Notes: generated by a model not told the origin, from the letters alone. A stretch of DNA of 64,000 nt from Kiritimatiellia bacterium (GCA_017481725.1 JAFUOX010000051.1:7638-71637), one strand, 5' to 3'; counted from the first letter of the stretch, positions 1 to 64,000 are shown. Made by a program: numbers and translations.

Positions 1-1508
1 TCCCATAGACGGAGTATGCTATCAAAATCTGAATGAGGAGACTTAAACTGAGCATGGGCTTGATTTGCTTTATCTAGCTCCTCTGCTGGGCGCACATAGA
101 CAGTTTCTCCAGAAAGATATGCAACGATTGTTAGAGCCTCGCTATATACGCCAAAATGCTTAGACTCAAAAAGTATGCGTGCAAGGCGTGGCTCAATGGT
201 CAGCTGAGCGATTGCTCTACCAAGTGGTGTTAGCTGATAGCTAGTTGGCGCATTTGCTGATGCAGGTGAATTTTCTACTGGGACAATTGCTTTAAGCCAC
301 ATCAATTCTTTATAGCCTTCACGCACAGCAACATTAGCCGGAGGTTCGATAAATGGGAAGGTAGAAATATCGCCAAGTCTTCTAGAAAGCATTGTTAAAA
401 TGGTGCCTGCAAGCGAGGTTCTACGTATCTCAGGGTCTGTAAATTCTGGACGCTTTTTGTAGTCCTCCTCTGAATATAGGCGGATACATAAACCCGGTGC
501 AATACGTCCGCAGCGTCCTGCACGCTGATTCGCGGAGGCCTGTGAAATTGGTTCAATATGGAGCTTCTTGATATGGGAGCGATAGCTAAAGCGACTTATG
601 CGAGCCACACCTGAGTCGATAACAATCTTAATATTTGGGATAGTGACAGAAGTTTCTGCTACATTGGTTGCAAGGATTACACGACGCTTACCTGGCACAA
701 GAGTAAAGGCACGGCGCTGCTCTTGAGGAGGGAGGCTTGCCATCAAGGGAATAATTTCACAATCCTTTAAAAAGCGTCCACGTAGAATCTCACAAGCTTC
801 TTTAATATCGCGCTCACCTGGCAGGAACACAAGAATATCGCCAGCAGCACCGGATTGAATTGCATTTACCACGGCATTAGAGACAATGCGAGGGAGCTCA
901 GCATCATCATCTGCATCCTCAGGCGGGAGATATTTGTAAGTAATAGGATATGTACGGCCTGAAATATGAAGCACAGGTGCATTATTAAAAAATTCACTAA
1001 AGCGCTGGGTTTCGATTGTTGCGGAGGAAATAATCACACGCAGGTCTTTGCGTTTAAGCAAGAGCTGCTTCAAGTAGCCGAGCAAGAAATCGATATTTAG
1101 GGTACGCTCATGGGCTTCATCTATCATGATGATGCCATATTGGCGGAGCATAGGGTCATTTTTTATTTCTGCTAGAAGAATACCATCGGTAACAAATTTG
1201 ATGCGATTATTTTTATCAGTTTGGCGCTGGAAGCGGTGTTGCCAACCAACGAGCTTTTGGTTACCAAGCTCCTCCTCTACTCGCTCTGCCACTGAAATTG
1301 TAGCAACGCGGCGTGGTTGGGTGCAGCAGATGAGACGTTTTTTCTCAAGCTCCATACAAAATTTTGGGAGCTGGGTTGTTTTTCCAGAGCCAGTTTCACC
1401 AGAAATGACAATAACTCTATTGAAGCGCATAGCATCAAGTATGCGCTGTTTATGAGCAAGAATTGGCAGGGAGAAGCTCTCCTCTTGGTTTTCGGTAGAA
1501 TCTGACAT
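1..1508 (-). CDS. hrpA: ATP-dependent RNA helicase HrpA (DEAH-box), N-terminal part; the gene runs off the window start
   Basis: Not in the supplied ORF track (edge-truncated). My own minus-strand translation from the ATG at 1508 stays open to position 1: MSDSTENQEESFSLPILAHKQRIL... Motifs: Walker A GETGSGKTTQ, DEAH box IMIDEAHERT, SAT motif, motif VI QRAGRCGR. Confidence 0.9.
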   Translation of the reverse strand, partial: MSDSTENQEESFSLPILAHKQRILDAMRFNRVIVISGETGSGKTTQLPKFCMELEKKRLICCTQPRRVATISVAERVEEELGNQKLVGWQHRFQRQTDKNNRIKFVTDGILLAEIKNDPMLRQYGIIMIDEAHERTLNIDFLLGYLKQLLLKRKDLRVIISSATIETQRFSEFFNNAPVLHISGRTYPITYKYLPPEDADDDAELPRIVSNAVVNAIQSGAAGDILVFLPGERDIKEACEILRGRFLKDCEIIPLMASLPPQEQRRAFTLVPGKRRVILATNVAETSVTIPNIKIVIDSGVARISRFSYRSHIKKLHIEPISQASANQRAGRCGRIAPGLCIRLYSEEDYKKRPEFTDPEIRRTSLAGTILTMLSRRLGDISTFPFIEPPANVAVREGYKELMWLKAIVPVENSPASANAPTSYQLTPLGRAIAQLTIEPRLARILFESKHFGVYSEALTIVAYLSGETVYVRPAEELDKANQAHAQFKSPHSDFDSILRLW

Positions 1509-1734
1509 AGGAATGGTACAGCAATTACATATTGGTAATGTGTAGATTTTATCACGAATACACTAATATTTGCAATAGAACATTGCCAAAAGAGCCAAGC
1601 TCCGCGAGAAACTGAAAATGCGATGTAATTTATGGCAACATCAATAATCAGCTAAATAAATTAGATGCACTTAATCCTCTTTTGTAGGGGACATATACTA
1701 CACTCATCCACCTTAAATGAGTTGAATATATTGC

Positions 1735-2922
1735 TTATCTAATTTTAAGTATCAGGATAAGCAAAATTGGCATTAGGACAAGCTGAATAATTAAAAATCT
1801 AATAACAACCTGAATTTTGCTCCATTTAAGTTCATTGCGGCAGTGATCATGAATAGGACATCTAAAAATAAACGCAATAAAATGATGGAAAGGAAGAGCA
1901 CGTTTTTCTTCCTTATTTGTTGGCACCTTGGTTATTCCAGCACCAATTTTCTTTAAGCAAGTAAGATATGCAAGCTTTATAATACCACAAATACCATCAA
2001 ACAAAACAACTGGCATAATTGCGAACAGAATAAATGGGTTACCAGTAACCATAATTGCAATTCCCACAAGCATACCCAAACCTCTTGAGCCAGCATCACC
2101 CATTAGCACTGAGCTTGGTTCTGCATTATACCAAAGATATGCTAGTAGGGCACCTGTAATGGTTGATGTAAGAATTGCCCAATAAGCACCATGTGGATTA
2201 TGTGGAATTAATAAATATGCAGCAATCCTTTCATGTCCAACAACACCATAGAGGAATATTGTTAAAACAATCAATGAGATAATGGTTTGAGTGCCTAGCA
2301 AGCCATCAATTCCATCTGAGCAATTTGTTGCATTTAAGCTTATTACTAAAACAGTTGTTGCAATTAATGTATAGGTAAACCAGCTAACTTCAAATGTGTG
2401 CTTGGTAAAAGGAATCCATAGCTCCATATTTTGAAACTTACACAAAGCTAGACCAGCTAAAAATGAAACAGCTATATCTAAAACGAGTTTTCTACCTCTA
2501 CTCCATGGTTTTGTGGCACGGTCATCAAAATAGCCACAAAGCATAGCAAGATAAATGCAGCCAACGCAAAGCCATTCGCTACTTAGCAGCATACTAAAGC
2601 CACGCCAAGAAAATTCTCCACTTTCTGTAAAAAACGCACTATGAGCATTTGGAAGAATTGGGAGCACAAAAAATAGAACTGGGAACACCAAAAGGAAAAA
2701 GATTATTCCGGCACCCGTTGGCTTGCCCTTTGAAAATTTTCCATCTGCGGTAAAGCTCTTGCCTCTATCTTGAGGCAGGCGATGCCACAAACGTGGTAAC
2801 AAAAAATAAGTAAGGCAAAGTGCAAGTGCAGCACCAATGCAAATTAAAACAAGATGCGATCCAAAGATACGAAGTGGGCCCAAGCCGCTAATATCGGAAA
2901 GATTTTTTAAGAGGTATAACAT
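1735..2922 (-). CDS. MraY-like phospho-sugar transferase (polyprenyl-phosphate glycosyltransferase family 4), divergent
   Basis: 395-aa polytopic membrane ORF. MraY-type motifs: NATNCSDGIDGLLG, VLMGDAGSRGLG, and a C-terminal PIHDHC..KWS..VVIRFLII (compare PIHHHFE..GW.E..V..RFWII). Not located in a dcw cluster. Confidence 0.7.
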   Translation of the reverse strand: MLYLLKNLSDISGLGPLRIFGSHLVLICIGAALALCLTYFLLPRLWHRLPQDRGKSFTADGKFSKGKPTGAGIIFFLLVFPVLFFVLPILPNAHSAFFTESGEFSWRGFSMLLSSEWLCVGCIYLAMLCGYFDDRATKPWSRGRKLVLDIAVSFLAGLALCKFQNMELWIPFTKHTFEVSWFTYTLIATTVLVISLNATNCSDGIDGLLGTQTIISLIVLTIFLYGVVGHERIAAYLLIPHNPHGAYWAILTSTITGALLAYLWYNAEPSSVLMGDAGSRGLGMLVGIAIMVTGNPFILFAIMPVVLFDGICGIIKLAYLTCLKKIGAGITKVPTNKEEKRALPFHHFIAFIFRCPIHDHCRNELKWSKIQVVIRFLIIQLVLMPILLILILKIR

Positions 2923-3006
2923 TGTTTAGGAGAGAAAAATAATTTAGAGAAAAAAATATGCTGGCACTATATTTTAGGGCAAGCACTAAGAGAATTGAGA
3001 AAAAAA

Positions 3007-3083
<77 letters not shown>

Positions 3084-3230
3084 GCAAATACGGTTGTATA
3101 TATTATGTTTTTTTGAGAAATATCTCAAGAAAAAAATATGTTTTAGTGAATGATTTATAGTTTTTTTTGGAAAAATCCTTAAACTTTTCGAAATAAACCA
3201 TTCAGAGAGATTGAAAAATGGTCACAAAAA

Positions 3231-4064
3231 TTAAGAATTATGTTTAGAATAGATTTGCTTTCCAAGTTTCTGAACAATTGCAAGCTTCTCTGAAATTGTT
3301 TTTACTTTATTTAGGCCTGCATTTGTATTAGATTCCAAGCAGCGAAGACCGCGCCTCAAATGACCAGCCATATCAGACCAACCCAGCTCTTGGGCAGAGC
3401 CAAGCACAGCCACATTTAAGATACCAATTTGGTATGAGCCACCATAGACATCACCCCAACCACCTAGCTCTGTTTGATTATTGCGAATATAGCCCAATGC
3501 TGCATCAAGAGGTGTAAAAACTTCTGGGAAAGCACCTGATTCATAAAGCTTAATGAGCATTAGTGTTGCCACGGAATGGTTATAGTTATTTTCGCCATCC
3601 GCAAACACATCGCCAAGAAATCCATTTGCTTTTTGGTTGCTTACTAGCATATTAACAAGGCTAGCAAAACGTTCTTCTGCAGGATCAATTTCATTAGCAT
3701 CTAGCTGCTGAAGCATGGCAACTGCATCATAGATTGTGGTTTGTGTATTAGACTCTGCCACAGGCATTTCTAAAATGGTAGCATTTTTCTTGGAAGAAGC
3801 AAAAGTAGCCTCATCTGGTTCAATTGGTTGATTGGACATCACAACACCCAAGCCAACGCACAATGCCACTGCTGCTGCACCAACACCAATGCCTGAGTAT
3901 AACATACGCTTATAGAATTGCTGAGCAAGAAACTTCTCATGCTTTACAGCAGACATAACCTTATCAGAAATGTCAGGAAATTGCTTCTCTGGCACAGCTT
4001 TTAGCTTAGAAATTATATCATCATAATTGGTTGGCATATCTTTTCCCTGTTTGGCGTCACTCAT
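3231..4064 (-). CDS. Putative anti-sigma factor: single-pass membrane protein with an extracytoplasmic alpha/alpha-repeat (prenyltransferase-like) domain
   Basis: Lies directly downstream of the ECF sigma gene (17-nt gap). Central TM GIGVGAAAVALCVGLGVVM. C-terminal GGWGDVYGG-type repeat motif. The function is inferred from position. Confidence 0.5.
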   Translation of the reverse strand: MSDAKQGKDMPTNYDDIISKLKAVPEKQFPDISDKVMSAVKHEKFLAQQFYKRMLYSGIGVGAAAVALCVGLGVVMSNQPIEPDEATFASSKKNATILEMPVAESNTQTTIYDAVAMLQQLDANEIDPAEERFASLVNMLVSNQKANGFLGDVFADGENNYNHSVATLMLIKLYESGAFPEVFTPLDAALGYIRNNQTELGGWGDVYGGSYQIGILNVAVLGSAQELGWSDMAGHLRRGLRCLESNTNAGLNKVKTISEKLAIVQKLGKQIYSKHNS

Positions 4065-4080
4065 AACACACCTCGCGTTA

Positions 4081-4644
4081 TTATTTTTCTTTAGAGAGAT
4101 ATGCTTTTAAGCGCTCAAGACCAACAGACACGCGGGATTTTATTGTCCCGAGTGGCACACCCAAAATATCAGCCGCTTCTTGATAAGCCATACCTTGCAT
4201 AACAACAAGAACGATTGTTTCGCGCAGGGCTGGAGTAAGAGTATCCAAGGCAGCTAGTACATCATCCTCCTCACCTTTATGCTCATTGGGTGACTCAAAT
4301 TGCGGTGCGTCCTCACTATATTTTTCAAGCACATTGGCTCTACGCTCTTGCTTTCTAATATAATCAATCAATACTTGGCGGGCAAGCAAATATAGAAAGG
4401 TCGTAAATTTAGCCTTGGCTTCATAGGTTGAGCGAACACGATACAATTTGAGAAAAGTCTCTTGTGCGATATCCTCTACATCACTATAAACGCCACAACG
4501 ACGAAAAAAGTTCATCAAAGCATTTTGATGTTTTTTTACAATAGAGGAAAAAGCATCCAGCTCGCCTGCTTTTGCAGCGAGCATTAGGGAGACATCCTCC
4601 TCTGCTGATTTATCTTTTTCCTCATTCATCTGGTTATGCGCCAT
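4081..4644 (-). CDS. ECF (sigma-70 family, group 4) RNA polymerase sigma factor
   Basis: 187 aa. Region 2 reads FLYLLARQVLIDYIRK; region 4 HTH reads MAYQEAADILGVPLGTIKSRVSVGLERLK. Confidence 0.85.
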   Translation of the reverse strand: MAHNQMNEEKDKSAEEDVSLMLAAKAGELDAFSSIVKKHQNALMNFFRRCGVYSDVEDIAQETFLKLYRVRSTYEAKAKFTTFLYLLARQVLIDYIRKQERRANVLEKYSEDAPQFESPNEHKGEEDDVLAALDTLTPALRETIVLVVMQGMAYQEAADILGVPLGTIKSRVSVGLERLKAYLSKEK

Positions 4645-4730
4645 TAAAAAACACTACGCTGCACCTACAATGCAGCGCATAATCGAATACATCAATTGCT
4701 TTTTATGAACCAAAATGTTCTTTTTAGGGG

Positions 4731-5480
4731 TTAGCGCGGAGTTAGAATTTCTGCACCAGTTGCTGTTACAGCTACCATATGCTCGAAATGAGCTGCTGGT
4801 TTTTTATCGCGAGTAACAACAGTCCAACCATCATTTAAAGTTTTAACGTGGCGAACACCTAAATTAAACATTGGCTCAATGCAGATTACCATACCCTCTT
4901 TAAGCAGAGGTCCACGCCCAGCAATGCCATAGTTTGGAACAGGAGGATCCTCATGCATTGCTGCACCACAGCCATGCCCAACAAATTCACGGACAACACC
5001 GAGGTGAGCAGCTGTTGCCACCTTTTCAACTGCATGTGAGACATCACCCAAACGAGCACCTGGACGTATTGCTGCAATACCCGCTGCAAGAGCTTCCTCT
5101 GTTTTATTTACAAGGCGAATTACATCTGGATCGGTAACTCCAACCATTACAGTTTTGGCATTATCACCAACAAAGCCATTATACCAAACACCAACATCGA
5201 TGCTTACAACATCGCCCTCTTTAATCTCACGGGGACCAGGTATACCATGAATCACAACCTCATTGATTGAAATACAGGTTTGTGCTGGATAGCCATAGTA
5301 ACCGAGGAATGCACTTTTAACACCAAGAGATTCCATGGTAGAAAGAGCAATATCATCAAGCTGCTTTGTTGTAATTCCAGGGACAACAGCATCACAGGTC
5401 ACACGCAACACTTCTGCTGCGATACGACCTGCATGACGCATAATCTCCAGCTCCTCAGGAGTTTTGATTTTTATATCCAT
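4731..5480 (-). CDS. map: Methionine aminopeptidase, type I
   Basis: 249 aa. Metal-ligand context: VVSIDVGVWYNGFVGDNAKT, FVGHGCG, ICIEPM, HFEHMV. Confidence 0.95.
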   Translation of the reverse strand: MDIKIKTPEELEIMRHAGRIAAEVLRVTCDAVVPGITTKQLDDIALSTMESLGVKSAFLGYYGYPAQTCISINEVVIHGIPGPREIKEGDVVSIDVGVWYNGFVGDNAKTVMVGVTDPDVIRLVNKTEEALAAGIAAIRPGARLGDVSHAVEKVATAAHLGVVREFVGHGCGAAMHEDPPVPNYGIAGRGPLLKEGMVICIEPMFNLGVRHVKTLNDGWTVVTRDKKPAAHFEHMVAVTATGAEILTPR

Positions 5481-5489
5481 TTTATAATT

Positions 5490-6677
5490 TTACTTTACAA
5501 TGTGAGCTCCTTCGGAGCACTTGATTGTACGGATATCACAACGCTGACTAAACTTGTTTGCGTAGATATTATGTAGAGCGACCGCTGCAGCATCAGCATC
5601 TTCTATTTTAACCATAACAACTACACTGCCACCAAATCCACCGCCAGACAAGCGAGCACCAAGCACACCAGGAATACCCTTTGCACCATCAACAAGTACA
5701 TCTAGCTCTGGGCATGAATTTTCAAAATAATTTACAGAGCTTGCATGAGACTCAAACATTAACTTACCAAAGCCCTCTAGGTCATTATTGCGCAAAAGCT
5801 CAACAGCAGAAAGAACACGGTCATCCTCACCAATTGGGTGAGCACTACGCTTTGCAACAAGAGGCTCCATTTCATCTTTATGCTTTAGCCATTCCATCCA
5901 TGTAACATCACGAAGAGCTGTTACTGGGTGATCAAGAGCTGATGCAAAATATGCTGCAGCCTGCTCGCACTTTTGGCGGCGCTCATTATAAGCACCATCA
6001 ACAAGAGCATGCTTTGCATTTGTGTTACACATTAGGAAGCAGACATCTGAGCTGATATTAACATTCTTAATTTCGAATGTACGGAAGTCACTCCACACAA
6101 GTGCATCCTTAAAGCCATAGATGCTAGAAACCTGATCAAGCAAGCCACACTTAACACCAGCAAACTCATGCTCAGACTTTTGACCAATCCTTGCTAAATC
6201 TAGCTTACTTACTTCAATTCCATAAAATTTAGAGAAAGCCAAGCCTGCTGCAACCTCAAGTGCTGCAGAGCTAGACAAACCAGAGCCTAGAGGGATATTG
6301 CCTAGGAACATTGCCTTAAAGCCACAAGTTGCAGGCTTTATTTTATTGAAGCCAGCAAGCACGCCCTTAACATAGTTTGACCACATATATTCGCGAGATA
6401 CAGTTGGAGCTGCAGCATCAAAGGTTGCCTCCTCCATAACATCACCAGCAGTCAAAAATGATTCTGTACCAGATTCTCCTGTTGGAGCAATCGCAAAGAA
6501 TGTTCCATAGTTAATCGCTGCAGAAAGAACATAGCCCTCATTGTAATCAGTGTGATTACCAAGGATTTCTACTCTACCAGGAGCATAGGATACTACCTCT
6601 GGCTCTACTCCATACTTTGCTACGAATTTATTGATTAGAATGTCATAAACACTCTTATTTACAATTTCCTTCTCCAT
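5490..6677 (-). CDS. galK: Galactokinase (GHMP kinase)
   Basis: 395 aa. Galactokinase signature GRVEILGNHTDYNEGYVL and GHMP motif PLGSGLSSSAALEVA. Confidence 0.9.
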   Translation of the reverse strand: MEKEIVNKSVYDILINKFVAKYGVEPEVVSYAPGRVEILGNHTDYNEGYVLSAAINYGTFFAIAPTGESGTESFLTAGDVMEEATFDAAAPTVSREYMWSNYVKGVLAGFNKIKPATCGFKAMFLGNIPLGSGLSSSAALEVAAGLAFSKFYGIEVSKLDLARIGQKSEHEFAGVKCGLLDQVSSIYGFKDALVWSDFRTFEIKNVNISSDVCFLMCNTNAKHALVDGAYNERRQKCEQAAAYFASALDHPVTALRDVTWMEWLKHKDEMEPLVAKRSAHPIGEDDRVLSAVELLRNNDLEGFGKLMFESHASSVNYFENSCPELDVLVDGAKGIPGVLGARLSGGGFGGSVVVMVKIEDADAAAVALHNIYANKFSQRCDIRTIKCSEGAHIVK

Positions 6678-6681
6678 AGTA

Positions 6682-8019
6682 TTATCCTCTAATGATTGCT
6701 AGCACTTCATCGCGCTTTGCTTCCATCATTTCCTTTGTTTTTGCCTCAAGATTTAAGCGGATCAATGGCTCCGTATTAGAACAACGAACATTGAACCACC
6801 AATCATCAAATTCTACACTGATACCATCAAGCTCAAATTCCTTACCATCCTTGCCATAGGTATCCTTAAGCTGAGCAAGAACCTTATCAGCAACTTCTTT
6901 AGAAGCAAGGCGTGTATTGATCTCGCCACTAGCAAAATAGCGCATAATTGGCTTAATCATTTCTGAAAGAGGCTTATCAGACTTGCTTACGATATTTGCA
7001 AGAGAAATTGTTGCCATAGCTGAGCTCTCTGCAGTTGAGTTTGCCTTAAAGTAGTAGTGCCCACTGAGCTCACCAGCAAACACAGCATCATTCTCGCGCA
7101 TTTGGCTCTTAATAAAAGCATGGCCAACACGGCTCATCATAGGCACACCACCTGCCTCTTGAATAACCTCTTTAACAGCCCATGAGCTGCGTAAATCATA
7201 AAAAATTACTGCTCCTGGGTTAGTTGCAAGAATATCCTGTGCGATTAATGCAGTCATAATATCCATTGGGATAATTTCGCCACGTTCATCAACAAAGCCA
7301 GCACGGTCAGCATCACCATCAAATGCAACACCAAAATCAAAGCCGCCCTTCTTAACTGCAGCACGCAAATCATCAAGGGTTTCTGTTTTTAGAGGATTTG
7401 CCTCATGATTAGGGAAAGAACCATCTGGTTCATCATAAAGAGGCACTATTTCAATTGGCAATCCTTCAAAGGTTTTTGCTTCCCAAATACCCATTGCATT
7501 AGCAAAGTCTGCAACAATGCGAATTGGGCGTTTAATATCTGCAACCTTGCGAAACTCTGCAGCATATGCATCTGACATATCAATCTGCTCAATCTTACCC
7601 TTTTGAGCAGCCTCAGGAGCAAAATTACCTTCCTTAATAATTTTCTCAATATCAGCAATACCAGTAACACCGCTAATAGGCACTGCATTTGCACGTGAAA
7701 GCTTAAAGCCATTATACTCACCTGGATTATGAGATGCAGTAATCATAATACCAGCATCACAGCCTAGCTTTGAGTTTGCATAATATGAGATTGGTGTTGA
7801 GCAAAGACCTAAATCAACAACATCAGCACCAAGATCATTTATTCCTCTTGCTAATGCTTCAAAAAGAGGCTGTGAATGTGGGCGAATATCTCGACCAACT
7901 GCAACCTTGTGACAACCCAAAAATGTTACAAATGCGCGACCAATATCGTAAGCTAATTCTTCTGTTAATTCTGTTCCATAGATGCCACGAATGTCGTAAG
8001 CCTTAAAAACTCCTGCCAT
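6682..8019 (-). CDS. Phosphomannomutase/phosphoglucomutase (alpha-D-phosphohexomutase)
   Basis: 445 aa. Active-site loop TASHNPGEYNGFK and metal loop FDGDADR. Confidence 0.9.
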   Translation of the reverse strand: MAGVFKAYDIRGIYGTELTEELAYDIGRAFVTFLGCHKVAVGRDIRPHSQPLFEALARGINDLGADVVDLGLCSTPISYYANSKLGCDAGIMITASHNPGEYNGFKLSRANAVPISGVTGIADIEKIIKEGNFAPEAAQKGKIEQIDMSDAYAAEFRKVADIKRPIRIVADFANAMGIWEAKTFEGLPIEIVPLYDEPDGSFPNHEANPLKTETLDDLRAAVKKGGFDFGVAFDGDADRAGFVDERGEIIPMDIMTALIAQDILATNPGAVIFYDLRSSWAVKEVIQEAGGVPMMSRVGHAFIKSQMRENDAVFAGELSGHYYFKANSTAESSAMATISLANIVSKSDKPLSEMIKPIMRYFASGEINTRLASKEVADKVLAQLKDTYGKDGKEFELDGISVEFDDWWFNVRCSNTEPLIRLNLEAKTKEMMEAKRDEVLAIIRG

Positions 8020-8304
8020 AATTAAACTCCAAATTTTTATATATACACTAAAATAGTATTTAAAGACAATATTTTAACCTATAAAAACGGCACACTCAAG
8101 AAAAAAAACAAAAAAATCAGCAAACGAAAGCATCTGTTTTTTACCCACAAGCAAGCGTGATGCTTGTGGTCACTAAATGTGCACTTCTTCTCACCTAGCG
8201 ATAGTGGCGTAGAGCACGCACAAATCGCAAAGCTCTACGTGAAGGCCGGCCTATGCCGCGGAGCGAGAAATAAATCCATCTCAAAGCATATTCTTGGTTG
8301 CTAG

Positions 8305-10629
8305 CTATTTAACATAAAGAGCATAGAGCTGACCAGCATAGAAATCTAACTCTATTTTTCCATCCTCTACCTTGTAAATTTCACCCGTAACACGGTTCTC
8401 CACCTCCGTTGCATTAGGGATATTGACTACAGCAGCCTTGATATCTGAATAGCCCAAATTTGCAACTGCATAGAAGGTTCCCTGACCATTTGTTGGATAT
8501 GTACGGGCATGAATATCTTTATTTTCAGATATTCCTGCTAAACGATAACTAGGCACTGCTGGTAATGCCAAAAATGCTTGGTTAAAGCTTCGATAATACT
8601 CTGGGAATAAACGACCAAAATTAACTGGAGCAAGATAGCCAATGTAACGAGGGTCGCCATAAATTACTGCCTGTACCTCAGCCATTGGGCCAAACTTGCC
8701 TGCACGGTCAAACTGTCCACAGAAATAACCAAGAAGCTCGCCTTGATTTTCTTCTGAAAGCTTATAATAAAGATTATTCTCATTCAAGGAATAATGACGA
8801 ACCATCATTAGACCATCCTTTGCACGGAATGTTTCCATATCGTGCTCATTCTTTGTGGTATACATTCTATTGAAGGAATAAGACATAAATGCACCATTTG
8901 TGTCCTTGTAATTCAATGGATCTGGCTGTGGGCAACCCAAATCCCAGCGCCACTTACCCCAAGTCCACAATGGAGATTGAAGCGTTGTGGCATACTTGTC
9001 TATAGCCTCCTGCATTGGATAAAATTTAAAACCAGAAACATCTGCAACCTTATCTGCATCAGCCTCTAATAAGGCACGAATTTCTGCCTTATTAAATTGT
9101 TCTGTATATTCCTCTGGTTTATCTGCAGCAACACCATCAATACCACAGCCTCTACCAGGCTCTGAAGCATCTGTTGTATAGAAAACTACAGCTTCCTTAT
9201 TTACACTTTTGCGAAGATAATCTCTAACGGTTACAATCCATTCCTTACGCTTCAAAAGGAACCAATCGACATAAGCCTTTAATAGCTCAGGATCATTTTG
9301 TAGCTGCTCTCTAGTTACACTAATCTTTGTTTCTAACTTATAAACATCAAGATCCTTATCGCTAAAGCTAATAGGATTTGCCTCTGGGCGTGGGCGGAAC
9401 CAAGCTCCCAAAAAGTTTAGCTTGCCTTTAAATTCCTTTTGTCTAGTAAATTTGCCCATTGTGGCATTCATTAACTTTTTAACATCTGTTTTAAATGTTG
9501 AATCTGCAAAATCAACATTAGCGACAGGATAACCAGACCAACTAATATGGGTATATTTTTTTGTTCCATCAATATTAACACAAACGCAGCGAGAACCCAT
9601 TGCCTTATTTAGATCACCACCTCGGCTACCAGCATACTCATAATAAGGAAGAATATACAAATCTGGATGCTCAGAAAGCATTGTAAGGATATTTTCCCAG
9701 CGTTGTGGTTCTGATGTTTGATAATACCAATCATTTCCACCAAAAGGAGAAGAATCCCAGCACTGATTATGACCAAATTCAAGCATATCTTGGCAATATG
9801 TATTCATTGCCAAATAATGAATTAAATTCACCTTATAGCGGTAGAAATCTACTGCATTTTTAATTGGTCTAGATTCTGGGCTACCAGAAACTGGTCCATC
9901 ACCCATTTCCTCACGCCAAAATAGATGGCGGCGAGGCAAGCCTTCTGGAGGATAATTGATTTTAGCAACTAGTGCATCAGGATTTCCTACCTCATAAAGA
10001 GCAATACGATAAACAGCAGTACCAGCATTAAATGGATCACCATTTGCACCAAACTGTGCGATAGCAACAACAAAACCATCCTCAGGCAAGCGGTCTGTTG
10101 TTTGACCATTTCTAAGAATAGATTTTTCTGTATCAGCAGTTCTATCATGCAAATACATTAGCTGAGTTGCTGTTTCAAATTTTCCAGATAAAGGGTAATC
10201 AATTAGCTCTGGATTTGAGCTAACATATCGTGAACCCAAGCTATCACCAAAGGTTCTACCAGTAGAAAGACCAAGTCGTGTGCTATCTGCAAAATTGTTA
10301 ACCACAAAAGAACGAGGCAAATCTTCAGGATATTCAATTGCAAGAAAATATGCGGCACCTGCCTTTAAGCCCTTACCTCTACCAATTTCATATGCAAAAT
10401 AGCCTGCACGTCCAGACTCGATTGTGCGACATTTCTTACCCAAGATTTCCTTCACTGCAACATTGCCAAGCTCGTGCTCTGTATACTTATGAGTAGTATC
10501 CTCTGCACAAATAATCTCATCTACAAGCTTCAACTGATAATCTGGATTATTGATTGGATTTAATGGATGAGCAAGAGCAACACACTGTGCAAATGCTAGT
10601 ATTGATAATAGCCTTAATTTCATAAGCAA
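8305..10629 (-). CDS. Secreted protein of unknown function (signal peptide); possibly glycan-active by context
   Basis: 774-aa ORF with N-terminal MKLRLLSILAFAQCVALA. No motif I recognise. It sits between the GH42 beta-galactosidase and the PMM/galK genes. Confidence 0.5.
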   Translation of the reverse strand: MLMKLRLLSILAFAQCVALAHPLNPINNPDYQLKLVDEIICAEDTTHKYTEHELGNVAVKEILGKKCRTIESGRAGYFAYEIGRGKGLKAGAAYFLAIEYPEDLPRSFVVNNFADSTRLGLSTGRTFGDSLGSRYVSSNPELIDYPLSGKFETATQLMYLHDRTADTEKSILRNGQTTDRLPEDGFVVAIAQFGANGDPFNAGTAVYRIALYEVGNPDALVAKINYPPEGLPRRHLFWREEMGDGPVSGSPESRPIKNAVDFYRYKVNLIHYLAMNTYCQDMLEFGHNQCWDSSPFGGNDWYYQTSEPQRWENILTMLSEHPDLYILPYYEYAGSRGGDLNKAMGSRCVCVNIDGTKKYTHISWSGYPVANVDFADSTFKTDVKKLMNATMGKFTRQKEFKGKLNFLGAWFRPRPEANPISFSDKDLDVYKLETKISVTREQLQNDPELLKAYVDWFLLKRKEWIVTVRDYLRKSVNKEAVVFYTTDASEPGRGCGIDGVAADKPEEYTEQFNKAEIRALLEADADKVADVSGFKFYPMQEAIDKYATTLQSPLWTWGKWRWDLGCPQPDPLNYKDTNGAFMSYSFNRMYTTKNEHDMETFRAKDGLMMVRHYSLNENNLYYKLSEENQGELLGYFCGQFDRAGKFGPMAEVQAVIYGDPRYIGYLAPVNFGRLFPEYYRSFNQAFLALPAVPSYRLAGISENKDIHARTYPTNGQGTFYAVANLGYSDIKAAVVNIPNATEVENRVTGEIYKVEDGKIELDFYAGQLYALYVK

Positions 10630-10641
10630 ATTCCCTTAAAA

Positions 10642-12756
10642 TTAATTTTCTTTACTATAAAAACATTTTACACAATATGGTGGCAATACAATCTTTCCAA
10701 AGCATGCTTCTTCAGCAAGAATATCATATTGCTCTGTAGGAAGGACCATTTCCGCAGGAGTTGACTTGTAGTTGATCACAAATACATAGCGTTCACCATC
10801 TCCCTCACGAACCTGAGCTGTGACTCCATATGGTAGCTCAACTCCAGGCAAACAGCTTTCGATACCTAGCTCTACAACCAAATCCGCATAGAAACTAAAC
10901 AGCAAATCCTGTGTCTTACCCTCAGCACCAATATACCACGCCTTACCCTTACCAAAGCCATTACATGTAACAGCAGGCTGAGCATCATAGTAATCTCCGT
11001 TTGCATATCGAGCAACAGTTGTTGCAGATTCTGCATGAATTACCTCACAAACGTGAGCTAGCTCAAAATCACCTTTGAATTTATTTTTACCTGTTGCTGT
11101 AAGCTTACTTACCTCATGATCGTAAAGATAATCTATCTCTTCAGCCCAAATACCAAAGAGGTCACGCATATTTCCTGGCAAGCCACCCATATAAACTAGG
11201 TCTGTTTCATTAACAACGCCAGTTAAATATGTTGCAACAAGAGTGCCACCTGCTGAAACATAATCCTTAAAGCGTTGAACAAGGGTCTCACTTACCATAT
11301 AAAGAGTTGGTGCAATTACAAGCGTATATTTGCTTAAATCACTTTCTGGGCCAACCATATCAACAGGAATACCATTCTGCCAAAAATATTCATAATGCTT
11401 CTTAACTGTAGCAAAATATTGTTTGCAATGATCAGATGGACCTGCTGAAGCATCAAGTGCCCAGCGTGAATTCCAATCATACATAATTGCCACCTTTGCT
11501 GGTGTGTGGCAGCCCACAACACCCTCTAGCTTCTTCAAATCCTTTGAAAGTTCAGATATCTCCTTAAACATTCTTCCTTCAGGATTTTCAGAGTGATCAA
11601 TTACGGCACCATGGAATTTTTCAGATGCACCACGCCCCTTACGAAGCTGGAAATAACAAACCGTATCAGAGCCATGTGCAATTGCTTGAAGAGATTTCAT
11701 TCTATGGACACCAGGGCGGAGCTGTCTATTGATAACACCCCAATTTGTAGGACCTGGGCAAGACTCCATAAGAATAAATGGCTTTCCTCCCTTTAGTGAG
11801 CGGAATAAATCATGATGCAAAGAAAAATGTATTGCCAATGCCCTATTATCTACTGCTGGCTCATGATACTGTGGATAAGCATCCCAGCTTGCCACATCCA
11901 GCTCTGGAGCCCATTTCCAGAAGTCTAAATCATAGAATGGACCTTCCATAAAATTTGTTGTAACAGGAATATCTGGTGTGATTGCCTTTAAAGCAGCAAC
12001 TTCTGCCTTATAAAAATCCATTACTTGCTCAGATTTAAAGCGGTGGAAATCAACTCTCATTGAGCAAATAGAAACATCTATTGCATCTATTTCCTCCCAA
12101 TCTGAAAAGGTATGGCTCCAGAATGGTGTCCACCAACTGTGATTGAGATTATCTAGGGTCTTATATTTTTTCTTGAGCCATTCTCTAAATGCGGCACGAC
12201 ACAAATCGCATTCGCAGGCTGCGTTATACTCATTTGAAATATGCCAAAATGCTAGCATTGGGTGTTTACCATAACGCTCTGCAAGCTTTGTATTAATTAT
12301 ACGGCATTTTTCGCGATAAATTGGTGAGGTTGGGCAATGATTATGGCGGCCGCCCTGCTTCATACGTACAGGTGGGATAAGAGAGCGATGAACCAACCAA
12401 TCTGCACCCAAGCTATGACCAGGAATCATCATTCTATTTATCTCAGGATATTTCTTTGACATCCATGCTGGCTTTGCACCTGATGGTGTTGCCAATATCA
12501 CATAACGACCAGTCTTCTCAGCACGCTCAAATAGCTCATCAAGCATAGAAAAGTCAAATTCACCCTCACGAGGCTCCAATGTGGCCCAAGAAAAGATACC
12601 CACTGTCATTGAATTAATGCCAGCTTTATCAAACATGGCAAAATCCTTGTCTAAAATACCAGGAACATTTAGCCATTGATCTGGATTGTAATCTCCACCA
12701 TGAAGAATGTGCTTAAATTTATTGGATAAATATTCTTTTCTCATGTCAAACCTCAA
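10642..12756 (-). CDS. Beta-galactosidase, glycoside hydrolase family 42
   Basis: 704 aa. N-terminal GGDYNPDQW, acid/base region WHISNEY, and the typical GH42 length and trimerisation-domain architecture. Confidence 0.9.
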   Translation of the reverse strand: MRFDMRKEYLSNKFKHILHGGDYNPDQWLNVPGILDKDFAMFDKAGINSMTVGIFSWATLEPREGEFDFSMLDELFERAEKTGRYVILATPSGAKPAWMSKKYPEINRMMIPGHSLGADWLVHRSLIPPVRMKQGGRHNHCPTSPIYREKCRIINTKLAERYGKHPMLAFWHISNEYNAACECDLCRAAFREWLKKKYKTLDNLNHSWWTPFWSHTFSDWEEIDAIDVSICSMRVDFHRFKSEQVMDFYKAEVAALKAITPDIPVTTNFMEGPFYDLDFWKWAPELDVASWDAYPQYHEPAVDNRALAIHFSLHHDLFRSLKGGKPFILMESCPGPTNWGVINRQLRPGVHRMKSLQAIAHGSDTVCYFQLRKGRGASEKFHGAVIDHSENPEGRMFKEISELSKDLKKLEGVVGCHTPAKVAIMYDWNSRWALDASAGPSDHCKQYFATVKKHYEYFWQNGIPVDMVGPESDLSKYTLVIAPTLYMVSETLVQRFKDYVSAGGTLVATYLTGVVNETDLVYMGGLPGNMRDLFGIWAEEIDYLYDHEVSKLTATGKNKFKGDFELAHVCEVIHAESATTVARYANGDYYDAQPAVTCNGFGKGKAWYIGAEGKTQDLLFSFYADLVVELGIESCLPGVELPYGVTAQVREGDGERYVFVINYKSTPAEMVLPTEQYDILAEEACFGKIVLPPYCVKCFYSKEN

Positions 12757-12788
12757 TATTTTTTTATAAATTTACAATACAAATGGTG

Positions 12789-14612
12789 TTAATATAGTTT
12801 TGCTTCAAGAAGAGTTTTTGCAAATTCTTCACTTACAACAAATAGCTCTTCCCCACCCTTTATGCGAAGATAATAATCGCCTGTTGGAAGCTGCTTACCA
12901 ATTTGAATGATTACCGTAGGCATACCGTTTGGTAATTTTTCTATATCACTTGAAAAAACAATTAGAGCCTCTACTTGAGGTATATCAAATCCATATTTAT
13001 TAATGTCAGTTACAAAAAGCTTTGCAACCCATTCTGCCTTTAGTGTTGATATTTGATTGATAATAGAAATAATTGTTTCAGAAGCGACACTTCCATTTAC
13101 ATAATCACGAGAACGCCAATCTCCAGATGGTGTATAATATGCACTTTGAGAGGAATTTCCTTTTATCAATGAGAACTCTTGTACCTTTGTTGGTTCGAAA
13201 TTAAATATCTCATGGCTACGGAAGGATGCAGCAAAATTCTTATCTAAAAAACCTTGAGGTAAAACATTTGGGGATACCTTCGTAATAAAAGAAGAGGTTG
13301 TTGCCTTTAGATAAACATTTGTAGGATGTGTGGCACTGTCATAATAGAAATTCAGTTGCGTCGCTTTCTCATTTCTATCAGTAAATATTAGTTCAATATA
13401 TGAAGAGGGCAAAGATATATTATCTGGAGCAATTCCACTATCTGTTATCTGAGACAGGCTCGAAACAAAGCTCTCGGCAGCACCAATCTCAACAGGTTGC
13501 TTTGATGGAATTGATAGTTCCCACTCACCTACATCATTAAGAGTTAGAAGACAAAATTCATTGCCATTTTTATATGAAAAACTTGCGATATTATGTATTG
13601 GGATAGTAAATATGCTATGATTTCTCATAGTTTCATAGCCCATTAAAAATGGAGCTATCGTGGTTTGGTCTAGTGTAAACACAGAATTATCTATTGTTGA
13701 AAATGCATAAACAAGACCAGAATCATTTGGTAGAGCCCTGCCAATGCGTATTTCTACAGGTTCTGATTTACCCATCATCCACAACCGGATTATAGATGGT
13801 GCATCCTTTATATCTAACCCATATGGAGAAACATAATCAGAAATTGTTTTCTTTGAAACAATATTTCCAATTGGGTGCCATACAAAGGAATTAATAGAAG
13901 AAAATCCTAAGCTTTGAATTAAAGAATCTATAGCCATAGAAGCTGGTGCACGAACTGGAGAAATCATCTCCCACTCACCACTTGCCACTTCCTTCTCTAC
14001 AACAAAAGAATTCTCTTCTCCTGAAATGATTTCTACCTTGTTAATAAGGGATACAGAATGAGGGAAAAGTGTCTTATCTCGGATATCATCAATGTTAAGT
14101 GGAATTATATCACGTAGTACACCTGAGACGATATAAACCTCAGAGGATGTATCTGCTTTAACAAAAACAGTATCTTCATATGGTGCATCATCTCCAATGA
14201 TGATTGACACCTTATCCTTACCTCTTTTGAGAATTAATTCGGTATTATATTTTTCTAGTCCAAAATCATCCAGAGTAAGCTCTCTTCTTTCACGCTGACG
14301 CTTAGTTATACGCTCTCGGATAGAATCCCCAATCAAGGCATTAAACAACAATGAAATTCTATCTGCATTCGCTCTAACCAAATAACCATCGTCTACATAC
14401 CAGATACCTGACTTTTTAACGCATTTTATTTCCTCTTGCGTTTCTGGAAATTTGATTATAATTTCATCTGTATCCAATCTATTATATGGGAGAAGCGATG
14501 AACGTACTGAACGAACATCTCCTTGAGGAAAATATTTAACTGTAAAAACTGTCATTATTACAGCACATACACAAAAAATAAAAAGCCAAAATGGTGTACG
14601 CCAACTAAGCAT
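12789..14612 (-). CDS. Membrane-anchored protein of unknown function (possibly DUF4340-like)
   Basis: The ORF extends to 14675 but overlaps lspA by 71 nt. The internal Met (MLSWRTPFWLFIFCVCAVIMTVF, a TM helix) at 14612 is the more plausible start. No catalytic motif recognised. Confidence 0.4.
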   Translation of the reverse strand: MLSWRTPFWLFIFCVCAVIMTVFTVKYFPQGDVRSVRSSLLPYNRLDTDEIIIKFPETQEEIKCVKKSGIWYVDDGYLVRANADRISLLFNALIGDSIRERITKRQRERRELTLDDFGLEKYNTELILKRGKDKVSIIIGDDAPYEDTVFVKADTSSEVYIVSGVLRDIIPLNIDDIRDKTLFPHSVSLINKVEIISGEENSFVVEKEVASGEWEMISPVRAPASMAIDSLIQSLGFSSINSFVWHPIGNIVSKKTISDYVSPYGLDIKDAPSIIRLWMMGKSEPVEIRIGRALPNDSGLVYAFSTIDNSVFTLDQTTIAPFLMGYETMRNHSIFTIPIHNIASFSYKNGNEFCLLTLNDVGEWELSIPSKQPVEIGAAESFVSSLSQITDSGIAPDNISLPSSYIELIFTDRNEKATQLNFYYDSATHPTNVYLKATTSSFITKVSPNVLPQGFLDKNFAASFRSHEIFNFEPTKVQEFSLIKGNSSQSAYYTPSGDWRSRDYVNGSVASETIISIINQISTLKAEWVAKLFVTDINKYGFDIPQVEALIVFSSDIEKLPNGMPTVIIQIGKQLPTGDYYLRIKGGEELFVVSEEFAKTLLEAKLY

Positions 14613-15117
14613 TGTCTGAGCCTTCCGTAGAAGCTTTATCATTTGATTCTTGTTTGTCTTTTTTTGTTGAAACAAGGATACTTATCAAATAAAGAAAAAC
14701 ACTAACACAAATAGCAGAATCTGCTACATTAAAAGCAGGGAAATGAGATGTCTTCCAATAGAAATCAAGAAAATCTATAACATATCCTTGGACAACTCGG
14801 TCTATTAAATTACCAAACATACCGCCAAGGAAAAGTCCCACAAACAGTTTTTCAAGCAAGCTCCCTTTTACTATTTCCTTGCGAGACAACCACATAACAA
14901 CACAAACAACTATAGGCAACAATACAAGCAATAGGCGCTGCCCAGAAAGCATTCCCCAAGCTGCGCCATAATTATGAACCAAACAAATATTAAAAAGGTC
15001 TGGAACTATTGGTATAGATTCATGTAACTCCAACAATCTTGTTACTGCAAGCTTAGTAATCTGATCAATTATAATTACCAAGCTTGCTATTATTGGAATA
15101 ATTTTTGGGAAACTCAT
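14605..15117 (-). CDS. lspA: Lipoprotein signal peptidase (signal peptidase II)
   Basis: 170 aa, 4 TM. Motifs NYGAAWG and FNVADSAI. Confidence 0.9.
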   Translation of the reverse strand: MSFPKIIPIIASLVIIIDQITKLAVTRLLELHESIPIVPDLFNICLVHNYGAAWGMLSGQRLLLVLLPIVVCVVMWLSRKEIVKGSLLEKLFVGLFLGGMFGNLIDRVVQGYVIDFLDFYWKTSHFPAFNVADSAICVSVFLYLISILVSTKKDKQESNDKASTEGSDNA

Positions 15118-15135
15118 TAAAGCACAACCTCATAT

Positions 15136-16314
15136 TTAATTTTGAGAAATATTTGCATCTCGCTTTTTAGCACATTCAATACAAAGAGTAGCTGATGGAT
15201 TTGCTTGAAGGCGCTCTAGACGAATTCTATTGCCACATTGGCAAATACCATAGGTTCCATCTGAAAGTCTACGTAATGCTGCTCGTATGGCTTGCATCTC
15301 ACTTTCAATTTGAGTTGCTTGCCTTAACTCGGTTTCACGAGTATTTGCATCACTACCATCTTCAATTTGATTTACTTCATCGGCACGTTCGAGAGATTGT
15401 TTGCGTAGAGTTCTAACAAGAACCTTTTTTTGTTCATACTCGTTCTCTAGCATTTTTTTAAGCTCACGAGTTTCACCTTTTGTAAGTCTATGTGGTTTTT
15501 TTAATGTTGCCGAAGAGGTTTGAGAAGAAGCACCAACTATTGGAGGCAAAACTAGATTTTTTGGCACTTCAGCAACTTTAGGTGTTGGTGGAGCACTTAT
15601 GGTTTCTGCAGGTTTAGCCTTTTCTCCAGAGACTTTAGTCTTCTTGGCTGGTTCCTTCTTGGCTGGAGCAGCTGGCTTAGCTGGTGCTGCCTTCTTGGCT
15701 GGCTCCTTCTTAGCTGGAGCAACTGGCTTAGCTGGTACTACCTTCTTGGCTGGTTCCTTCTTGGATGGAGCTGCTGGCTTAGCTGGTGCTGCTTTCTTAG
15801 CTGGTTCCTTCTTGGATGGAGCAGCTGGCTTAGCTGGTACTGCCTTCTTAGCTGGCTCCTTCTTGGCTGGAGCAACTGGCTTAGCTGGTGCTGCCTTCTT
15901 GGCTGGTTCCTTCTTTGTTGGAGCTGATGGCTTAACTGGTGCTGCCTTCTTGGCTGGCTCCTTCTTGGCTGGCTCCTTCTTGGCTGGAGCTGATGGCTTA
16001 GATGTAGACTTTATTACAGCCTTTGAAACCTTTCCTTGAATTGAAGAAAGCTTGCCTTTTTTTTGTATAACAGAAGGTAAAACCTTACTTACGGAAGAAG
16101 CAATTGCCTTTTTATCTTCCTTATTTGCAATAGCTTTTGCATTAGGCTTAACATCCTTTTTCAATGTTGATGCCTTTTTATTACTACTTGCTACAACCTT
16201 TGGCTTTGTGGCGTCCTTTGATTTCATATTTTTTTGAGTAGAGACCTTTACCTTCTCTTCCTTTGAAATATTAACCTTAGTAGCTTTCTTCTTTGTTGCC
16301 ATAATTATCTCCAT
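15136..16314 (-). CDS. DksA/TraR-family C4 zinc-finger protein with a long Lys/Ala/Pro-rich (histone H1-like) N-terminal repeat region
   Basis: The C-terminus has a coiled coil plus CQCGNRIRLERLQANPSATLCIECAKKR (DksA/TraR zinc finger). The N-terminal ~230 aa is K/A/P-rich with six 17-aa KKEPAKKAAPAKPAAPA units. Confidence 0.8.
   Translation of the reverse strand: MEIIMATKKKATKVNISKEEKVKVSTQKNMKSKDATKPKVVASSNKKASTLKKDVKPNAKAIANKEDKKAIASSVSKVLPSVIQKKGKLSSIQGKVSKAVIKSTSKPSAPAKKEPAKKEPAKKAAPVKPSAPTKKEPAKKAAPAKPVAPAKKEPAKKAVPAKPAAPSKKEPAKKAAPAKPAAPSKKEPAKKVVPAKPVAPAKKEPAKKAAPAKPAAPAKKEPAKKTKVSGEKAKPAETISAPPTPKVAEVPKNLVLPPIVGASSQTSSATLKKPHRLTKGETRELKKMLENEYEQKKVLVRTLRKQSLERADEVNQIEDGSDANTRETELRQATQIESEMQAIRAALRRLSDGTYGICQCGNRIRLERLQANPSATLCIECAKKRDANISQN
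15640..15990 (-). repeat. 51-bp in-frame tandem repeat (about 6 full units plus partial units) encoding KKEPAKKAAPAKPxAPx
   Basis: On the plus strand the unit ggctggagcagctggcttagctggtgctgccttcttggctggctccttctt recurs with few substitutions. This produces the antisense FLAGSFLAGAAGLAGAA shadow ORF. Confidence 0.85.
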
Positions 16315-16419
16315 TTTTAATTTTATGGACTATATATTAGCAAAAAACCTAAAAAAAAACAACATATATATGCTTGCACTAGGATATTTTAGCAAAGAAA
16401 TGTGGCTGTTTTTCTTGGA

Positions 16420-17802
16420 TTAATGTTGAATTAGTTGAATATCCTTCCACTTTTCATTATGCCAGCGAACCATAAAAATAATTCCAAGCACTGCAATATA
16501 TACAGCCATCCATATCCAGCACCAAACAATTCCAAGATTATAATGGAAAATCAACACCTCACCGGGCATCCAAAAAGCCCATGCAAAAATAAGCAATATT
16601 GCCATAACAAATTTTGTATCACCCACTCCTTTGAGGCTTCCGATAAAAATAATATTTGCTGTATCGAATATACCCCAAATTGCCATAATTAGCATTAGCT
16701 GCCTACCAATTCCAACAAGCTCTTCAAGTGTGAATTCGCAATCAAGAGGCATAAAAAGACTCATTAAGGTGCGTGGGAAAATCACAAAAACAACAAACAT
16801 TATCATCATATAGAACAAGCCAAGTCGTAAACCAGACCAGCCTGACTTCTTTGCTATTTTGTCGTTTCCTGCCCCTTTATGCTGTGCAACAACAATAGAA
16901 GTGGCATGACCGAAGCTAAGTAACGGTGAAAACGCAAGATTATTAAGACTAAATGCAACATTACTTGCTACAGCCTGAACAGCTGGTAATGTGGCAACCA
17001 TTAATAGAAAAACAGAAAAACAACCATTATCGAAGAACATTTGAAAGCCAGATGGTGCACCAAATCTAAGTAAGCTTTTGAAAGCAGCTGGTCGAAATTT
17101 AAAAACCTCACGCCATCCAAGCTCACGAACAAGCTTATCCCTAAGCATCCACACAAACTGTATTATGCATGGAATTGTGGTTGACATAACGGTAGCAACT
17201 GCAGCACCACGAATACCTGTCCAATACTCTGGGATACCACATTTGCCAAAAATAAAGATGTAATCGAGAACAATATTTGCCACACAACCAATCACCTGTG
17301 CAATTACGTTCGGTTTAAGCCGATTTTGCCCTGTAAAATACCCACCAAGGGCAAAATTAAGTCCAACAAAAACACCACTAAGCATCATCCAGCGAAAATA
17401 TATTTTAAATGCATTCATTAGCTCTGGGCCATAATTGAACTTATGAATTAGCATTTCACCGAAAGGTATCATTAAAAGATATATTGGCAAGCCCAATACT
17501 GCAAGCCACATGCCCTGAACTGCAGAATACACACAATTTTCTTTTCTACCGGCACCAAAATTCTGTGCAACAAAGGTTGAGGAGTATTGAACCACAAACG
17601 TAATGATACTGAGCATTGTAAAAGATAAAACAGCACTCGGCATTGATGCGTTAATTGCAACCTCGCTATGCTTAGCCAAAAACCAACGATCAGAGAACTG
17701 CATTATAGTATATGCTGAACCATTAATAATAAGAGGCAATGCTATGGCTAAAACCTCACCGACACTGCCTGGCTTATGTTCCTTTTTCTTGAATAATTTC
17801 AT
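16420..17802 (-). CDS. MATE family efflux transporter
   Basis: 460 aa, about 12 TM. N-terminal ALPLIINGSAYTIMQFSDRWFLAKHS is typical of MATE/NorM proteins. Confidence 0.85.
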   Translation of the reverse strand: MKLFKKKEHKPGSVGEVLAIALPLIINGSAYTIMQFSDRWFLAKHSEVAINASMPSAVLSFTMLSIITFVVQYSSTFVAQNFGAGRKENCVYSAVQGMWLAVLGLPIYLLMIPFGEMLIHKFNYGPELMNAFKIYFRWMMLSGVFVGLNFALGGYFTGQNRLKPNVIAQVIGCVANIVLDYIFIFGKCGIPEYWTGIRGAAVATVMSTTIPCIIQFVWMLRDKLVRELGWREVFKFRPAAFKSLLRFGAPSGFQMFFDNGCFSVFLLMVATLPAVQAVASNVAFSLNNLAFSPLLSFGHATSIVVAQHKGAGNDKIAKKSGWSGLRLGLFYMMIMFVVFVIFPRTLMSLFMPLDCEFTLEELVGIGRQLMLIMAIWGIFDTANIIFIGSLKGVGDTKFVMAILLIFAWAFWMPGEVLIFHYNLGIVWCWIWMAVYIAVLGIIFMVRWHNEKWKDIQLIQH

Positions 17803-17841
17803 ATAAAAACATTAAAATTTTAATTTAAACAAACTCATGTT

Positions 17842-18963
17842 CTAAACCATACGTCTAACCGCCCTAGAACCGATTGCACATAGAACCTCATATGGATGTG
17901 TCGCTTTTAGATTTGCCCAATCCTCTATCGTTATAGAATGATTACCTGAAGAGCCAATGCAAACAACCTCATCTCCAGCCTTCGCTGTTGGAATTTGCTC
18001 TAACGAAACCATTGTATAATCCATGCAAACTCTTCCTAGCACTGGACATAAAACACCATTTATTAGAAGGCTACCCCTATTGGATAAAGCCAATGGCAAT
18101 CCATCAGCATAACCAGCAGCTACTACACCTACAAGCATATCTCGCGGGCAAGTATAGGTGCGTCCATAACCTATTGATCTACCTGCCTTTACAAGCTTTA
18201 CCTGCCCCAATTGTGTCTTAATAGAAAGCACTGGCTTCAAATCAAGTGCGCGCTTTCCAACGACATCAAAGGAACCATACAAATTTATTCCTGTACGAAC
18301 ATGCGTAAATGGTGCTTTACAAGCCTCTGGAAGATTGTTTATAGCATCGCTATTGGCAATATGACGCCATGCAAGGTTTATATTATTAGCCTCAAGCACT
18401 GAAAGAACTTTCTTATAAAGCTCAATTTGTTGAAGGCTTCCTTCATCGCCATCATACGCTTGAGGAAAATGTGAAAACATACCAACAAGTTCAATATTCT
18501 CAAGCCTTGAACAGCGTAAAATATCTTCTTCACAGCTTAGTGCATCAAAGCCAACGCGGCTCATGCCTGTATCAAGAGCAATGTGGCAGAATGCCTTACA
18601 GCCTAAACGCTTTGCGATAGCATCATATTGCTCTGCCTGCTCATAATTACATAATGGAATATGAAAGCCTTTTTCTATGGCAGTTTCAAATTCGCAAGGA
18701 AGCAATGTCCCTAAAATAAGCTTTGTGCAAGGTAAATCCAAAATCGCCATACCCTCAGCAAGCTCAGCAACAGCAATCGCACTTGTCCCCTCTTGCACCA
18801 ATAGCTTTGCAATTGCCTCAACACCAAGTCCGTATGCATTGGCTTTTAGCACAGAAATTACTCCTAGAGGAGCAACCGCTGAACTAATCTTGTGATAATT
18901 CTCTTTCAAGATGTCCGACGAAATATCAACACAAACTCTTCCCTGCACCAAACCTGTAGACAT
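17842..18963 (-). CDS. alr: Alanine racemase
   Basis: 373 aa. PLP-lysine motif VLKANAYGLG and C-terminal CMDYTMV. Confidence 0.9.
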   Translation of the reverse strand: MSTGLVQGRVCVDISSDILKENYHKISSAVAPLGVISVLKANAYGLGVEAIAKLLVQEGTSAIAVAELAEGMAILDLPCTKLILGTLLPCEFETAIEKGFHIPLCNYEQAEQYDAIAKRLGCKAFCHIALDTGMSRVGFDALSCEEDILRCSRLENIELVGMFSHFPQAYDGDEGSLQQIELYKKVLSVLEANNINLAWRHIANSDAINNLPEACKAPFTHVRTGINLYGSFDVVGKRALDLKPVLSIKTQLGQVKLVKAGRSIGYGRTYTCPRDMLVGVVAAGYADGLPLALSNRGSLLINGVLCPVLGRVCMDYTMVSLEQIPTAKAGDEVVCIGSSGNHSITIEDWANLKATHPYEVLCAIGSRAVRRMV

Positions 18964-18977
18964 AAATCACCTAATAA

Positions 18978-20090
18978 TTAAAGTTTATTGATTTTTATAG
19001 AAACAATTTTACCTTCAGAAATAAAGCAATCGCTCTTCTCCTTTAGCTGAGCCTTCTCTTCCTCATTTATTGCCACAGACAAATTACGGACATTACGTAC
19101 AAACAGCACTGGATTGTTTGGCATTACCTCGGCTGTTTCTGAACGCTCAAAGCCATTAATTTCAAAAGCATCTGTTTGACCTTCGCAACAGATTAGAGGA
19201 TTCTCAGGACGCTCAGTTGAAGTAAAATGTGCTTTAAAATTATTAAATTTTACATTTTCAATGCAACCGATACCATCTGGTTTATCTTCTTCCTTAAAAA
19301 GAGGTGTGCGGCAATATCGGGCACCATCCATATTGATTGCATAACAGCGCACGCCCACTTCCATATTATCGATTGTGATATTACGGATTGGAGAGACAAC
19401 ACTCAACAGGCGCACTCCTGTGTGGCAATCCTCTGCATAAATATCCTTAAAATAGATATTTTCAATAGGACCGCAATCAAGATCAAGATTTTCAAGTCGA
19501 ACAATTGAATCGTCTGCATTCAAAGCAAGCATATCATCGTTTGTTTGTCCCTTACTTAAAGCACGGACATTTTCCACATAGCCATTATTTATGAAGCCAG
19601 CGAAATGCAATCCATCTTGATTAAAAGCAAGCTCATCACTCTGAAAGAAAATGTTACGAAAATCAAATGTATCAATTCTGCACAAACGCAAATTATAGAT
19701 AACAGAATTTGCAAAAACCATATTGCGTAGCTTTAGGTTCTTCACGCGAAAGAAATTCATAGTGGAGCCAGACCATGCATTCGGATTAAATAAATCAGGG
19801 TCTTTTGTGTTATATTTACCTTGATTATTACCATCCCAAATACCACCTTCGATGGTAATATTTTCGTTACCATTGATATGATCATCATTGTCTAAAAGAA
19901 AATCACCTCTATATTTTGGTGTATCACCACAAAGATATAGGCGAGCATTTTTATCCGCCATAATGTGGGTATTGCTATGTATTTTCAAGGTTGATGTAAT
20001 CCGATATATTCCCTCTGGGATAACCACCTCACCACATTTATCTAAAAGAGACTGAATATAAGCTGTTGCATCAGTATTTGCTGTATTCAT
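18978..20090 (-). CDS. Right-handed parallel beta-helix protein (pectate-lyase superfamily / GH28-like glycosidase), no signal peptide
   Basis: 370 aa. Repetitive beta-helix pattern with NQDGLHF and NDDMLALNADDS motifs resembling GH28 catalytic Asp clusters. Confidence 0.6.
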   Translation of the reverse strand: MNTANTDATAYIQSLLDKCGEVVIPEGIYRITSTLKIHSNTHIMADKNARLYLCGDTPKYRGDFLLDNDDHINGNENITIEGGIWDGNNQGKYNTKDPDLFNPNAWSGSTMNFFRVKNLKLRNMVFANSVIYNLRLCRIDTFDFRNIFFQSDELAFNQDGLHFAGFINNGYVENVRALSKGQTNDDMLALNADDSIVRLENLDLDCGPIENIYFKDIYAEDCHTGVRLLSVVSPIRNITIDNMEVGVRCYAINMDGARYCRTPLFKEEDKPDGIGCIENVKFNNFKAHFTSTERPENPLICCEGQTDAFEINGFERSETAEVMPNNPVLFVRNVRNLSVAINEEEKAQLKEKSDCFISEGKIVSIKINKL

Positions 20091-20197
20091 AAAAATCCTT
20101 ATTTTCTTAATTTATTGTGCAACATTGTACCATAAGCAAAAATATTTTAAAACAGGAAACCACTAAGAGTGGTAACATTCATAAACTTTATAACTTA

Positions 20198-20235
20198 CAA
20201 AAGTAAATGCACCTCTTTTGGTGCATTTACTTTTG
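20198..20235 (-). terminator. Rho-independent terminator downstream of the peptidase U32 gene
   Basis: Perfect inverted repeat caaaagtaaatgcacc-tctttt-ggtgcatttacttttg, with A/T runs built into both arms. Confidence 0.55.
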
Positions 20236-20347
20236 CATACTACAACACCAATAAACTGGGTACACTATATTTCTGTAAAACTTATGCCATCAAAAGATTT
20301 AGCCATTCAAGCAAATTAAAAGAAAGGTTTGTGCTTACTTTAATTTA

Positions 20348-21574
20348 TTAGTTGGCATCTGCAGGAGTCATGCGGTATACAATATCGTTTTTGCGAACTC
20401 GTGTGGAGCACTTAAATGTGGCAAGGTGTCCGCGTGGGACTTCGGTTGCTGGCTCGCCATCACATTGAATGTTATCAACGACTATATCAAGCACACCCGT
20501 TGCATTACCTTGAATAGAAAGAACATCACCATTGCGAAGTGCATCATTGTGCACCAATAGCTCTGCCACCTCTGCCTTTACAAAGTAATTTGTAATAATG
20601 CCGATATGCTCTTTCTTTAGAGTTGCAAGATTCTCGGCACCATCAGAGCAGAATTGATCCTTACCTGGGCGGCCATGATACAAGCCCTCAGCAAGCTCGC
20701 GGTGGTAAACCGTCTCGCACTGGGTACGAAGGCGAGCAACAAGCTCCTCATTAAATTCACCTGCAAGCACTGCATCGCGTGCTTCACGATATGCCGCTGT
20801 AACAGCTGCAACATATTCCGCATTGCGTCCACGCCCTTCAATCTTAAAGGATTTGATACCAGCCTCTGTTAGTTTATCTAAAAGCGGCAATGCAAAAAGG
20901 TCGCGAGCTGAGAAAACATTGTGTCCCTGTACATCAAAGCTTGCTAGAGGTCCTTCTCCAGATTTTTCTTCTACTACTGTATATTTGCGACGACATGGTT
21001 GACGGCATTCGCCTCTATTTGCTGAAAAACCGTATGCATGCTGCGACATAAAGCAGCGACCAGACACTGCCACGCAAATTGCACCATGTACAAAGGTTTC
21101 TAGCTCTATATCAACCTTTGAAGCAATTTCTGCTACCTCCTCGATTGTGCATTCACGTGCTAAAACAACACGCTCTGCTCCTTGGGACTTCAAAAATGCA
21201 GCAGACTCACTATTGCTGCAAGACATTTGTGTAGAAATATGCACTGGCACACCATGACGCTTACACGCTGCCACAGCTGCCCAGTCAGAAACAATTGCAG
21301 CATCAATATAAGGCTTTGCAAATGAAAGCATATCATCGAGCTGACCCAACTCGCCCTCAAAAATGATAGTATTAACAGTCAAATACAGTTTAACTCCGGC
21401 AGCACGGCACCGCTCTGATGCTTCAGGAAGATTATCTCTAGTAAAGCTGACTGTTGCTCCACAACGCATATTAAGAGTATCTAGCCCTAAATAAATAGCA
21501 TCTGCTCCAGCATTGATTGCAGCTTGAAGGCATGTCATATTGCCTGCGGGTGCTAAAATTTCTGGTTTTGTCAT
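20348..21574 (-). CDS. Peptidase U32 family protein
   Basis: 408 aa. N-terminal PEILAPAGN and the U32 core region E.FVHGA.CVAVSGRC..S. Confidence 0.85.
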   Translation of the reverse strand: MTKPEILAPAGNMTCLQAAINAGADAIYLGLDTLNMRCGATVSFTRDNLPEASERCRAAGVKLYLTVNTIIFEGELGQLDDMLSFAKPYIDAAIVSDWAAVAACKRHGVPVHISTQMSCSNSESAAFLKSQGAERVVLARECTIEEVAEIASKVDIELETFVHGAICVAVSGRCFMSQHAYGFSANRGECRQPCRRKYTVVEEKSGEGPLASFDVQGHNVFSARDLFALPLLDKLTEAGIKSFKIEGRGRNAEYVAAVTAAYREARDAVLAGEFNEELVARLRTQCETVYHRELAEGLYHGRPGKDQFCSDGAENLATLKKEHIGIITNYFVKAEVAELLVHNDALRNGDVLSIQGNATGVLDIVVDNIQCDGEPATEVPRGHLATFKCSTRVRKNDIVYRMTPADAN

Positions 21575-21594
21575 ATTAAAAGCCCTTTAGATAT

Positions 21595-21639
21595 TAAAAA
21601 ACTGTATTTATCTACCATCTTCTGGCACACAAATACAGT
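21595..21639 (-). terminator. Possible rho-independent terminator after fabH
   Basis: Minus strand reads ACTGTATTT-(21-nt loop)-AAATACAGT followed by TTTTTTAAT. The large loop lowers confidence. Confidence 0.45.
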
Positions 21640-21667
21640 ATCAAAAATCATTGAATAAAATCAAATT

Positions 21668-22675
21668 TTATTTTTCCCAGCGGAAAACACTTGAGCCCCA
21701 TGTTAGACCAGCACCAAAGGCTACGATAAGAATATTATCGCCCTTCTTGATGCGCCCATCTGTAACCGCTTCCTTAAGAGCAAGAGGAATAGATGCTGCT
21801 GTTGTATTTCCAACCTTATGGATATTAACAACAACCTTTGAGGAATCAATTCCAAGCTGACGCCCTACTGCATCAATGATGCGTGTATTTGCTTGATGAG
21901 GGACAAGCCAATTTATGTCAGATAGCTCTAGGCCAGCAGCCTTTACTGCCTTTGTTGCAACATCAGACATACAGCGCACCGCATGCTTGAAAACCACATT
22001 GCCTTCCATCTTCACATATTGGCGACGCTCATCTAAATTTTCATGAGTCAAAGGCTCAGCTGTTCCACCAGTTTCGATGCGTAGCAATTCTGCCAAATTA
22101 CCATTTGCACCAATCATTGATGAAAGGATACCCTTGCCGGGCTCTTCAACACGCTCTAGCACAACTGCACCAGCACCATCACCAAATAGAACACAAGAAG
22201 CACGGTCCTGCCAATCAATGATGCGGCTCATTGTCTCGGCACCGATAACTAGCACACGCTTAGCTGAACCAGAAAGTATATATTGCTTTGCATTATCTAG
22301 AGCATAAACAAAGCCAGAGCATGCAGCCACTAAATCAAATGCTCCTGCATTTACTAGACCAAGCCCAGCCTGCACAAAAGAAGCAGTTGATGGAAGAGGT
22401 CTATCAGGACAAATTGTTGCTACAATTAGTAAATCAATATCTTCAGGTTTAACACCTGCATCCTCAAGAGCTTGACGGCCAGCATTAATTGCTAAATGAG
22501 AGGTATAAACACCCTCTGAAGCAAAATGACGAGTCTTGATACCTGTACGTGTGGTAATCCACTCATCATTTGTATCAACAAGCTTAGACCATTCCTCATT
22601 TGTCATAACCTTCTCTGGGACATAAGCTCCAGCACCTGTTATAACAGCAGAATATTGAGGACCTGCATTACACAT
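21668..22675 (-). CDS. fabH: 3-oxoacyl-ACP synthase III
   Basis: 335 aa. Active-site Cys context AACSGFVYAL, plus HQAN and GAGLTWG. Confidence 0.95.
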   Translation of the reverse strand: MCNAGPQYSAVITGAGAYVPEKVMTNEEWSKLVDTNDEWITTRTGIKTRHFASEGVYTSHLAINAGRQALEDAGVKPEDIDLLIVATICPDRPLPSTASFVQAGLGLVNAGAFDLVAACSGFVYALDNAKQYILSGSAKRVLVIGAETMSRIIDWQDRASCVLFGDGAGAVVLERVEEPGKGILSSMIGANGNLAELLRIETGGTAEPLTHENLDERRQYVKMEGNVVFKHAVRCMSDVATKAVKAAGLELSDINWLVPHQANTRIIDAVGRQLGIDSSKVVVNIHKVGNTTAASIPLALKEAVTDGRIKKGDNILIVAFGAGLTWGSSVFRWEK

Positions 22676-23714
22676 TGCTCTCTTCTTCCTTATTTTGTGC
22701 AGCTTTTTGCTCTGCTAATTGAGATAAATTCTGCGTAATTTTCTCTGAAATACGATTTTTAACTGCGTTTATAGACACATGGATTGCATGATAAATTGCC
22801 TTATGGGAAGAAGCTCCATGTGTAATAATAACTGTACCATTAACACCTAACAATGGAGCACCACCATAGACTTCAGGATCCATACGACGCTTCAAATTCT
22901 TTAGTGCTCCCTTTAAGCATAATGCACCAAAGATACGTAATGGATTAGCCTTAAATTCTCGCTTCATCCAATGAGCTATGGCCTTAGCGGAGCTTTCAAC
23001 AGACTTTAGTAGAACATTTCCTACAAAGCCATCGCATACGCAAACATCGGTCTTTCCTTCAAACACATCATGCCCCTCAATATTACCACAAAAATTAAGA
23101 AGCTTATTTTGACGAAGACGTTGAAGTGTGCGCTTGGTAACATCATTACCTTTTAGCTCCTCACCACCAATGCTCAATAAACCAACTACAGGCTTCTCTT
23201 GTCCCAAAATTGCTTGAGAATAGATATTACCCATAACTGCAAATTGTTCAAGCTCTTCCTCTGAACAATCTGTATTTGCTCCTGCATCTAGCACAAGAAT
23301 TGGTTTGCCTGCTGTTGGTAGCACCGTTCCAATTGCTGGACGGCGAACACCTGGGCAACGGCGAACAATAAATATTGCTGCAGCAACCATTGCACCAGTG
23401 CTACCTGCGGATAGAAAGGCATCTGCCTCTCCATCCTTTACTAGCTGCATACCACGGCAAATAGAAGAATCTCGCTTAGTGCGTACTGCCTGTGCTGGTG
23501 CTTCACACATTTCAATTACTTGAGTTGTATGAACAATACTTAAACGAGAAGACTCGCTAACATTATATTTAGCAAGCTCCTCGCGAATTGCTGTTTCGTC
23601 ACCGACAAGCACTAAAGATACATCCTCAGGAATATCTTTATAGGCCTCAACAGTGCCTTTAACAATCTCATATGGAGCAAAATCGCCCCCCATCGCATCT
23701 ATAGCAATACGCAT
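22668..23714 (-). CDS. plsX: Phosphate acyltransferase PlsX
   Basis: 348 aa. N-terminal MRIAIDAMGGDFAP. Overlaps fabH by 8 nt in the canonical rpmF-plsX-fabH order. Confidence 0.95.
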   Translation of the reverse strand: MRIAIDAMGGDFAPYEIVKGTVEAYKDIPEDVSLVLVGDETAIREELAKYNVSESSRLSIVHTTQVIEMCEAPAQAVRTKRDSSICRGMQLVKDGEADAFLSAGSTGAMVAAAIFIVRRCPGVRRPAIGTVLPTAGKPILVLDAGANTDCSEEELEQFAVMGNIYSQAILGQEKPVVGLLSIGGEELKGNDVTKRTLQRLRQNKLLNFCGNIEGHDVFEGKTDVCVCDGFVGNVLLKSVESSAKAIAHWMKREFKANPLRIFGALCLKGALKNLKRRMDPEVYGGAPLLGVNGTVIITHGASSHKAIYHAIHVSINAVKNRISEKITQNLSQLAEQKAAQNKEEESNV

Positions 23715-23732
23715 AGCAATTTATTGCCTTAC

Positions 23733-23912
23733 TTATGCTTCGACAGTTACAACCTTACGACCACGATACATACCGCAGCTTGGGCAAGCATGGTGATTCT
23801 GGCGTGGTGCACCACACTCTGGGCATGTTGCTACTGAAGCTAGCTCTGCCTTCTTCTGTGCACGGCGCATACGAACGCGCATCTTTGACTTTTTCCTCTT
23901 TGGTACTGCCAT
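23733..23912 (-). CDS. rpmF: 50S ribosomal protein L32
   Basis: Too short for the supplied ORF track. My own translation: MAVPKRKKSKMRVRMRRAQKKAELASVATCPECGAPRQNHHACPSCGMYRGRKVVTVEA (59 aa, CxxC...CxxC zinc ribbon). Confidence 0.9.
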   Translation of the reverse strand: MAVPKRKKSKMRVRMRRAQKKAELASVATCPECGAPRQNHHACPSCGMYRGRKVVTVEA

Positions 23913-23951
23913 TTTTAACTCCGATTTCCTTTACGTATTAACGTTTCTATC

Positions 23952-24413
23952 TTATAAGATACCATCCAAAGCATCCCATACGCTAGTTTTTTCATTCTTT
24001 TTGCAAGAACATTTACCCTCAGAAAGTGGCTTACCACACTGAGAACAAAGCCCTCTACAATCAACACTACACAATGGGTGATTAGGAAGAGCGAGTAGAA
24101 TACATTCTCTGAGCTCATTTGTCAAGTCAAACTCGCCTGAATCTGGCGAAATTTCCTCAGAAAAATTAACTTCTGAGCTAATTTTTAGGGAAATTGCCTT
24201 TCCACAGCGGCAACACATCCCCTCAAACATAGCGGAGCACTCTCCCATCACGAGTAATTCTTTATCAAATAATTGAACTGTCAATTTTGATAAAATCGGC
24301 CCTGCAGGTGTTAACAAATCATAGGAGGAGCTCTCCCACTCAAAGCACCCTACATCATCCTCACCCAAAATTGTTTTTGGTAACTCATTATAATCTGCTA
24401 AATAAAGCTTCAT
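23952..24413 (-). CDS. YceD/DUF177 family protein (large-subunit rRNA accumulation protein)
   Basis: 153 aa. Sits upstream of rpmF as in most bacteria. C-terminal CRGLCSQCGKPLSEGKCSC. Confidence 0.85.
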   Translation of the reverse strand: MKLYLADYNELPKTILGEDDVGCFEWESSSYDLLTPAGPILSKLTVQLFDKELLVMGECSAMFEGMCCRCGKAISLKISSEVNFSEEISPDSGEFDLTNELRECILLALPNHPLCSVDCRGLCSQCGKPLSEGKCSCKKNEKTSVWDALDGIL

Positions 24414-24421
24414 TGCACACC

Positions 24422-24931
24422 TTACTTTCCGTTCAATCTTGAGATTACAACATGACGCTCAATATAACGCTGAACAGCAGGAGGAACAAATATACTTGTA
24501 TCACCAGCATATTTTGCCACCTCACGCACGGTGCTTGAGCTAACATAGCTATGCTCCTCCTTTGGCATAAGGAAGAGAGTCTCAATTTCAGGGGCTAGCT
24601 TACGATTTGTTTGTGCCATCTGAAACTCATATTCAAAATCACTGTATGCACGCAAACCACGTAGTACAACGCGCACCTTATGCTTGCGAGCAAAATCTAC
24701 AAGCATTCCATGCATTGGCTCTACTACAACATTTGGCATATCTGCAACTACCTCTCGAGCCATTGACAAGCGCTCTTCACAAGAGAACATAGCTCCTGCC
24801 TTAACAGAGGTTGCTGCTATTGCAATAATAACATTATCAAATAAAGAACTAACGCGCTTAATCAAATCAAGATGACCAAGCGTTAATGGATCAAAGGTTC
24901 CTGGATATATAATTGTTTTACGATTTTCCAT
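24422..24931 (-). CDS. coaD: Phosphopantetheine adenylyltransferase
   Basis: 169 aa. N-terminal YPGTFDPLTLGHLD. Confidence 0.95.
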   Translation of the reverse strand: MENRKTIIYPGTFDPLTLGHLDLIKRVSSLFDNVIIAIAATSVKAGAMFSCEERLSMAREVVADMPNVVVEPMHGMLVDFARKHKVRVVLRGLRAYSDFEYEFQMAQTNRKLAPEIETLFLMPKEEHSYVSSSTVREVAKYAGDTSIFVPPAVQRYIERHVVISRLNGK

Positions 24932-24964
24932 TTTTTAAAATTATTATTTTAATGTTACTTCTTG

Positions 24965-25546
24965 CTATTCTTCTTCAATATATTTTACTCTAAGCAGGCA
25001 AAGACGTGTTTTCCCATACTTGCGCTCACTTATCATCTCCCACCCTTTAGGAAGTAGGGGCATTGGGCTGCCAAGACGCTGCTCAACAACAAACACACCA
25101 CGCTCTGCCATTATTTCTGATTTTGCAATCGATGCGAGTAGCTCATCAATACCGTCGCTCTTCTCCTCTGTGGTATATGGAGGATCTGCATATCCAATAG
25201 TTACATAATGCTTACGATAACTTGGACGAGCAAGCCATTGCATTGCATCTGACCGCACTATCTGGGCTCCATCCATTGAGCCACAAATTGTTTTTATATT
25301 TTGCTCTAGAACGGCTGCCACACGCTTATCGTGCTCAACCCAAATTACCTCCGCCGCACCTCGGCTCTTAGCATCAAGTCCAACTGCACCTGTTCCAGCA
25401 AATAAATCAAGAAACACAGAATCCGGCACGACATCGCGCAACATTGAAAAAAGCGCCTCTCGCACCGAATCCTGCGTTGGGCGAACAACCCCAGCAGAAG
25501 GCATCTTTAATACCCTTCCTCGATGTATTCCCCCAGTTATTCTCAT
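24965..25546 (-). CDS. rsmD: 16S rRNA (guanine966-N2)-methyltransferase RsmD
   Basis: 193 aa. MRITGGIHRGR, SAM motif LDLFAGTGAVG, and DPPY. Confidence 0.85.
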   Translation of the reverse strand: MRITGGIHRGRVLKMPSAGVVRPTQDSVREALFSMLRDVVPDSVFLDLFAGTGAVGLDAKSRGAAEVIWVEHDKRVAAVLEQNIKTICGSMDGAQIVRSDAMQWLARPSYRKHYVTIGYADPPYTTEEKSDGIDELLASIAKSEIMAERGVFVVEQRLGSPMPLLPKGWEMISERKYGKTRLCLLRVKYIEEE

Positions 25547-25549
25547 TTC

Positions 25550-26134
25550 CTAGAAGTTCTCTGCAAAACGCTCAAAGTATGCTTTTGCATGTAGACATGC
25601 TGGGCACTTTTCTGGAGCAGAAGAACCCTCATGGATGTAACCACAGTTGCGGCAACGCCACTTAATTGGTGCACCATTATCAAACATTGTACCATTTTCA
25701 ATGCGCTGCAATAGCTTGTTATAGCGCTCTTCATGGTATTTCTCTGCTACAGCAATCTTGCGATACATAGCAGCAATCTCATCAAAGCCTTCCTTTTCAG
25801 CAACATCGGCAAATGCAGGATAATCATGTGACCATTCCTCATTCTCACCTGCAGCTGCTGCCTTTAAATTCTCAACTGTTGTACCAATCTTTCCTGCTGG
25901 ATAAGTGCAAGTAATCTCAACTGGACCACCCTCTAACCACTTAAACATACGCTCTGCATGCTCTTTTTCTTGAGCTGCTGTCTCTGCAAAGATATCAGAC
26001 ACAAGCACATAGCCTTCCTTCTTAGCTACGCTAGAAAAGAAAGTATAACGATTACGAGCTTGTGACTCACCAGCAAAACTCTTTAATAAATTTTTCTCTG
26101 TTTCTGTACCTTTAATCATAAGTTTTCCCTCCAA
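25550..26134 (-). CDS. Rubrerythrin
   Basis: 194 aa. Ferritin-like E..H motifs (QEKEHAERM, AEKYHEERY) plus a C-terminal rubredoxin CRNCGY...CPAC. Confidence 0.9.
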   Translation of the reverse strand: MEGKLMIKGTETEKNLLKSFAGESQARNRYTFFSSVAKKEGYVLVSDIFAETAAQEKEHAERMFKWLEGGPVEITCTYPAGKIGTTVENLKAAAAGENEEWSHDYPAFADVAEKEGFDEIAAMYRKIAVAEKYHEERYNKLLQRIENGTMFDNGAPIKWRCRNCGYIHEGSSAPEKCPACLHAKAYFERFAENF

Positions 26135-26348
26135 TTTTACCTAATACACAATAGTTATGTATCGTTTTGTGTACATTATACCTTATAACACAAAAAAACT
26201 TCAAGACTAAATTTAAAATGCAAATACAAAAGGCACATTGTAATTTACAATATTCTTCAACCGCCACTTTGGATATATAAGATGGGGCACACGAGGGGAT
26301 GCTCATGGAGGTAACGCTGGGCGTCGGGTCTTCTCTGCCCAACTTCCC

Positions 26349-26396
26349 CAACTGTCAATCTGTCAAACTCGCAAACTATCAAACTCGCAAACTTCC
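26349..26396. repeat. 8-nt periodic array (6 units, consensus AAACTNNC on the plus strand)
   Basis: caactgtc aatctgtc aaactcgc aaactatc aaactcgc aaacttcc. A related array in inverted orientation lies at 37796-37851, with a shared flank cttctctg(c/t)c. Confidence 0.7.
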
Positions 26397-26459
26397 CCAC
26401 TATTCAACTTGATAACTAAAAAACTATTGAATTAAAAAGTTAACAAAAAGAGTTTTAGT

Positions 26460-28853
26460 CTATTCCTTTTTTTCTTCCTCTTCTAGCTGCTTAAACTTCT
26501 CCGCATCAGCAATAGAAGTATGACCAACAACCTGACCATTATCTAGAGGATTTACCACACGAGCCTTCAAATCTATAAACAACCTACGTAAATCCTTTAC
26601 ACCGCCACATAAAAACCATACCGTTGAAACGGAACCAATCAAAATTGAAGCAACAATCGTTGTAATAAAGAAATATACGCTCCAATCTTCGCCCGTAAAT
26701 GGTTTTATTGAATTCCAAATCAATACAACAACAAACAAGCAAATAAAATTCCAACCAATTGAATATGCAAATACACTCCAAGCAATAACCTTATCACCCT
26801 TTGTATATTCTGGAGTAATACCAATTAGCGTACCATAAAGCTTTTGCCAGAAGGTCTTTGGCTCAGCCAATGTACCATTAGTCAAATCCTCTTCATATGC
26901 ATATTTGTTACGATGCAATAGACGATCAAGATTAAATTTTTCCTTACATGTTATCATAGACACTATAACGTATGATAGAATTGCCAAAACCATTGATATG
27001 AAATTTAGCTCAATAGCAGTAACTGGGAACTTTTCTGCAAATAGTTGCAATGCAGCCTCGCGTCCATTTTCTGCAGCACCACAGCTCCAATCTATCCATG
27101 GCACAAATGGAGAAGAGCATTTTACAAAAGCATCATATAAAGCTTCATGCCATCCATGCTCAAATATGAATGGGTATATACTTGATGCCCATGTACGCTG
27201 AACAATCAATCCAAATGTTGCAAAGCCACTACCAAAAACAAGTGCAGCCCAAGCACCAGCTGTTGTTCCCACTCTTGTGTACAAGCCTCCAAGCATAATT
27301 GGTCCAGCAGCTCCAACCCAAATACCGGTCATAATCTGAATGAACATATTGATATAATCAAGCTGAGTGAAGAACAATGCCACAACCCAGAAGAAAATAA
27401 CAACACAAACTGTTCCAATTTTCAAATATTTAATATGCTCCTCAACTGTGAGTTGACGCTTCTTTAATGGGATTACAATATCCTGAATAATCGTGCTTGA
27501 AGCATTAAAAATACGTGAGTCATCTGTAGAAACAAGAAGCATCAACATTAGCAATGTAAATAGAGCGATCAAAGCTGGAGGGAATTTACTCTTTAACACA
27601 ATTGGCATCATCATTTGATTATATGTTGTGCGGAATTCCTGCACCTTTGCTGCACTCTCTTTACCCTCTGAAGCCACTGCTTGCCCTTGTGCAAGTGCTG
27701 CTGCATTTGCTAGCTCTAATTGCTCACGAACTGTGTCAAAAATGATTGTATCACGATTATTATGCTGAGAATATGGAGCCTCGGCAGTAGCAGCAGGAAG
27801 TATTGTTAGCTCAGAAACTGCTGCTGATAGCTGCTGCTGGAATGGCTTATCATTAGGGAAAATTTCTTCTGCCACACGGCTAGCAAGATTTTCGCGAACA
27901 CCTTTTGATTCTGCATCAAATCTACCACCATTCATAAATACAATAACGTAGATGGCTATAACGGTCATCATAGTCCATGCAAATCCACTACGCCATGTTC
28001 CTAAAATACCAGCCATCTTTTGTTCATGTGGATTCTTTGCAGATGTAGAAGTATCGTTACCAATCCATGCTGGACGACCAATCACAGAAGACATTAGAAC
28101 CACAAATACTGAGAATAAATTAAAATCGCGCAACTTAGATACATCAAATGGATTTAAGAAGTTTTCTCCTGGAGCCCTATTAATCATAACAGGCTGAACA
28201 TCTGTAAACCAAGAAATTTCTGTTAGAATAAAAACAGTGAATACAACAAAGATTGGGTAGCTAATAATTCCTTGAATACTATCTGTTATAAGCAATGAAA
28301 TGCGCCCTGCTGGCCAAATAATGGAAAGGGCAAATAGCAAAAGAATTGTAACCAAAATAGTATATGTTGGGATTGTATAACCAAACAAAGCAATCGAGGT
28401 TGGTAATCCTAGGAAATAAATAAAGAATTTAACTGCAATAGCAGGAGCAATTGCGTTTGTAATCATCTCTGCTAGAGTACGGACAGTTGCTGCAAAGAAG
28501 CGAAGAGGTCTGCTATAACGAATTTCCAAAAATTGTCCCATAGAAAGACAACGTGTTTGACGATAACGATATACGCAGAATCCAGTTAAAGCCATAACAA
28601 TACCTACTGGCTTATAAAGCTCTTGCCAAAAGCTTAGAGCCATGCCACAGCGATATAACTGTTCACACATACCAACCAGAACAAGTACAGAAAGTTGAGT
28701 ACTTAAATCACCCACACAGAGAACATAGCGCCCTGCTACACGCCCAGAGGCTAAATAATCTGCAATATCTCTTACATAACGTTTAGAATAAAAAGCTATG
28801 TAAATTATAAGAGAAATTGGAACAATTACGATTAACCAATACAAAAAATTCAT
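26460..28853 (-). CDS. Sodium:solute symporter family (SSF) transporter, unusually long
   Basis: 797 aa, more than 13 TM, with an SSF-like N-terminal half and a soluble insertion of about 110 aa in the middle. Confidence 0.75.
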   Translation of the reverse strand: MNFLYWLIVIVPISLIIYIAFYSKRYVRDIADYLASGRVAGRYVLCVGDLSTQLSVLVLVGMCEQLYRCGMALSFWQELYKPVGIVMALTGFCVYRYRQTRCLSMGQFLEIRYSRPLRFFAATVRTLAEMITNAIAPAIAVKFFIYFLGLPTSIALFGYTIPTYTILVTILLLFALSIIWPAGRISLLITDSIQGIISYPIFVVFTVFILTEISWFTDVQPVMINRAPGENFLNPFDVSKLRDFNLFSVFVVLMSSVIGRPAWIGNDTSTSAKNPHEQKMAGILGTWRSGFAWTMMTVIAIYVIVFMNGGRFDAESKGVRENLASRVAEEIFPNDKPFQQQLSAAVSELTILPAATAEAPYSQHNNRDTIIFDTVREQLELANAAALAQGQAVASEGKESAAKVQEFRTTYNQMMMPIVLKSKFPPALIALFTLLMLMLLVSTDDSRIFNASSTIIQDIVIPLKKRQLTVEEHIKYLKIGTVCVVIFFWVVALFFTQLDYINMFIQIMTGIWVGAAGPIMLGGLYTRVGTTAGAWAALVFGSGFATFGLIVQRTWASSIYPFIFEHGWHEALYDAFVKCSSPFVPWIDWSCGAAENGREAALQLFAEKFPVTAIELNFISMVLAILSYVIVSMITCKEKFNLDRLLHRNKYAYEEDLTNGTLAEPKTFWQKLYGTLIGITPEYTKGDKVIAWSVFAYSIGWNFICLFVVVLIWNSIKPFTGEDWSVYFFITTIVASILIGSVSTVWFLCGGVKDLRRLFIDLKARVVNPLDNGQVVGHTSIADAEKFKQLEEEEKKE

Positions 28854-29029
28854 ACATACTCCATTTGGTTGTTATTCTTATACTGTTAAATTAACAAAAA
28901 ATAAACTTTAAAACAAGCGAAAAAATAGACAGCAAACATTGCAGTGTTAGAAAAGCGAATCTACATACGCATCTTAAATGAACTCAAAAATCACTAATCT
29001 CCCAAAAACGATTCAGGGAGAAACTTTAA

Positions 29030-31882
29030 TTATTGCAGGCGACCTCTAATTTCAACGATTTCAACAAGTGCTTGTATGCGCTTTCTCTCTGCGTCAATCG
29101 CTGCAGCAACTTGAAGATTATTCGCTTTTGTTTCTTCACTAACCTGCTTATTCAATTCAGCAACATATTCATCAACATAAGAGATTAAGGCAATATCAAT
29201 TTTACGATTTTCTTCATGCTCTCGTGCAATAAATTGCTTAGTTAAGCTATTTAATTCTGGTGATGCTTCATTTACAATAATCACCTGATTTTGTACAAAG
29301 CGCTCATGCTCCTTAGCAATTACACTAACGCCATCAAAATCGCCTGCTTCCCTACGATTTACAAGTAAAACATCTAACGCCTTAATATAATCAACACAGC
29401 GATCCTGCTCTTTAAGCTTCCTTTGAGAGGTAAACTCTTGCATCTTACTCTCAAAAGCATTACGTTTATTTGCAATAATATGCATTATCTGCTCATTGCT
29501 AGAATCGGATAAATACATGGTACTTGCCATGTCTGGATGTTTTTTATCAAACTCATTAATGTAAGATTCTGCAGAAACATAAAATGAGCTAGTTTTAACA
29601 ATCCTTTTGACTTTATGATAAGCTTCAGCATCTGCCATCAGCATTTCTGATTCTTTAGCATTACCAGTCCCTTCAGCACTAGAGCTTTTACGCATTAGCT
29701 CTTTAACTGTTTTATCTAATGCATCCAGCTTCTTATTAGAAAGACTAATATAATCCTTATAAATTACAGCCAAGCTTGTGTCTCGCTTTAAAATATAAGC
29801 CTTTTGTAGACTTATAATTCTATGTGCAGCTTCTTGATTTGATGATATAAGCTCTATCTTTTCAGGGTTAGATTTAAAACGATTTAATTCATTACGAACC
29901 AAAACCCAAGCTTCCATATTTGCCTCGTTTTTAAACTCATCAGAAAGTTTAGACATAGCATCAATATAATCGTTTTGTAATTCTTTAACTCTGCTATTGT
30001 ATGTACCTTGGTATTCCTTTTGAATCTTATCAAATTCTTTTTGTAGTTCAGAAGCATTTTCACCAAGCTTTTCATTAGAAGCAACATTTATTGAAGGAGT
30101 ATCAGAATTTGTAGAAAACACCTCAGCAATACTTGTTGTGCCTAACACCTGAGCCATTGACTCCATTGGTCTTGAAATATGCAGTGCTCGAACAAGCAAA
30201 TTTGCAGGATACCAAGCTACACGAGCAATACCATTAGGTAAATATGCCACTGCTACTGGTAAAAGAAGAAAATAAAGCAGCACTACTCCTAAAAAAACAG
30301 GATAGCGACGAAGCCGTTTTTTACGCAAATGTTTTTTATATAGATTCTCTAATCTACACTGCTCAAGACCATTTGCAGAGCCTTCAGTTGCCTTAATTGT
30401 TGATAAGAGAGAATATCCAAAGCTCCAATCATTTAAAGAGAATGCTCTTGCAACGCGAGATAAATCCCTTCGTTGCTTTAGCTTTCCAAACTCAGAAAGC
30501 TCTGTTTCATAAGCCTCTTGAGAGAAAGAGATAGAACGAAATTCCTTAATAAAGCGCTCCGCCCTTTCATAATTCTCTGCATTAATCTCCATAGAAATGA
30601 TTTCTGCAAGCTCTTTGCGGCGTTCATGCTTCTTTTTTGCTTCTGTGTAAATTTGGTTCAACTCATCAATTAATTTTCTACCATTGGGTCCAATTGGGTC
30701 AAAATTAAGAGGTTTAGAATTATTTATTAAAACACTTTCATACTGTGCAGTAGCAAGTGCAGAGCGAGCCTCATCTAAAGCCAATTGAACGCGCTCATAT
30801 TCCTTACAATTTGCACCACATGCACTACAGAACATAACTCCAAAATGATTTGGAGCACCACATTCTGGGCATACCGTGCCACCATCCCAGCCGCAGCTAC
30901 CGCAATAACGCGTTGCCAATGGATTGATAGTATCACACCATTTACAGCGCCAAGTTGTTTTTACAGTTGGATGATCATTATGTGAAGCAGATTTACATTG
31001 AATCAATGCTGCAATAAATGCCTCTACTGTTGACCAACGTTGCTCTCGATTAGTGGCCAATGCCTTAACAATTACTGGACGAATTTTTTCAGCTATATCA
31101 TCCTCACGGAAGAAGCGTGGATTTTTACCAGTTAAAATATAGTATAAAATTGCTCCTAGTCCATAAATATCTGCACGCTCATCTGTTGTGCTAGCATCCT
31201 GTTCTTGCTCTGGTGCACCATAACCAAGAGATATAAATTTATCGCCCTTAACTGTTAAAGAGCTAGGTGCTATATCAACATGTGTAATACGGGCAAGCCC
31301 AAAATCAACAATCTTAGGGAAATGAGAAATATCTATAAGAATATTTGTTGGTTTTAAATCACGATGTATAACACCAGAGGCATGTGCGGCAGCAACAGCA
31401 CCACCAATTTTAGCCATAAAATCAATGGCCTCTTCAACACTCATCACCCCATTGGTTGCAATATATTGCTCAAGTGTTTGAGGTGGATTTGGCTGGTTTG
31501 GATGCTCTGGATCTGCAACCGCCCCTTCAATATACTCCATAACAAAATATGGACCATCATTATCCTCTCCAATGAAGTATATATGAACAATATTGGCATT
31601 ATTTAATGAGGCAACAGCCTTTGCCTCATGAAGAAAACGTTTGCGGATTTGTGAATCTACAAGAAATTGTGGTTTTAAGCGTTTGATTGCTACATAACGA
31701 TTTAAACGGATATCCTTTGCGAGGTATACCACACCCATACCTCCATCTCCAACCTTGCTTTTAATCGCAAAGAAGTCTTCAAGCTTATCCATTCCAGATG
31801 AGCTCTCAGGATGAACATTAGAGGCAGAAATAATTTCTGTCTCTACATTTGAAAGAATTTCGGTTTTTTCGTTTGTTGGCAT
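29030..31882 (-). CDS. Ser/Thr protein kinase with a double zinc ribbon, one TM helix and a large helical C-terminal domain
   Basis: 950 aa. Kinase motifs GDGGMGVVYLA, AIKRL, HRDLKPTNILI, DFGLA, GAPE. Then CKWCDTINPLATRYCGSCG...CPECGAPNHFGVMFCSACG. TM helix YPVFLGVVLLYFLLLPVAVAYL. Confidence 0.9.
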   Translation of the reverse strand: MPTNEKTEILSNVETEIISASNVHPESSSGMDKLEDFFAIKSKVGDGGMGVVYLAKDIRLNRYVAIKRLKPQFLVDSQIRKRFLHEAKAVASLNNANIVHIYFIGEDNDGPYFVMEYIEGAVADPEHPNQPNPPQTLEQYIATNGVMSVEEAIDFMAKIGGAVAAAHASGVIHRDLKPTNILIDISHFPKIVDFGLARITHVDIAPSSLTVKGDKFISLGYGAPEQEQDASTTDERADIYGLGAILYYILTGKNPRFFREDDIAEKIRPVIVKALATNREQRWSTVEAFIAALIQCKSASHNDHPTVKTTWRCKWCDTINPLATRYCGSCGWDGGTVCPECGAPNHFGVMFCSACGANCKEYERVQLALDEARSALATAQYESVLINNSKPLNFDPIGPNGRKLIDELNQIYTEAKKKHERRKELAEIISMEINAENYERAERFIKEFRSISFSQEAYETELSEFGKLKQRRDLSRVARAFSLNDWSFGYSLLSTIKATEGSANGLEQCRLENLYKKHLRKKRLRRYPVFLGVVLLYFLLLPVAVAYLPNGIARVAWYPANLLVRALHISRPMESMAQVLGTTSIAEVFSTNSDTPSINVASNEKLGENASELQKEFDKIQKEYQGTYNSRVKELQNDYIDAMSKLSDEFKNEANMEAWVLVRNELNRFKSNPEKIELISSNQEAAHRIISLQKAYILKRDTSLAVIYKDYISLSNKKLDALDKTVKELMRKSSSAEGTGNAKESEMLMADAEAYHKVKRIVKTSSFYVSAESYINEFDKKHPDMASTMYLSDSSNEQIMHIIANKRNAFESKMQEFTSQRKLKEQDRCVDYIKALDVLLVNRREAGDFDGVSVIAKEHERFVQNQVIIVNEASPELNSLTKQFIAREHEENRKIDIALISYVDEYVAELNKQVSEETKANNLQVAAAIDAERKRIQALVEIVEIRGRLQ

Positions 31883-31932
31883 TTTAGTATGTACAGCATA
31901 TGCTTTTTAACATACGCAATAATTTTTTTTAT

Positions 31933-31973
31933 AAATAAAAGCAAGGTAGAGAGGACAAAACCACTCTACCTTG
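31933..31973 (-). terminator. Rho-independent terminator after the TPR-like gene
   Basis: Minus strand reads CAAGGTAGAG-(12-nt loop)-CTCTACCTTG followed by CTTTTATTTAT. Confidence 0.6.
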
Positions 31974-31994
31974 TAACAAAATGACTTTATACTA

Positions 31995-33566
31995 TTACTT
32001 TAGCTCTTCAAGGCTCTGCTCAAGGTAATCTGCGGTTGCCTTACCATAGGTATTGCTTTCCTTTGCTTTGGTAAAGGCTTCCTTTGCCTTTGCAATAGAA
32101 GCAGCAATTTCTTCTGCTGGTTTTCCTGCTTCCTTTTGAATATCAGCAATTCTCTTGTAATTTTTGCCAGCTACAGAATCCTTTGTATAAACAATATCGC
32201 TAGTTGGATCTGGCATTGCTTCATCTTCTCCAGCAAGCAATAGCTCTACAAACAAAGAATACTGTTTAATTGCTTCATCAAAATTCTTTGCTTCATAAGC
32301 GCGATCTGCCTTTGTTTTAGCAATTGTCATTTTAATCCAAGCTTCATCTCGTTCAGGAACACCCTGCTCAAGCATTGCAATAACCTTATCGTAATTCTTG
32401 GTCAAGAAATAACCATCAAGAAGATTCATTCGTAGAAGATTGGCCAAGCCCTCATCATCAGTTGCCAATTTTGGGAAAAGCTCTTCTCCAAATTTACATA
32501 CCTCTGCAAGCACCTTTGCATCATTAACAATATCGAAGAAATATGATGAGAAAATACGATATAGTTCACGAGGTGAATAGCCTAAATCCTTTAGTTTTGC
32601 AAGGCGAGCAGGATACCATGTAATATCATTTTTTAGGATAGGAATACCAGCCCATTCACGAGCAGCATACATTCTTGTGCGTGGGTAAGTATCAGGAGAT
32701 AGCTCCATCACAATAGTAAATAGAAGCATTTCTGTTTTATCTAATTTACCAGTTGCCTTTGTTTTCTTTACTATCTTATTTATCTCTTGTTGAACGATAG
32801 AATCATCGACAAACTTTAATGCCTCAGGCAATAAGGCATTAACAATATCCCAGTCTCCATTAATGTACTGCTTATGAAGTTCAGCAAATACCTTACCTCC
32901 ATTTACCCAGTTACTATCTTGATCTAGCTTGGAAAATACAGCAGCAAATTTGTCAATCAAAGGAAGATCGCTCTGCTTCTCAAAAGACATAATTGTTGCA
33001 AAAACATTACGAGCGATTACCTCGGTTGAGAAAACAGTAGAATATTTATCTAGAATATTTGAGATTTCCTCAAAGTTTCCTGCAGAACGCTGCATATCAA
33101 CAACCCAATTAAAGGCAACCTGTCTAAGCTCAACGCTAATTGGCTGCTCAAGAAGAATTGTTGCCCATTTCAATGCTTTTTCTTGTTCATTAGCATACAA
33201 GTATGAGCTATAAATAATTTCAAAGCCTTGACCGCCTAGCTCTTCGTTTGTACGAATAAGGCTCAAAAACTTCTCTTCTGCCTTTGAAGACTCACCAATA
33301 AAGCAAAGGTAGCTTATATAATTCAAGAACAAGCGTGGATTTGCTTTACCAATCTTTTCGTCAACAAGGCCAGCCTCAAAAGCAACTGTTGCCTCATTAG
33401 TTTTTCCTGTGGTTAGCAAGTCTTCAATATTATAGAAAAACTCATAAATTGCTTCATCATTATTTACAACAGCTGTTTCCTCTGCTGGAGCAACAGATTC
33501 TGCAAGTGCAGCACTAATACAAACTACACCAATTGCAGCACTAGTTAATGCCTTATAAAATTTCAT
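31995..33566 (-). CDS. Secreted all-helical (TPR-like) repeat protein
   Basis: 523 aa. Signal peptide MKFYKALTSAAIGVVCISAALA. Helical-repeat character with TPR-like A..Y..A spacing. Function unknown. Confidence 0.55.
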   Translation of the reverse strand: MKFYKALTSAAIGVVCISAALAESVAPAEETAVVNNDEAIYEFFYNIEDLLTTGKTNEATVAFEAGLVDEKIGKANPRLFLNYISYLCFIGESSKAEEKFLSLIRTNEELGGQGFEIIYSSYLYANEQEKALKWATILLEQPISVELRQVAFNWVVDMQRSAGNFEEISNILDKYSTVFSTEVIARNVFATIMSFEKQSDLPLIDKFAAVFSKLDQDSNWVNGGKVFAELHKQYINGDWDIVNALLPEALKFVDDSIVQQEINKIVKKTKATGKLDKTEMLLFTIVMELSPDTYPRTRMYAAREWAGIPILKNDITWYPARLAKLKDLGYSPRELYRIFSSYFFDIVNDAKVLAEVCKFGEELFPKLATDDEGLANLLRMNLLDGYFLTKNYDKVIAMLEQGVPERDEAWIKMTIAKTKADRAYEAKNFDEAIKQYSLFVELLLAGEDEAMPDPTSDIVYTKDSVAGKNYKRIADIQKEAGKPAEEIAASIAKAKEAFTKAKESNTYGKATADYLEQSLEELK

Positions 33567-33595
33567 TTTAATACCCTCTTACTTAAGATAAATTA

Positions 33596-34522
33596 TTATT
33601 TAATTTCTTCTTTTGTTTTTTCAATAACAGTTGTTGCTGTTTTAATAAAACCTGAAATATTAGCCAAATCTGTTGGCATAATCATTGTATTATTAATCTT
33701 AGCAAGCTTACCAAATTCTGAGATATACTGCTCTGCTAGGCGTAGGTTCATTGCATCCTTACCACCTTCTGTTGTTGCAATTGCATTTGCAATTTCACGC
33801 AAACCATTTGCTGTTGCCTGAGCAATTAAAAGGATTTCTTGAGCACGACCATCAGCCTCATTAATACGGCGAGTACGCTCACCCTCTGACTTTGCGATAG
33901 CTTCCTGCTTCTCACCCTCAGCACGATTAATGCGAGACTGGCGGTCACCTTCTGATTCAGCAATTGCTGCACGCTTCTCACGCTCAGCACGCATTTGCTT
34001 CTCCATTGCATCTAGCACAGAGTGAGGAGGAGTAATTGTCTTAATCTCATAACGCTTAATTTTTACACCCCATGGATCTGAAGCCAAATCAACCTCGTGG
34101 CAAACTGCCTCATTAATTGTTGCACGCTCTTCAAATGTTTTATCAAGCTCTAGCTTACCAACCTCTGAACGAAGAGTTGTTTGAGCTAGCTGTGTACATG
34201 CAAAAAGATAATTCTCAATACCATAAGAAGCCTTAAATGCATCAGTCACCTGAAGATAAAGCACACCATCAATTTCAACCATGATATTATCACGTGTGAC
34301 ACACTGCTGTGGTGGAACATCTATTGCCATTTCCTTCATATCGCGCTTATACTTAATCGCATCTACAAAAGGAACAAGAAAATGCAAGCCTCCTTTAAGA
34401 GTTGTTTGATACTTTCCCAAACGCTCAACAATCCATTCCTCCTTTTGAGGAACAACGCGAGCTGTTTTATAAACTGTTACACAAACAGCAATTAAAAGAA
34501 TTAAAAATATTACAGAACCCAT
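33596..34522 (-). CDS. SPFH/band-7 (stomatin-like) membrane protein
   Basis: 308 aa. N-terminal TM, an SPFH core (VPQKEEWIVERLGKY...), and the Ala/Glu-rich repeat RAEREKRAAIAESEGDRQSRINRAEGEK. Confidence 0.9.
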   Translation of the reverse strand: MGSVIFLILLIAVCVTVYKTARVVPQKEEWIVERLGKYQTTLKGGLHFLVPFVDAIKYKRDMKEMAIDVPPQQCVTRDNIMVEIDGVLYLQVTDAFKASYGIENYLFACTQLAQTTLRSEVGKLELDKTFEERATINEAVCHEVDLASDPWGVKIKRYEIKTITPPHSVLDAMEKQMRAEREKRAAIAESEGDRQSRINRAEGEKQEAIAKSEGERTRRINEADGRAQEILLIAQATANGLREIANAIATTEGGKDAMNLRLAEQYISEFGKLAKINNTMIMPTDLANISGFIKTATTVIEKTKEEIK

Positions 34523-34539
34523 AATAACACCTTTCTTTT

Positions 34540-35073
34540 TTATTTTTTGATTTTTTCGACTATTAAAGTTATATTTTCTCGTGCAACGACTCGAACCTCT
34601 TCACCTGCTGCTATTTCCTCATTTGAACGAGCTGTCCAATAAGAGCCCTCAAAGCGAACCTTACCACCAACTAAACCGGGCTTTATTGTTTCCTCAGTAA
34701 TAGCAATAGCATGAGAAAAATCATCGCAATCTGAATTAGCAACAGCCTTCTCTTTATTCCCTTTAAAAGCCTCTGGGAAAAATTTACGAGATGCATAAAT
34801 CACTGACACCGACAGAATTGTAAAAATAAATATCTGCCATCCCAATGCCATACTTGGGAAAATTGCAGTAACCAATCCCATAATAAGAGCTGCAGCCCCA
34901 AAAAAGCATATAACAAAGCCAGGCACGATAAATTCAGATAAGCATAGTATTATACCAAGTATAACCCAAAGATCCCACATAATATTATCAAACAAAAATC
35001 CAATATATGTCGACCGAAGCATATCTAAAAACTTATTGATAAAATCCATAAAGCTCTCCTTAAAAACATACAA
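34540..35073 (-). CDS. NfeD family membrane protein (partner of the SPFH protein)
   Basis: 177 aa. N-terminal TMs plus a C-terminal OB-fold motif G.V.F.G..W.A. Sits directly upstream of the SPFH gene, the canonical operon arrangement. Confidence 0.85.
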   Translation of the reverse strand: MYVFKESFMDFINKFLDMLRSTYIGFLFDNIMWDLWVILGIILCLSEFIVPGFVICFFGAAALIMGLVTAIFPSMALGWQIFIFTILSVSVIYASRKFFPEAFKGNKEKAVANSDCDDFSHAIAITEETIKPGLVGGKVRFEGSYWTARSNEEIAAGEEVRVVARENITLIVEKIKK

Positions 35074-35419
35074 TTACTTTTTCTATTCAATATGCCTTTA
35101 TTATCTCATAGTAACACTTAAATTGCAATAGAGAATTATTTGGGTAAAGCCAAGTTTTTGTCAGAGCAATTTTGATCGTTAGAAACAATTCCGCCCATCT
35201 ACCCTACTTTCTATATTTACCTTAGGATTAAGACTCCATCACAGGCCATTGAGCGGGTTGCTCATGACGTCAAAAGCACTAGCTCACACCCAATACCGGG
35301 ACACTAATGCATAAAAATAGCTTAAAATCAAGTATTTTTTCTTTTTTGTTTGACTCTAAGCATACTGATTTGTTAAAATTACAGACGTTTTTTATATTAT
35401 ATAAGGAAAGAGATTACCT

Positions 35420-36121
35420 ATGAGCATAATTGACAATTTATTAGCACTACAAAACCATGATGCAATTATCAGAAGCCTACAACAACAAATTAACGATATC
35501 CCTGTCCGCATAGAACAGGAAAAGCATCTTGAAACACGTGCTCATGAGGATTTAATCCGTGTAACAGATCAGCTAGCTTCTATCCAAACACAGCTTGATG
35601 AATTACTCGTTCGCCAAAGTGATACAATTGCAGCAATTGATAGCATGAATGCAGATATTGAAGTGGCAGTTGCAAGTCGTATAGCTGCACTAGAGGAGGC
35701 TGTTGGTTACAAGAAGCGCGATCTAATCACAATTGAAAGCAACATCGCCCACGCAAAAGAGAATCTAGCTCTAGCTGAGCAAGCTCGCACTAATTCTCAA
35801 AAGAAATATGCTGATGCTACTGCAAATGTAAAGGCTTATATTGAAAATATCAACAAGAAGACAGAGGAAGTTCAAGCAAAGCTTAGTGTTGCAGAAGAAG
35901 AGCGTAAGGCATTGGTTGAAGTATTTCAATCACCTATCGAGAAGCGTTATTTGGCTTACTATGAGCGTTTTAGCAAGCGCCGTTGGCCTGTAATTGCTCA
36001 TATTTCAAGCAACTCTGTTTGTGAAGGCTGCCACATGGCTCTACCACAAGCCAAACAGCAGGCAGTTCGTAAAGCAGAAGGCATTGTTACTTGCGACTAC
36101 TGTGGTCGCATAGTTTACTAA
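35420..36121 (+). CDS. Zinc-ribbon coiled-coil protein (COG1579/DUF164 type)
   Basis: 233 aa. Long coiled coil, then C-terminal CEGCHM...CDYCGRIVY. Confidence 0.8.
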   Translation: MSIIDNLLALQNHDAIIRSLQQQINDIPVRIEQEKHLETRAHEDLIRVTDQLASIQTQLDELLVRQSDTIAAIDSMNADIEVAVASRIAALEEAVGYKKRDLITIESNIAHAKENLALAEQARTNSQKKYADATANVKAYIENINKKTEEVQAKLSVAEEERKALVEVFQSPIEKRYLAYYERFSKRRWPVIAHISSNSVCEGCHMALPQAKQQAVRKAEGIVTCDYCGRIVY

Positions 36122-36149
36122 GCCAAGGACGATAGCTTAAGTTATTTTT

Positions 36150-36531
36150 GTCGGGCCTGTGAAGGACGAGTCGCTGGCAGCTATAGCTGCTGGAGGAAAG
36201 TCCGGACTCCACAGGGCAAGGTGTCCGGGTGTAATGCCTGGAAGGGTGCGAGTAAATCGCATCGATGGAAAGTGCCACAGAAAACAAACCGCCATCGGCA
36301 TTCCCGGTGGCAAGGGTGAAAAGGCGGTGTAAGAGACCACCGTAGCATGCAGAAATGCTTGCTGCAAGGCAAACCCCACTTGGAGCAATACCAAATAGGA
36401 GATGGCTTATTTGCTGCCCGTAGATTAGCTTAGCTTTGCTGAGCAGCCATTTCGGGTTGGTAGCGTTAGATGAATGACTCGAATTCTCAAAAAGAAAGAC
36501 AGAATCCGGCTTATGAATTCACAGGTTCGAC
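36150..36531 (+). ncRNA. rnpB: RNase P RNA, bacterial type A
   Basis: P4 strands GGAGGAAAGTCCGGACTCC and ACAGAATCCGGCTTA. Conserved AGTGCCACAGAAAACAAACCGCC. P1 pairs GTCGGGCCTGTGAA with TTCACAGGTTCGAC; P2 pairs CGAGTC with GACTCG; P3 hairpin CTGGCAGC-TATA-GCTGCTGG. Confidence 0.92.
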
Positions 36532-37433
36532 TTTATTTTATTTTAGCAAATGTAGCAATAGCAATCTCTTTGATGCTTGCTTGCTTCTTTGCCGTCCGCA
36601 GTTGGAGAAATGCTTCTGCTACTGAGAAATCATGCAGGAATGACATTTCTACAGTAAAAGCTCAATTCACCACACTACCTGAAGAAAACATTATTATTTC
36701 TGCTGCTGAGGTGATGACAGAGCTTCCTATACGTACATCAAGTGGTGAACTTTCAAAGCGTTTTAGACTTGCTGGCATTATTTTTGGCACACAAAATTTT
36801 GGTGCAATCAACCCACAAGCTATCATTGATGACAAGCAGCTTGTACGACAAAGTGTTGTAATGCGCGGTGATGAGGTTGTTTCTGGAATAACTGTTGTTG
36901 ACATCAAGCAATCCTCTATTATTTTAAGAGATGCAGTGGGAGAGGAAGAGCTTTTCCTTGAAAAGCGTAGCACATCCACTTCTACTACAAAAAACGAGAC
37001 CACTGAGAACCAAGCAGAAGAAACAGTGATTTCAAGAGAAGATGCAGCAAAGCGTTTTGGTGGTGTTGAGGTATTTCCAGGCCGTTGGGAATTTGATCGC
37101 AAGGTTGTAATGAACTATTATGACGAGCTTATGAACAACGGCGAACGTATGCTAACTATTTTTGACTCTATGGATCCTGTTTATGAGGTGGATGAAATTG
37201 GTGGTCGCAATATCACTGGCTATGAGGTTGGTGTTGAAGGCGAACAGGAATTCTTTATCGCAGCAGGCTTAGAGAATGGCGATATTGTACGTGCCGTAAA
37301 TTCTGTGCCAATGGCAAATCGTAGATTTGCTGAACGCTTTATCAAGGAATTTGTTAATGGGCAAACGGAAATGTTTGTTCTTGAGGTAGAGCGTGACGGC
37401 AAGGTTGAGAAAAAGGTTTACACTATCAAGTAA
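36513..37433 (+). CDS. GspC-like protein (N-terminal TM, HR-type domain, C-terminal PDZ-like domain)
   Basis: The track ORF starts at 36474, inside rnpB P2. The Met at 36513 (MNSQVRLYFILANVAIAISLMLACFF) is more plausible but still overlaps rnpB P1. HR-like segment FRLAGIIFG...VVMRGDEVVSGITVVDIKQSSIILRD; PDZ-like segment AAGLENGDIVRAVNSVPM. Confidence 0.55.
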   Translation: MNSQVRLYFILANVAIAISLMLACFFAVRSWRNASATEKSCRNDISTVKAQFTTLPEENIIISAAEVMTELPIRTSSGELSKRFRLAGIIFGTQNFGAINPQAIIDDKQLVRQSVVMRGDEVVSGITVVDIKQSSIILRDAVGEEELFLEKRSTSTSTTKNETTENQAEETVISREDAAKRFGGVEVFPGRWEFDRKVVMNYYDELMNNGERMLTIFDSMDPVYEVDEIGGRNITGYEVGVEGEQEFFIAAGLENGDIVRAVNSVPMANRRFAERFIKEFVNGQTEMFVLEVERDGKVEKKVYTIK

Positions 37434-37515
37434 AAGGTTATGGGCTGCTTAAGGCTCAGTGCTATAAAGCGCTTATAAATGAGCATAAAGCAGTGTTAGC
37501 GTCGCAGGCTCAAAC

Positions 37516-37765
37516 AGCGTGCTGGTGCACGTAAAGCGACTGGTAGTCGCTTCTCCATACTCTTTCAGCCCGCGAGCATGATGCACGTGACGCCAAAGGG
37601 ACGCAGAGACGCGGAGGCCGCAGAGGTCGCAGGGCTATGACGCTGCATAAAACACTAGCGGAATGAGCTTTGCCTTGGGTATTGCTACTCTTTCGAAGCA
37701 ATTTGGCAAATCTCATCCACTAGTGTGCTCGCCTAGAAGTTTATTAAGATGAGGAGGCGATGCAC
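37516..37765. repeat. G+C-rich composite intergenic repeat, copy 1 (hairpin module + 9-nt array + S module)
   Basis: 37516-37600 is a direct repeat of 38057-38143. 37577-37765 matches the reverse complement of 49888-50101 along its whole length (by-eye alignment, roughly 80-85% identity). Confidence 0.8.
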
Positions 37766-37795
37766 GAGAGATTCTTTTTTTATTAGAGAAGACTA

Positions 37796-37851
37796 GAAAG
37801 TTTGACAGTTTGATAGTTTGATAGTTTGCAAGTTTGACAGTTAGACAGAGA
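37796..37851. repeat. 8-nt periodic array (7 units, GNNAGTTT on the plus strand, equal to AAACTNNC on the minus strand)
   Basis: gaaagttt gacagttt gatagttt gatagttt gcaagttt gacagtta gacagaga. This is an inverted counterpart of 26349-26396. A second short 8-nt array (cagacatt tagacatt agaccatt) lies at 37965-37988. Confidence 0.75.
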
Positions 37852-38004
37852 AGATGAGGGTGGCAGAGCCGCCCGGTGTTGCTGGGGTTCAAGGTGGCAA
37901 GGTACCAAACTTTGCCTCCTTGAGCATCGCCAACAATCGCCAGCCCACAACCACAAATGATATTCAGACATTTAGACATTAGACCATTTTTTCTATCGCG
38001 TCTA

Positions 38005-38143
38005 ATCTCGTCCGCTGCGTCCTCCGCGTCGCAGCGTCCCATCTTCGCACTTTTGAAGCGTGCTGGTGCACGCAAAGGGGCTGAAGCCCCTTTCTCCGAT
38101 ATTTTCCAGCCTGCGTGTGTGGTGCACGTGACGCCGGTGGGGC
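38005..38143. repeat. G+C-rich composite intergenic repeat, copy 2 (9-nt array + hairpin module), abutting the birA stop codon
   Basis: Matches the reverse complement of 49760-49865 and is a direct repeat of 37516-37600. Contains hairpins GCGTGC-TGGT-GCACGC and GGGGC-TGAA-GCCCC. Confidence 0.8.
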
Positions 38144-38146
38144 GCA

Positions 38147-38893
38147 TTATTTAATTATGCTGCCTGCTGTTATTATTTGCTTATCACCTGCAGCATCTAC
38201 TATCACAAGCTCTCCAGCTGATGTAATGCCTGCAGCTACACCCTCTACTACACCAGCATCTGGTGTATCAATCTTAATTTGTGTATCTACAAGTAAATCG
38301 TATTTACTCCAATCAGAAACAATCTCGTGCGTAGAATAATAGCGTAAAAATCGTTGCTTTAATGAAACTGCAAATGTTTCAGCCAATGTGGCTGTGTCTA
38401 TTGCTTTTACAGAAGCTTCACCAAGCTCTATTAAAAGAGATGTTGCAGGATATATCACTCGTGCTGGGAGCTGCTCCTGCGAGGCTTTTACATTTAGACC
38501 AATACCAACAATAACGGCTTTCGAGTCACCCTGCAAGGATGCCTCACATAAAATTCCAGCAAGTTTACGCCCATTTAGAAGAATATCATTTGGCCACTTG
38601 ATGCCAACATTATTTCCAGCAAGCACCGGCAAAGCGTTTAATGCTTCACACATTGCCACACCAGCAACAAGAGTTAGCTGCGGCAATAGCTCCATTGGAA
38701 GCTCCGGACGCAATATCATGCTCATATAAAGGCCAGCACCAGAGGCAGAGCTCCAGCTATTACCATTGCGTCCGCGCCCATTAGTCTGCTCCTCAGCAAC
38801 AACATAAGAGAACTCTGGAGTTGTTAGCTGATGTGCTAGCTCCATAGCCTTATCATTTGTAGATGGGAGTGATTTAAAATAGTATGCTTGCAT
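38147..38893 (-). CDS. birA: Biotin--[acetyl-CoA-carboxylase] ligase (class I, no N-terminal HTH)
   Basis: 248 aa. Motifs GRGRNGNSWSS and KWPNDILLNGRKLAGIL. Confidence 0.9.
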   Translation of the reverse strand: MQAYYFKSLPSTNDKAMELAHQLTTPEFSYVVAEEQTNGRGRNGNSWSSASGAGLYMSMILRPELPMELLPQLTLVAGVAMCEALNALPVLAGNNVGIKWPNDILLNGRKLAGILCEASLQGDSKAVIVGIGLNVKASQEQLPARVIYPATSLLIELGEASVKAIDTATLAETFAVSLKQRFLRYYSTHEIVSDWSKYDLLVDTQIKIDTPDAGVVEGVAAGITSAGELVIVDAAGDKQIITAGSIIK

Positions 38894-38898
38894 TTTAC

Positions 38899-38932
38899 CA
38901 AAAAGAGCAGGCTTATAAAACTAAACCTGCTC
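38899..38932 (-). terminator. Rho-independent terminator after the GH38 gene
   Basis: Minus strand reads GAGCAGG-(14-nt loop)-CCTGCTC followed by TTTTTGG. Confidence 0.6.
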
Positions 38933-38958
38933 CCATAAGAATTTCTTATTCGCCTAAA

Positions 38959-41900
38959 TTAGATAAACATCTTAAAGGTCTTGAACTCAAATGGCTTTAG
39001 AGCAACCTCTGCACCATTTGCTAGCTCGCTAGAATAAGCCTTCCATTCACAGATGTCACACTCAACAAAGCGTGCATTTGGATAAACATCTGATGAAAGC
39101 TTAGCAACTGTATTGTGACCAGAGGTCTCAGCAATACGAATTACAAAGCAATCCTCCTTCTCTGCCTTCTTAACAACAGACAAGTCAACAAAGCGACCCT
39201 CCACCTTAACTGGTAGCACAGCCTTGCCCTCTACGCCTTCGAGCATAGCAACACCTTGGTTGATAATTGCTGCCTGAGCAATTACTGGGCATTCAGCCAT
39301 TGTTAAATTACCGGCGTGTGGCAAGAAGCTATATACAAAGTGGTGCATGCCTCTATCTGCGATCGGATCTGGCTCTGTTGGTGAACGTAGTAGAGAAATT
39401 GACATTACATCATTCTTTACGCAGTAGCCATACTTACTATCTGTTAGTAGAGCAACACCTGCATCAAGATCAGAATAATCAACAAAGCGATGACCCAAGC
39501 ACTCAAACTGAGCATACTGCCACTTGGTGTTATTATGTGTTGCACGACCAATTGTGCCGTACTGCACCTCATAGCGAGCCTCAAGTGCATGAACAGCAAC
39601 TGGGAACTCAACGCGAGCTAGCTTATGATTTTCATTCCAATTTACATCAGTTACGAAGTCTAGACGCTTGCTATCCTTCTCCAACCAAATGTGCTGAACA
39701 AATGAGCTTGCATCACCTAGCTTCATCATAGCCATAATACCTGTACGAGCAGGACCTGTCATTTTCTCTAATGACTCAATCTCTGGCTCATGAGTTGGCA
39801 TTCTTACTGCATACTCATCGATATCCCATGCATCATAGGTATGAGGATGATCATCATATAGAGAAAGCTTATTACCACATGCATTTGGAGCAATAAACTC
39901 ACGCTTTAGCTCCTTATCGTATGCACTGATAAGCTGTAGCTTCTTGTTGAAGCGATATGATACCAAATCATTCTCAAGAATTGTGACATCGGAGTCAATT
40001 GGCATTGTCTCAACCATAGCAGGAGCAGCCTTACCAAGCTCAAGCACAACAAAGCTCTGAGCAGGAACGGTTACCTTTGCAAGGCACTCACCTGCCTCAC
40101 ACTGAACAACCAATGCCTCTCCATTTACAGCTGCACTAGTAAACTCATCTGGCAATGTAACCATACCAGTAAAGTCAGTTGCAGATGGGTTAAACAATGT
40201 TGCAGCTTCCTTATTTTCCTTGAATAAACGCTTTGCTACAGCATTTGCAATATCATAGCACTCTGCCACAATCTTCTTCATCTCTGGAATAGCTTCTGCA
40301 TAAACGCGATGAATTGATGAGCCAGGAATAATGTCATGGAAGTGATTTATTAGGAAGCGCTTCCATAGAGCCTTAAATTGCTCTGCAGGATAATTTGCGA
40401 TACCACCAATAGAAGCCATCATTTCTGCAAGGCGTAGAGCCTCTTCGCAGCGGCGATTCCATAGCTTTACATCTGCCTGAGTAGTAAAGGTTCCGCGGTG
40501 GAATTCAAAGTATAGCTCACCCTCCCATGTATCCAACTCATCCTTATATGAAGCAAGCTTCTCAAGAGTTGTTTGAGCAAAACCAAAGTGTACGCGTGGG
40601 CAACCATTTAGATTCTCAACACGAGAAACTCGGTCAATATAAGTGTAGGATGGGCCACCACCGCCATCACCAATACCATACAAGCATATTGCTTCATTGA
40701 TTAGACCTGCTTCTTGGTTATTCTTCTCATGCTTCTTTAGCTGGCTAGGAAGCATTGGTGAATTGTAGTTATCCTCTGGAGGGAAGTGAGTAAACACCTC
40801 ACTGCCATCAATACCACGCCACATAAAGGAATTGTGTGGGAAGCGATTATAGCGGTTCCAAGAAAGCTTCTGGGTTAGGAAGTAATCCACGCCAGCCTTC
40901 TTCATAATCTGAGGAAGATTTCCAGAGTAGCCAAATACGTCAGGAATCCAAAGGTTCTTAACATCCTGACCAAATTCATCCATATAGAAATGCTTACCTA
41001 CAAGCATCTGGCGTACAAGTGACTCACCGTTAGGGATATTGCAGTCTGCTTCAACCCACATACCGCCCTGAAGCTCCCAATCTCCATTAGCAACAGCCTT
41101 CTTAATCTTCTCATAAAGTGCAGGATAATGCTCCTTTGTGAAAGCATATAGCTGAGGCTGAGAAGCACCAAACTTAAAGCCTGGATATTTCTCAATATTG
41201 TGAATCTGAGAAGCAAAGGTACGACCAGTCTTGCGGATAGTTTCGCGCACTGGCCATAGCCATGCAGTATCAATGTGAGCATGACCAATTGCTGTGACAT
41301 CAAGAGTTGCAGGATCAGCGCCTAGCTCAAAGATTGGCTTAAGAGCTTCACGTACTGCTGCTGGGCCACCACGCTCCTGTGGTAGAAGATCTAGTGCACG
41401 GCTAGCAATACGAATTACCTGTAGCTTACGAGGATTCTCTGCTGGCAAAGCCCCTACCAAATCAATTATGATTTCTAAATCAACAAACAACTCATGCACA
41501 ACCTTGTCAAATTGAGCAATATCCATACGGATTACAGAGGAAGTGTGTTTACCATGCAAATCCTCTGGAGCACACTCTTCACGATGTGGGTTTGCCTGAC
41601 GAGCAATACCAAACAAGGAGTTTGCTGCAGCATCTAACCAATAGTCTATCTTCTCTCCACCCTGACACTCATCGATAAGAATCATTCTATCCTTGCGGTA
41701 ATCTGTATCAAAGGTTGCTGCATCAGTAAATGCATAGATTGGGCAGCCTGTCTCATCAAAAAGAAGGGATTCGCCATTTGTTTCAATCTGAAGTGCAACT
41801 GTCTTGCCCTTCCAAGATGCAGGCACTTCACCTGTCATATGGAACCAAGCACAGTCAAACTTCTTACCCCAAACCTCGCCCTGCTTAATTGGCTTATATT

Positions 41901-42054
41901 CAAGCTCCAAGCGCTTTGCATAAGGGACAGGCTCTGGTGTGACTGCGACCTCTAAATCAAGCTTTACTCTCTCACCATAAAGGTCTTCTCTCTTTATGCG
42001 CTTATGTGCTTCTCTAATTCGATCAAAATGAACATCTGGATAAAAGTGGGACAT
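38959..42054 (-). CDS. Alpha-mannosidase, glycoside hydrolase family 38
   Basis: 1031 aa. GH38 N-terminal metal-site motif GHAHIDTAWLWP plus the typical central and C-terminal beta-domains by length. Confidence 0.9.
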   Translation of the reverse strand: MSHFYPDVHFDRIREAHKRIKREDLYGERVKLDLEVAVTPEPVPYAKRLELEYKPIKQGEVWGKKFDCAWFHMTGEVPASWKGKTVALQIETNGESLLFDETGCPIYAFTDAATFDTDYRKDRMILIDECQGGEKIDYWLDAAANSLFGIARQANPHREECAPEDLHGKHTSSVIRMDIAQFDKVVHELFVDLEIIIDLVGALPAENPRKLQVIRIASRALDLLPQERGGPAAVREALKPIFELGADPATLDVTAIGHAHIDTAWLWPVRETIRKTGRTFASQIHNIEKYPGFKFGASQPQLYAFTKEHYPALYEKIKKAVANGDWELQGGMWVEADCNIPNGESLVRQMLVGKHFYMDEFGQDVKNLWIPDVFGYSGNLPQIMKKAGVDYFLTQKLSWNRYNRFPHNSFMWRGIDGSEVFTHFPPEDNYNSPMLPSQLKKHEKNNQEAGLINEAICLYGIGDGGGGPSYTYIDRVSRVENLNGCPRVHFGFAQTTLEKLASYKDELDTWEGELYFEFHRGTFTTQADVKLWNRRCEEALRLAEMMASIGGIANYPAEQFKALWKRFLINHFHDIIPGSSIHRVYAEAIPEMKKIVAECYDIANAVAKRLFKENKEAATLFNPSATDFTGMVTLPDEFTSAAVNGEALVVQCEAGECLAKVTVPAQSFVVLELGKAAPAMVETMPIDSDVTILENDLVSYRFNKKLQLISAYDKELKREFIAPNACGNKLSLYDDHPHTYDAWDIDEYAVRMPTHEPEIESLEKMTGPARTGIMAMMKLGDASSFVQHIWLEKDSKRLDFVTDVNWNENHKLARVEFPVAVHALEARYEVQYGTIGRATHNNTKWQYAQFECLGHRFVDYSDLDAGVALLTDSKYGYCVKNDVMSISLLRSPTEPDPIADRGMHHFVYSFLPHAGNLTMAECPVIAQAAIINQGVAMLEGVEGKAVLPVKVEGRFVDLSVVKKAEKEDCFVIRIAETSGHNTVAKLSSDVYPNARFVECDICEWKAYSSELANGAEVALKPFEFKTFKMFI

Positions 42055-42198
42055 AATATAATCCTTTCATAAATAAAACAATAGCCTCAAGGGCATTTCT
42101 CAATATTCTACCATATTTTTTTAATGCAATTCAATAACTGCATTTAAAAATTGAGGTCTATCAAAATATTTAAAACCTCTAATTTAAAACAAATGTTA

Positions 42199-43596
42199 TT
42201 AGTTCCAGAAATCGGTTGGCTCCTGAATTCCAATACTCTTTGCTTTGAATTCAGGATTTCTACCTTCGCTACGCTGTGCTTTATAATCCTTTAGTGCTTT
42301 ATAAACATAGCCACCAACAATAACACAGACAGGTATGTTGATAAAAGCAAGGACACACTGTGCAATATCTGCTAAATCCCATGCCAAGCCCATCTTAATT
42401 GCAGCACCATAAGCAATCAATACTGCACCTACCACACGAACAACAATTAAAACACTCTTGCTTGGAACCTTGCCAAATAGATAATTTAAGCAATTCTCTA
42501 CATAGTAGAAATTACCTAGCAATGTTGTAAATGTAAATAGAAGCATTGCTGCAGCAATAAAGATAGGTCCTATTAGACCAAAGGTTGAGCTAATTGCCTC
42601 CTGAACAAAAGGAGCACCTGAATTTTCTGCTGTTGGTGTGACACCAGAGCTTAGGCACATAAATGCTGTTGCAGAGCAAATAACAAGTGTGTCTATAAAT
42701 ACTGAAAGCATCTGTACAAGACCCTGCTTTACAGGGTGAGAAACATCTGCAGATGCAGCAGCATTTGGTGCAGAACCAATACCTGCCTCATTTGAATATA
42801 AGCCGCGCTTCATACCAAGCATTACAACAGAACCAGCAAATCCACCAAAAATTGCTTTAAAATCAAATGCACTTTGGAAAATAGTGCAGAACATAGCAGG
42901 TATTCTCTCTATATTGATAATAACAGCAGCTAATGCGAATAAAACATATAAAACACCCATTAGCGGAACAAGGAATGTTGTCGTCTTAATAATGGTTTTG
43001 CAGCCGCCACAAACACAGAAAAAGAATAGTAATGCAATACCAATACCAAAATACCAGCAAACATTAGGTGTTGTTTTATAAAATTCAAATGTTGAAAAAG
43101 CGCTCTGCAAATTGTAAGAAGCCAACATATTGTAGCCAACGCCGTATGTAAAGATTAAAGCCAATGTGAAAATTGTTGCCAAAATCTTAGACTTTAATGT
43201 TGATTCAATATAGTAAGCTGGGCCACCATAGCTAGTACCATCATCCTTTTTGCGTTTGAATATTTGTGCAAGTGTAGATTCAACAAATGCAGATGCTCCA
43301 CCAATTGTAGCACAAATCCACATCCATACAACTGCGCCTGGTCCTCCTGAACAAATTGCAACAGATACACCAATAATGTTACCTGAACCTACGCGTGAAG
43401 CTGTTGACACCATCAATGCACTAAAGGAAGAAATGCTACCTGGCATTGATGGCTTTCCCTTTACTACTCTAATTGTTTCCTTTAGCAGTAGCTGGATACA
43501 GCCAGTACGAACAGTGAAATATAAGCCACCAATTAGCAGCACTACAGCCAAAGGCCAACCTGTCAAATATAAGAGATTTTTATATAATAATTCCAT
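42199..43596 (-). CDS. Alanine/glycine:cation symporter (AGCS family)
   Basis: 465 aa. Motifs SGGPGAVVWMW and GLYSNEAGIGSAP. Confidence 0.9.
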   Translation of the reverse strand: MELLYKNLLYLTGWPLAVVLLIGGLYFTVRTGCIQLLLKETIRVVKGKPSMPGSISSFSALMVSTASRVGSGNIIGVSVAICSGGPGAVVWMWICATIGGASAFVESTLAQIFKRKKDDGTSYGGPAYYIESTLKSKILATIFTLALIFTYGVGYNMLASYNLQSAFSTFEFYKTTPNVCWYFGIGIALLFFFCVCGGCKTIIKTTTFLVPLMGVLYVLFALAAVIINIERIPAMFCTIFQSAFDFKAIFGGFAGSVVMLGMKRGLYSNEAGIGSAPNAAASADVSHPVKQGLVQMLSVFIDTLVICSATAFMCLSSGVTPTAENSGAPFVQEAISSTFGLIGPIFIAAAMLLFTFTTLLGNFYYVENCLNYLFGKVPSKSVLIVVRVVGAVLIAYGAAIKMGLAWDLADIAQCVLAFINIPVCVIVGGYVYKALKDYKAQRSEGRNPEFKAKSIGIQEPTDFWN

Positions 43597-43734
43597 TTTT
43601 TGTTTCTTTCAATCAATTGTGAATATAATTAAATTTACATTATTGGCAATTTTATCAAAAATTCAAAATAATAGCAATCAACATCGGGAGCAGCCACATT
43701 TTAAGAGAATCCAGTTAATAAACTTATATTTTGC

Positions 43735-43768
43735 AAAAAAGGCGTGAACCATAGCCCACGCCTTTTTT
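43735..43768. terminator. Bidirectional-type rho-independent terminator after the GH10-like gene
   Basis: aaaaaa-GGCGTG-aaccatagcc-CACGCC-tttttt, immediately 3' of the stop at 43771. Confidence 0.7.
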
Positions 43769-43770
43769 CT

Positions 43771-45186
43771 TTAAACTTCAATGAACTTTTCTGTGCCGTC
43801 TGGCAATGTAATCTTATACTTGCCACGGAAGCCACGGAAGCACACCTTGCCACCCTCAACAGGAAGCTCAAGATTTGTCTTCCACTCCTTGTTGATTAAA
43901 TCATTCAACGCATAGTATGACTTCTTAGGTGTCATATCTCGATGGAACAAGCCTGAGAAGCTTGGCTCTCCTGGAGCACCACAATCATCAACCACATTCC
44001 ACCAAGTAATTCCCATCATTGGCTCAAGGCTGAACCATAGGCGATAGAAATTCCTTAAAAGAAATGCCTGCTGTTCCTCTCCGTCAGGTGTTTGTGGAGA
44101 AGTAAGTGTAATTTCACTTAGATGCACTGGCAAACCACAAGCCCAATTATCCATCACCATACTGCGAAGCTCTGTCGGGCTCTTCAAGTCAGATCTGCCC
44201 TCTGCGATATCCTGACAATCCTTAGGATTGAATAGATGCATCTGCATTCCTTGATTATCAATTTTGCAACCACGCTCCATTAAGCTCTCAATCTGACGCT
44301 TATATCCTGCACATACATACCAATCATTGATATTAAGCTTAGCACTATCAGGAAGCTTCTCTTGAGCCAGCTTAAAGCTCTTAAAGGTGTAATCGCCAGG
44401 CATTAACCAGCAGGTAGATTTACAGATTAAATCATCCTCTACAATGTTGCCTTTATCAAAATCATCTCCTGACTCATTAACCACATCCCAGCTATCAACA
44501 TCATCGCCATATTTTTCAGCAATATCAATTATACGATTCCAATGAAGCTGATTGAATTCCTCAACAAATTCAGGTAGATCTGCTTCAATTTCTTTTGGTG
44601 ACATTTCCGCAAATTTTCCCATTAGATAGCCATTGCCACGAGGAGCACTAGGTATTGTCTTCTTGTATTCCTCAGGAAGCTTGTCTGTCAGCCAATGTGG
44701 TACATGCCAATTACAATTGCTCCATGTCAAAGGATGACCATGAATGCGAATTCCCTTCTCCTTGCAGAATTTAATTAAGGTAGAAGGAACAGGTCTTCTC
44801 CAATGAGGTTGCTCCTTTGGATTTGGGCAATTATTCCAAAATTCCTCACTATCCTCATAACTGGCCTCATGGCGTGGCTTTCCTTTTTTCATCTCAAATT
44901 TCTTCCAATAGAATGGAATTGTGGCAGAGTTAAAAAGTGTGCCATAAAGCTCTTTATATTTATCATTACATTCCTTTGATCCTAGCTGATCAAAGTTAAA
45001 AATATGAGCTCCAAAAATAAAAGAATGAGTCAACTGCTCAATTTTTACCATTTCGCCATCAGCAACGCCTGATAGATCAATAGAGGCATCCGCCTTACGA
45101 TTTTTCTCAATATCACGATCAATTTGAGCCTGAAGCTCATCATTCCAAAGCTCCCAGAAATGATCTCCCATACATGCTTTATTCAT
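43771..45186 (-). CDS. GH10-like glycoside hydrolase (endo-beta-1,4-xylanase family), no signal peptide
   Basis: The track ORF extends to 45246 (non-ATG start). The Met at 45186 (MNKACMGDHFWELW), preceded by AAAGG, is more plausible. Motifs: acid/base WDVVNE, GMQMH, nucleophile region LSEITL. Confidence 0.7.
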   Translation of the reverse strand: MNKACMGDHFWELWNDELQAQIDRDIEKNRKADASIDLSGVADGEMVKIEQLTHSFIFGAHIFNFDQLGSKECNDKYKELYGTLFNSATIPFYWKKFEMKKGKPRHEASYEDSEEFWNNCPNPKEQPHWRRPVPSTLIKFCKEKGIRIHGHPLTWSNCNWHVPHWLTDKLPEEYKKTIPSAPRGNGYLMGKFAEMSPKEIEADLPEFVEEFNQLHWNRIIDIAEKYGDDVDSWDVVNESGDDFDKGNIVEDDLICKSTCWLMPGDYTFKSFKLAQEKLPDSAKLNINDWYVCAGYKRQIESLMERGCKIDNQGMQMHLFNPKDCQDIAEGRSDLKSPTELRSMVMDNWACGLPVHLSEITLTSPQTPDGEEQQAFLLRNFYRLWFSLEPMMGITWWNVVDDCGAPGEPSFSGLFHRDMTPKKSYYALNDLINKEWKTNLELPVEGGKVCFRGFRGKYKITLPDGTEKFIEV

Positions 45187-45297
45187 TTTTTTACCTTTAT
45201 TACAAATTTTATTTAAGCGGTGTGCGTGCTTTAGCAATAAGCGCACGCTTTACCTACTCCACTTATCTCTTACTTCTTACCTATTACTTCTTACCTA

Positions 45298-46053
45298 TTA
45301 GAAGTATCCACCCTTTTCAATAATTTCGGAAATGGTGTCTCCACTATGTACCCAAGAGAAAATATCTACCTCATTGCGCTCAATTCCTTCAGCACGTAGA
45401 AGTACATCATAAGCAATTTCACGTGGTATGCAAAGCACTCCATCTATATCTCCAAAGATAATATCGCCTGGGCGAACAGTCACTTTACCGATTTTGACGG
45501 GCACCTGATAATGTGTAATCATGCAGCGACCTAATGAACCATTAGATGTACGATACTTGTAGAACACAGGGAAATCTTGCTCAAGAATTTGCTTTGTATC
45601 TCGAATACCACCAGCAATGACGGCACCTCGAATACCTTTTGTCTTTGCTGTCGCTGTCATCACGCCGCCCCATAGAGAAGCCTCTGTATCCTCTGATGTA
45701 TCCCAAACAACCACACCCTCTGGCTTCATATCATCAAGCATTTGTGCTCGAAAAGTCATTTCTCCTTCAATCATAACATTTGGAGCAGACTTCACAGTAA
45801 ATGCTTCTCCGCAAACGGTCATGTGGTCACGCAATGGCATAATAGATGAAGGTAAATTCTGATTTAAAAGTGTTAGCTCACGCATCACATCATTTATGCA
45901 GCCAGTATAGAGCTTTTCATAGCGTTCACAAAGCTCCTTAATTGGAATTGGCAACTCGTTGGTTGGAATGTGCTGACGCTGTGCAATAAGCTTATCAAGC
46001 TTCATTAAACCAGCTTCCTTTGCTTTCTCTCTCATGTCCTTTAGTGATGGCAT
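45298..46053 (-). CDS. RraA-like / 4-hydroxy-4-methyl-2-oxoglutarate aldolase family protein
   Basis: 251 aa. Motif GGVMTATAKTKGIRGAVIAGGIRD, typical of the RraA/HMG aldolase fold. Confidence 0.8.
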   Translation of the reverse strand: MPSLKDMREKAKEAGLMKLDKLIAQRQHIPTNELPIPIKELCERYEKLYTGCINDVMRELTLLNQNLPSSIMPLRDHMTVCGEAFTVKSAPNVMIEGEMTFRAQMLDDMKPEGVVVWDTSEDTEASLWGGVMTATAKTKGIRGAVIAGGIRDTKQILEQDFPVFYKYRTSNGSLGRCMITHYQVPVKIGKVTVRPGDIIFGDIDGVLCIPREIAYDVLLRAEGIERNEVDIFSWVHSGDTISEIIEKGGYF

Positions 46054-46076
46054 TTTTATTCTCCTTTTTTAAATTT

Positions 46077-47420
46077 TTAGTTAAGACAAATTTCTTTTGT
46101 TTGAATAGGATTTTCAGAAAGGCGAAGCACCTGCTTCTTTGTTACTCCATTTCCCTCTATGGTTAATTCATAATCGCCATAGAAGCCGCGTAGAATAGCC
46201 TTACCTTTTTCATCTGTTTCAATGGTTGCTTCTGTTCTCCACCTATGATTGAATAATTCATCAATCATATCATAGGCTGGCTTTTTACTTAAATCATAGC
46301 GCAACAAACCACCTCTATAATAATTTTCTCCCTTTGAGAAATCTCCCTTTTCTGCACCAACGGCATACCCATCAATTAGATTCCAGTAGATAATACCATT
46401 CATTGCTTTATGAGAGAACCACAATGGATAGAAGCGGCGAACCATTTCAGCTTGGAACTCCTCATCACCGGTCTCAGGTGAATATGCCGGGAAGGTTATC
46501 TCTGTAATCTGAAGTGGCTTTCCAAGCATTGCATAGCAATCCATAACATCAAGGTGACGCATAGGGTCACAGCTCTGCTGTGTATAATTTAGGAAGTGCT
46601 CACGCTTGCAGAAAAGATGAAATTGCATACCTATTGTATCAATAGGAGCTCCCTTAAGTAGAGCACGCTCTATTTGCATAAAATAAGGGCTTCTATCATG
46701 GAAAAACTCATGATTATTCCAAATATAATTATCATTTATAATCAAATTGTTGCCCGGGAAGAATTGTCGTGCAGCATTAAAGCTCCACTCAATCAAATCT
46801 CGTGCATAATAGATGCTTGGCAGGTGTTTTTCTTCATTGTGATAGCACCAAAATGTCTCATTTGTTACTTCCCAATCTTGAATTTTATCTGCATATAGCT
46901 CGCCTAGCTCTTTAAAATGCTTTGTCAAAAGCATTTTCTCTGTTTGCAGATCTGAATTCATCCAATCAAGAGTTTTAATACAAGGATAATTTAAGCAATG
47001 AGCCTTAGGGTGAATCCCATATTCTGAACAAAACTCAAGGCAACGGTCTGGGGTGGGTCTGCGGTAAATATATGGGCTATCTTTTTTATAGCGAGGCTTC
47101 CCTTGCTCTGGCTCAAGAGTATTCCAGTAGAAAGGAAGAGTTGCTAGATTAAAAACCTTTGCAAAGGTCTCCTCATAATATTTATTATCCTCTGGCGTTG
47201 GCATCTCATCGAGCATAAAGCAATTTGCACCATGCTTAAATTGGTGACGAATTTGCTTTGCACGAATTTTTACTCCAGAAAGAGGCTGATTAGAGGCATC
47301 CGTAAGATAAAGCGTAACATCTCCCTTACGATTTTTCTCTATACCTGCATTGATGACCGCATTAAGGTAGTCATCATTTCTTTCCCATTTCTCAAAAACC
47401 TTACATAGCTCTGATTTCAT
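46077..47420 (-). CDS. GH10-like glycoside hydrolase, paralog of 43771-45186, no signal peptide
   Basis: 447 aa. Motifs WEVTNE, GMQFH, ITEITFP. Shares the N-terminal IEKNRKGD and LPFYW motifs with the other copy. Confidence 0.7.
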   Translation of the reverse strand: MKSELCKVFEKWERNDDYLNAVINAGIEKNRKGDVTLYLTDASNQPLSGVKIRAKQIRHQFKHGANCFMLDEMPTPEDNKYYEETFAKVFNLATLPFYWNTLEPEQGKPRYKKDSPYIYRRPTPDRCLEFCSEYGIHPKAHCLNYPCIKTLDWMNSDLQTEKMLLTKHFKELGELYADKIQDWEVTNETFWCYHNEEKHLPSIYYARDLIEWSFNAARQFFPGNNLIINDNYIWNNHEFFHDRSPYFMQIERALLKGAPIDTIGMQFHLFCKREHFLNYTQQSCDPMRHLDVMDCYAMLGKPLQITEITFPAYSPETGDEEFQAEMVRRFYPLWFSHKAMNGIIYWNLIDGYAVGAEKGDFSKGENYYRGGLLRYDLSKKPAYDMIDELFNHRWRTEATIETDEKGKAILRGFYGDYELTIEGNGVTKKQVLRLSENPIQTKEICLN

Positions 47421-47454
47421 TTCTTTACCCTATTAAAAATATACAACACAAAGG

Positions 47455-48771
47455 TTATGACCAACGTCTATCATTTGACCACTCGTTATCCCACTCTGTA
47501 GTTGGAGCCCAAGCCTCAGGACAATTTTCGTGAAGTTTTTCTTTAATCAAATCTTCATTTAGCTCCTCAATACCAAGACCTGGTGCATTTGGAACCGTGA
47601 TATAACCTCCTTCATAAGAAAGTGCAGGCTTAATCAAATCGCCCCACCAAGGAACATCAACAGAGTGAAGCTCAAGCGACATAAAATTGCGAGTAGCAGC
47701 AGCGACATGCACCGCAGCAAGGCAAGCGATTGGGCTTTCTGCCATGTGGATATTCATCTGCACACCATAGTCCTCTGCCATATCACCAATCTTCTTTGTT
47801 TCTAAGATACCACCGGCTGTCAAAACATCAGGATGCACAACAGCCAATGCACCAGATTCAAATAAAGGCTTATAGTTTTCCTTTAGATAAATATCCTCGC
47901 CAGTGCCAAGAGGAACTGTTGTGGCAGCGTGTAGCTGCTTCCACATCTCTGTCTGCTGCCAAGGCACAGCATCCTCCATCCATGCAAGGTTAAATTTTTC
48001 TAGGCGGCAAGCAAGCTTGATACAATCCTCTAGAGGAATATGCCCAAGGTGGTCAATAGCAATAGGGATTTCATAGCCTGTTACTTCGCGGCATTCTCTC
48101 ATATAATTTTCAAGAAAATCTAAGCCCTTCTCTGTGATATGAATGCCAGTAAAGTAGTGCTCTGTATTAAAGAGATCATAAGCCTCACCGCGCATTGCTC
48201 TAGGATCAATAGAACCATGAGGAGTTGCAAAGACTGTCTTTTTATATTCTCGCATTTTCTGTAGAAAGCCAAGTGGAGCAGACAAAGCACCAGGCACATC
48301 CATTAGTAGCTCGATACCCAAGTCCATCTTTAAAAATGTGAAGCCACGCTCCATGCGCTCCTTCAGAGCCTTACCCATATCGCGGCCACCGCCCTCTGAG
48401 TCTGTATCGCAATAGCAGCGAATTGTGTCGCGAAATTTGCCTCCTAGTAGCTGCCATACTGGCACGCCCCATGCTTTACCAGCAATATCCCAGCAAGCCA
48501 CTTCAATAGCACACACACCACCTGCTTGGCGTGAGTCACCACCAAACTGTTTGATGCGACGGAAAATCTTATCTACATTGCAAGGATTTTCCCCAAGAAT
48601 GCGGCTTTTTAGCATAGCAGCATACGTTTTACTTGAAGCATCGCGCACTTCACCATAGCCAACAATTCCTTGGTTTGTATAGAGCTTCAATAGGGTGCAG
48701 CGTTTTGGTGCGCCGTCGATTTCTGCAAAACGCATATCTGTAATTTTTAATGTTGATGGATCAATTTTCAT
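47455..48771 (-). CDS. Enolase-superfamily dehydratase (mandelate racemase / D-galactonate-D-mannonate dehydratase-like)
   Basis: The ORF extends to 48819. The Met at 48771 (MKIDPSTLKITDMRF) is the likely start. Motifs: KMDLG, AIDHLGH, WMED, GEDIY metal/acid-base pattern. Confidence 0.85.
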   Translation of the reverse strand: MKIDPSTLKITDMRFAEIDGAPKRCTLLKLYTNQGIVGYGEVRDASSKTYAAMLKSRILGENPCNVDKIFRRIKQFGGDSRQAGGVCAIEVACWDIAGKAWGVPVWQLLGGKFRDTIRCYCDTDSEGGGRDMGKALKERMERGFTFLKMDLGIELLMDVPGALSAPLGFLQKMREYKKTVFATPHGSIDPRAMRGEAYDLFNTEHYFTGIHITEKGLDFLENYMRECREVTGYEIPIAIDHLGHIPLEDCIKLACRLEKFNLAWMEDAVPWQQTEMWKQLHAATTVPLGTGEDIYLKENYKPLFESGALAVVHPDVLTAGGILETKKIGDMAEDYGVQMNIHMAESPIACLAAVHVAAATRNFMSLELHSVDVPWWGDLIKPALSYEGGYITVPNAPGLGIEELNEDLIKEKLHENCPEAWAPTTEWDNEWSNDRRWS

Positions 48772-49531
48772 TGATTTTTTCCTTTTTATTAGAGCTACGA
48801 TGCACGCATTGTAGTGCACAGCTAATTAGTTTTGGACCTATTATTCCTTCATCATAAGAGCCTTGTGGTAGAATAAATGTGATTGCAGCCACGACCTTAT
48901 GATTTGGGTCATACACGGGAGCAGACATTGCTGAGATTGGCCAGCCTGCGATTTTGGGTCTAAGGCAAAAGCCTCTTTTCTTTATTTGAGAAAAATACTC
49001 GTCAAATTCTTCACGCACTTCTTTTGTCACATTACATGCTGAATAGATTGCTTCGAGGTCAGAAGTTTTTTCCCCACATAGCAAGCAAGCACCTGATGTT
49101 CCTTCAGCAATTGTAAAGCCATAGCCTTCCTTGCCAGTTGTGATAAAAGGGCCAGGAGGTTCGGCACGAGCTAGAACATATTGTTCTAAACCATAGCGGA
49201 TTGAGAGTTTACAAGCGATATGTTCCTTTTCTGCAATATTTTTGATTATATCGCGAGCAGTATCTAGCTCTATCATTTCCTCATGCAGATTCATTGCAAT
49301 TGGAAGCAATCCAGAGGAAAGCTGATAGTAGCCATATCCTATGTCCGATTTCTCAATCCACTTGTGCATACAAAGTGTATTAATGATGCGATAGGTCGTG
49401 GTTTTTGAAATACCGAGCTTTTCTGCTAATTCATTTCTCGACATTCCATTAGGTGTTTGAGCTAGAATTTCAACTAATTCAATTGCTTTATATACAGCTG
49501 GGACTACATTTTTCATAACAAATTGGAGCAT
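48761..49531 (-). CDS. IclR family transcriptional regulator
   Basis: 256 aa. N-terminal wHTH ELAEKLGISKTTTYRIINTL plus a C-terminal IclR effector domain. Confidence 0.9.
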   Translation of the reverse strand: MLQFVMKNVVPAVYKAIELVEILAQTPNGMSRNELAEKLGISKTTTYRIINTLCMHKWIEKSDIGYGYYQLSSGLLPIAMNLHEEMIELDTARDIIKNIAEKEHIACKLSIRYGLEQYVLARAEPPGPFITTGKEGYGFTIAEGTSGACLLCGEKTSDLEAIYSACNVTKEVREEFDEYFSQIKKRGFCLRPKIAGWPISAMSAPVYDPNHKVVAAITFILPQGSYDEGIIGPKLISCALQCVHRSSNKKEKINEN

Positions 49532-49759
49532 GTTTAATACTATGTAGTATTTTAGACTTTAATGTTTATAGAAATCAACACAAAGCTCAAACAAAATATT
49601 CATTATTGCACAAATAAATTAAATTTTAAAAACAAATTTCATATTTGAAATATTATGGCGACACTTTCTGCCTGCACCACGTACACGGATTTGTCGCTTG
49701 TACTCCTGCCTGCGGTGAAACATGGAGATTGGGGAGAACGGAGACACGGAGAGGAGATT

Positions 49760-50164
49760 GGGGGAAATATTGGAGAAAGGGGCTTCAGCCCCTTTGCGTG
49801 CAGTAGCACGCTCTAAAAGTGCGAAGAAGGGACGCAGAGACGCAAAGGACGCAGAGGACGCTAAGCTGATGCACGTGGTGGCTAGAAGTGCATCGCCTCC
49901 TTATCTCAATAAACTCCTGTGCGAGCACACTAGTGGATGAGATTTGCACAATTGCTTCGAAAGATAAAGCAATGATAAAGGCAAACCTCACTCCGCTAGT
50001 GTTTTTTCGGCATCACTGCTCTGCGACCTCTGCGACCTCTGCGGCCTCTGCGTCTTTGCGTCCCTTCGGCGTCTCGTGCAACACGTGCGTCACATGCATC
50101 GCCGCCTCCTTATCTTAATAAGCTTCTAGGCGAGCACACTAGTAGGTGCGATTTGCACAAATCG
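49760..50164. repeat. G+C-rich composite intergenic repeat, copy 3 (inverted relative to the 37.5-38.1 kb copies; S module duplicated)
   Basis: 49760-49865 matches the reverse complement of 38005-38143. 49888-50101 matches the reverse complement of 37577-37765. The S module (GCATCGCC.CCTCCTTATCT.AATAA...GCGAGCACACTAGT.G.TG.GATTTGCACAA) occurs at 49888-49963 and again at 50095-50164. Confidence 0.8.
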
Positions 50165-50796
50165 ATAAAATATTCAAATATTTTTGAACCATCAACTGTA
50201 TCATTTCGGGCATGCTCACCACACATTCTTTCAGGGTGCCACTGAACCGCAATTATAGGAAGCTCTGTATGCTCTATCCCCTCCACAATTGTGCCATTCC
50301 CAGAAAGCATAGAAATCCTTAAATTTTTGCCCAATTTTTTTATTGCTTGATGATGAGAGCTGTTAATAAAAAAGCTTTCACCATATAGCTTTTGTGCCAC
50401 ACTACCCTTCTCTGCAACAACATTGTGTACAAGATCAACATTAGGAATTCCAGAGGAATGCTCTTCTGCCTTTTCTATATGCTGATATAAAGACCCACCA
50501 AAATAAATATTTATAAGCTGACAACCTCGGCATATTCCCAAAACAGGTTTTCCCGTCTCAACAAATGCTTTTAGAAGCTTATATTGTATAGCATCAAATT
50601 CGCTATTAATGTTTTTTGAACCATTTACCTGTTCACCATAATATAAAGGATCTATATCTGCTCCTCCGCAGAGAACAAGTGCATCATAGCTACTATCATA
50701 TTCCTCTGCAATAAACGCATCTCCACCTGCATTTTTAATTGCATTTATGTAGTTTTCAATCTTAAGAATACCTGAAACAAGAATTTTTGGATTCAT
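50110..50796 (-). CDS. Class I glutamine amidotransferase-like hydrolase (peptidase C26 / PuuD-like gamma-glutamyl hydrolase)
   Basis: Likely start is MNPKILVSG (the ORF extends to 50835). Nucleophile elbow GICRGCQLIN, plus HHQA and VQWHPE. The last ~15 codons lie inside repeat module S. Confidence 0.8.
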   Translation of the reverse strand: MNPKILVSGILKIENYINAIKNAGGDAFIAEEYDSSYDALVLCGGADIDPLYYGEQVNGSKNINSEFDAIQYKLLKAFVETGKPVLGICRGCQLINIYFGGSLYQHIEKAEEHSSGIPNVDLVHNVVAEKGSVAQKLYGESFFINSSHHQAIKKLGKNLRISMLSGNGTIVEGIEHTELPIIAVQWHPERMCGEHARNDTVDGSKIFEYFIDLCKSHLLVCSPRSLLR

Positions 50797-50894
50797 GACT
50801 AACTCTTTTATGTAAACAAAAGGTGTATGCCACACAAGCTTTCAAGCATACACCTACACAAATTATTAACTACTCCCTACAAATTCTTGACGAA

Positions 50895-51974
50895 TTATAG
50901 ATATTTCTCAATCAGCTTATTAATTTCAGCCAATGTATTTTCTGCCGTAATTGTAGGCAGATATTTATTAATATATGCCTTAAGTGCGTCCTTATTAATA
51001 GGCTTTGCTTGAGCAGAAACTCTACGCTCAAAATTCTTATAAAGAATATTTGCAGAGGCTTCTTCTGAGAGAGCTAAACCGGTTAATGGTTTATCATCGA
51101 AGGCAGAAACCACATCTGATGTCGCTATAAAACGATACAATCTATCCATGCACCAAATAGGGAAACGAGCAGGAAGAGGATGAGCACCATCTGTTCCCAC
51201 CAAAATTCTTTTACTATTCTTTTCAAAGAAATCGCGATAAAAATCATGCTTTGCCTCAAATGAGTTATACATTTCTGTTCCTGGCGTAATATCGACACAC
51301 AAATTTGGATATTTATCAAGCAAAGCCTGAAGCTTTTCTGGGGTATCACCACAGAAATAAAAATGAGCAAGAGTTATTGCTGCATTAGGGAAAGCTTCTA
51401 GCACTGCCTCTGCTTGTGAGTATAGCTCATCATGAGTAGCAAATGTTCCATCGCCATAAAACCAACCTATATTTTTATGCTCCTCAGAAACCTCATTAGG
51501 ATCCCAAAATGTCTCAGGATCATTTACATGAAAAACAATATGTGTGTTATCATTTTCCACCTCTGCATAAAAACGCATTAGCTCTGGATGGAGCAAATTT
51601 TTACCAATTCTTTTGTGATATGTAGGTTTACCCTCTAGCATTTTTATTCCATCAAATCCAATCTCCATTAGCTCTTTATACTGAGTAACATAATCAAAAC
51701 CTTCGTCAATTGTTTCAGGAATTTCTTTTGCAAAATGCTCCAAACACGCATGAACAAATACATCTGGATGAGCAAGCTTATAGAAGGCACACTGGATATT
51801 ATTAGCAGCAGAAGAAATTTCATTTGCATTCCCTGTTAAACAAGGTATTGCACAAATATTGTAATTAGCTATACCAGCTTCATTACGATACTTTTCAAAG
51901 GAATCAATAAAGCATCCTTCCTCTCCATAAAATGCTTCAATATGCAAATGACCATCTATTACTTTGTTTTTCAT
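50895..51974 (-). CDS. Metal-dependent amidohydrolase (TIM-barrel) family protein
   Basis: 359 aa. N-terminal VIDGHLHIE (HxH), with later His/Asp ligands (VFHVND, GTDGAHP). Confidence 0.7.
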   Translation of the reverse strand: MKNKVIDGHLHIEAFYGEEGCFIDSFEKYRNEAGIANYNICAIPCLTGNANEISSAANNIQCAFYKLAHPDVFVHACLEHFAKEIPETIDEGFDYVTQYKELMEIGFDGIKMLEGKPTYHKRIGKNLLHPELMRFYAEVENDNTHIVFHVNDPETFWDPNEVSEEHKNIGWFYGDGTFATHDELYSQAEAVLEAFPNAAITLAHFYFCGDTPEKLQALLDKYPNLCVDITPGTEMYNSFEAKHDFYRDFFEKNSKRILVGTDGAHPLPARFPIWCMDRLYRFIATSDVVSAFDDKPLTGLALSEEASANILYKNFERRVSAQAKPINKDALKAYINKYLPTITAENTLAEINKLIEKYL

Positions 51975-52007
51975 AAAGTTCCTATTGTACTAATTGTTAT
52001 AAAATAT

Positions 52008-52733
52008 TTATCCCTTGTTTTTATTATATTCAACGATTTCTTTTGCATGAGCAAATTCTTCTGCAGAGAGTGCTGGAGTATTTGTAAGTGGGTCTGCTAT
52101 ACCCAAAGACTCCCATTTACTTGCTCCAAGCTTATGATATTTAAGCAAGTCTAATTTTTCCACACAGCTATATTGCTTGGCAAGCTTACCTACCTCAATT
52201 AAGGATGCTTCGTCATAGGTAATTCCTGGCACAACAACGTGTCTTAACCACACACGCTTGCCTATACTTTCACAAAACTCAAGCGTTGCAAGTGCATTTT
52301 CATTCCCCTGCCCTGTTAGTTCCTTACAGGCAACTGAACAAGGTGATTTAATATCAAGCAAAAGCATATCAGCAAGCTCAATTGCTTTACTACTTTTATT
52401 TAATGGAATTGCACCAGATGTATCTATTGCTGTGTGGATTCCTGCATCACACAAAAGACCAAGCAGTGCCTCACAAAAACCAGCTTGCAATAAAGGCTCA
52501 CCGCCACTCAAAGTCACTCCACCTGTAGCAATATAACTTCGACAGCGCATTATCTTATCAAATACAGCACCTGCTGTATATTCCGTACCTCCATTGCTAG
52601 GCCAAGTATCAGGATTATGACAAAACTTACAATGCAAAGGACAACCCTGCAAAAAAACAACATAGCGGACTCCGGGACCATCTAGGGTCCCGAAGCTCTC
52701 AAATGAATGTATGCGACCCTTACAGCTTCTCAT
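52008..52733 (-). CDS. pflA: Pyruvate formate-lyase activating enzyme (radical SAM)
   Basis: Motifs [15 protein letters not shown] (CxxxCxxC) and [13 protein letters not shown]. The likely start Met at 52733 overlaps the pflB end. Confidence 0.9.
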
Positions 52734-54963
52734 GGAAGGTACGACTAATAACATCCATCTGCTGCTCGCGAGTTAGCTTAACAAAGTTAACTGCATAGCC
52801 AGATACACGAATTGTCAGCTGAGGATACTTTTCAGGGTAATCCATCGCATCGAGGAGCACATTGCGGTCAAGCACATTTACATTCAAATGATGTGCACGA
52901 TCCCCAAAATAGCCATCCATTAAAGCAATTAGATTTGCTCTCTGCTCTGCCAAATTTGCACCGAGTGACTCTGGAACAATTGAGAATGTATTTGAAATAC
53001 CATCCTCTGCACAATGATATGGAAGTTTTGATACAGAGCGAAGTGATGCAACAGCACCATTTGTATCGCGGCCATGCATTGGGTTTGCTCCTGGAGCAAA
53101 TGGCTCACCTGCCATACGTCCATCTGGTGTAGATGCAGTCTTCTTTCCGTACATTACATTTGATGTAATTGTGAGAATTGAAATTGTTGGTTTTGCCCCT
53201 CGATATGCATGATGCTTAGCAAACTTCTTATAGAAGCTACGAACCACATCAACAGCAATCTGATCAACACGATCATCGTCGTTACCAAACTTAGGGAAAT
53301 CTCCCTCTATCTTAAACTCTACTGCCAAACCGGACTCATTGCAAATTGGTGTAACCTTTGCATACTTAATTGCAGAAAGACTATCTACAAGCACAGATAA
53401 ACCAGCTATACCACCGGCCATTGTACGCAAAATCTTATCATCGTGCAATGCCATCTCTATACGCTCATAGCAATATTTATCATGCATATAGTGGATGATA
53501 TTCAATGTATCCATGTAAAGCTTTGCTAGCCACTCTGTAACTTTCTCAAAGTTAACCATAACTTCAACAAAGTCAAGTGGGCGCTTATCATCACTCAACA
53601 CACGTAGCTCTGGACCGACTTGCTTGTTATCCAGCTTTACATCCATACCACCATTGATGGCATAGAGAAGAGTTTTTGCAAGATTTACGCGGGCACCAAA
53701 GAACTGCATCTGCTTACCAATACGCATTGCTGAAACACAGCAAGCAATACCATAATCATCGCCAAATAGTGAACGCATCAAATCATCATTCTCATACTGA
53801 ATTGATGAGGTCTTAATTGACATCTCTGCACAAAAGCGCTTAAAGCCCTCAGGCAAGCGTTGACTCCAAAGCACTGTTAGATTTGGTTCTGGAGCAGGGC
53901 CAAGATTACGAAGTGTATGTAAGAAACGGAAGCTCATCTTTGTGACTAGAGGGCGTCCATCCACGCTCATACCACCGATTGACTCCGTTACCCATGTTGG
54001 ATCACCAGAGAATAGTTCATCATAAGCAGGCACACGCAAGAAGCGAACAATACGTAGCTTCATAATGAAGTGGTCAACAATTTCCTGCACCTCGCTCTCT
54101 GTAATTATGCCCTTTCTTAAATCATTTTCTGCAAAGCAATCAAGGAAGGTTGAGATACGCCCAATTGACATTGCTGCACCATTCTGCTCCTTAACAGCAG
54201 CAAGGTATCCAAGATATAGCCACTGAACCGCTTCCTTAAAGTTCTGTGCTGGACGTGTTACATCAAAACCATAACTAGCAGCCATCTCCTCAAATTCATG
54301 AAGAGCCTTAATCTGCTCAGCTGTTTCCTCACGCTTCTGGATTAGACCGCTGTCCATAACATCGCGAATCATCTCATCCTTAGCATGCTTCTTCTGCTCA
54401 ATCAAAAATGCTGTGCCATATAGTGCAACACGGCGGTAGTCACCAATGATTCGACCACGACCATAAGCATCTGGCAAACCAGTGATAATGCCCGCATGGC
54501 GAGCTAGCTTCATCTCATCTGTGTAAGCATCAAATACACCATCATTATGTGTCTTACGATATTTGAAGACATTGTCGATATCAGCTGGGAGCTCACGCTC
54601 ATAAGTTGCAAGCTGTGTCTTAACAAGTCGAATACCACCAAATGGCATAATTGCACGCTTCAATGGAGCATCTGTCTGTAGACCTACAATTTGCTCTAAA
54701 TCTTTGTTGATGTAGCCTGGCTTATGAGAGTTAATTGTTGAAATTGTATTCTCATCAATATCTAGCACATGCCCCTTAGCAACTCTCTCCTCTTCCATCT
54801 TTTCCTTAAGCTCAGCCCAAAGCTGCTTTGTACGCTCTGTTGGTGGAGTTAAGAAACTATCATCACCATAGTATGGAGAGAAATTACGAAGAATAAAATC
54901 ACGAACATCTATTACTCGATTCCAAGCACCTGAATTAAAATCATCATTATAAATTTCCATCAT
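52720..54963 (-). CDS. pflB: Formate C-acetyltransferase (pyruvate formate-lyase)
   Basis: 747 aa. Active-site GIACCVSA and glycyl-radical motif [11 protein letters not shown]. Confidence 0.95.
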
Positions 54964-55244
54964 AAATCACCTCATTTTCTCAAAAAAATTTGGTAAAAAA
55001 AGCCCACCTACTTAAGCAGGCACTAAGAGATATATTTGTTTTTTAAATTATCCTATTTTTACGGATAAAAAGCAATAAAAATATTTCTCTTTTTTACTTT
55101 AGTAAAAAGGCGAAAAAACAAGACAAAATAACATAAATTAAAATAGGGACAGAACTAAGGCTTTTCTCAAAATTTGGAAATAAAAAAAGCCACTTGACTA
55201 TCGTATTTACACATAGTTAAATGGCATTGATAATAAAATCAAAA

Positions 55245-55320
55245 TGGTGGGCCTCCAGGGATTTGAACCCCGGACCAAGGGATTATGAGTCCCCTGCTCT
55301 GACCACTGAGCTAGAGGCCC
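55245..55320 (-). tRNA. tRNA with CAT anticodon: elongator Met or, given its resemblance to ileX-type sequences, Ile2 (lysidine)
   Basis: Minus strand reads GGGCCTC-TA-GCTC-AGTGGTCA-GAGC-A-GGGGA-CTCATAA-TCCCT-TGGTC-CGGGG-TTCAAAT-CCCTG-GAGGCCC-A-CCA. It is not initiator-like (G1-C72 pair, A31-T39). Confidence 0.9.
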
Positions 55321-55331
55321 GTATAAAAAAA

Positions 55332-55385
55332 TGGCGGAAGAGCCAAGTTTCGAACCATCGGACATCCGTTTACCTCAACAGGACA
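55332..55385 (-). pseudogene. tRNA 3'-end relic (T-loop-like + acceptor 3' strand + GCCA), not a complete tRNA
   Basis: Minus strand reads ...CCGATGGTTCGAAACTTGGCTCTTCCGCCA. There is no complementary 5' acceptor strand (GGAAGAG) upstream, and the T-stem does not pair. Confidence 0.35.
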
Positions 55386-55631
55386 AAATTTATGATAGGC
55401 GAACTTGAAATCTGCTATTCTCTACTCTTATAGAGAACGCGGCTATTACATCATACTTCATAATTTTTGCTTTGATTCTCTATTCCTCTCCACAATATCG
55501 CTTCTTTTTCTCTATTTGTAATCTTTAGTTGGTTTTATCCTATTACGGTTTTCACTCTTCTATTTAAACCAATATTACCCTTACATTTTACACGGTTTTC
55601 AATGCCGCAAAGTTTACCCCATCAGTCTCAA

Positions 55632-55985
55632 TCAGCCAAATCGTTTTCGCAATTCCAACTCAGTAAGTATAATCTGGGGTATTACAACGATGAGAGGCAA
55701 CAGCAATGTTACGCAGATATCATACAGCATCAAATAGTCAGAATTAATGCAAAGGCTATTTCGAAACAAGTGGGCGGCGGCCGCTACGATCAAAGCCGCC
55801 AAACCAAATATCGTCATCAATTTTGCGCTATACCTCTGTGCAAAATCCCAAGCCTCCTGGCTCTTGCACGAACGTGTAGTACGATAAAATCCATAGAGTC
55901 TATTGATCTTTTTCGGCGGATACATCCAAAATACAACTCCCACCACCGTCAAAATCAAAGCGCTGATATAATATGTATACGCCAC
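55632..55985 (-). CDS. SdpI/YhfL family small membrane protein
   Basis: 117 aa, 3-4 TM. Motif NRLYGFYRTTRSCKSQEAWDFAQRY, typical of the SdpI family. Confidence 0.7.
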   Translation of the reverse strand: MAYTYYISALILTVVGVVFWMYPPKKINRLYGFYRTTRSCKSQEAWDFAQRYSAKLMTIFGLAALIVAAAAHLFRNSLCINSDYLMLYDICVTLLLPLIVVIPQIILTELELRKRFG

Positions 55986-56007
55986 TATTAACCTCCCTAG
56001 TTTCGAC

Positions 56008-56841
56008 TTAATCCATCGCTGCTACAATCTTACAAATCAATTCGTTCGCCCATGTGACGGCCTCGGCGGCGCTCGGCAAGACGTCACCATTGTCGAGAAG
56101 ATTGTTTCTCGCCTGCACATAGAGATCTTCCCATGAAGGCAACGCTGTCACTACCGCCGGCCATGATTGCCGCCGGCGATAGTCGAAGAGCCGCTGACAA
56201 ACGTCTTTCACCTCGGCATAGTCGATTTGGGACCGATTGCAAATGAGCTGCAGATCGATAAGATCATGCGCCCGTTCGCTCCCCGGTTCGGAAACGGCGT
56301 GAAGCTTCTGCGCAATCTGGTAGGCAAGCTTCATAACCGGAAGCGGCTTGGGTTGCGGGAACGAGAGTTTCTCAAACACATCAGCAAGGTCAGAAGGTAA
56401 CGATGTTTCAAACTCATCCGCATCGCCAATCTCATTGTGCCCGATTTCGATGCGAATTGTCTGCCACGGACGCCCGTAATAATTGAGTTTGATGTCGTAA
56501 GGCATCATCACATAAGCGCTCGGTACGCCCACAGGTTGCGGTGGCTCAACAGCTACAAGCCTTCCAGTAAAACCGTTCCAACCATGTGATAGTGCCTCAT
56601 TTAACTGTTTAAGATATGATTCAAGCTCCATAACCCGCGCCGTGTCAATATCGCGTGTATAGCGTGAACCATATCGGCCATAACGAAACAATAGCGAGCT
56701 GCCGCCTTTAACCACTCCATCTGGCAACATTTGCGCAACAATAACATTGGCTATCGCGCGAGATAGATGCACAGGATCCTGTCCAACGGACAATGTCCCA
56801 ATAGCCTTAATCAGATTGACACACGTAAGAGGACGTTTCAT
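56008..56841 (-). CDS. Nucleotidyltransferase AbiEii/AbiGii-family toxin (type IV TA / abortive infection)
   Basis: 277 aa. Motif VKGGSSLLFRYGRYGSRYTRDIDTAR (GG...R.T.DID NTase). Overlaps the upstream antitoxin gene by 4 nt (ATGA). Confidence 0.85.
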   Translation of the reverse strand: MKRPLTCVNLIKAIGTLSVGQDPVHLSRAIANVIVAQMLPDGVVKGGSSLLFRYGRYGSRYTRDIDTARVMELESYLKQLNEALSHGWNGFTGRLVAVEPPQPVGVPSAYVMMPYDIKLNYYGRPWQTIRIEIGHNEIGDADEFETSLPSDLADVFEKLSFPQPKPLPVMKLAYQIAQKLHAVSEPGSERAHDLIDLQLICNRSQIDYAEVKDVCQRLFDYRRRQSWPAVVTALPSWEDLYVQARNNLLDNGDVLPSAAEAVTWANELICKIVAAMD

Positions 56842-57368
56842 ACAGAAAACTCCTTCTTTAAGGCTTCATACTCAAAGACATCCAACAATCCTTTCGTTCC
56901 TGCCTCATGCACTGCCGACACAAGGCGTTCAGTCAGGATCTTGCCCCTCGACAGACGGATAACCTCTGACAACTTCTGGCAAGGTATTCCATTAAAATTA
57001 TCTTCGGTCATTTCAGATGTTGCTTTTTCGGTCTCAATCCAATCCGGTAACTCCTTGCGAAGCCGACGTCTGACAGCAACATGTACACGTACTGGATTGA
57101 CCAATGCTAAATTATGCATTGCCAATACACTCTCGCCGCAAATCATCGCCGTATCCCCCACTAAAGCAACGGCCTCTGCATATGTGTCATATTCCGTCGG
57201 TAAATAATGGGCTATCCGATAAACTCCTCGACCACGTTTTTCAAGCCGCCCGCTCTTGACCCACTCAAGAACATCCTTTAGATGGATGCCAAGCTCGTCA
57301 ATCGTCTTAGCCGTTACCAAACCATAATTAGAGACGGCAACTTCATATAATTCGTCATACTTCTTCAT
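56838..57368 (-). CDS. AbiEi-family antitoxin / transcriptional regulator
   Basis: 176 aa. N-terminal wHTH pattern GLVTAKTIDELGIHLKDVLEWVKSGRLEKRGRGVYRI. Sits upstream of, and is translationally coupled to, the AbiEii gene. Confidence 0.8.
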   Translation of the reverse strand: MKKYDELYEVAVSNYGLVTAKTIDELGIHLKDVLEWVKSGRLEKRGRGVYRIAHYLPTEYDTYAEAVALVGDTAMICGESVLAMHNLALVNPVRVHVAVRRRLRKELPDWIETEKATSEMTEDNFNGIPCQKLSEVIRLSRGKILTERLVSAVHEAGTKGLLDVFEYEALKKEFSV

Positions 57369-57378
57369 GTCATTTTAT

Positions 57379-57469
57379 TACCTATTTGGGTAATGTTTTG
57401 GTTTATAATATATCATAAATCTTCGTAATCGGCAACCCCTTGTATCAAATTATTACCTATAAAGGGTAT
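57379..57469 (-). promoter_or_regulatory. Candidate abiE promoter/operator: two TTACC-N6/7-GGTA(A) inverted repeats embedded in an ATTATTACCTAT direct repeat
   Basis: ttattacctatttgggtaa at 57376-57394 and ttattacctataaagggta at 57450-57469, about 74 bp apart, directly upstream of the abiEi start. Confidence 0.3.
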
Positions 57470-57476
57470 ATTTTGA

Positions 57477-57635
57477 CTATTGACAACAACCAAAGAGAAA
57501 ATAATTGTCCTTCAAAATAATACGACTATCTATAATTGTCAAAACAACAATAGTTCCAAAATAGAAATACATACAGACTATTGCGAGCAATAAAACTCCT
57601 CCAAAAATAGAAAAAATTTTAAATTTCAGTTTCAT
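57477..57635 (-). CDS. Possible 52-aa single-TM peptide
   Basis: My own translation: MKLKFKIFSIFGGVLLLAIVCMYFYFGTIVVLTIIDSRIILKDNYFLFGCCQ. No clear SD sequence. Below the ORF-track length cutoff. Confidence 0.3.
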   Translation of the reverse strand: MKLKFKIFSIFGGVLLLAIVCMYFYFGTIVVLTIIDSRIILKDNYFLFGCCQ

Positions 57636-57691
57636 ATCTAATTTTCTATTTTATATATATACATATATATGAACAATAAACTGGAATACTA

Positions 57692-58024
57692 TTATTCTTC
57701 TTGTATGATTGTTATTGTATACTCACCGAAATTTGGCATCCCTCTCATTAACCAAACATCATACTTAACATAAAGATTAAAACAATCAGAAATAAAAATT
57801 AAAACTAAACAAATAATGGACAATAGAAAAAGAGTCTTTGATCCTTTAAATAAGAGAATATTAGTTATCCCTAAAATCATAGAAATTAAAGTAGGTATAA
57901 GATAACTATAAAAACCACCCCCATGATTACTTGGGTAACTCCACCAAATTTCAAATACCATATCTACTAAAATTATAGACATTATTATTATAAATAACTT
58001 TTCGATTTTTTTTATAATATTCAT
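57692..58024 (-). CDS. Small 3-TM membrane protein, paralog of 58128-58496 (candidate immunity protein)
   Basis: 110 aa. SD AGGAAAT precedes the ATG. Shares the motifs P.NH..G.F and Y(D/E)VW..RGMP..G.Y with the neighbouring ORF. Confidence 0.6.
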   Translation of the reverse strand: MNIIKKIEKLFIIIMSIILVDMVFEIWWSYPSNHGGGFYSYLIPTLISMILGITNILLFKGSKTLFLLSIICLVLIFISDCFNLYVKYDVWLMRGMPNFGEYTITIIQEE

Positions 58025-58127
58025 TTTTTATTTCCTATTGAGGATGCTCCTCGCATGGTTCTCTAGCTCTCCCCAAGTTATATCACCTATACAAAAACCT
58101 TGCGGTATTAGGGTTATTCATTCATGA

Positions 58128-58496
58128 TTAATATGTGGGAAAAGAATATGGAGATGAAATTTCACCACTTTTTTCTTCAACTTTGTATGTGCCCCATGAA
58201 GGCATACCTCGATCTGTCCAAACTTCATAAGGCACAAGGATATTAAAGTTATGCTCTATTACAGGAATTGTAAAAGTCAAGGAATAAACAATCCAAAACA
58301 ATATGCAAATTTCTCGCTTACGTATCGAGTACACCACCTCAAACAAAGCTAACACTCCAACACATGGTCTAAAATCAAAGAACATACCGTCCGTGTGATT
58401 GCACGGAAATCTAAGTATAATTTCACCTAAATGTAATAGCAAAACACCTAACAACTCATAAAAAATTATATTTGTTTTTGTGAATTTAATATTCAT
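58128..58496 (-). CDS. Small 3-TM membrane protein, paralog of 57692-58024 (candidate immunity protein)
   Basis: 122 aa. SD GAAGGGTGA. Motifs RFPCNHTDGMFFDF and VPYEVWTDRGMPSWGTYKV. Confidence 0.6.
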   Translation of the reverse strand: MNIKFTKTNIIFYELLGVLLLHLGEIILRFPCNHTDGMFFDFRPCVGVLALFEVVYSIRKREICILFWIVYSLTFTIPVIEHNFNILVPYEVWTDRGMPSWGTYKVEEKSGEISSPYSFPTY

Positions 58497-58531
58497 AATA
58501 TATCACCCTTCATTTAGGAAATTTTATGGCT

Positions 58532-58771
58532 CTACTTTTTCGCCTTTTTTCTTGTAAGCCATATAATATTATAAACTAGAGTAAAACAAATAATAATTAG
58601 AGCAACCCAATCTAATATTTTTACCCTCAGAGTTTCTCCTTCAGTAACATATATTGCATGAGAGATTGATAAAATATGTGCTCCAATTAACAACAAAATA
58701 AATGTACATAAAAAACTGAATATTTTGTTGTCGGAATTAAAAATCTTCTTTCTATTCTTATTCCATCCCAT
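58532..58771 (-). CDS. Small 2-TM membrane protein; candidate cognate immunity protein of the decayed toxin
   Basis: The track ORF starts at 58819, but that stretch overlaps the toxin-relic frame. The Met at 58771 (MGWNKNRKKIF...) overlaps the relic's stop (TATGGGATGGAATAA), a typical toxin-immunity coupling. Confidence 0.5.
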   Translation of the reverse strand: MGWNKNRKKIFNSDNKIFSFLCTFILLLIGAHILSISHAIYVTEGETLRVKILDWVALIIICFTLVYNIIWLTRKKAKK

Positions 58772-59424
58772 AATTAATTGCTCCAATCGCCCAGAAAATA
58801 CAATTGTGAAACACTCCATGATAAAATGGTGACTTTTTTATTTCTTCTCGTATCATTTTCAACATTTTTATATCCTGTTCAGGTGTTGAATGGAATGAAA
58901 TTGGTGACTTCAAATGCATCCCATAAGATTCATTAATCGTGCCTTTATCGATAATATTAACTTTAAGATATTCATAAAACTTTGATTAGGACCAAAATCA
59001 AGTGTTATTTCACCTACTTTATACAATTTACCATCATGACATATCCAATCATCTACAGCAACACCAACATGTATTTGTTTTCCTCCTGAACCTCAATAAT
59101 TTAATATGTCAAATTGAGTTATATATCTATTCTTGCCTAATATATCAAAAAACTTATTCCATCATTCTCACAGAACGCATATAGATTGATGCCACCATCT
59201 TCTTCGATTGGGTCGCGGTTAAGCCAACGCATCAGAGTAGGATGATAGAAACGGTAACCATAATAATATAGGCATGTATCTGTGTCAAGATATTTGGTTG
59301 AATAACGATGGCGGAATGTGTTAGCTAGTAAGCCACTTTGTGCGATTGTGTTACCGAATGCATCGTAAGTGTATTGTGCGACCACATTACCATTTGAGTC
59401 TAGGTAATGAGTGCTAATAGACAA
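58758..59424 (-). pseudogene. Orphan, 5'-truncated Rhs/YD-repeat core end fused to a papain-like (His...Cys) C-terminal toxin domain; disrupted by 2 frameshifts and 1 stop
   Basis: Track ORF 59137-59424 reads YTYDAFGN...YLDTDTCLYYYGYRFYHPTLMRWLNRDPIEEDGGINLYAFCENDGIS. After a shift in the A6 run (59147-59152) it continues FDILGKNRYITQFDILNY. After TGA (59093-59095) it reads GSGGKQIHVGVAVDDWICHDGKLYKVGEITLDFGPNQ. After a further shift near 58990 it reads SKFYEYLKVNIIDKGTINESYGMHLKSPISFHSTPEQDIKMLKMIREEIKKSPFYHGVFHNCIFWAIGAINYGME. Confidence 0.65.
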
Positions 59425-59643
59425 ACATCGTTTGAATATGATTTTACTATACTGAAGATAATCCTTTCTTCCTTGCTTGTAGAAAATTGTGATGATTCTA
59501 ATTGACCTACAGAAACAACCCCTTGTGACTCAGCAAAACAACTAACAACAGATTGTCCATAGATTTTTTACCTGAAGATCATCCATGACACACCAATTTC
59601 CTTTTTTGCTCTTGACCTGTCTTAGAAAATCTTTGAAAACTCT

Positions 59644-60276
59644 TCAATTTAAATCAAACAGACCATTGAGTGGCTCTAATAATCCACGGTTCCGATATTC
59701 TTGTGGTGGGAAAAAATATCCACTAATATATAAATACAATGAATTGCTTTTTGTGTTCATACAAATATACATATGAATTACCTTTTTTATTTCGATAGTC
59801 CCTTCTTGGTCAGAATATTTAAATTTTATATTAAAATAATCTTCCCATATAGCTTTTTCATCTTCATGAGGAATACTACTACAAATAATCATTGAAGATA
59901 AATCATAAGTGTTTCCTTGATTTACGTTAATCAAGTTGTTTTTTGAACGAGAATTAATTAAATTAAATAAATCAAGTGACGAAGAATCTGATTCATCAAT
60001 TTTGTATTTAATTAATTGATTACCATCCATTCCTATTGACAACTGTCCATCAATATATGTTAAACAAGAAAAATTTTCCCCAAAAACATTTTCTTGAATT
60101 ATAGAACTTATTTCAGTGTTTTTGCTGATACGAAAATATGTGGTTTGAAACCTCGTTAAAAACCAAAAAACAAAAATAATAATACCAAAGCCAACCACTA
60201 CTATAATCAATGAAATGATTAGATATTTTACCATTTTTTCATACACACTTGGTGGTCGACCAATAAATTTATCCAT
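59644..60276 (-). CDS. N-terminally membrane-anchored protein of unknown function
   Basis: 210 aa. TM helix YLIISLIIVVVGFGIIIFVFWFL. No recognisable motif. AT-rich. Confidence 0.5.
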   Translation of the reverse strand: MDKFIGRPPSVYEKMVKYLIISLIIVVVGFGIIIFVFWFLTRFQTTYFRISKNTEISSIIQENVFGENFSCLTYIDGQLSIGMDGNQLIKYKIDESDSSSLDLFNLINSRSKNNLINVNQGNTYDLSSMIICSSIPHEDEKAIWEDYFNIKFKYSDQEGTIEIKKVIHMYICMNTKSNSLYLYISGYFFPPQEYRNRGLLEPLNGLFDLN

Positions 60277-60422
60277 TTTTGCTCCTTGTTTTATAATTCA
60301 ATTTTTTACGGCTCTATTTTTTTTTCCAATTTAAATAAACATATTTTCTTTTATTGTTGAAGTTATGCAAATGGAATTAGTATCGAATATGGGTAAATTT
60401 ACAGACAAGATACTTGTGTTAT

Positions 60423-61121
60423 CTAAATAGACATATAATGACATATAAAAAATAACAATGCCGTTATAAAAATAATGATTACCCATTCTTTAAAACGCGT
60501 AAAAATTTCCTTATATTTCCAATGCCATATAGGTGTTGGTTCTTCTTTAATTGTATCAATTAATTCCACAGATGATATTGATTTTACTTGTGATATAAGT
60601 GTTTCATAAATCGTTTTATCAATTTGCTCATCATTTGTATAAAAAGAATATGTATAAGACCAATTATATGGATGAGGATTTGGTGAATCAGACCAATTCT
60701 CTAGAGATATTATGCATATTACCTCATTTTCTTTAATTATTCTAATCTCTGTTGGCTCGTCTAACTCATCTACAGAAATATTTGTCTTAGACTTAAAAGT
60801 ATTTTCCCACGAATTAAAAGGAACATATAAACTGCTATTATCTACCTCGACAATTTCTAAATCTGCAGACATATTTACGACTAAATTATTTATAAATTCC
60901 CAAAATATATTGTTATAAGTAATCTCCCAATTATCATAAAAATCCTCCTTTTTAATGATTAAGGCTGTTCGAAACATCTGTTTTTTATGTTCATTTAATT
61001 TTGGTGTAGAACAATAACGATTAAACCCTTTACAAATATATATTTCTATATTCTCGTTCTTAGATAGTCGAGAATGTCTCCTCATTTTATACATATGGTT
61101 TTGATTCAGCTCTTTATACAT
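60423..61121 (-). CDS. Unknown protein: one copy of a novel ~190-aa domain plus a C-terminal TM helix
   Basis: 232 aa. Motifs IYICKGF, FRTALIIKK, LENWSD, YSFYTN shared with both halves of 61106-62284. C-terminal WVIIIFITALLFFICHYM. The start may be Met10 or Met13. Confidence 0.6.
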   Translation of the reverse strand: MYKELNQNHMYKMRRHSRLSKNENIEIYICKGFNRYCSTPKLNEHKKQMFRTALIIKKEDFYDNWEITYNNIFWEFINNLVVNMSADLEIVEVDNSSLYVPFNSWENTFKSKTNISVDELDEPTEIRIIKENEVICIISLENWSDSPNPHPYNWSYTYSFYTNDEQIDKTIYETLISQVKSISSVELIDTIKEEPTPIWHWKYKEIFTRFKEWVIIIFITALLFFICHYMSI

Positions 61122-62284
61122 ATAACGCCAATACCATTTAGGAGATAATTCTTCCGTAATTTCAGAAACGAGTCCAACAATGGAATTATTTCATCAATTA
61201 CCTCTTTAGAAATTATATCATTTGTATGAGTTTCAAAAGTGTAAAATGACAATATATATGATTCCTTATAAAGATCAGAATTATCGCATTCAACGGCAGA
61301 CCAATCTTCTAAAATTGCCTCAGATACAATACTGCCATTTTTTTCAAAATATATCCTTATTGGATAATAAGTGTCAAATTCTTGGTTTTTTGCTTCACAC
61401 GAATTTAGATATTCTGTCAAATCGGAAATGGTTTGCAAATACTTTATTTTTTTTTGCGTGCGGATAAAGCAAGTTGTAGCTAGTGACTTATTGACTATTG
61501 ATAATACTTGAAAAATTAAATCAAGATACAACTCAATACCATCAACAAAAGCCTGTTTTTTAATTATAAACCCTGTTCTAAATAGTGTTTTGTTATTCGT
61601 AAAACTTACTGGTAATGCTACCTTATTATTAAATCCTTTAGAGATGACTACCTCTATTTGTTTTTTGCTTAATAATGAATTTCTTATGGTTGCCCCTCTT
61701 GGTCTTTTGTTCTTCCATAAATTATTTAAGAAAAACCAAATCAAATTAGGTTGCTTAAATTCATCTATCCTTTTTACAATATTCACTGTGTTTGAATTTT
61801 TATTTATAAATTCATTTATATACTTTATGATTTCATTGTTTATATTCTCTTTATTGCTATAGAAGGATAATACCCATGAGCTATTATAAACATCTATCTG
61901 GTCAACATCTGTCCAGTCTTCAACAGATAATATAAAATTTGTGTCTCTGTCTTTTATAAATCTAAATTTGATAGGATTATAGGCTCGTTGAGCTTTGTTT
62001 TTTATAGATCTACTTGATATTAAATCCAGTAAACTATTATATGATTCTAATGCAATATAATTGTTGTTAGAGAATGAGACTTTAACCTTAGTTCCAAATT
62101 TTTCTGCAAAAAATTCAAAAATGGATTTTAAAATGGTATCATATATTGAAAAATCATCTAAAAATGAGCTACTCTTTAAAATAAGAGCTGTTCTAAATTT
62201 AGACTTACGAAATAGATCAATTTTTATTGGAATAAAAAATGGAGAAAAACCTTGGCAAATGTAAGCATTAATCTTATTTTTCAC
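61106..62284 (-). CDS. Unknown protein: two tandem copies of the same novel ~190-aa domain
   Basis: 392 aa with a GTG start. Half 1 motifs: AYICQGF, FRTALILKS, VEDWTD, LSFYSN. Half 2 motifs: VVISKGF, FRTGFIIKK, LEDWSA, LSFYTF. Confidence 0.6.
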   Translation of the reverse strand: MKNKINAYICQGFSPFFIPIKIDLFRKSKFRTALILKSSSFLDDFSIYDTILKSIFEFFAEKFGTKVKVSFSNNNYIALESYNSLLDLISSRSIKNKAQRAYNPIKFRFIKDRDTNFILSVEDWTDVDQIDVYNSSWVLSFYSNKENINNEIIKYINEFINKNSNTVNIVKRIDEFKQPNLIWFFLNNLWKNKRPRGATIRNSLLSKKQIEVVISKGFNNKVALPVSFTNNKTLFRTGFIIKKQAFVDGIELYLDLIFQVLSIVNKSLATTCFIRTQKKIKYLQTISDLTEYLNSCEAKNQEFDTYYPIRIYFEKNGSIVSEAILEDWSAVECDNSDLYKESYILSFYTFETHTNDIISKEVIDEIIPLLDSFLKLRKNYLLNGIGVICIKS

Positions 62285-62391
62285 AACAACCTCGTTTGTT
62301 TATGAGATTTTCTATTGTTGGTTCCCTTGCTTCTCCCAATACATATCTGCTAGAACCACTACCATAAAACCGTAGATAAACATCGCTTAAC

Positions 62392-62814
62392 TCATTTGTA
62401 ATCGTTATTGTCATCATAAAAGTCAGAATACCTTTGATGATAAGAATAAATGTATATATGGTTCTCTTTACCGTATGAATATTGTATTATACCATCATTA
62501 GAATAAAAGCTAAATGGAGAAAAATTATATACCTCTCTCTCATAAATTCCAAATACATTGTTTAATGACAGCCCCTTTTTTTGGCAAATTTTATTTATTA
62601 TATCTGATGGAATGAAAAAATAGTGATTAGGCTTACTTTTTTCCCATTTTTCTATTTCAGGTGCTATAGTTTTAACTTCATCAAATGATATTTCACACAA
62701 TAATCTTGGTTGAAGAGTATTTAAATACAACCAAAGCCAGATATTAACAAAGAGGAGCAAAATACTTATGATAATTTGTTTTTTAGAGAAAATCATTAAA
62801 ATTTTGTGTAACAC
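62392..62814 (-). CDS. N-terminally membrane-anchored protein of unknown function
   Basis: 140 aa. TM helix IIISILLLFVNIWLWLYL. No recognisable motif. Confidence 0.5.
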   Translation of the reverse strand: MLHKILMIFSKKQIIISILLLFVNIWLWLYLNTLQPRLLCEISFDEVKTIAPEIEKWEKSKPNHYFFIPSDIINKICQKKGLSLNNVFGIYEREVYNFSPFSFYSNDGIIQYSYGKENHIYIYSYHQRYSDFYDDNNDYK

Positions 62815-62826
62815 TTTTATCTCCTT

Positions 62827-63279
62827 CTAAAAGTCAACTAACACATAATAGTAATCATAGGATTTAAATTTATCAACAAAAATGTAGCAATCAAGATCAT
62901 ATCCGTCTATTTTATATTCAAAAGCAAAACTTTCTGCAGCAATTGTTGGCTTCCACCATGTAGGCAAAATGCCTAAACTAGGGCAAATACTTAAACTTTG
63001 ATTTGATTTAAATTTGTAAGATAATTCGTTAGAGTCGTTTTTTGAAACTTTTATTTTATAGAATAGATAGCACTCAAAAAGACTAGGATATGAATAATAT
63101 TTTTCAACTATATCATATTGATTAAAAAGTGTTTCAACATTAACCTGAAGATTGGAAAGACGTTCCTGTTTTAATTCTTTTTTATTGTCCGCTGTATTTG
63201 TATATATAACGAAGAGTAAAACTGACAATATAAAAATCATTATTCCTACTATTAAATTATATAAAAAATTATCTTTCAT
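62827..63279 (-). CDS. N-terminally membrane-anchored protein of unknown function
   Basis: 150 aa. TM helix LIVGIMIFILSVLLFVIY. No recognisable motif. Confidence 0.5.
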   Translation of the reverse strand: MKDNFLYNLIVGIMIFILSVLLFVIYTNTADNKKELKQERLSNLQVNVETLFNQYDIVEKYYSYPSLFECYLFYKIKVSKNDSNELSYKFKSNQSLSICPSLGILPTWWKPTIAAESFAFEYKIDGYDLDCYIFVDKFKSYDYYYVLVDF

Positions 63280-63328
63280 CTTCTAGATACTTTACTTATT
63301 AATATTATTTAATTGTGCTTAAGTCTTA

Positions 63329-63937
63329 TTATTCTATGGTGTTTATTGGTAAATGTATTAACCATGGCGGAACATTTGTAATATGAATCCCAGCAATATT
63401 TTCATCAGCAGATATTTCACTAGGTATTTGTGTTATATACATATAGTTCTCTTCTGGCCAATAATCAACACTCAACGCAGTGAAAGATGGAAAAAGTAGT
63501 GTTCTTAGTAATAGATTATCTACCCACTTCGGTGTTACATATAAAAAACCTGAATAATGTTTCTTTTTGTAATCTAAATCATTAATGTTTTTAAATGTTG
63601 AATCCTCAATTTTTCTTTCAAAAGTAGAACATTCTTTTGCGTTCATCCAATGTATCTTTTTATTATTATCATATGCATTAAATTTGAATCCAAACACTAA
63701 ATCACCTTGTGGGATAGCGTAATTTGATGCTTTATACCCATATCGTTTATATTTGTTTTTATAATAATCTAACGGGTATTGAGAGTCAAAATGCTCATTA
63801 ATAATCCAATAATCAAAATTATTAACCTTGTATTTATCTGCTAAATAAATAACGCCTTTTTTAGTAAACATACTAAGGACAATCCAAATGATAGCAAATG
63901 AGAATATAACAAATAATGTCTTATGATTTCGTTTCAT
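63329..63937 (-). CDS. N-terminally membrane-anchored protein of unknown function
   Basis: 202 aa. TM helix LFVIFSFAIIWIVLSMF. No recognisable motif. Confidence 0.5.
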   Translation of the reverse strand: MKRNHKTLFVIFSFAIIWIVLSMFTKKGVIYLADKYKVNNFDYWIINEHFDSQYPLDYYKNKYKRYGYKASNYAIPQGDLVFGFKFNAYDNNKKIHWMNAKECSTFERKIEDSTFKNINDLDYKKKHYSGFLYVTPKWVDNLLLRTLLFPSFTALSVDYWPEENYMYITQIPSEISADENIAGIHITNVPPWLIHLPINTIE

Positions 63938-64000
63938 AATTAGTTTTATTTAACAAATAATGTAGAGTATGAAAAATGTGGACTAGATGCGAAAGATTTT

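Follow-up and report, generated by a model that had tools for sequence, protein, structure and literature searches.

Arrays of orphan rhs C-terminal toxin and immunity cassettes have been described downstream of rhs genes, as with the orphan rhs of Salmonella Typhimurium (PMC3967940), and the layout of Rhs loci has been summarised (10.1101/2025.05.08.652813). Also described are the AID (acquired interbacterial defence) clusters and orphan immunity islands of Bacteroidales (10.1101/471110), staphylococcal antitoxin islands with orphan exiCD (PMC12744356) and T7SS immunity paralogues arranged in strings (10.1101/2022.01.07.475358). Glycine-zipper membrane-depolarising toxins with dedicated immunity are represented by S. 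aureus EsxX with ExiAB and ExiCD (PMC12744356), and ionophoric CdiA-CT toxins have been reported as well (PMC11630599).

Here we analysed a 64,000-nt stretch of DNA (the window) from an uncultured bacterium whose proteins NCBI lists under a Kiritimatiellae MAG. We consider it probable that an AT-rich island of ~16 kb, with housekeeping genes on either side, has its distal ~6.5 kb in positions 57477-64000, and that it combines a polymorphic-toxin locus with a graveyard of displaced toxin and immunity cassettes behind it, acting through the protective mechanism proposed below. With orphan rhs arrays it shares a 5′-truncated Rhs core end without its YD shell, with a variable C-terminal toxin after it and a small ORF overlapping that toxin. 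In relatives of this bacterium (L024-L026) the textbook order of full-length Rhs, immunity gene and several orphan Rhs fragments is seen, whereas the island is not headed by a full-length rhs, a putative non-Rhs toxin stands at its head, the Rhs fragment inside it is a dead relic, and most of its cassettes have no toxin left. Like AID clusters and orphan immunity islands, it appears to hold arrays of immunity genes without cognate toxins, with homologues beside toxins in other genomes, and tandem paralogous immunity genes. It differs from rAID clusters in that no associated recombinase or mobile element was found, and from the described islands in its lineage (Kiritimatiellae, PVC group), in all of its protein families, in a protective role that is putative, and in its toxins (Sec-signal/TSP3-bearing Rhs proteins), for which we saw no T6SS or T7SS marker. 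The comparison with EsxX and CdiA-CT lies in a GxxxG/A-rich Rhs C-terminus and a membrane-associated partner (the p622 domain), for which ExiAB is a precedent as a neutraliser on the cytoplasmic side. However, sequence similarity is undetectable, the scaffold is Rhs and not LXG or CdiA, the p622 domain is tail-anchored, unmatched in the PDB by fold and fused in three diverged copies, and a membrane activity of the Rhs toxin is here suggested by sequence only.

Composition and extent of the island

GC content is 28.3% (0.283) in 57477-64000 against 40.2% in the rest of the window (0.402 for 1-55000). In core segments of equal size the values run from 0.368 to 0.443 (sd 0.016), which places the stretch >7 sd under the mean and bears out an earlier note that had judged it AT-rich by eye. 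Every long ORF in it is on the minus strand, packed closely or overlapping, as that note had also described. Over 10,672 nt the window is matched without a difference by the metagenome contig L001, and L007, which is 98.3% identical, reaches 8.8 kb further. Extended with such near-identical metagenome contigs, the island spans ~57.4 to 73.3 kb in window-equivalent coordinates, and the next 9.5 kb past its start are housekeeping genes (pyrD-type DHODH, the isocitrate/isopropylmalate dehydrogenase family, PNPase, S15 and PPDK). Searches of Pfam, NCBIfam, PADLOC and PHROG gave no family for p202, p150, p140, p392, p232, p210, p122 or p110, none of the ORFs occurred in housekeeping contexts across many genomes, and no secretion machinery was seen. 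The features of the stretch, with transmembrane (TM) segments taken from a Kyte-Doolittle scan, are as follows:

63329..63937, minus strand: p202, N-terminal TM anchor (TM 7-25); putative orphan immunity gene
62827..63279, minus strand: p150, N-terminal TM anchor (TM 9-27); putative orphan immunity gene
62392..62814, minus strand: p140, N-terminal TM anchor
62274..62417, minus strand: p47, chimeric scar of two toxin tails, no gene of its own
61106..62284, minus strand: p392, domains one and two of the three tandem putative immunity-family domains of a 622-aa gene
60423..61121, minus strand: p232, third putative immunity-family domain and C-terminal TM anchor (214-232)
60313..60423, no strand assigned: copy of a ~110-nt repeat, duplicating sequence after the p187 gene just past the window end (window-equivalent ~64009-64120)
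59644..60276, minus strand: p210, N-terminal TM anchor (TM 19-37), final ORF ahead of the orphan Rhs fragment; putative immunity gene whose toxin has been lost
59152..59424, minus strand: Rhs core end (Rhs_assc_core), 5′-truncated
58743..59146, minus strand: Rhs C-terminal toxin relic, with one in-frame TGA and two frameshifts
58532..58771, minus strand: p79, 2-TM protein, its ATG overlapping the toxin-relic stop, the position of a cognate immunity gene
58128..58496, minus strand: p122, polytopic membrane protein with 2-3 hydrophobic segments
58030..58090, minus strand: toxin C-terminal tail scar (..NLGRAREPCEEHPQ..), immediately 5′ of p110
57692..58024, minus strand: p110, 3-TM protein
57477..57635, minus strand: p52, single-TM ORF closing the AT-rich block

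The p622 domain, toxin-tail scars and the Rhs relic

Two ORFs had been thought to carry a novel repeated domain; the domain copies are real, but p392 and p232 are the halves of one 622-aa gene (p622), which compared with strain L007 lacks 7 nt near 61193, so that the frame ends early. The domain, of ~170-185 aa, is present twice in p392 and once in p232, in copies 26-30% identical to each other, and p622 homologues at 73% and 65% identity are unbroken (619-622 aa). An AlphaFold model of p232 (pLDDT 86.7, pTM 0.79) found no fold match in the PDB. A profile search with the domain returned 46 clusters, most of them made up of proteins 190-215 aa long with a single domain and a C-terminal TM. Among these relatives, P0168 overlaps the 3′ end of a full-length 2536-aa Rhs by 11 nt, with orphan Rhs fragments after that Rhs, while P0174 lies downstream of an orphan Rhs bearing the same C-terminal toxin (54% identical) and P0172 downstream of a 2401-aa Rhs in which this toxin recurs (42% identical). 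A 128-aa fragment of the glycine-zipper Rhs toxin (E=9e-35) precedes the 73%-identical p622 homologue, and in L032 and L033 a p232-like gene comes after a TM-anchored ORF 3′ of Rhs. We counted 15 JGI loci of p622-domain relatives, each with at least 700 nt of upstream sequence: the glycine-zipper toxin C-terminus is immediately upstream of the gene in full in eight, and as its last 18-26 residues in four. Single-domain relatives thus stand directly 3′ of this C-terminus, in which GxxxG/A runs are abundant, or of its last codons in 12/15 metagenome loci and in four other contexts. The association recurs in many independent loci and suggests that the p392/p232 domain is an immunity family for one Rhs C-terminal toxin type, which partners its homologues elsewhere and is missing here.

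What remains of toxins in the stretch includes two scars. In p47, residues 11-37 correspond to the C-terminal tail of an unnamed toxin encoded ahead of p110-family genes elsewhere, and the codons at the end of p47 (GCCEK*) are similar to those that end the glycine-zipper Rhs toxin (EVGCEE*/EICCEL*). p47 overlaps the start of p392 by 11 nt, like the overlap of intact toxins with their immunity gene. The run of six ORFs upstream of the Rhs relic, previously described as free of toxin fragments, therefore contains one. The tail at 58030..58090 is also found upstream of the p110 homologues in L021 (98% identical) and L027 (a 166-aa relative); a third homologue, in L030, is 40% identical, and the one in L021 has a toxin fragment and a p622 homologue downstream of it. 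p122 is a paralogue of p110 (28% identity, E=6e-9) with a C-terminus that varies by strain (122 versus 113 aa), and it is only through toxin-tail scars that p110 and p122 appear as putative toxin partners elsewhere. In 4/15 JGI loci, in L030, in L032 and in the window, toxin deletions end shortly before the start of the downstream gene, a pattern that fits selection keeping that gene expressed.

The Rhs core end matches TIGR03696 (59137-59424, E=1e-21), in agreement with the 5′-truncated core end that the earlier note had recognised along with a toxin relic. Its identity to the corresponding part of a full-length 1870-aa Rhs on a Kiritimatiellia MAG contig (L033) is 67-69%. No similarity was found upstream of about 59421, and the N-terminal YD-repeat shell is missing. 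Alignment with L051, a metagenomic orphan Rhs that is intact, runs through three frames in succession, 59412-59152, then 59146-58994, then 58946-58743 (joint E=2e-51), confirming a core end followed by a toxin that two frameshifts and one in-frame TGA have broken. The toxin relic is 52-62% identical to the intact L051 toxin and keeps His (IHVGVAV) and Cys (FHNC) motifs, and strain L007 carries it in a less decayed form. These alignments indicate a displaced orphan with an intact counterpart elsewhere. In L051 a 79-aa ORF with 2 TM segments takes the position of p79 behind the toxin, with no detectable sequence similarity between the two.

The toxin-like gene beyond the window end

A full-length rhs/YD gene had been predicted beyond position 64000. 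In near-identical strain contigs, the 9 kb leading from the window end to the island start are free of Rhs, and no RHS or YD-shell protein was found in L007 or L017 across the whole island as far as the flanking housekeeping genes. Instead, ~5.7 kb past the window end, these contigs encode a 1041-aa non-Rhs polymorphic toxin-like protein, accompanied by immunity-like arrays. A hydrophobic anchor at its N-terminus and TSP3-type repeats were seen, and its HExxH C-terminus carries the invariant motif HEIGHxCKxxDIY. On this one short motif we base its candidacy as a metallopeptidase toxin; Pfam gave no match, and its AlphaFold model had a pLDDT of only 28.6. Homologues are 58-79% identical over the N-terminal ~600 aa and end in either the HExxH motif or a PF03068 PAD domain. 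The gene after the HExxH type belongs to family A (272-276 aa, with signal peptide) and that after the PAD type to family B (258-272 aa), and arrays of signal-peptide proteins, co-varying with the toxin C-terminus, come after the 1041-aa gene. L007 carries an orphan fragment consisting of the last 80-93 residues of a different toxin allele (89% identical to the toxin of L018), followed by the family-A partner of that allele (73% identical), and also has two orphan family-B genes. With its swapped C-termini, co-varying downstream family and displaced C-terminus/immunity cassettes, the 1041-aa gene has the organisation of a polymorphic toxin. Together with the p622-domain loci and the displaced Rhs relic, it argues that the toxin/immunity depot proposed in the earlier note was largely the right reading.

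N-terminally anchored proteins and rival readings

The hydrophobic segments described earlier were recovered in the Kyte-Doolittle scan, one N-terminal segment each in p202, p150, p140 and p210, and two, 2-3, three and one in the tiny proteins p79, p122, p110 and p52. ORFs as long as p202, p150 and p210 (150-210 codons) are not due to chance, since DNA of 28% GC should have a stop roughly once in 12 codons. In all sequence sets searched, p202, p150, p210 and p52 had no homologue beyond their own clusters of at least 90% identity, and no toxin remnant lies between p202, p150 and p140; it is thus from position and N-terminal anchored architecture alone that we infer an immunity role for p202, p150, p210 and p52. 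For p140, a homologue in a rumen MAG contig (L030; 29% identical, E=2e-21) heads a toxin-less trio of p140-like, p110-like (ending EVGCEQK*) and p232-like genes that adjoins icd and serC, with no p202-like or p150-like neighbour.

The tight packing of p202, p150 and p140 (gaps of 49 and 12 nt), without toxin scars between them, could also mean that these genes, perhaps with p210, form a separate undescribed membrane-associated system, inserted into a toxin/immunity island between the ~110-nt repeat copies. The two copies are 92-96% identical and enclose the p202-p622 block (the repeat sequence is also found 3′ of p187 in another MAG, L019), and none of the four proteins matches a family. Yet the bracketed block includes p622, an apparent immunity-family member, the sole detectable p140 homologue keeps company with p110-like and p232-like genes and not with p202 or p150, a small TM-anchored ORF lies directly downstream of a full-length Rhs toxin in L033 and L032, and no enzymatic or NTPase motif was found in any of the four. 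We regard such a system, which the earlier note had entertained and which gained no support, as unlikely. We are similarly doubtful of the set of novelties that might be read into the locus, namely an envelope module of p202-p150-p140 (perhaps p210) between the repeats, T6SS-independent Sec/TSP3 delivery of Rhs and non-Rhs toxins in the PVC group, and a new cytoplasm-facing tail-anchored immunity fold.

The stretch might instead be mostly functionless decaying DNA, the leftovers of a once-active toxin locus without present selection. The frameshifts and stop codon of the toxin relic, the 7-nt deletion in p622 and the strain-variable end of p122 are in keeping with this, as is a pN/pS near 1 between two strain haplotypes across the island genes, although this is based on only 30 substitutions (23 non-synonymous, 7 synonymous). 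With p622 split in the window strain, this ratio suggests that some island genes may no longer be selected. However, ORFs of 110-622 codons are still open at 27-28% GC, the p622 homologues are intact, the p140, p110 and p232 families are kept at 29-40% identity in a different MAG, and toxin deletions repeatedly stop short of the next gene, all of which makes wholesale decay quite improbable. A remnant of a prophage, plasmid or integrative element inserted beside the tRNA-Met gene (55245-55320), which lies near the AT-rich block and the adjoining AbiE toxin-antitoxin pair, is very improbable, as the 16-kb island has no integrase, recombinase or phage-like gene, searches gave no PHROG match, no DNA match in phage and plasmid collections and no relative among viral contigs, and the GC of the AbiE/SdpI/tRNA segment is normal (0.434).

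We therefore return to the polymorphic-toxin locus with its graveyard of cassettes, for which the toxicity, protection and membrane topology of the products are proposed as follows. Of the toxin genes only some final codons are left (p47 and the scar 5′ of p110) or a broken copy (the Rhs relic), the putatively protective genes downstream of them have been kept, and the retained proteins, in or on the inner membrane, would neutralise incoming toxins of kin or competitors. The p622 product, with three diverged copies of a putatively cytoplasm-facing, tail-anchored domain, may bind variants of the glycine-zipper Rhs C-terminal toxin, which probably depolarises membranes. The target of p79 would be the His/Cys-motif toxin of the preceding relic, and that of p122 and p110 a third toxin known only by its tail, while p140 and, with less support, p202, p150 and p210 may be envelope-anchored immunity proteins for wholly lost toxins. 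The island would thus be a known kind of locus, built of new protein families in an unstudied lineage.

Composition and layout of the island

An earlier note on this DNA described the stretch at 57477-64000 as an AT-rich, one-strand array of small membrane proteins around an Rhs relic, and each of these descriptions held on analysis. GC content is 28.3% against 40.2% at 1-55000, where windows of equal size reach a minimum of 36.8% (sd 1.6%), and the long ORFs (here named p followed by their residue count) are all on the minus strand and closely packed. By hydropathy scan, p202, p150, p140 and p210 each carry a single hydrophobic segment at the N-terminus, and the small proteins p79, p122, p110 and p52 carry one to three; among the latter, p122 is a paralogue of p110 (28% identity, E=6e-9). 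The repeated domain that the note had seen is ~170-185 aa long and occurs twice in p392 and once in p232, the copies being 26-30% identical. The relic matches the Rhs-associated core domain TIGR03696 at 59137-59424 (E=1e-21), and no ORF other than this Rhs segment has a match in Pfam, NCBIfam, PADLOC or PHROGs. A promoter and terminator scan was uninformative on operon structure: promoter-like sites were scarcer than in shuffled sequence, and no terminator lay on the minus strand.

In NCBI, the proteins of the window are assigned to a Kiritimatiellae MAG. A contig (L001) that matches the window without a difference along 10,672 nt ends 863 nt beyond 64000, where six assemblies break off within ~90 nt of one another. 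The contig of a near-identical strain (L007, 98.3% identical) reaches 8.8 kb further and has tandem paralogous genes at this point, which explains the assembly break, and a further contig (L017) supplies the following 10 kb. Together they delimit an AT-rich block of ~16 kb (30.0% GC at L007 1-15400, versus 43% in the flanks).

Order of genes along the transcribed strand
Housekeeping flank: PPDK, S15, PNPase, an Iso_dh-family dehydrogenase and DHODH
Head of the island: a 133-aa p187-like gene, a 1041-aa protein, family A (273 aa)
Further array: an orphan 128-aa fragment, family A (276 aa, 272 aa), family B (277 aa, 263 aa)
p187 and bracketed block: p187, a ~110-nt repeat, p202/203, p150, p140, p47, p622 (p392 and p232 in the window), a ~110-nt repeat
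Relic segment: p210, Rhs relic, p79, p122/113, p110, p52
Distal flank: AbiEi, AbiEii, an SdpI-like gene, tRNA-Met, pflB

Contrary to the prediction of a full-length rhs gene upstream, no RHS/YD-shell protein occurs in the AT-rich block in the extension contigs L007 and L017. The ~110-nt sequence that follows p187 (also in L019, a MAG contig) is repeated after p622, so that the p202-p622 block is bracketed by a sequence that may mark a recombination junction. A reading of the stretch as a mobile element was rejected, as searches of PHROGs, phage BLAST, plasmid BLAST and a viral contig scan were all negative.

We compared window 52720-64000 with five related contigs (L007, L012, L013, L015, L016), which fall into two haplotypes. 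Synonymous divergence between them is 0.087 in pflB, 0.057 in AbiEii and ~0.008 in the island genes, where 7 synonymous and 23 non-synonymous changes give a pN/pS near 1. This would fit either a young island beside a far older flank or a recent exchange between lineages, as judged from one comparison with few substitutions.

On the distal side, AbiEi (176 aa, PF13338) and AbiEii (277 aa, PF08843; PADLOC match E=2e-97) at 56008-57368 abut the AT-rich block and have normal GC; the pair is partly deleted in two strains (L008, L013). Directly upstream of it, at 57370-57475, lie two 31-nt direct repeats (TTATTACCTAT..GGTA) that look like operator sites. Between pflB and AbiE, 55245-55985 holds tRNA-Met (CAT) and an SdpI-family membrane protein (117 aa, PF13630), and neither an integrase nor a tRNA-derived direct repeat was found as a sign of an integrative element. 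The remainder of the window (1-52000) encodes carbohydrate-degrading enzymes (GH42 beta-galactosidase, GH38 alpha-mannosidase, GH10), Na:alanine and Na:solute symporters, and also a Ser/Thr kinase of 950 aa that carries a double zinc ribbon; ten large ORFs scanned there include no secretion-system gene or Rhs.

A split gene of a putative Rhs-immunity family

In other strains p392 and p232 form a single 622-aa protein (p622), split in the window by a 7-nt deletion near 61193. A profile of its three domain copies, searched against 1.84 billion representatives, returned 46 clusters, mostly single-domain proteins of 190-215 aa with a C-terminal hydrophobic helix after basic residues. This arrangement suggests tail anchoring that would leave the domain facing the cytoplasm. 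An AlphaFold model of p232 built with 30 family members was confident (pLDDT 86.7, pTM 0.79) and had no fold match in the PDB by Foldseek (best E 0.027, TM <0.3).

Genomic context was decisive in assigning p392/p232 to a putative Rhs-immunity family. One member (P0168) shares 11 nt with the end of a full-length Rhs gene, whose 2536-aa product has a signal peptide, TEN_YD-shell, RHS_repeat and TSP3_bac, and several orphan Rhs fragments follow this Rhs in the same locus. Past its core end, this Rhs carries a glycine-zipper-rich domain of ~230 aa, the putative toxin, with last residues ..TPLEKEEWEVGCEE and no Pfam match. The same glycine-zipper toxin ends the Rhs proteins that precede two other members, an orphan Rhs before P0174 (54% identical) and a 2401-aa Rhs before P0172 (42% identical). 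A p622 homologue (73% identical) follows a 128-aa fragment of the toxin (E=9e-35), and the overlap is again 11 nt. We then counted the JGI metagenome loci whose upstream sequence spans 700 nt or more (n=15), using a narrower family alignment, as the divergent one was too variable. Directly upstream, 8 of the 15 have the full glycine-zipper toxin and 4/15 only its last 18-26 residues; other Rhs ends lie nearby in 2/15, and one of the 15 has nothing.

The window itself bears a scar of this pairing. The small ORF p47 overlaps the start of p392 by 11 nt and ends in GCCEK*, like the tail of the glycine-zipper toxin, while its residues 11-37 (..VYLRFYGSGSSRYVLGEAREPTIEN..) match the tail of a different toxin, one found directly upstream of p110-family genes in two contigs (L021, L027). 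A degraded remnant of that tail persists at 58030-58090, upstream of the window's own p110, and L021 has the order tail, p110 (98% identical), glycine-zipper fragment, p622 homologue. The p47-p392 junction of the window may result from a deletion running from the p110-associated tail to the last codons of the glycine-zipper toxin. A MAG contig (L030) has a toxin-less trio adjoining icd and serC, made up of p140-like (29% identity, E=2e-21), p110-like (40%, ending EVGCEQK*) and p232-like (33%) genes. Across these loci the immunity gene is repeatedly spared, with deletions that end just before it.

Full-length context is also available for the relic. A 1870-aa Rhs (L033) has a core end 67-69% identical to that of the window relic and C-terminal H...NNC motifs, and the genes after it are, in order, a 163-aa ORF with a TM anchor and a member of the p232 family; in L032, a TM-anchored ORF ending ..EVGCEKE* likewise precedes a p232-like gene. 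On the evidence of these two arrangements, the usual partner of an Rhs toxin in this group is a small protein with an N-terminal anchor. An intact orphan Rhs (500 aa, L051) aligns to the window relic in three frames (joint E 2e-51), and the L007 copy is less decayed, lacking both the FFDILG frameshift and the TGA. The relic toxin retains His (IHVGVAV) and Cys (FHNC/LHQC) motifs; neither the reconstructed toxin nor the intact L051 toxin matches a Pfam family that would give an enzymatic class. The start of p79 lies within the relic toxin stop, and L051 has a 79-aa 2-TM ORF in the same position, with no BLASTP alignment between the two. A degenerate continuation of the relic upstream of 59424 was unsupported by tblastn with three Rhs ends.

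For p202, p150, p210 and p52, no relatives outside their own clusters turned up in the collections searched, a genome-collection scan likewise returned none for p202, and PDB sequence searches with p202 and p210 gave nothing credible. At 28% GC, chance would not be expected to leave ORFs of 150-210 codons open, which marks p202, p150 and p210 as real genes, and position and architecture suggest that they may be immunity genes.

As a separate observation, two p232-family proteins (P0160, P0164) extend beyond the TM helix into sequence that resembles pseudopilins of type II secretion in their C-terminal part (..DPWGNPYN..SSGPNGINEGGEGDD..), and similar ORFs adjoin the immunity gene at L032 5938-6540.

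The toxin-like gene heading the island

Features in and beside the toxin/immunity modules
L007 1-8688 (window-equivalent ~64.1-72.8 kb), with relatives in L018, L019 and L020: non-Rhs polymorphic toxin-like protein of 1041-1130 aa and the families A and B downstream of it
L007 8125-8688; L017 9587-9988; L019 9340-9996 and 14322-14765: p187 family
L019 7630-8551; L021 145-504: 23S_rRNA_IVP genes (PF05635)

In the 1041-aa protein, a hydrophobic anchor at the N-terminus and acidic TSP3-type repeats (PF18884 in relatives) precede a C-terminal region with an invariant HEIGHxCKxxDIY, conserved flanks and a hypervariable core. Homologues keep the first ~600 residues and end in a PAD domain (PF03068). 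The downstream genes co-vary with the toxin C-terminus: family A follows HExxH-type genes (L007, L018) and family B follows PAD-type genes (L019, L020), both being signal-peptide proteins. Pfam covers only the PAD and TSP3 domains of this set, with no match in the HExxH region. A PDB sequence search with the 1041-aa protein gave nothing credible, and an AlphaFold model of the HExxH C-terminal region from five sequences was uninformative (pLDDT 28.6). The motif points to a putative metallopeptidase, and the protein would be a toxin by its sequence and setting.

A displaced cassette in L007 consists of the C-terminal 80-93 residues of a second allele (89% identical to the toxin of L018) and, after them, the family-A partner of that same allele (73% identical); L007 also has two family-B genes and no PAD toxin. 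In its layout, the 1041-aa gene with its downstream array is a polymorphic toxin locus that carries displaced cassettes.

The p187 family, which carries a signal peptide, is found on both sides of the toxin module, and orphan fragments consist of the first 45-64 residues of p187 fused to the last ~80 toxin residues. These fusions suggest that deletions have joined neighbouring p187-toxin-immunity units of a tandem array. Two unrelated contigs have genes of a four-helix-bundle family, 23S_rRNA_IVP, beside their toxin/immunity modules.

Relation to known toxin loci

In layout, the window stretch is like orphan rhs cassettes (PMC3967940; 10.1101/2025.05.08.652813), and like orphan immunity islands, among them AID clusters (10.1101/471110), the antitoxin islands of staphylococci (PMC12744356) and immunity paralogues arranged in strings (10.1101/2022.01.07.475358). 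Dedicated immunity proteins are also known for glycine-zipper toxins that depolarise membranes (PMC12744356, PMC11630599). Unlike these systems, the locus here has neither a full-length rhs nor a recombinase, belongs to a different lineage, and has unannotated families and a putative triple-fused immunity protein. The interpretation offered in the earlier note is partly supported: its toxin/immunity depot gains support from the p392/p232 family lying directly downstream of Rhs toxin C-termini elsewhere, and its alternative, an undescribed conflict system, is unsupported.

Polymorphic toxins, displaced cassettes and retained orphan immunity genes make up a well-known kind of locus, so concepts are unchanged and the value of these data is descriptive. 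They document interbacterial-warfare loci in Kiritimatiellae, a group whose metagenomes here are apparently from rumen or gut, to judge by record names (RUG14537, for example), and for which we found no paper making a link to Rhs toxins. They add a putative toxin/immunity pair outside Pfam, predicted to match the glycine-zipper C-terminus of Rhs proteins to a tail-anchored domain of ~185 aa; a single protein in which three diverged putative immunity domains are naturally fused; and a second putative toxin scaffold, not of the Rhs type, whose C-termini are HExxH or PAD and whose signal-peptide partners co-vary with them.
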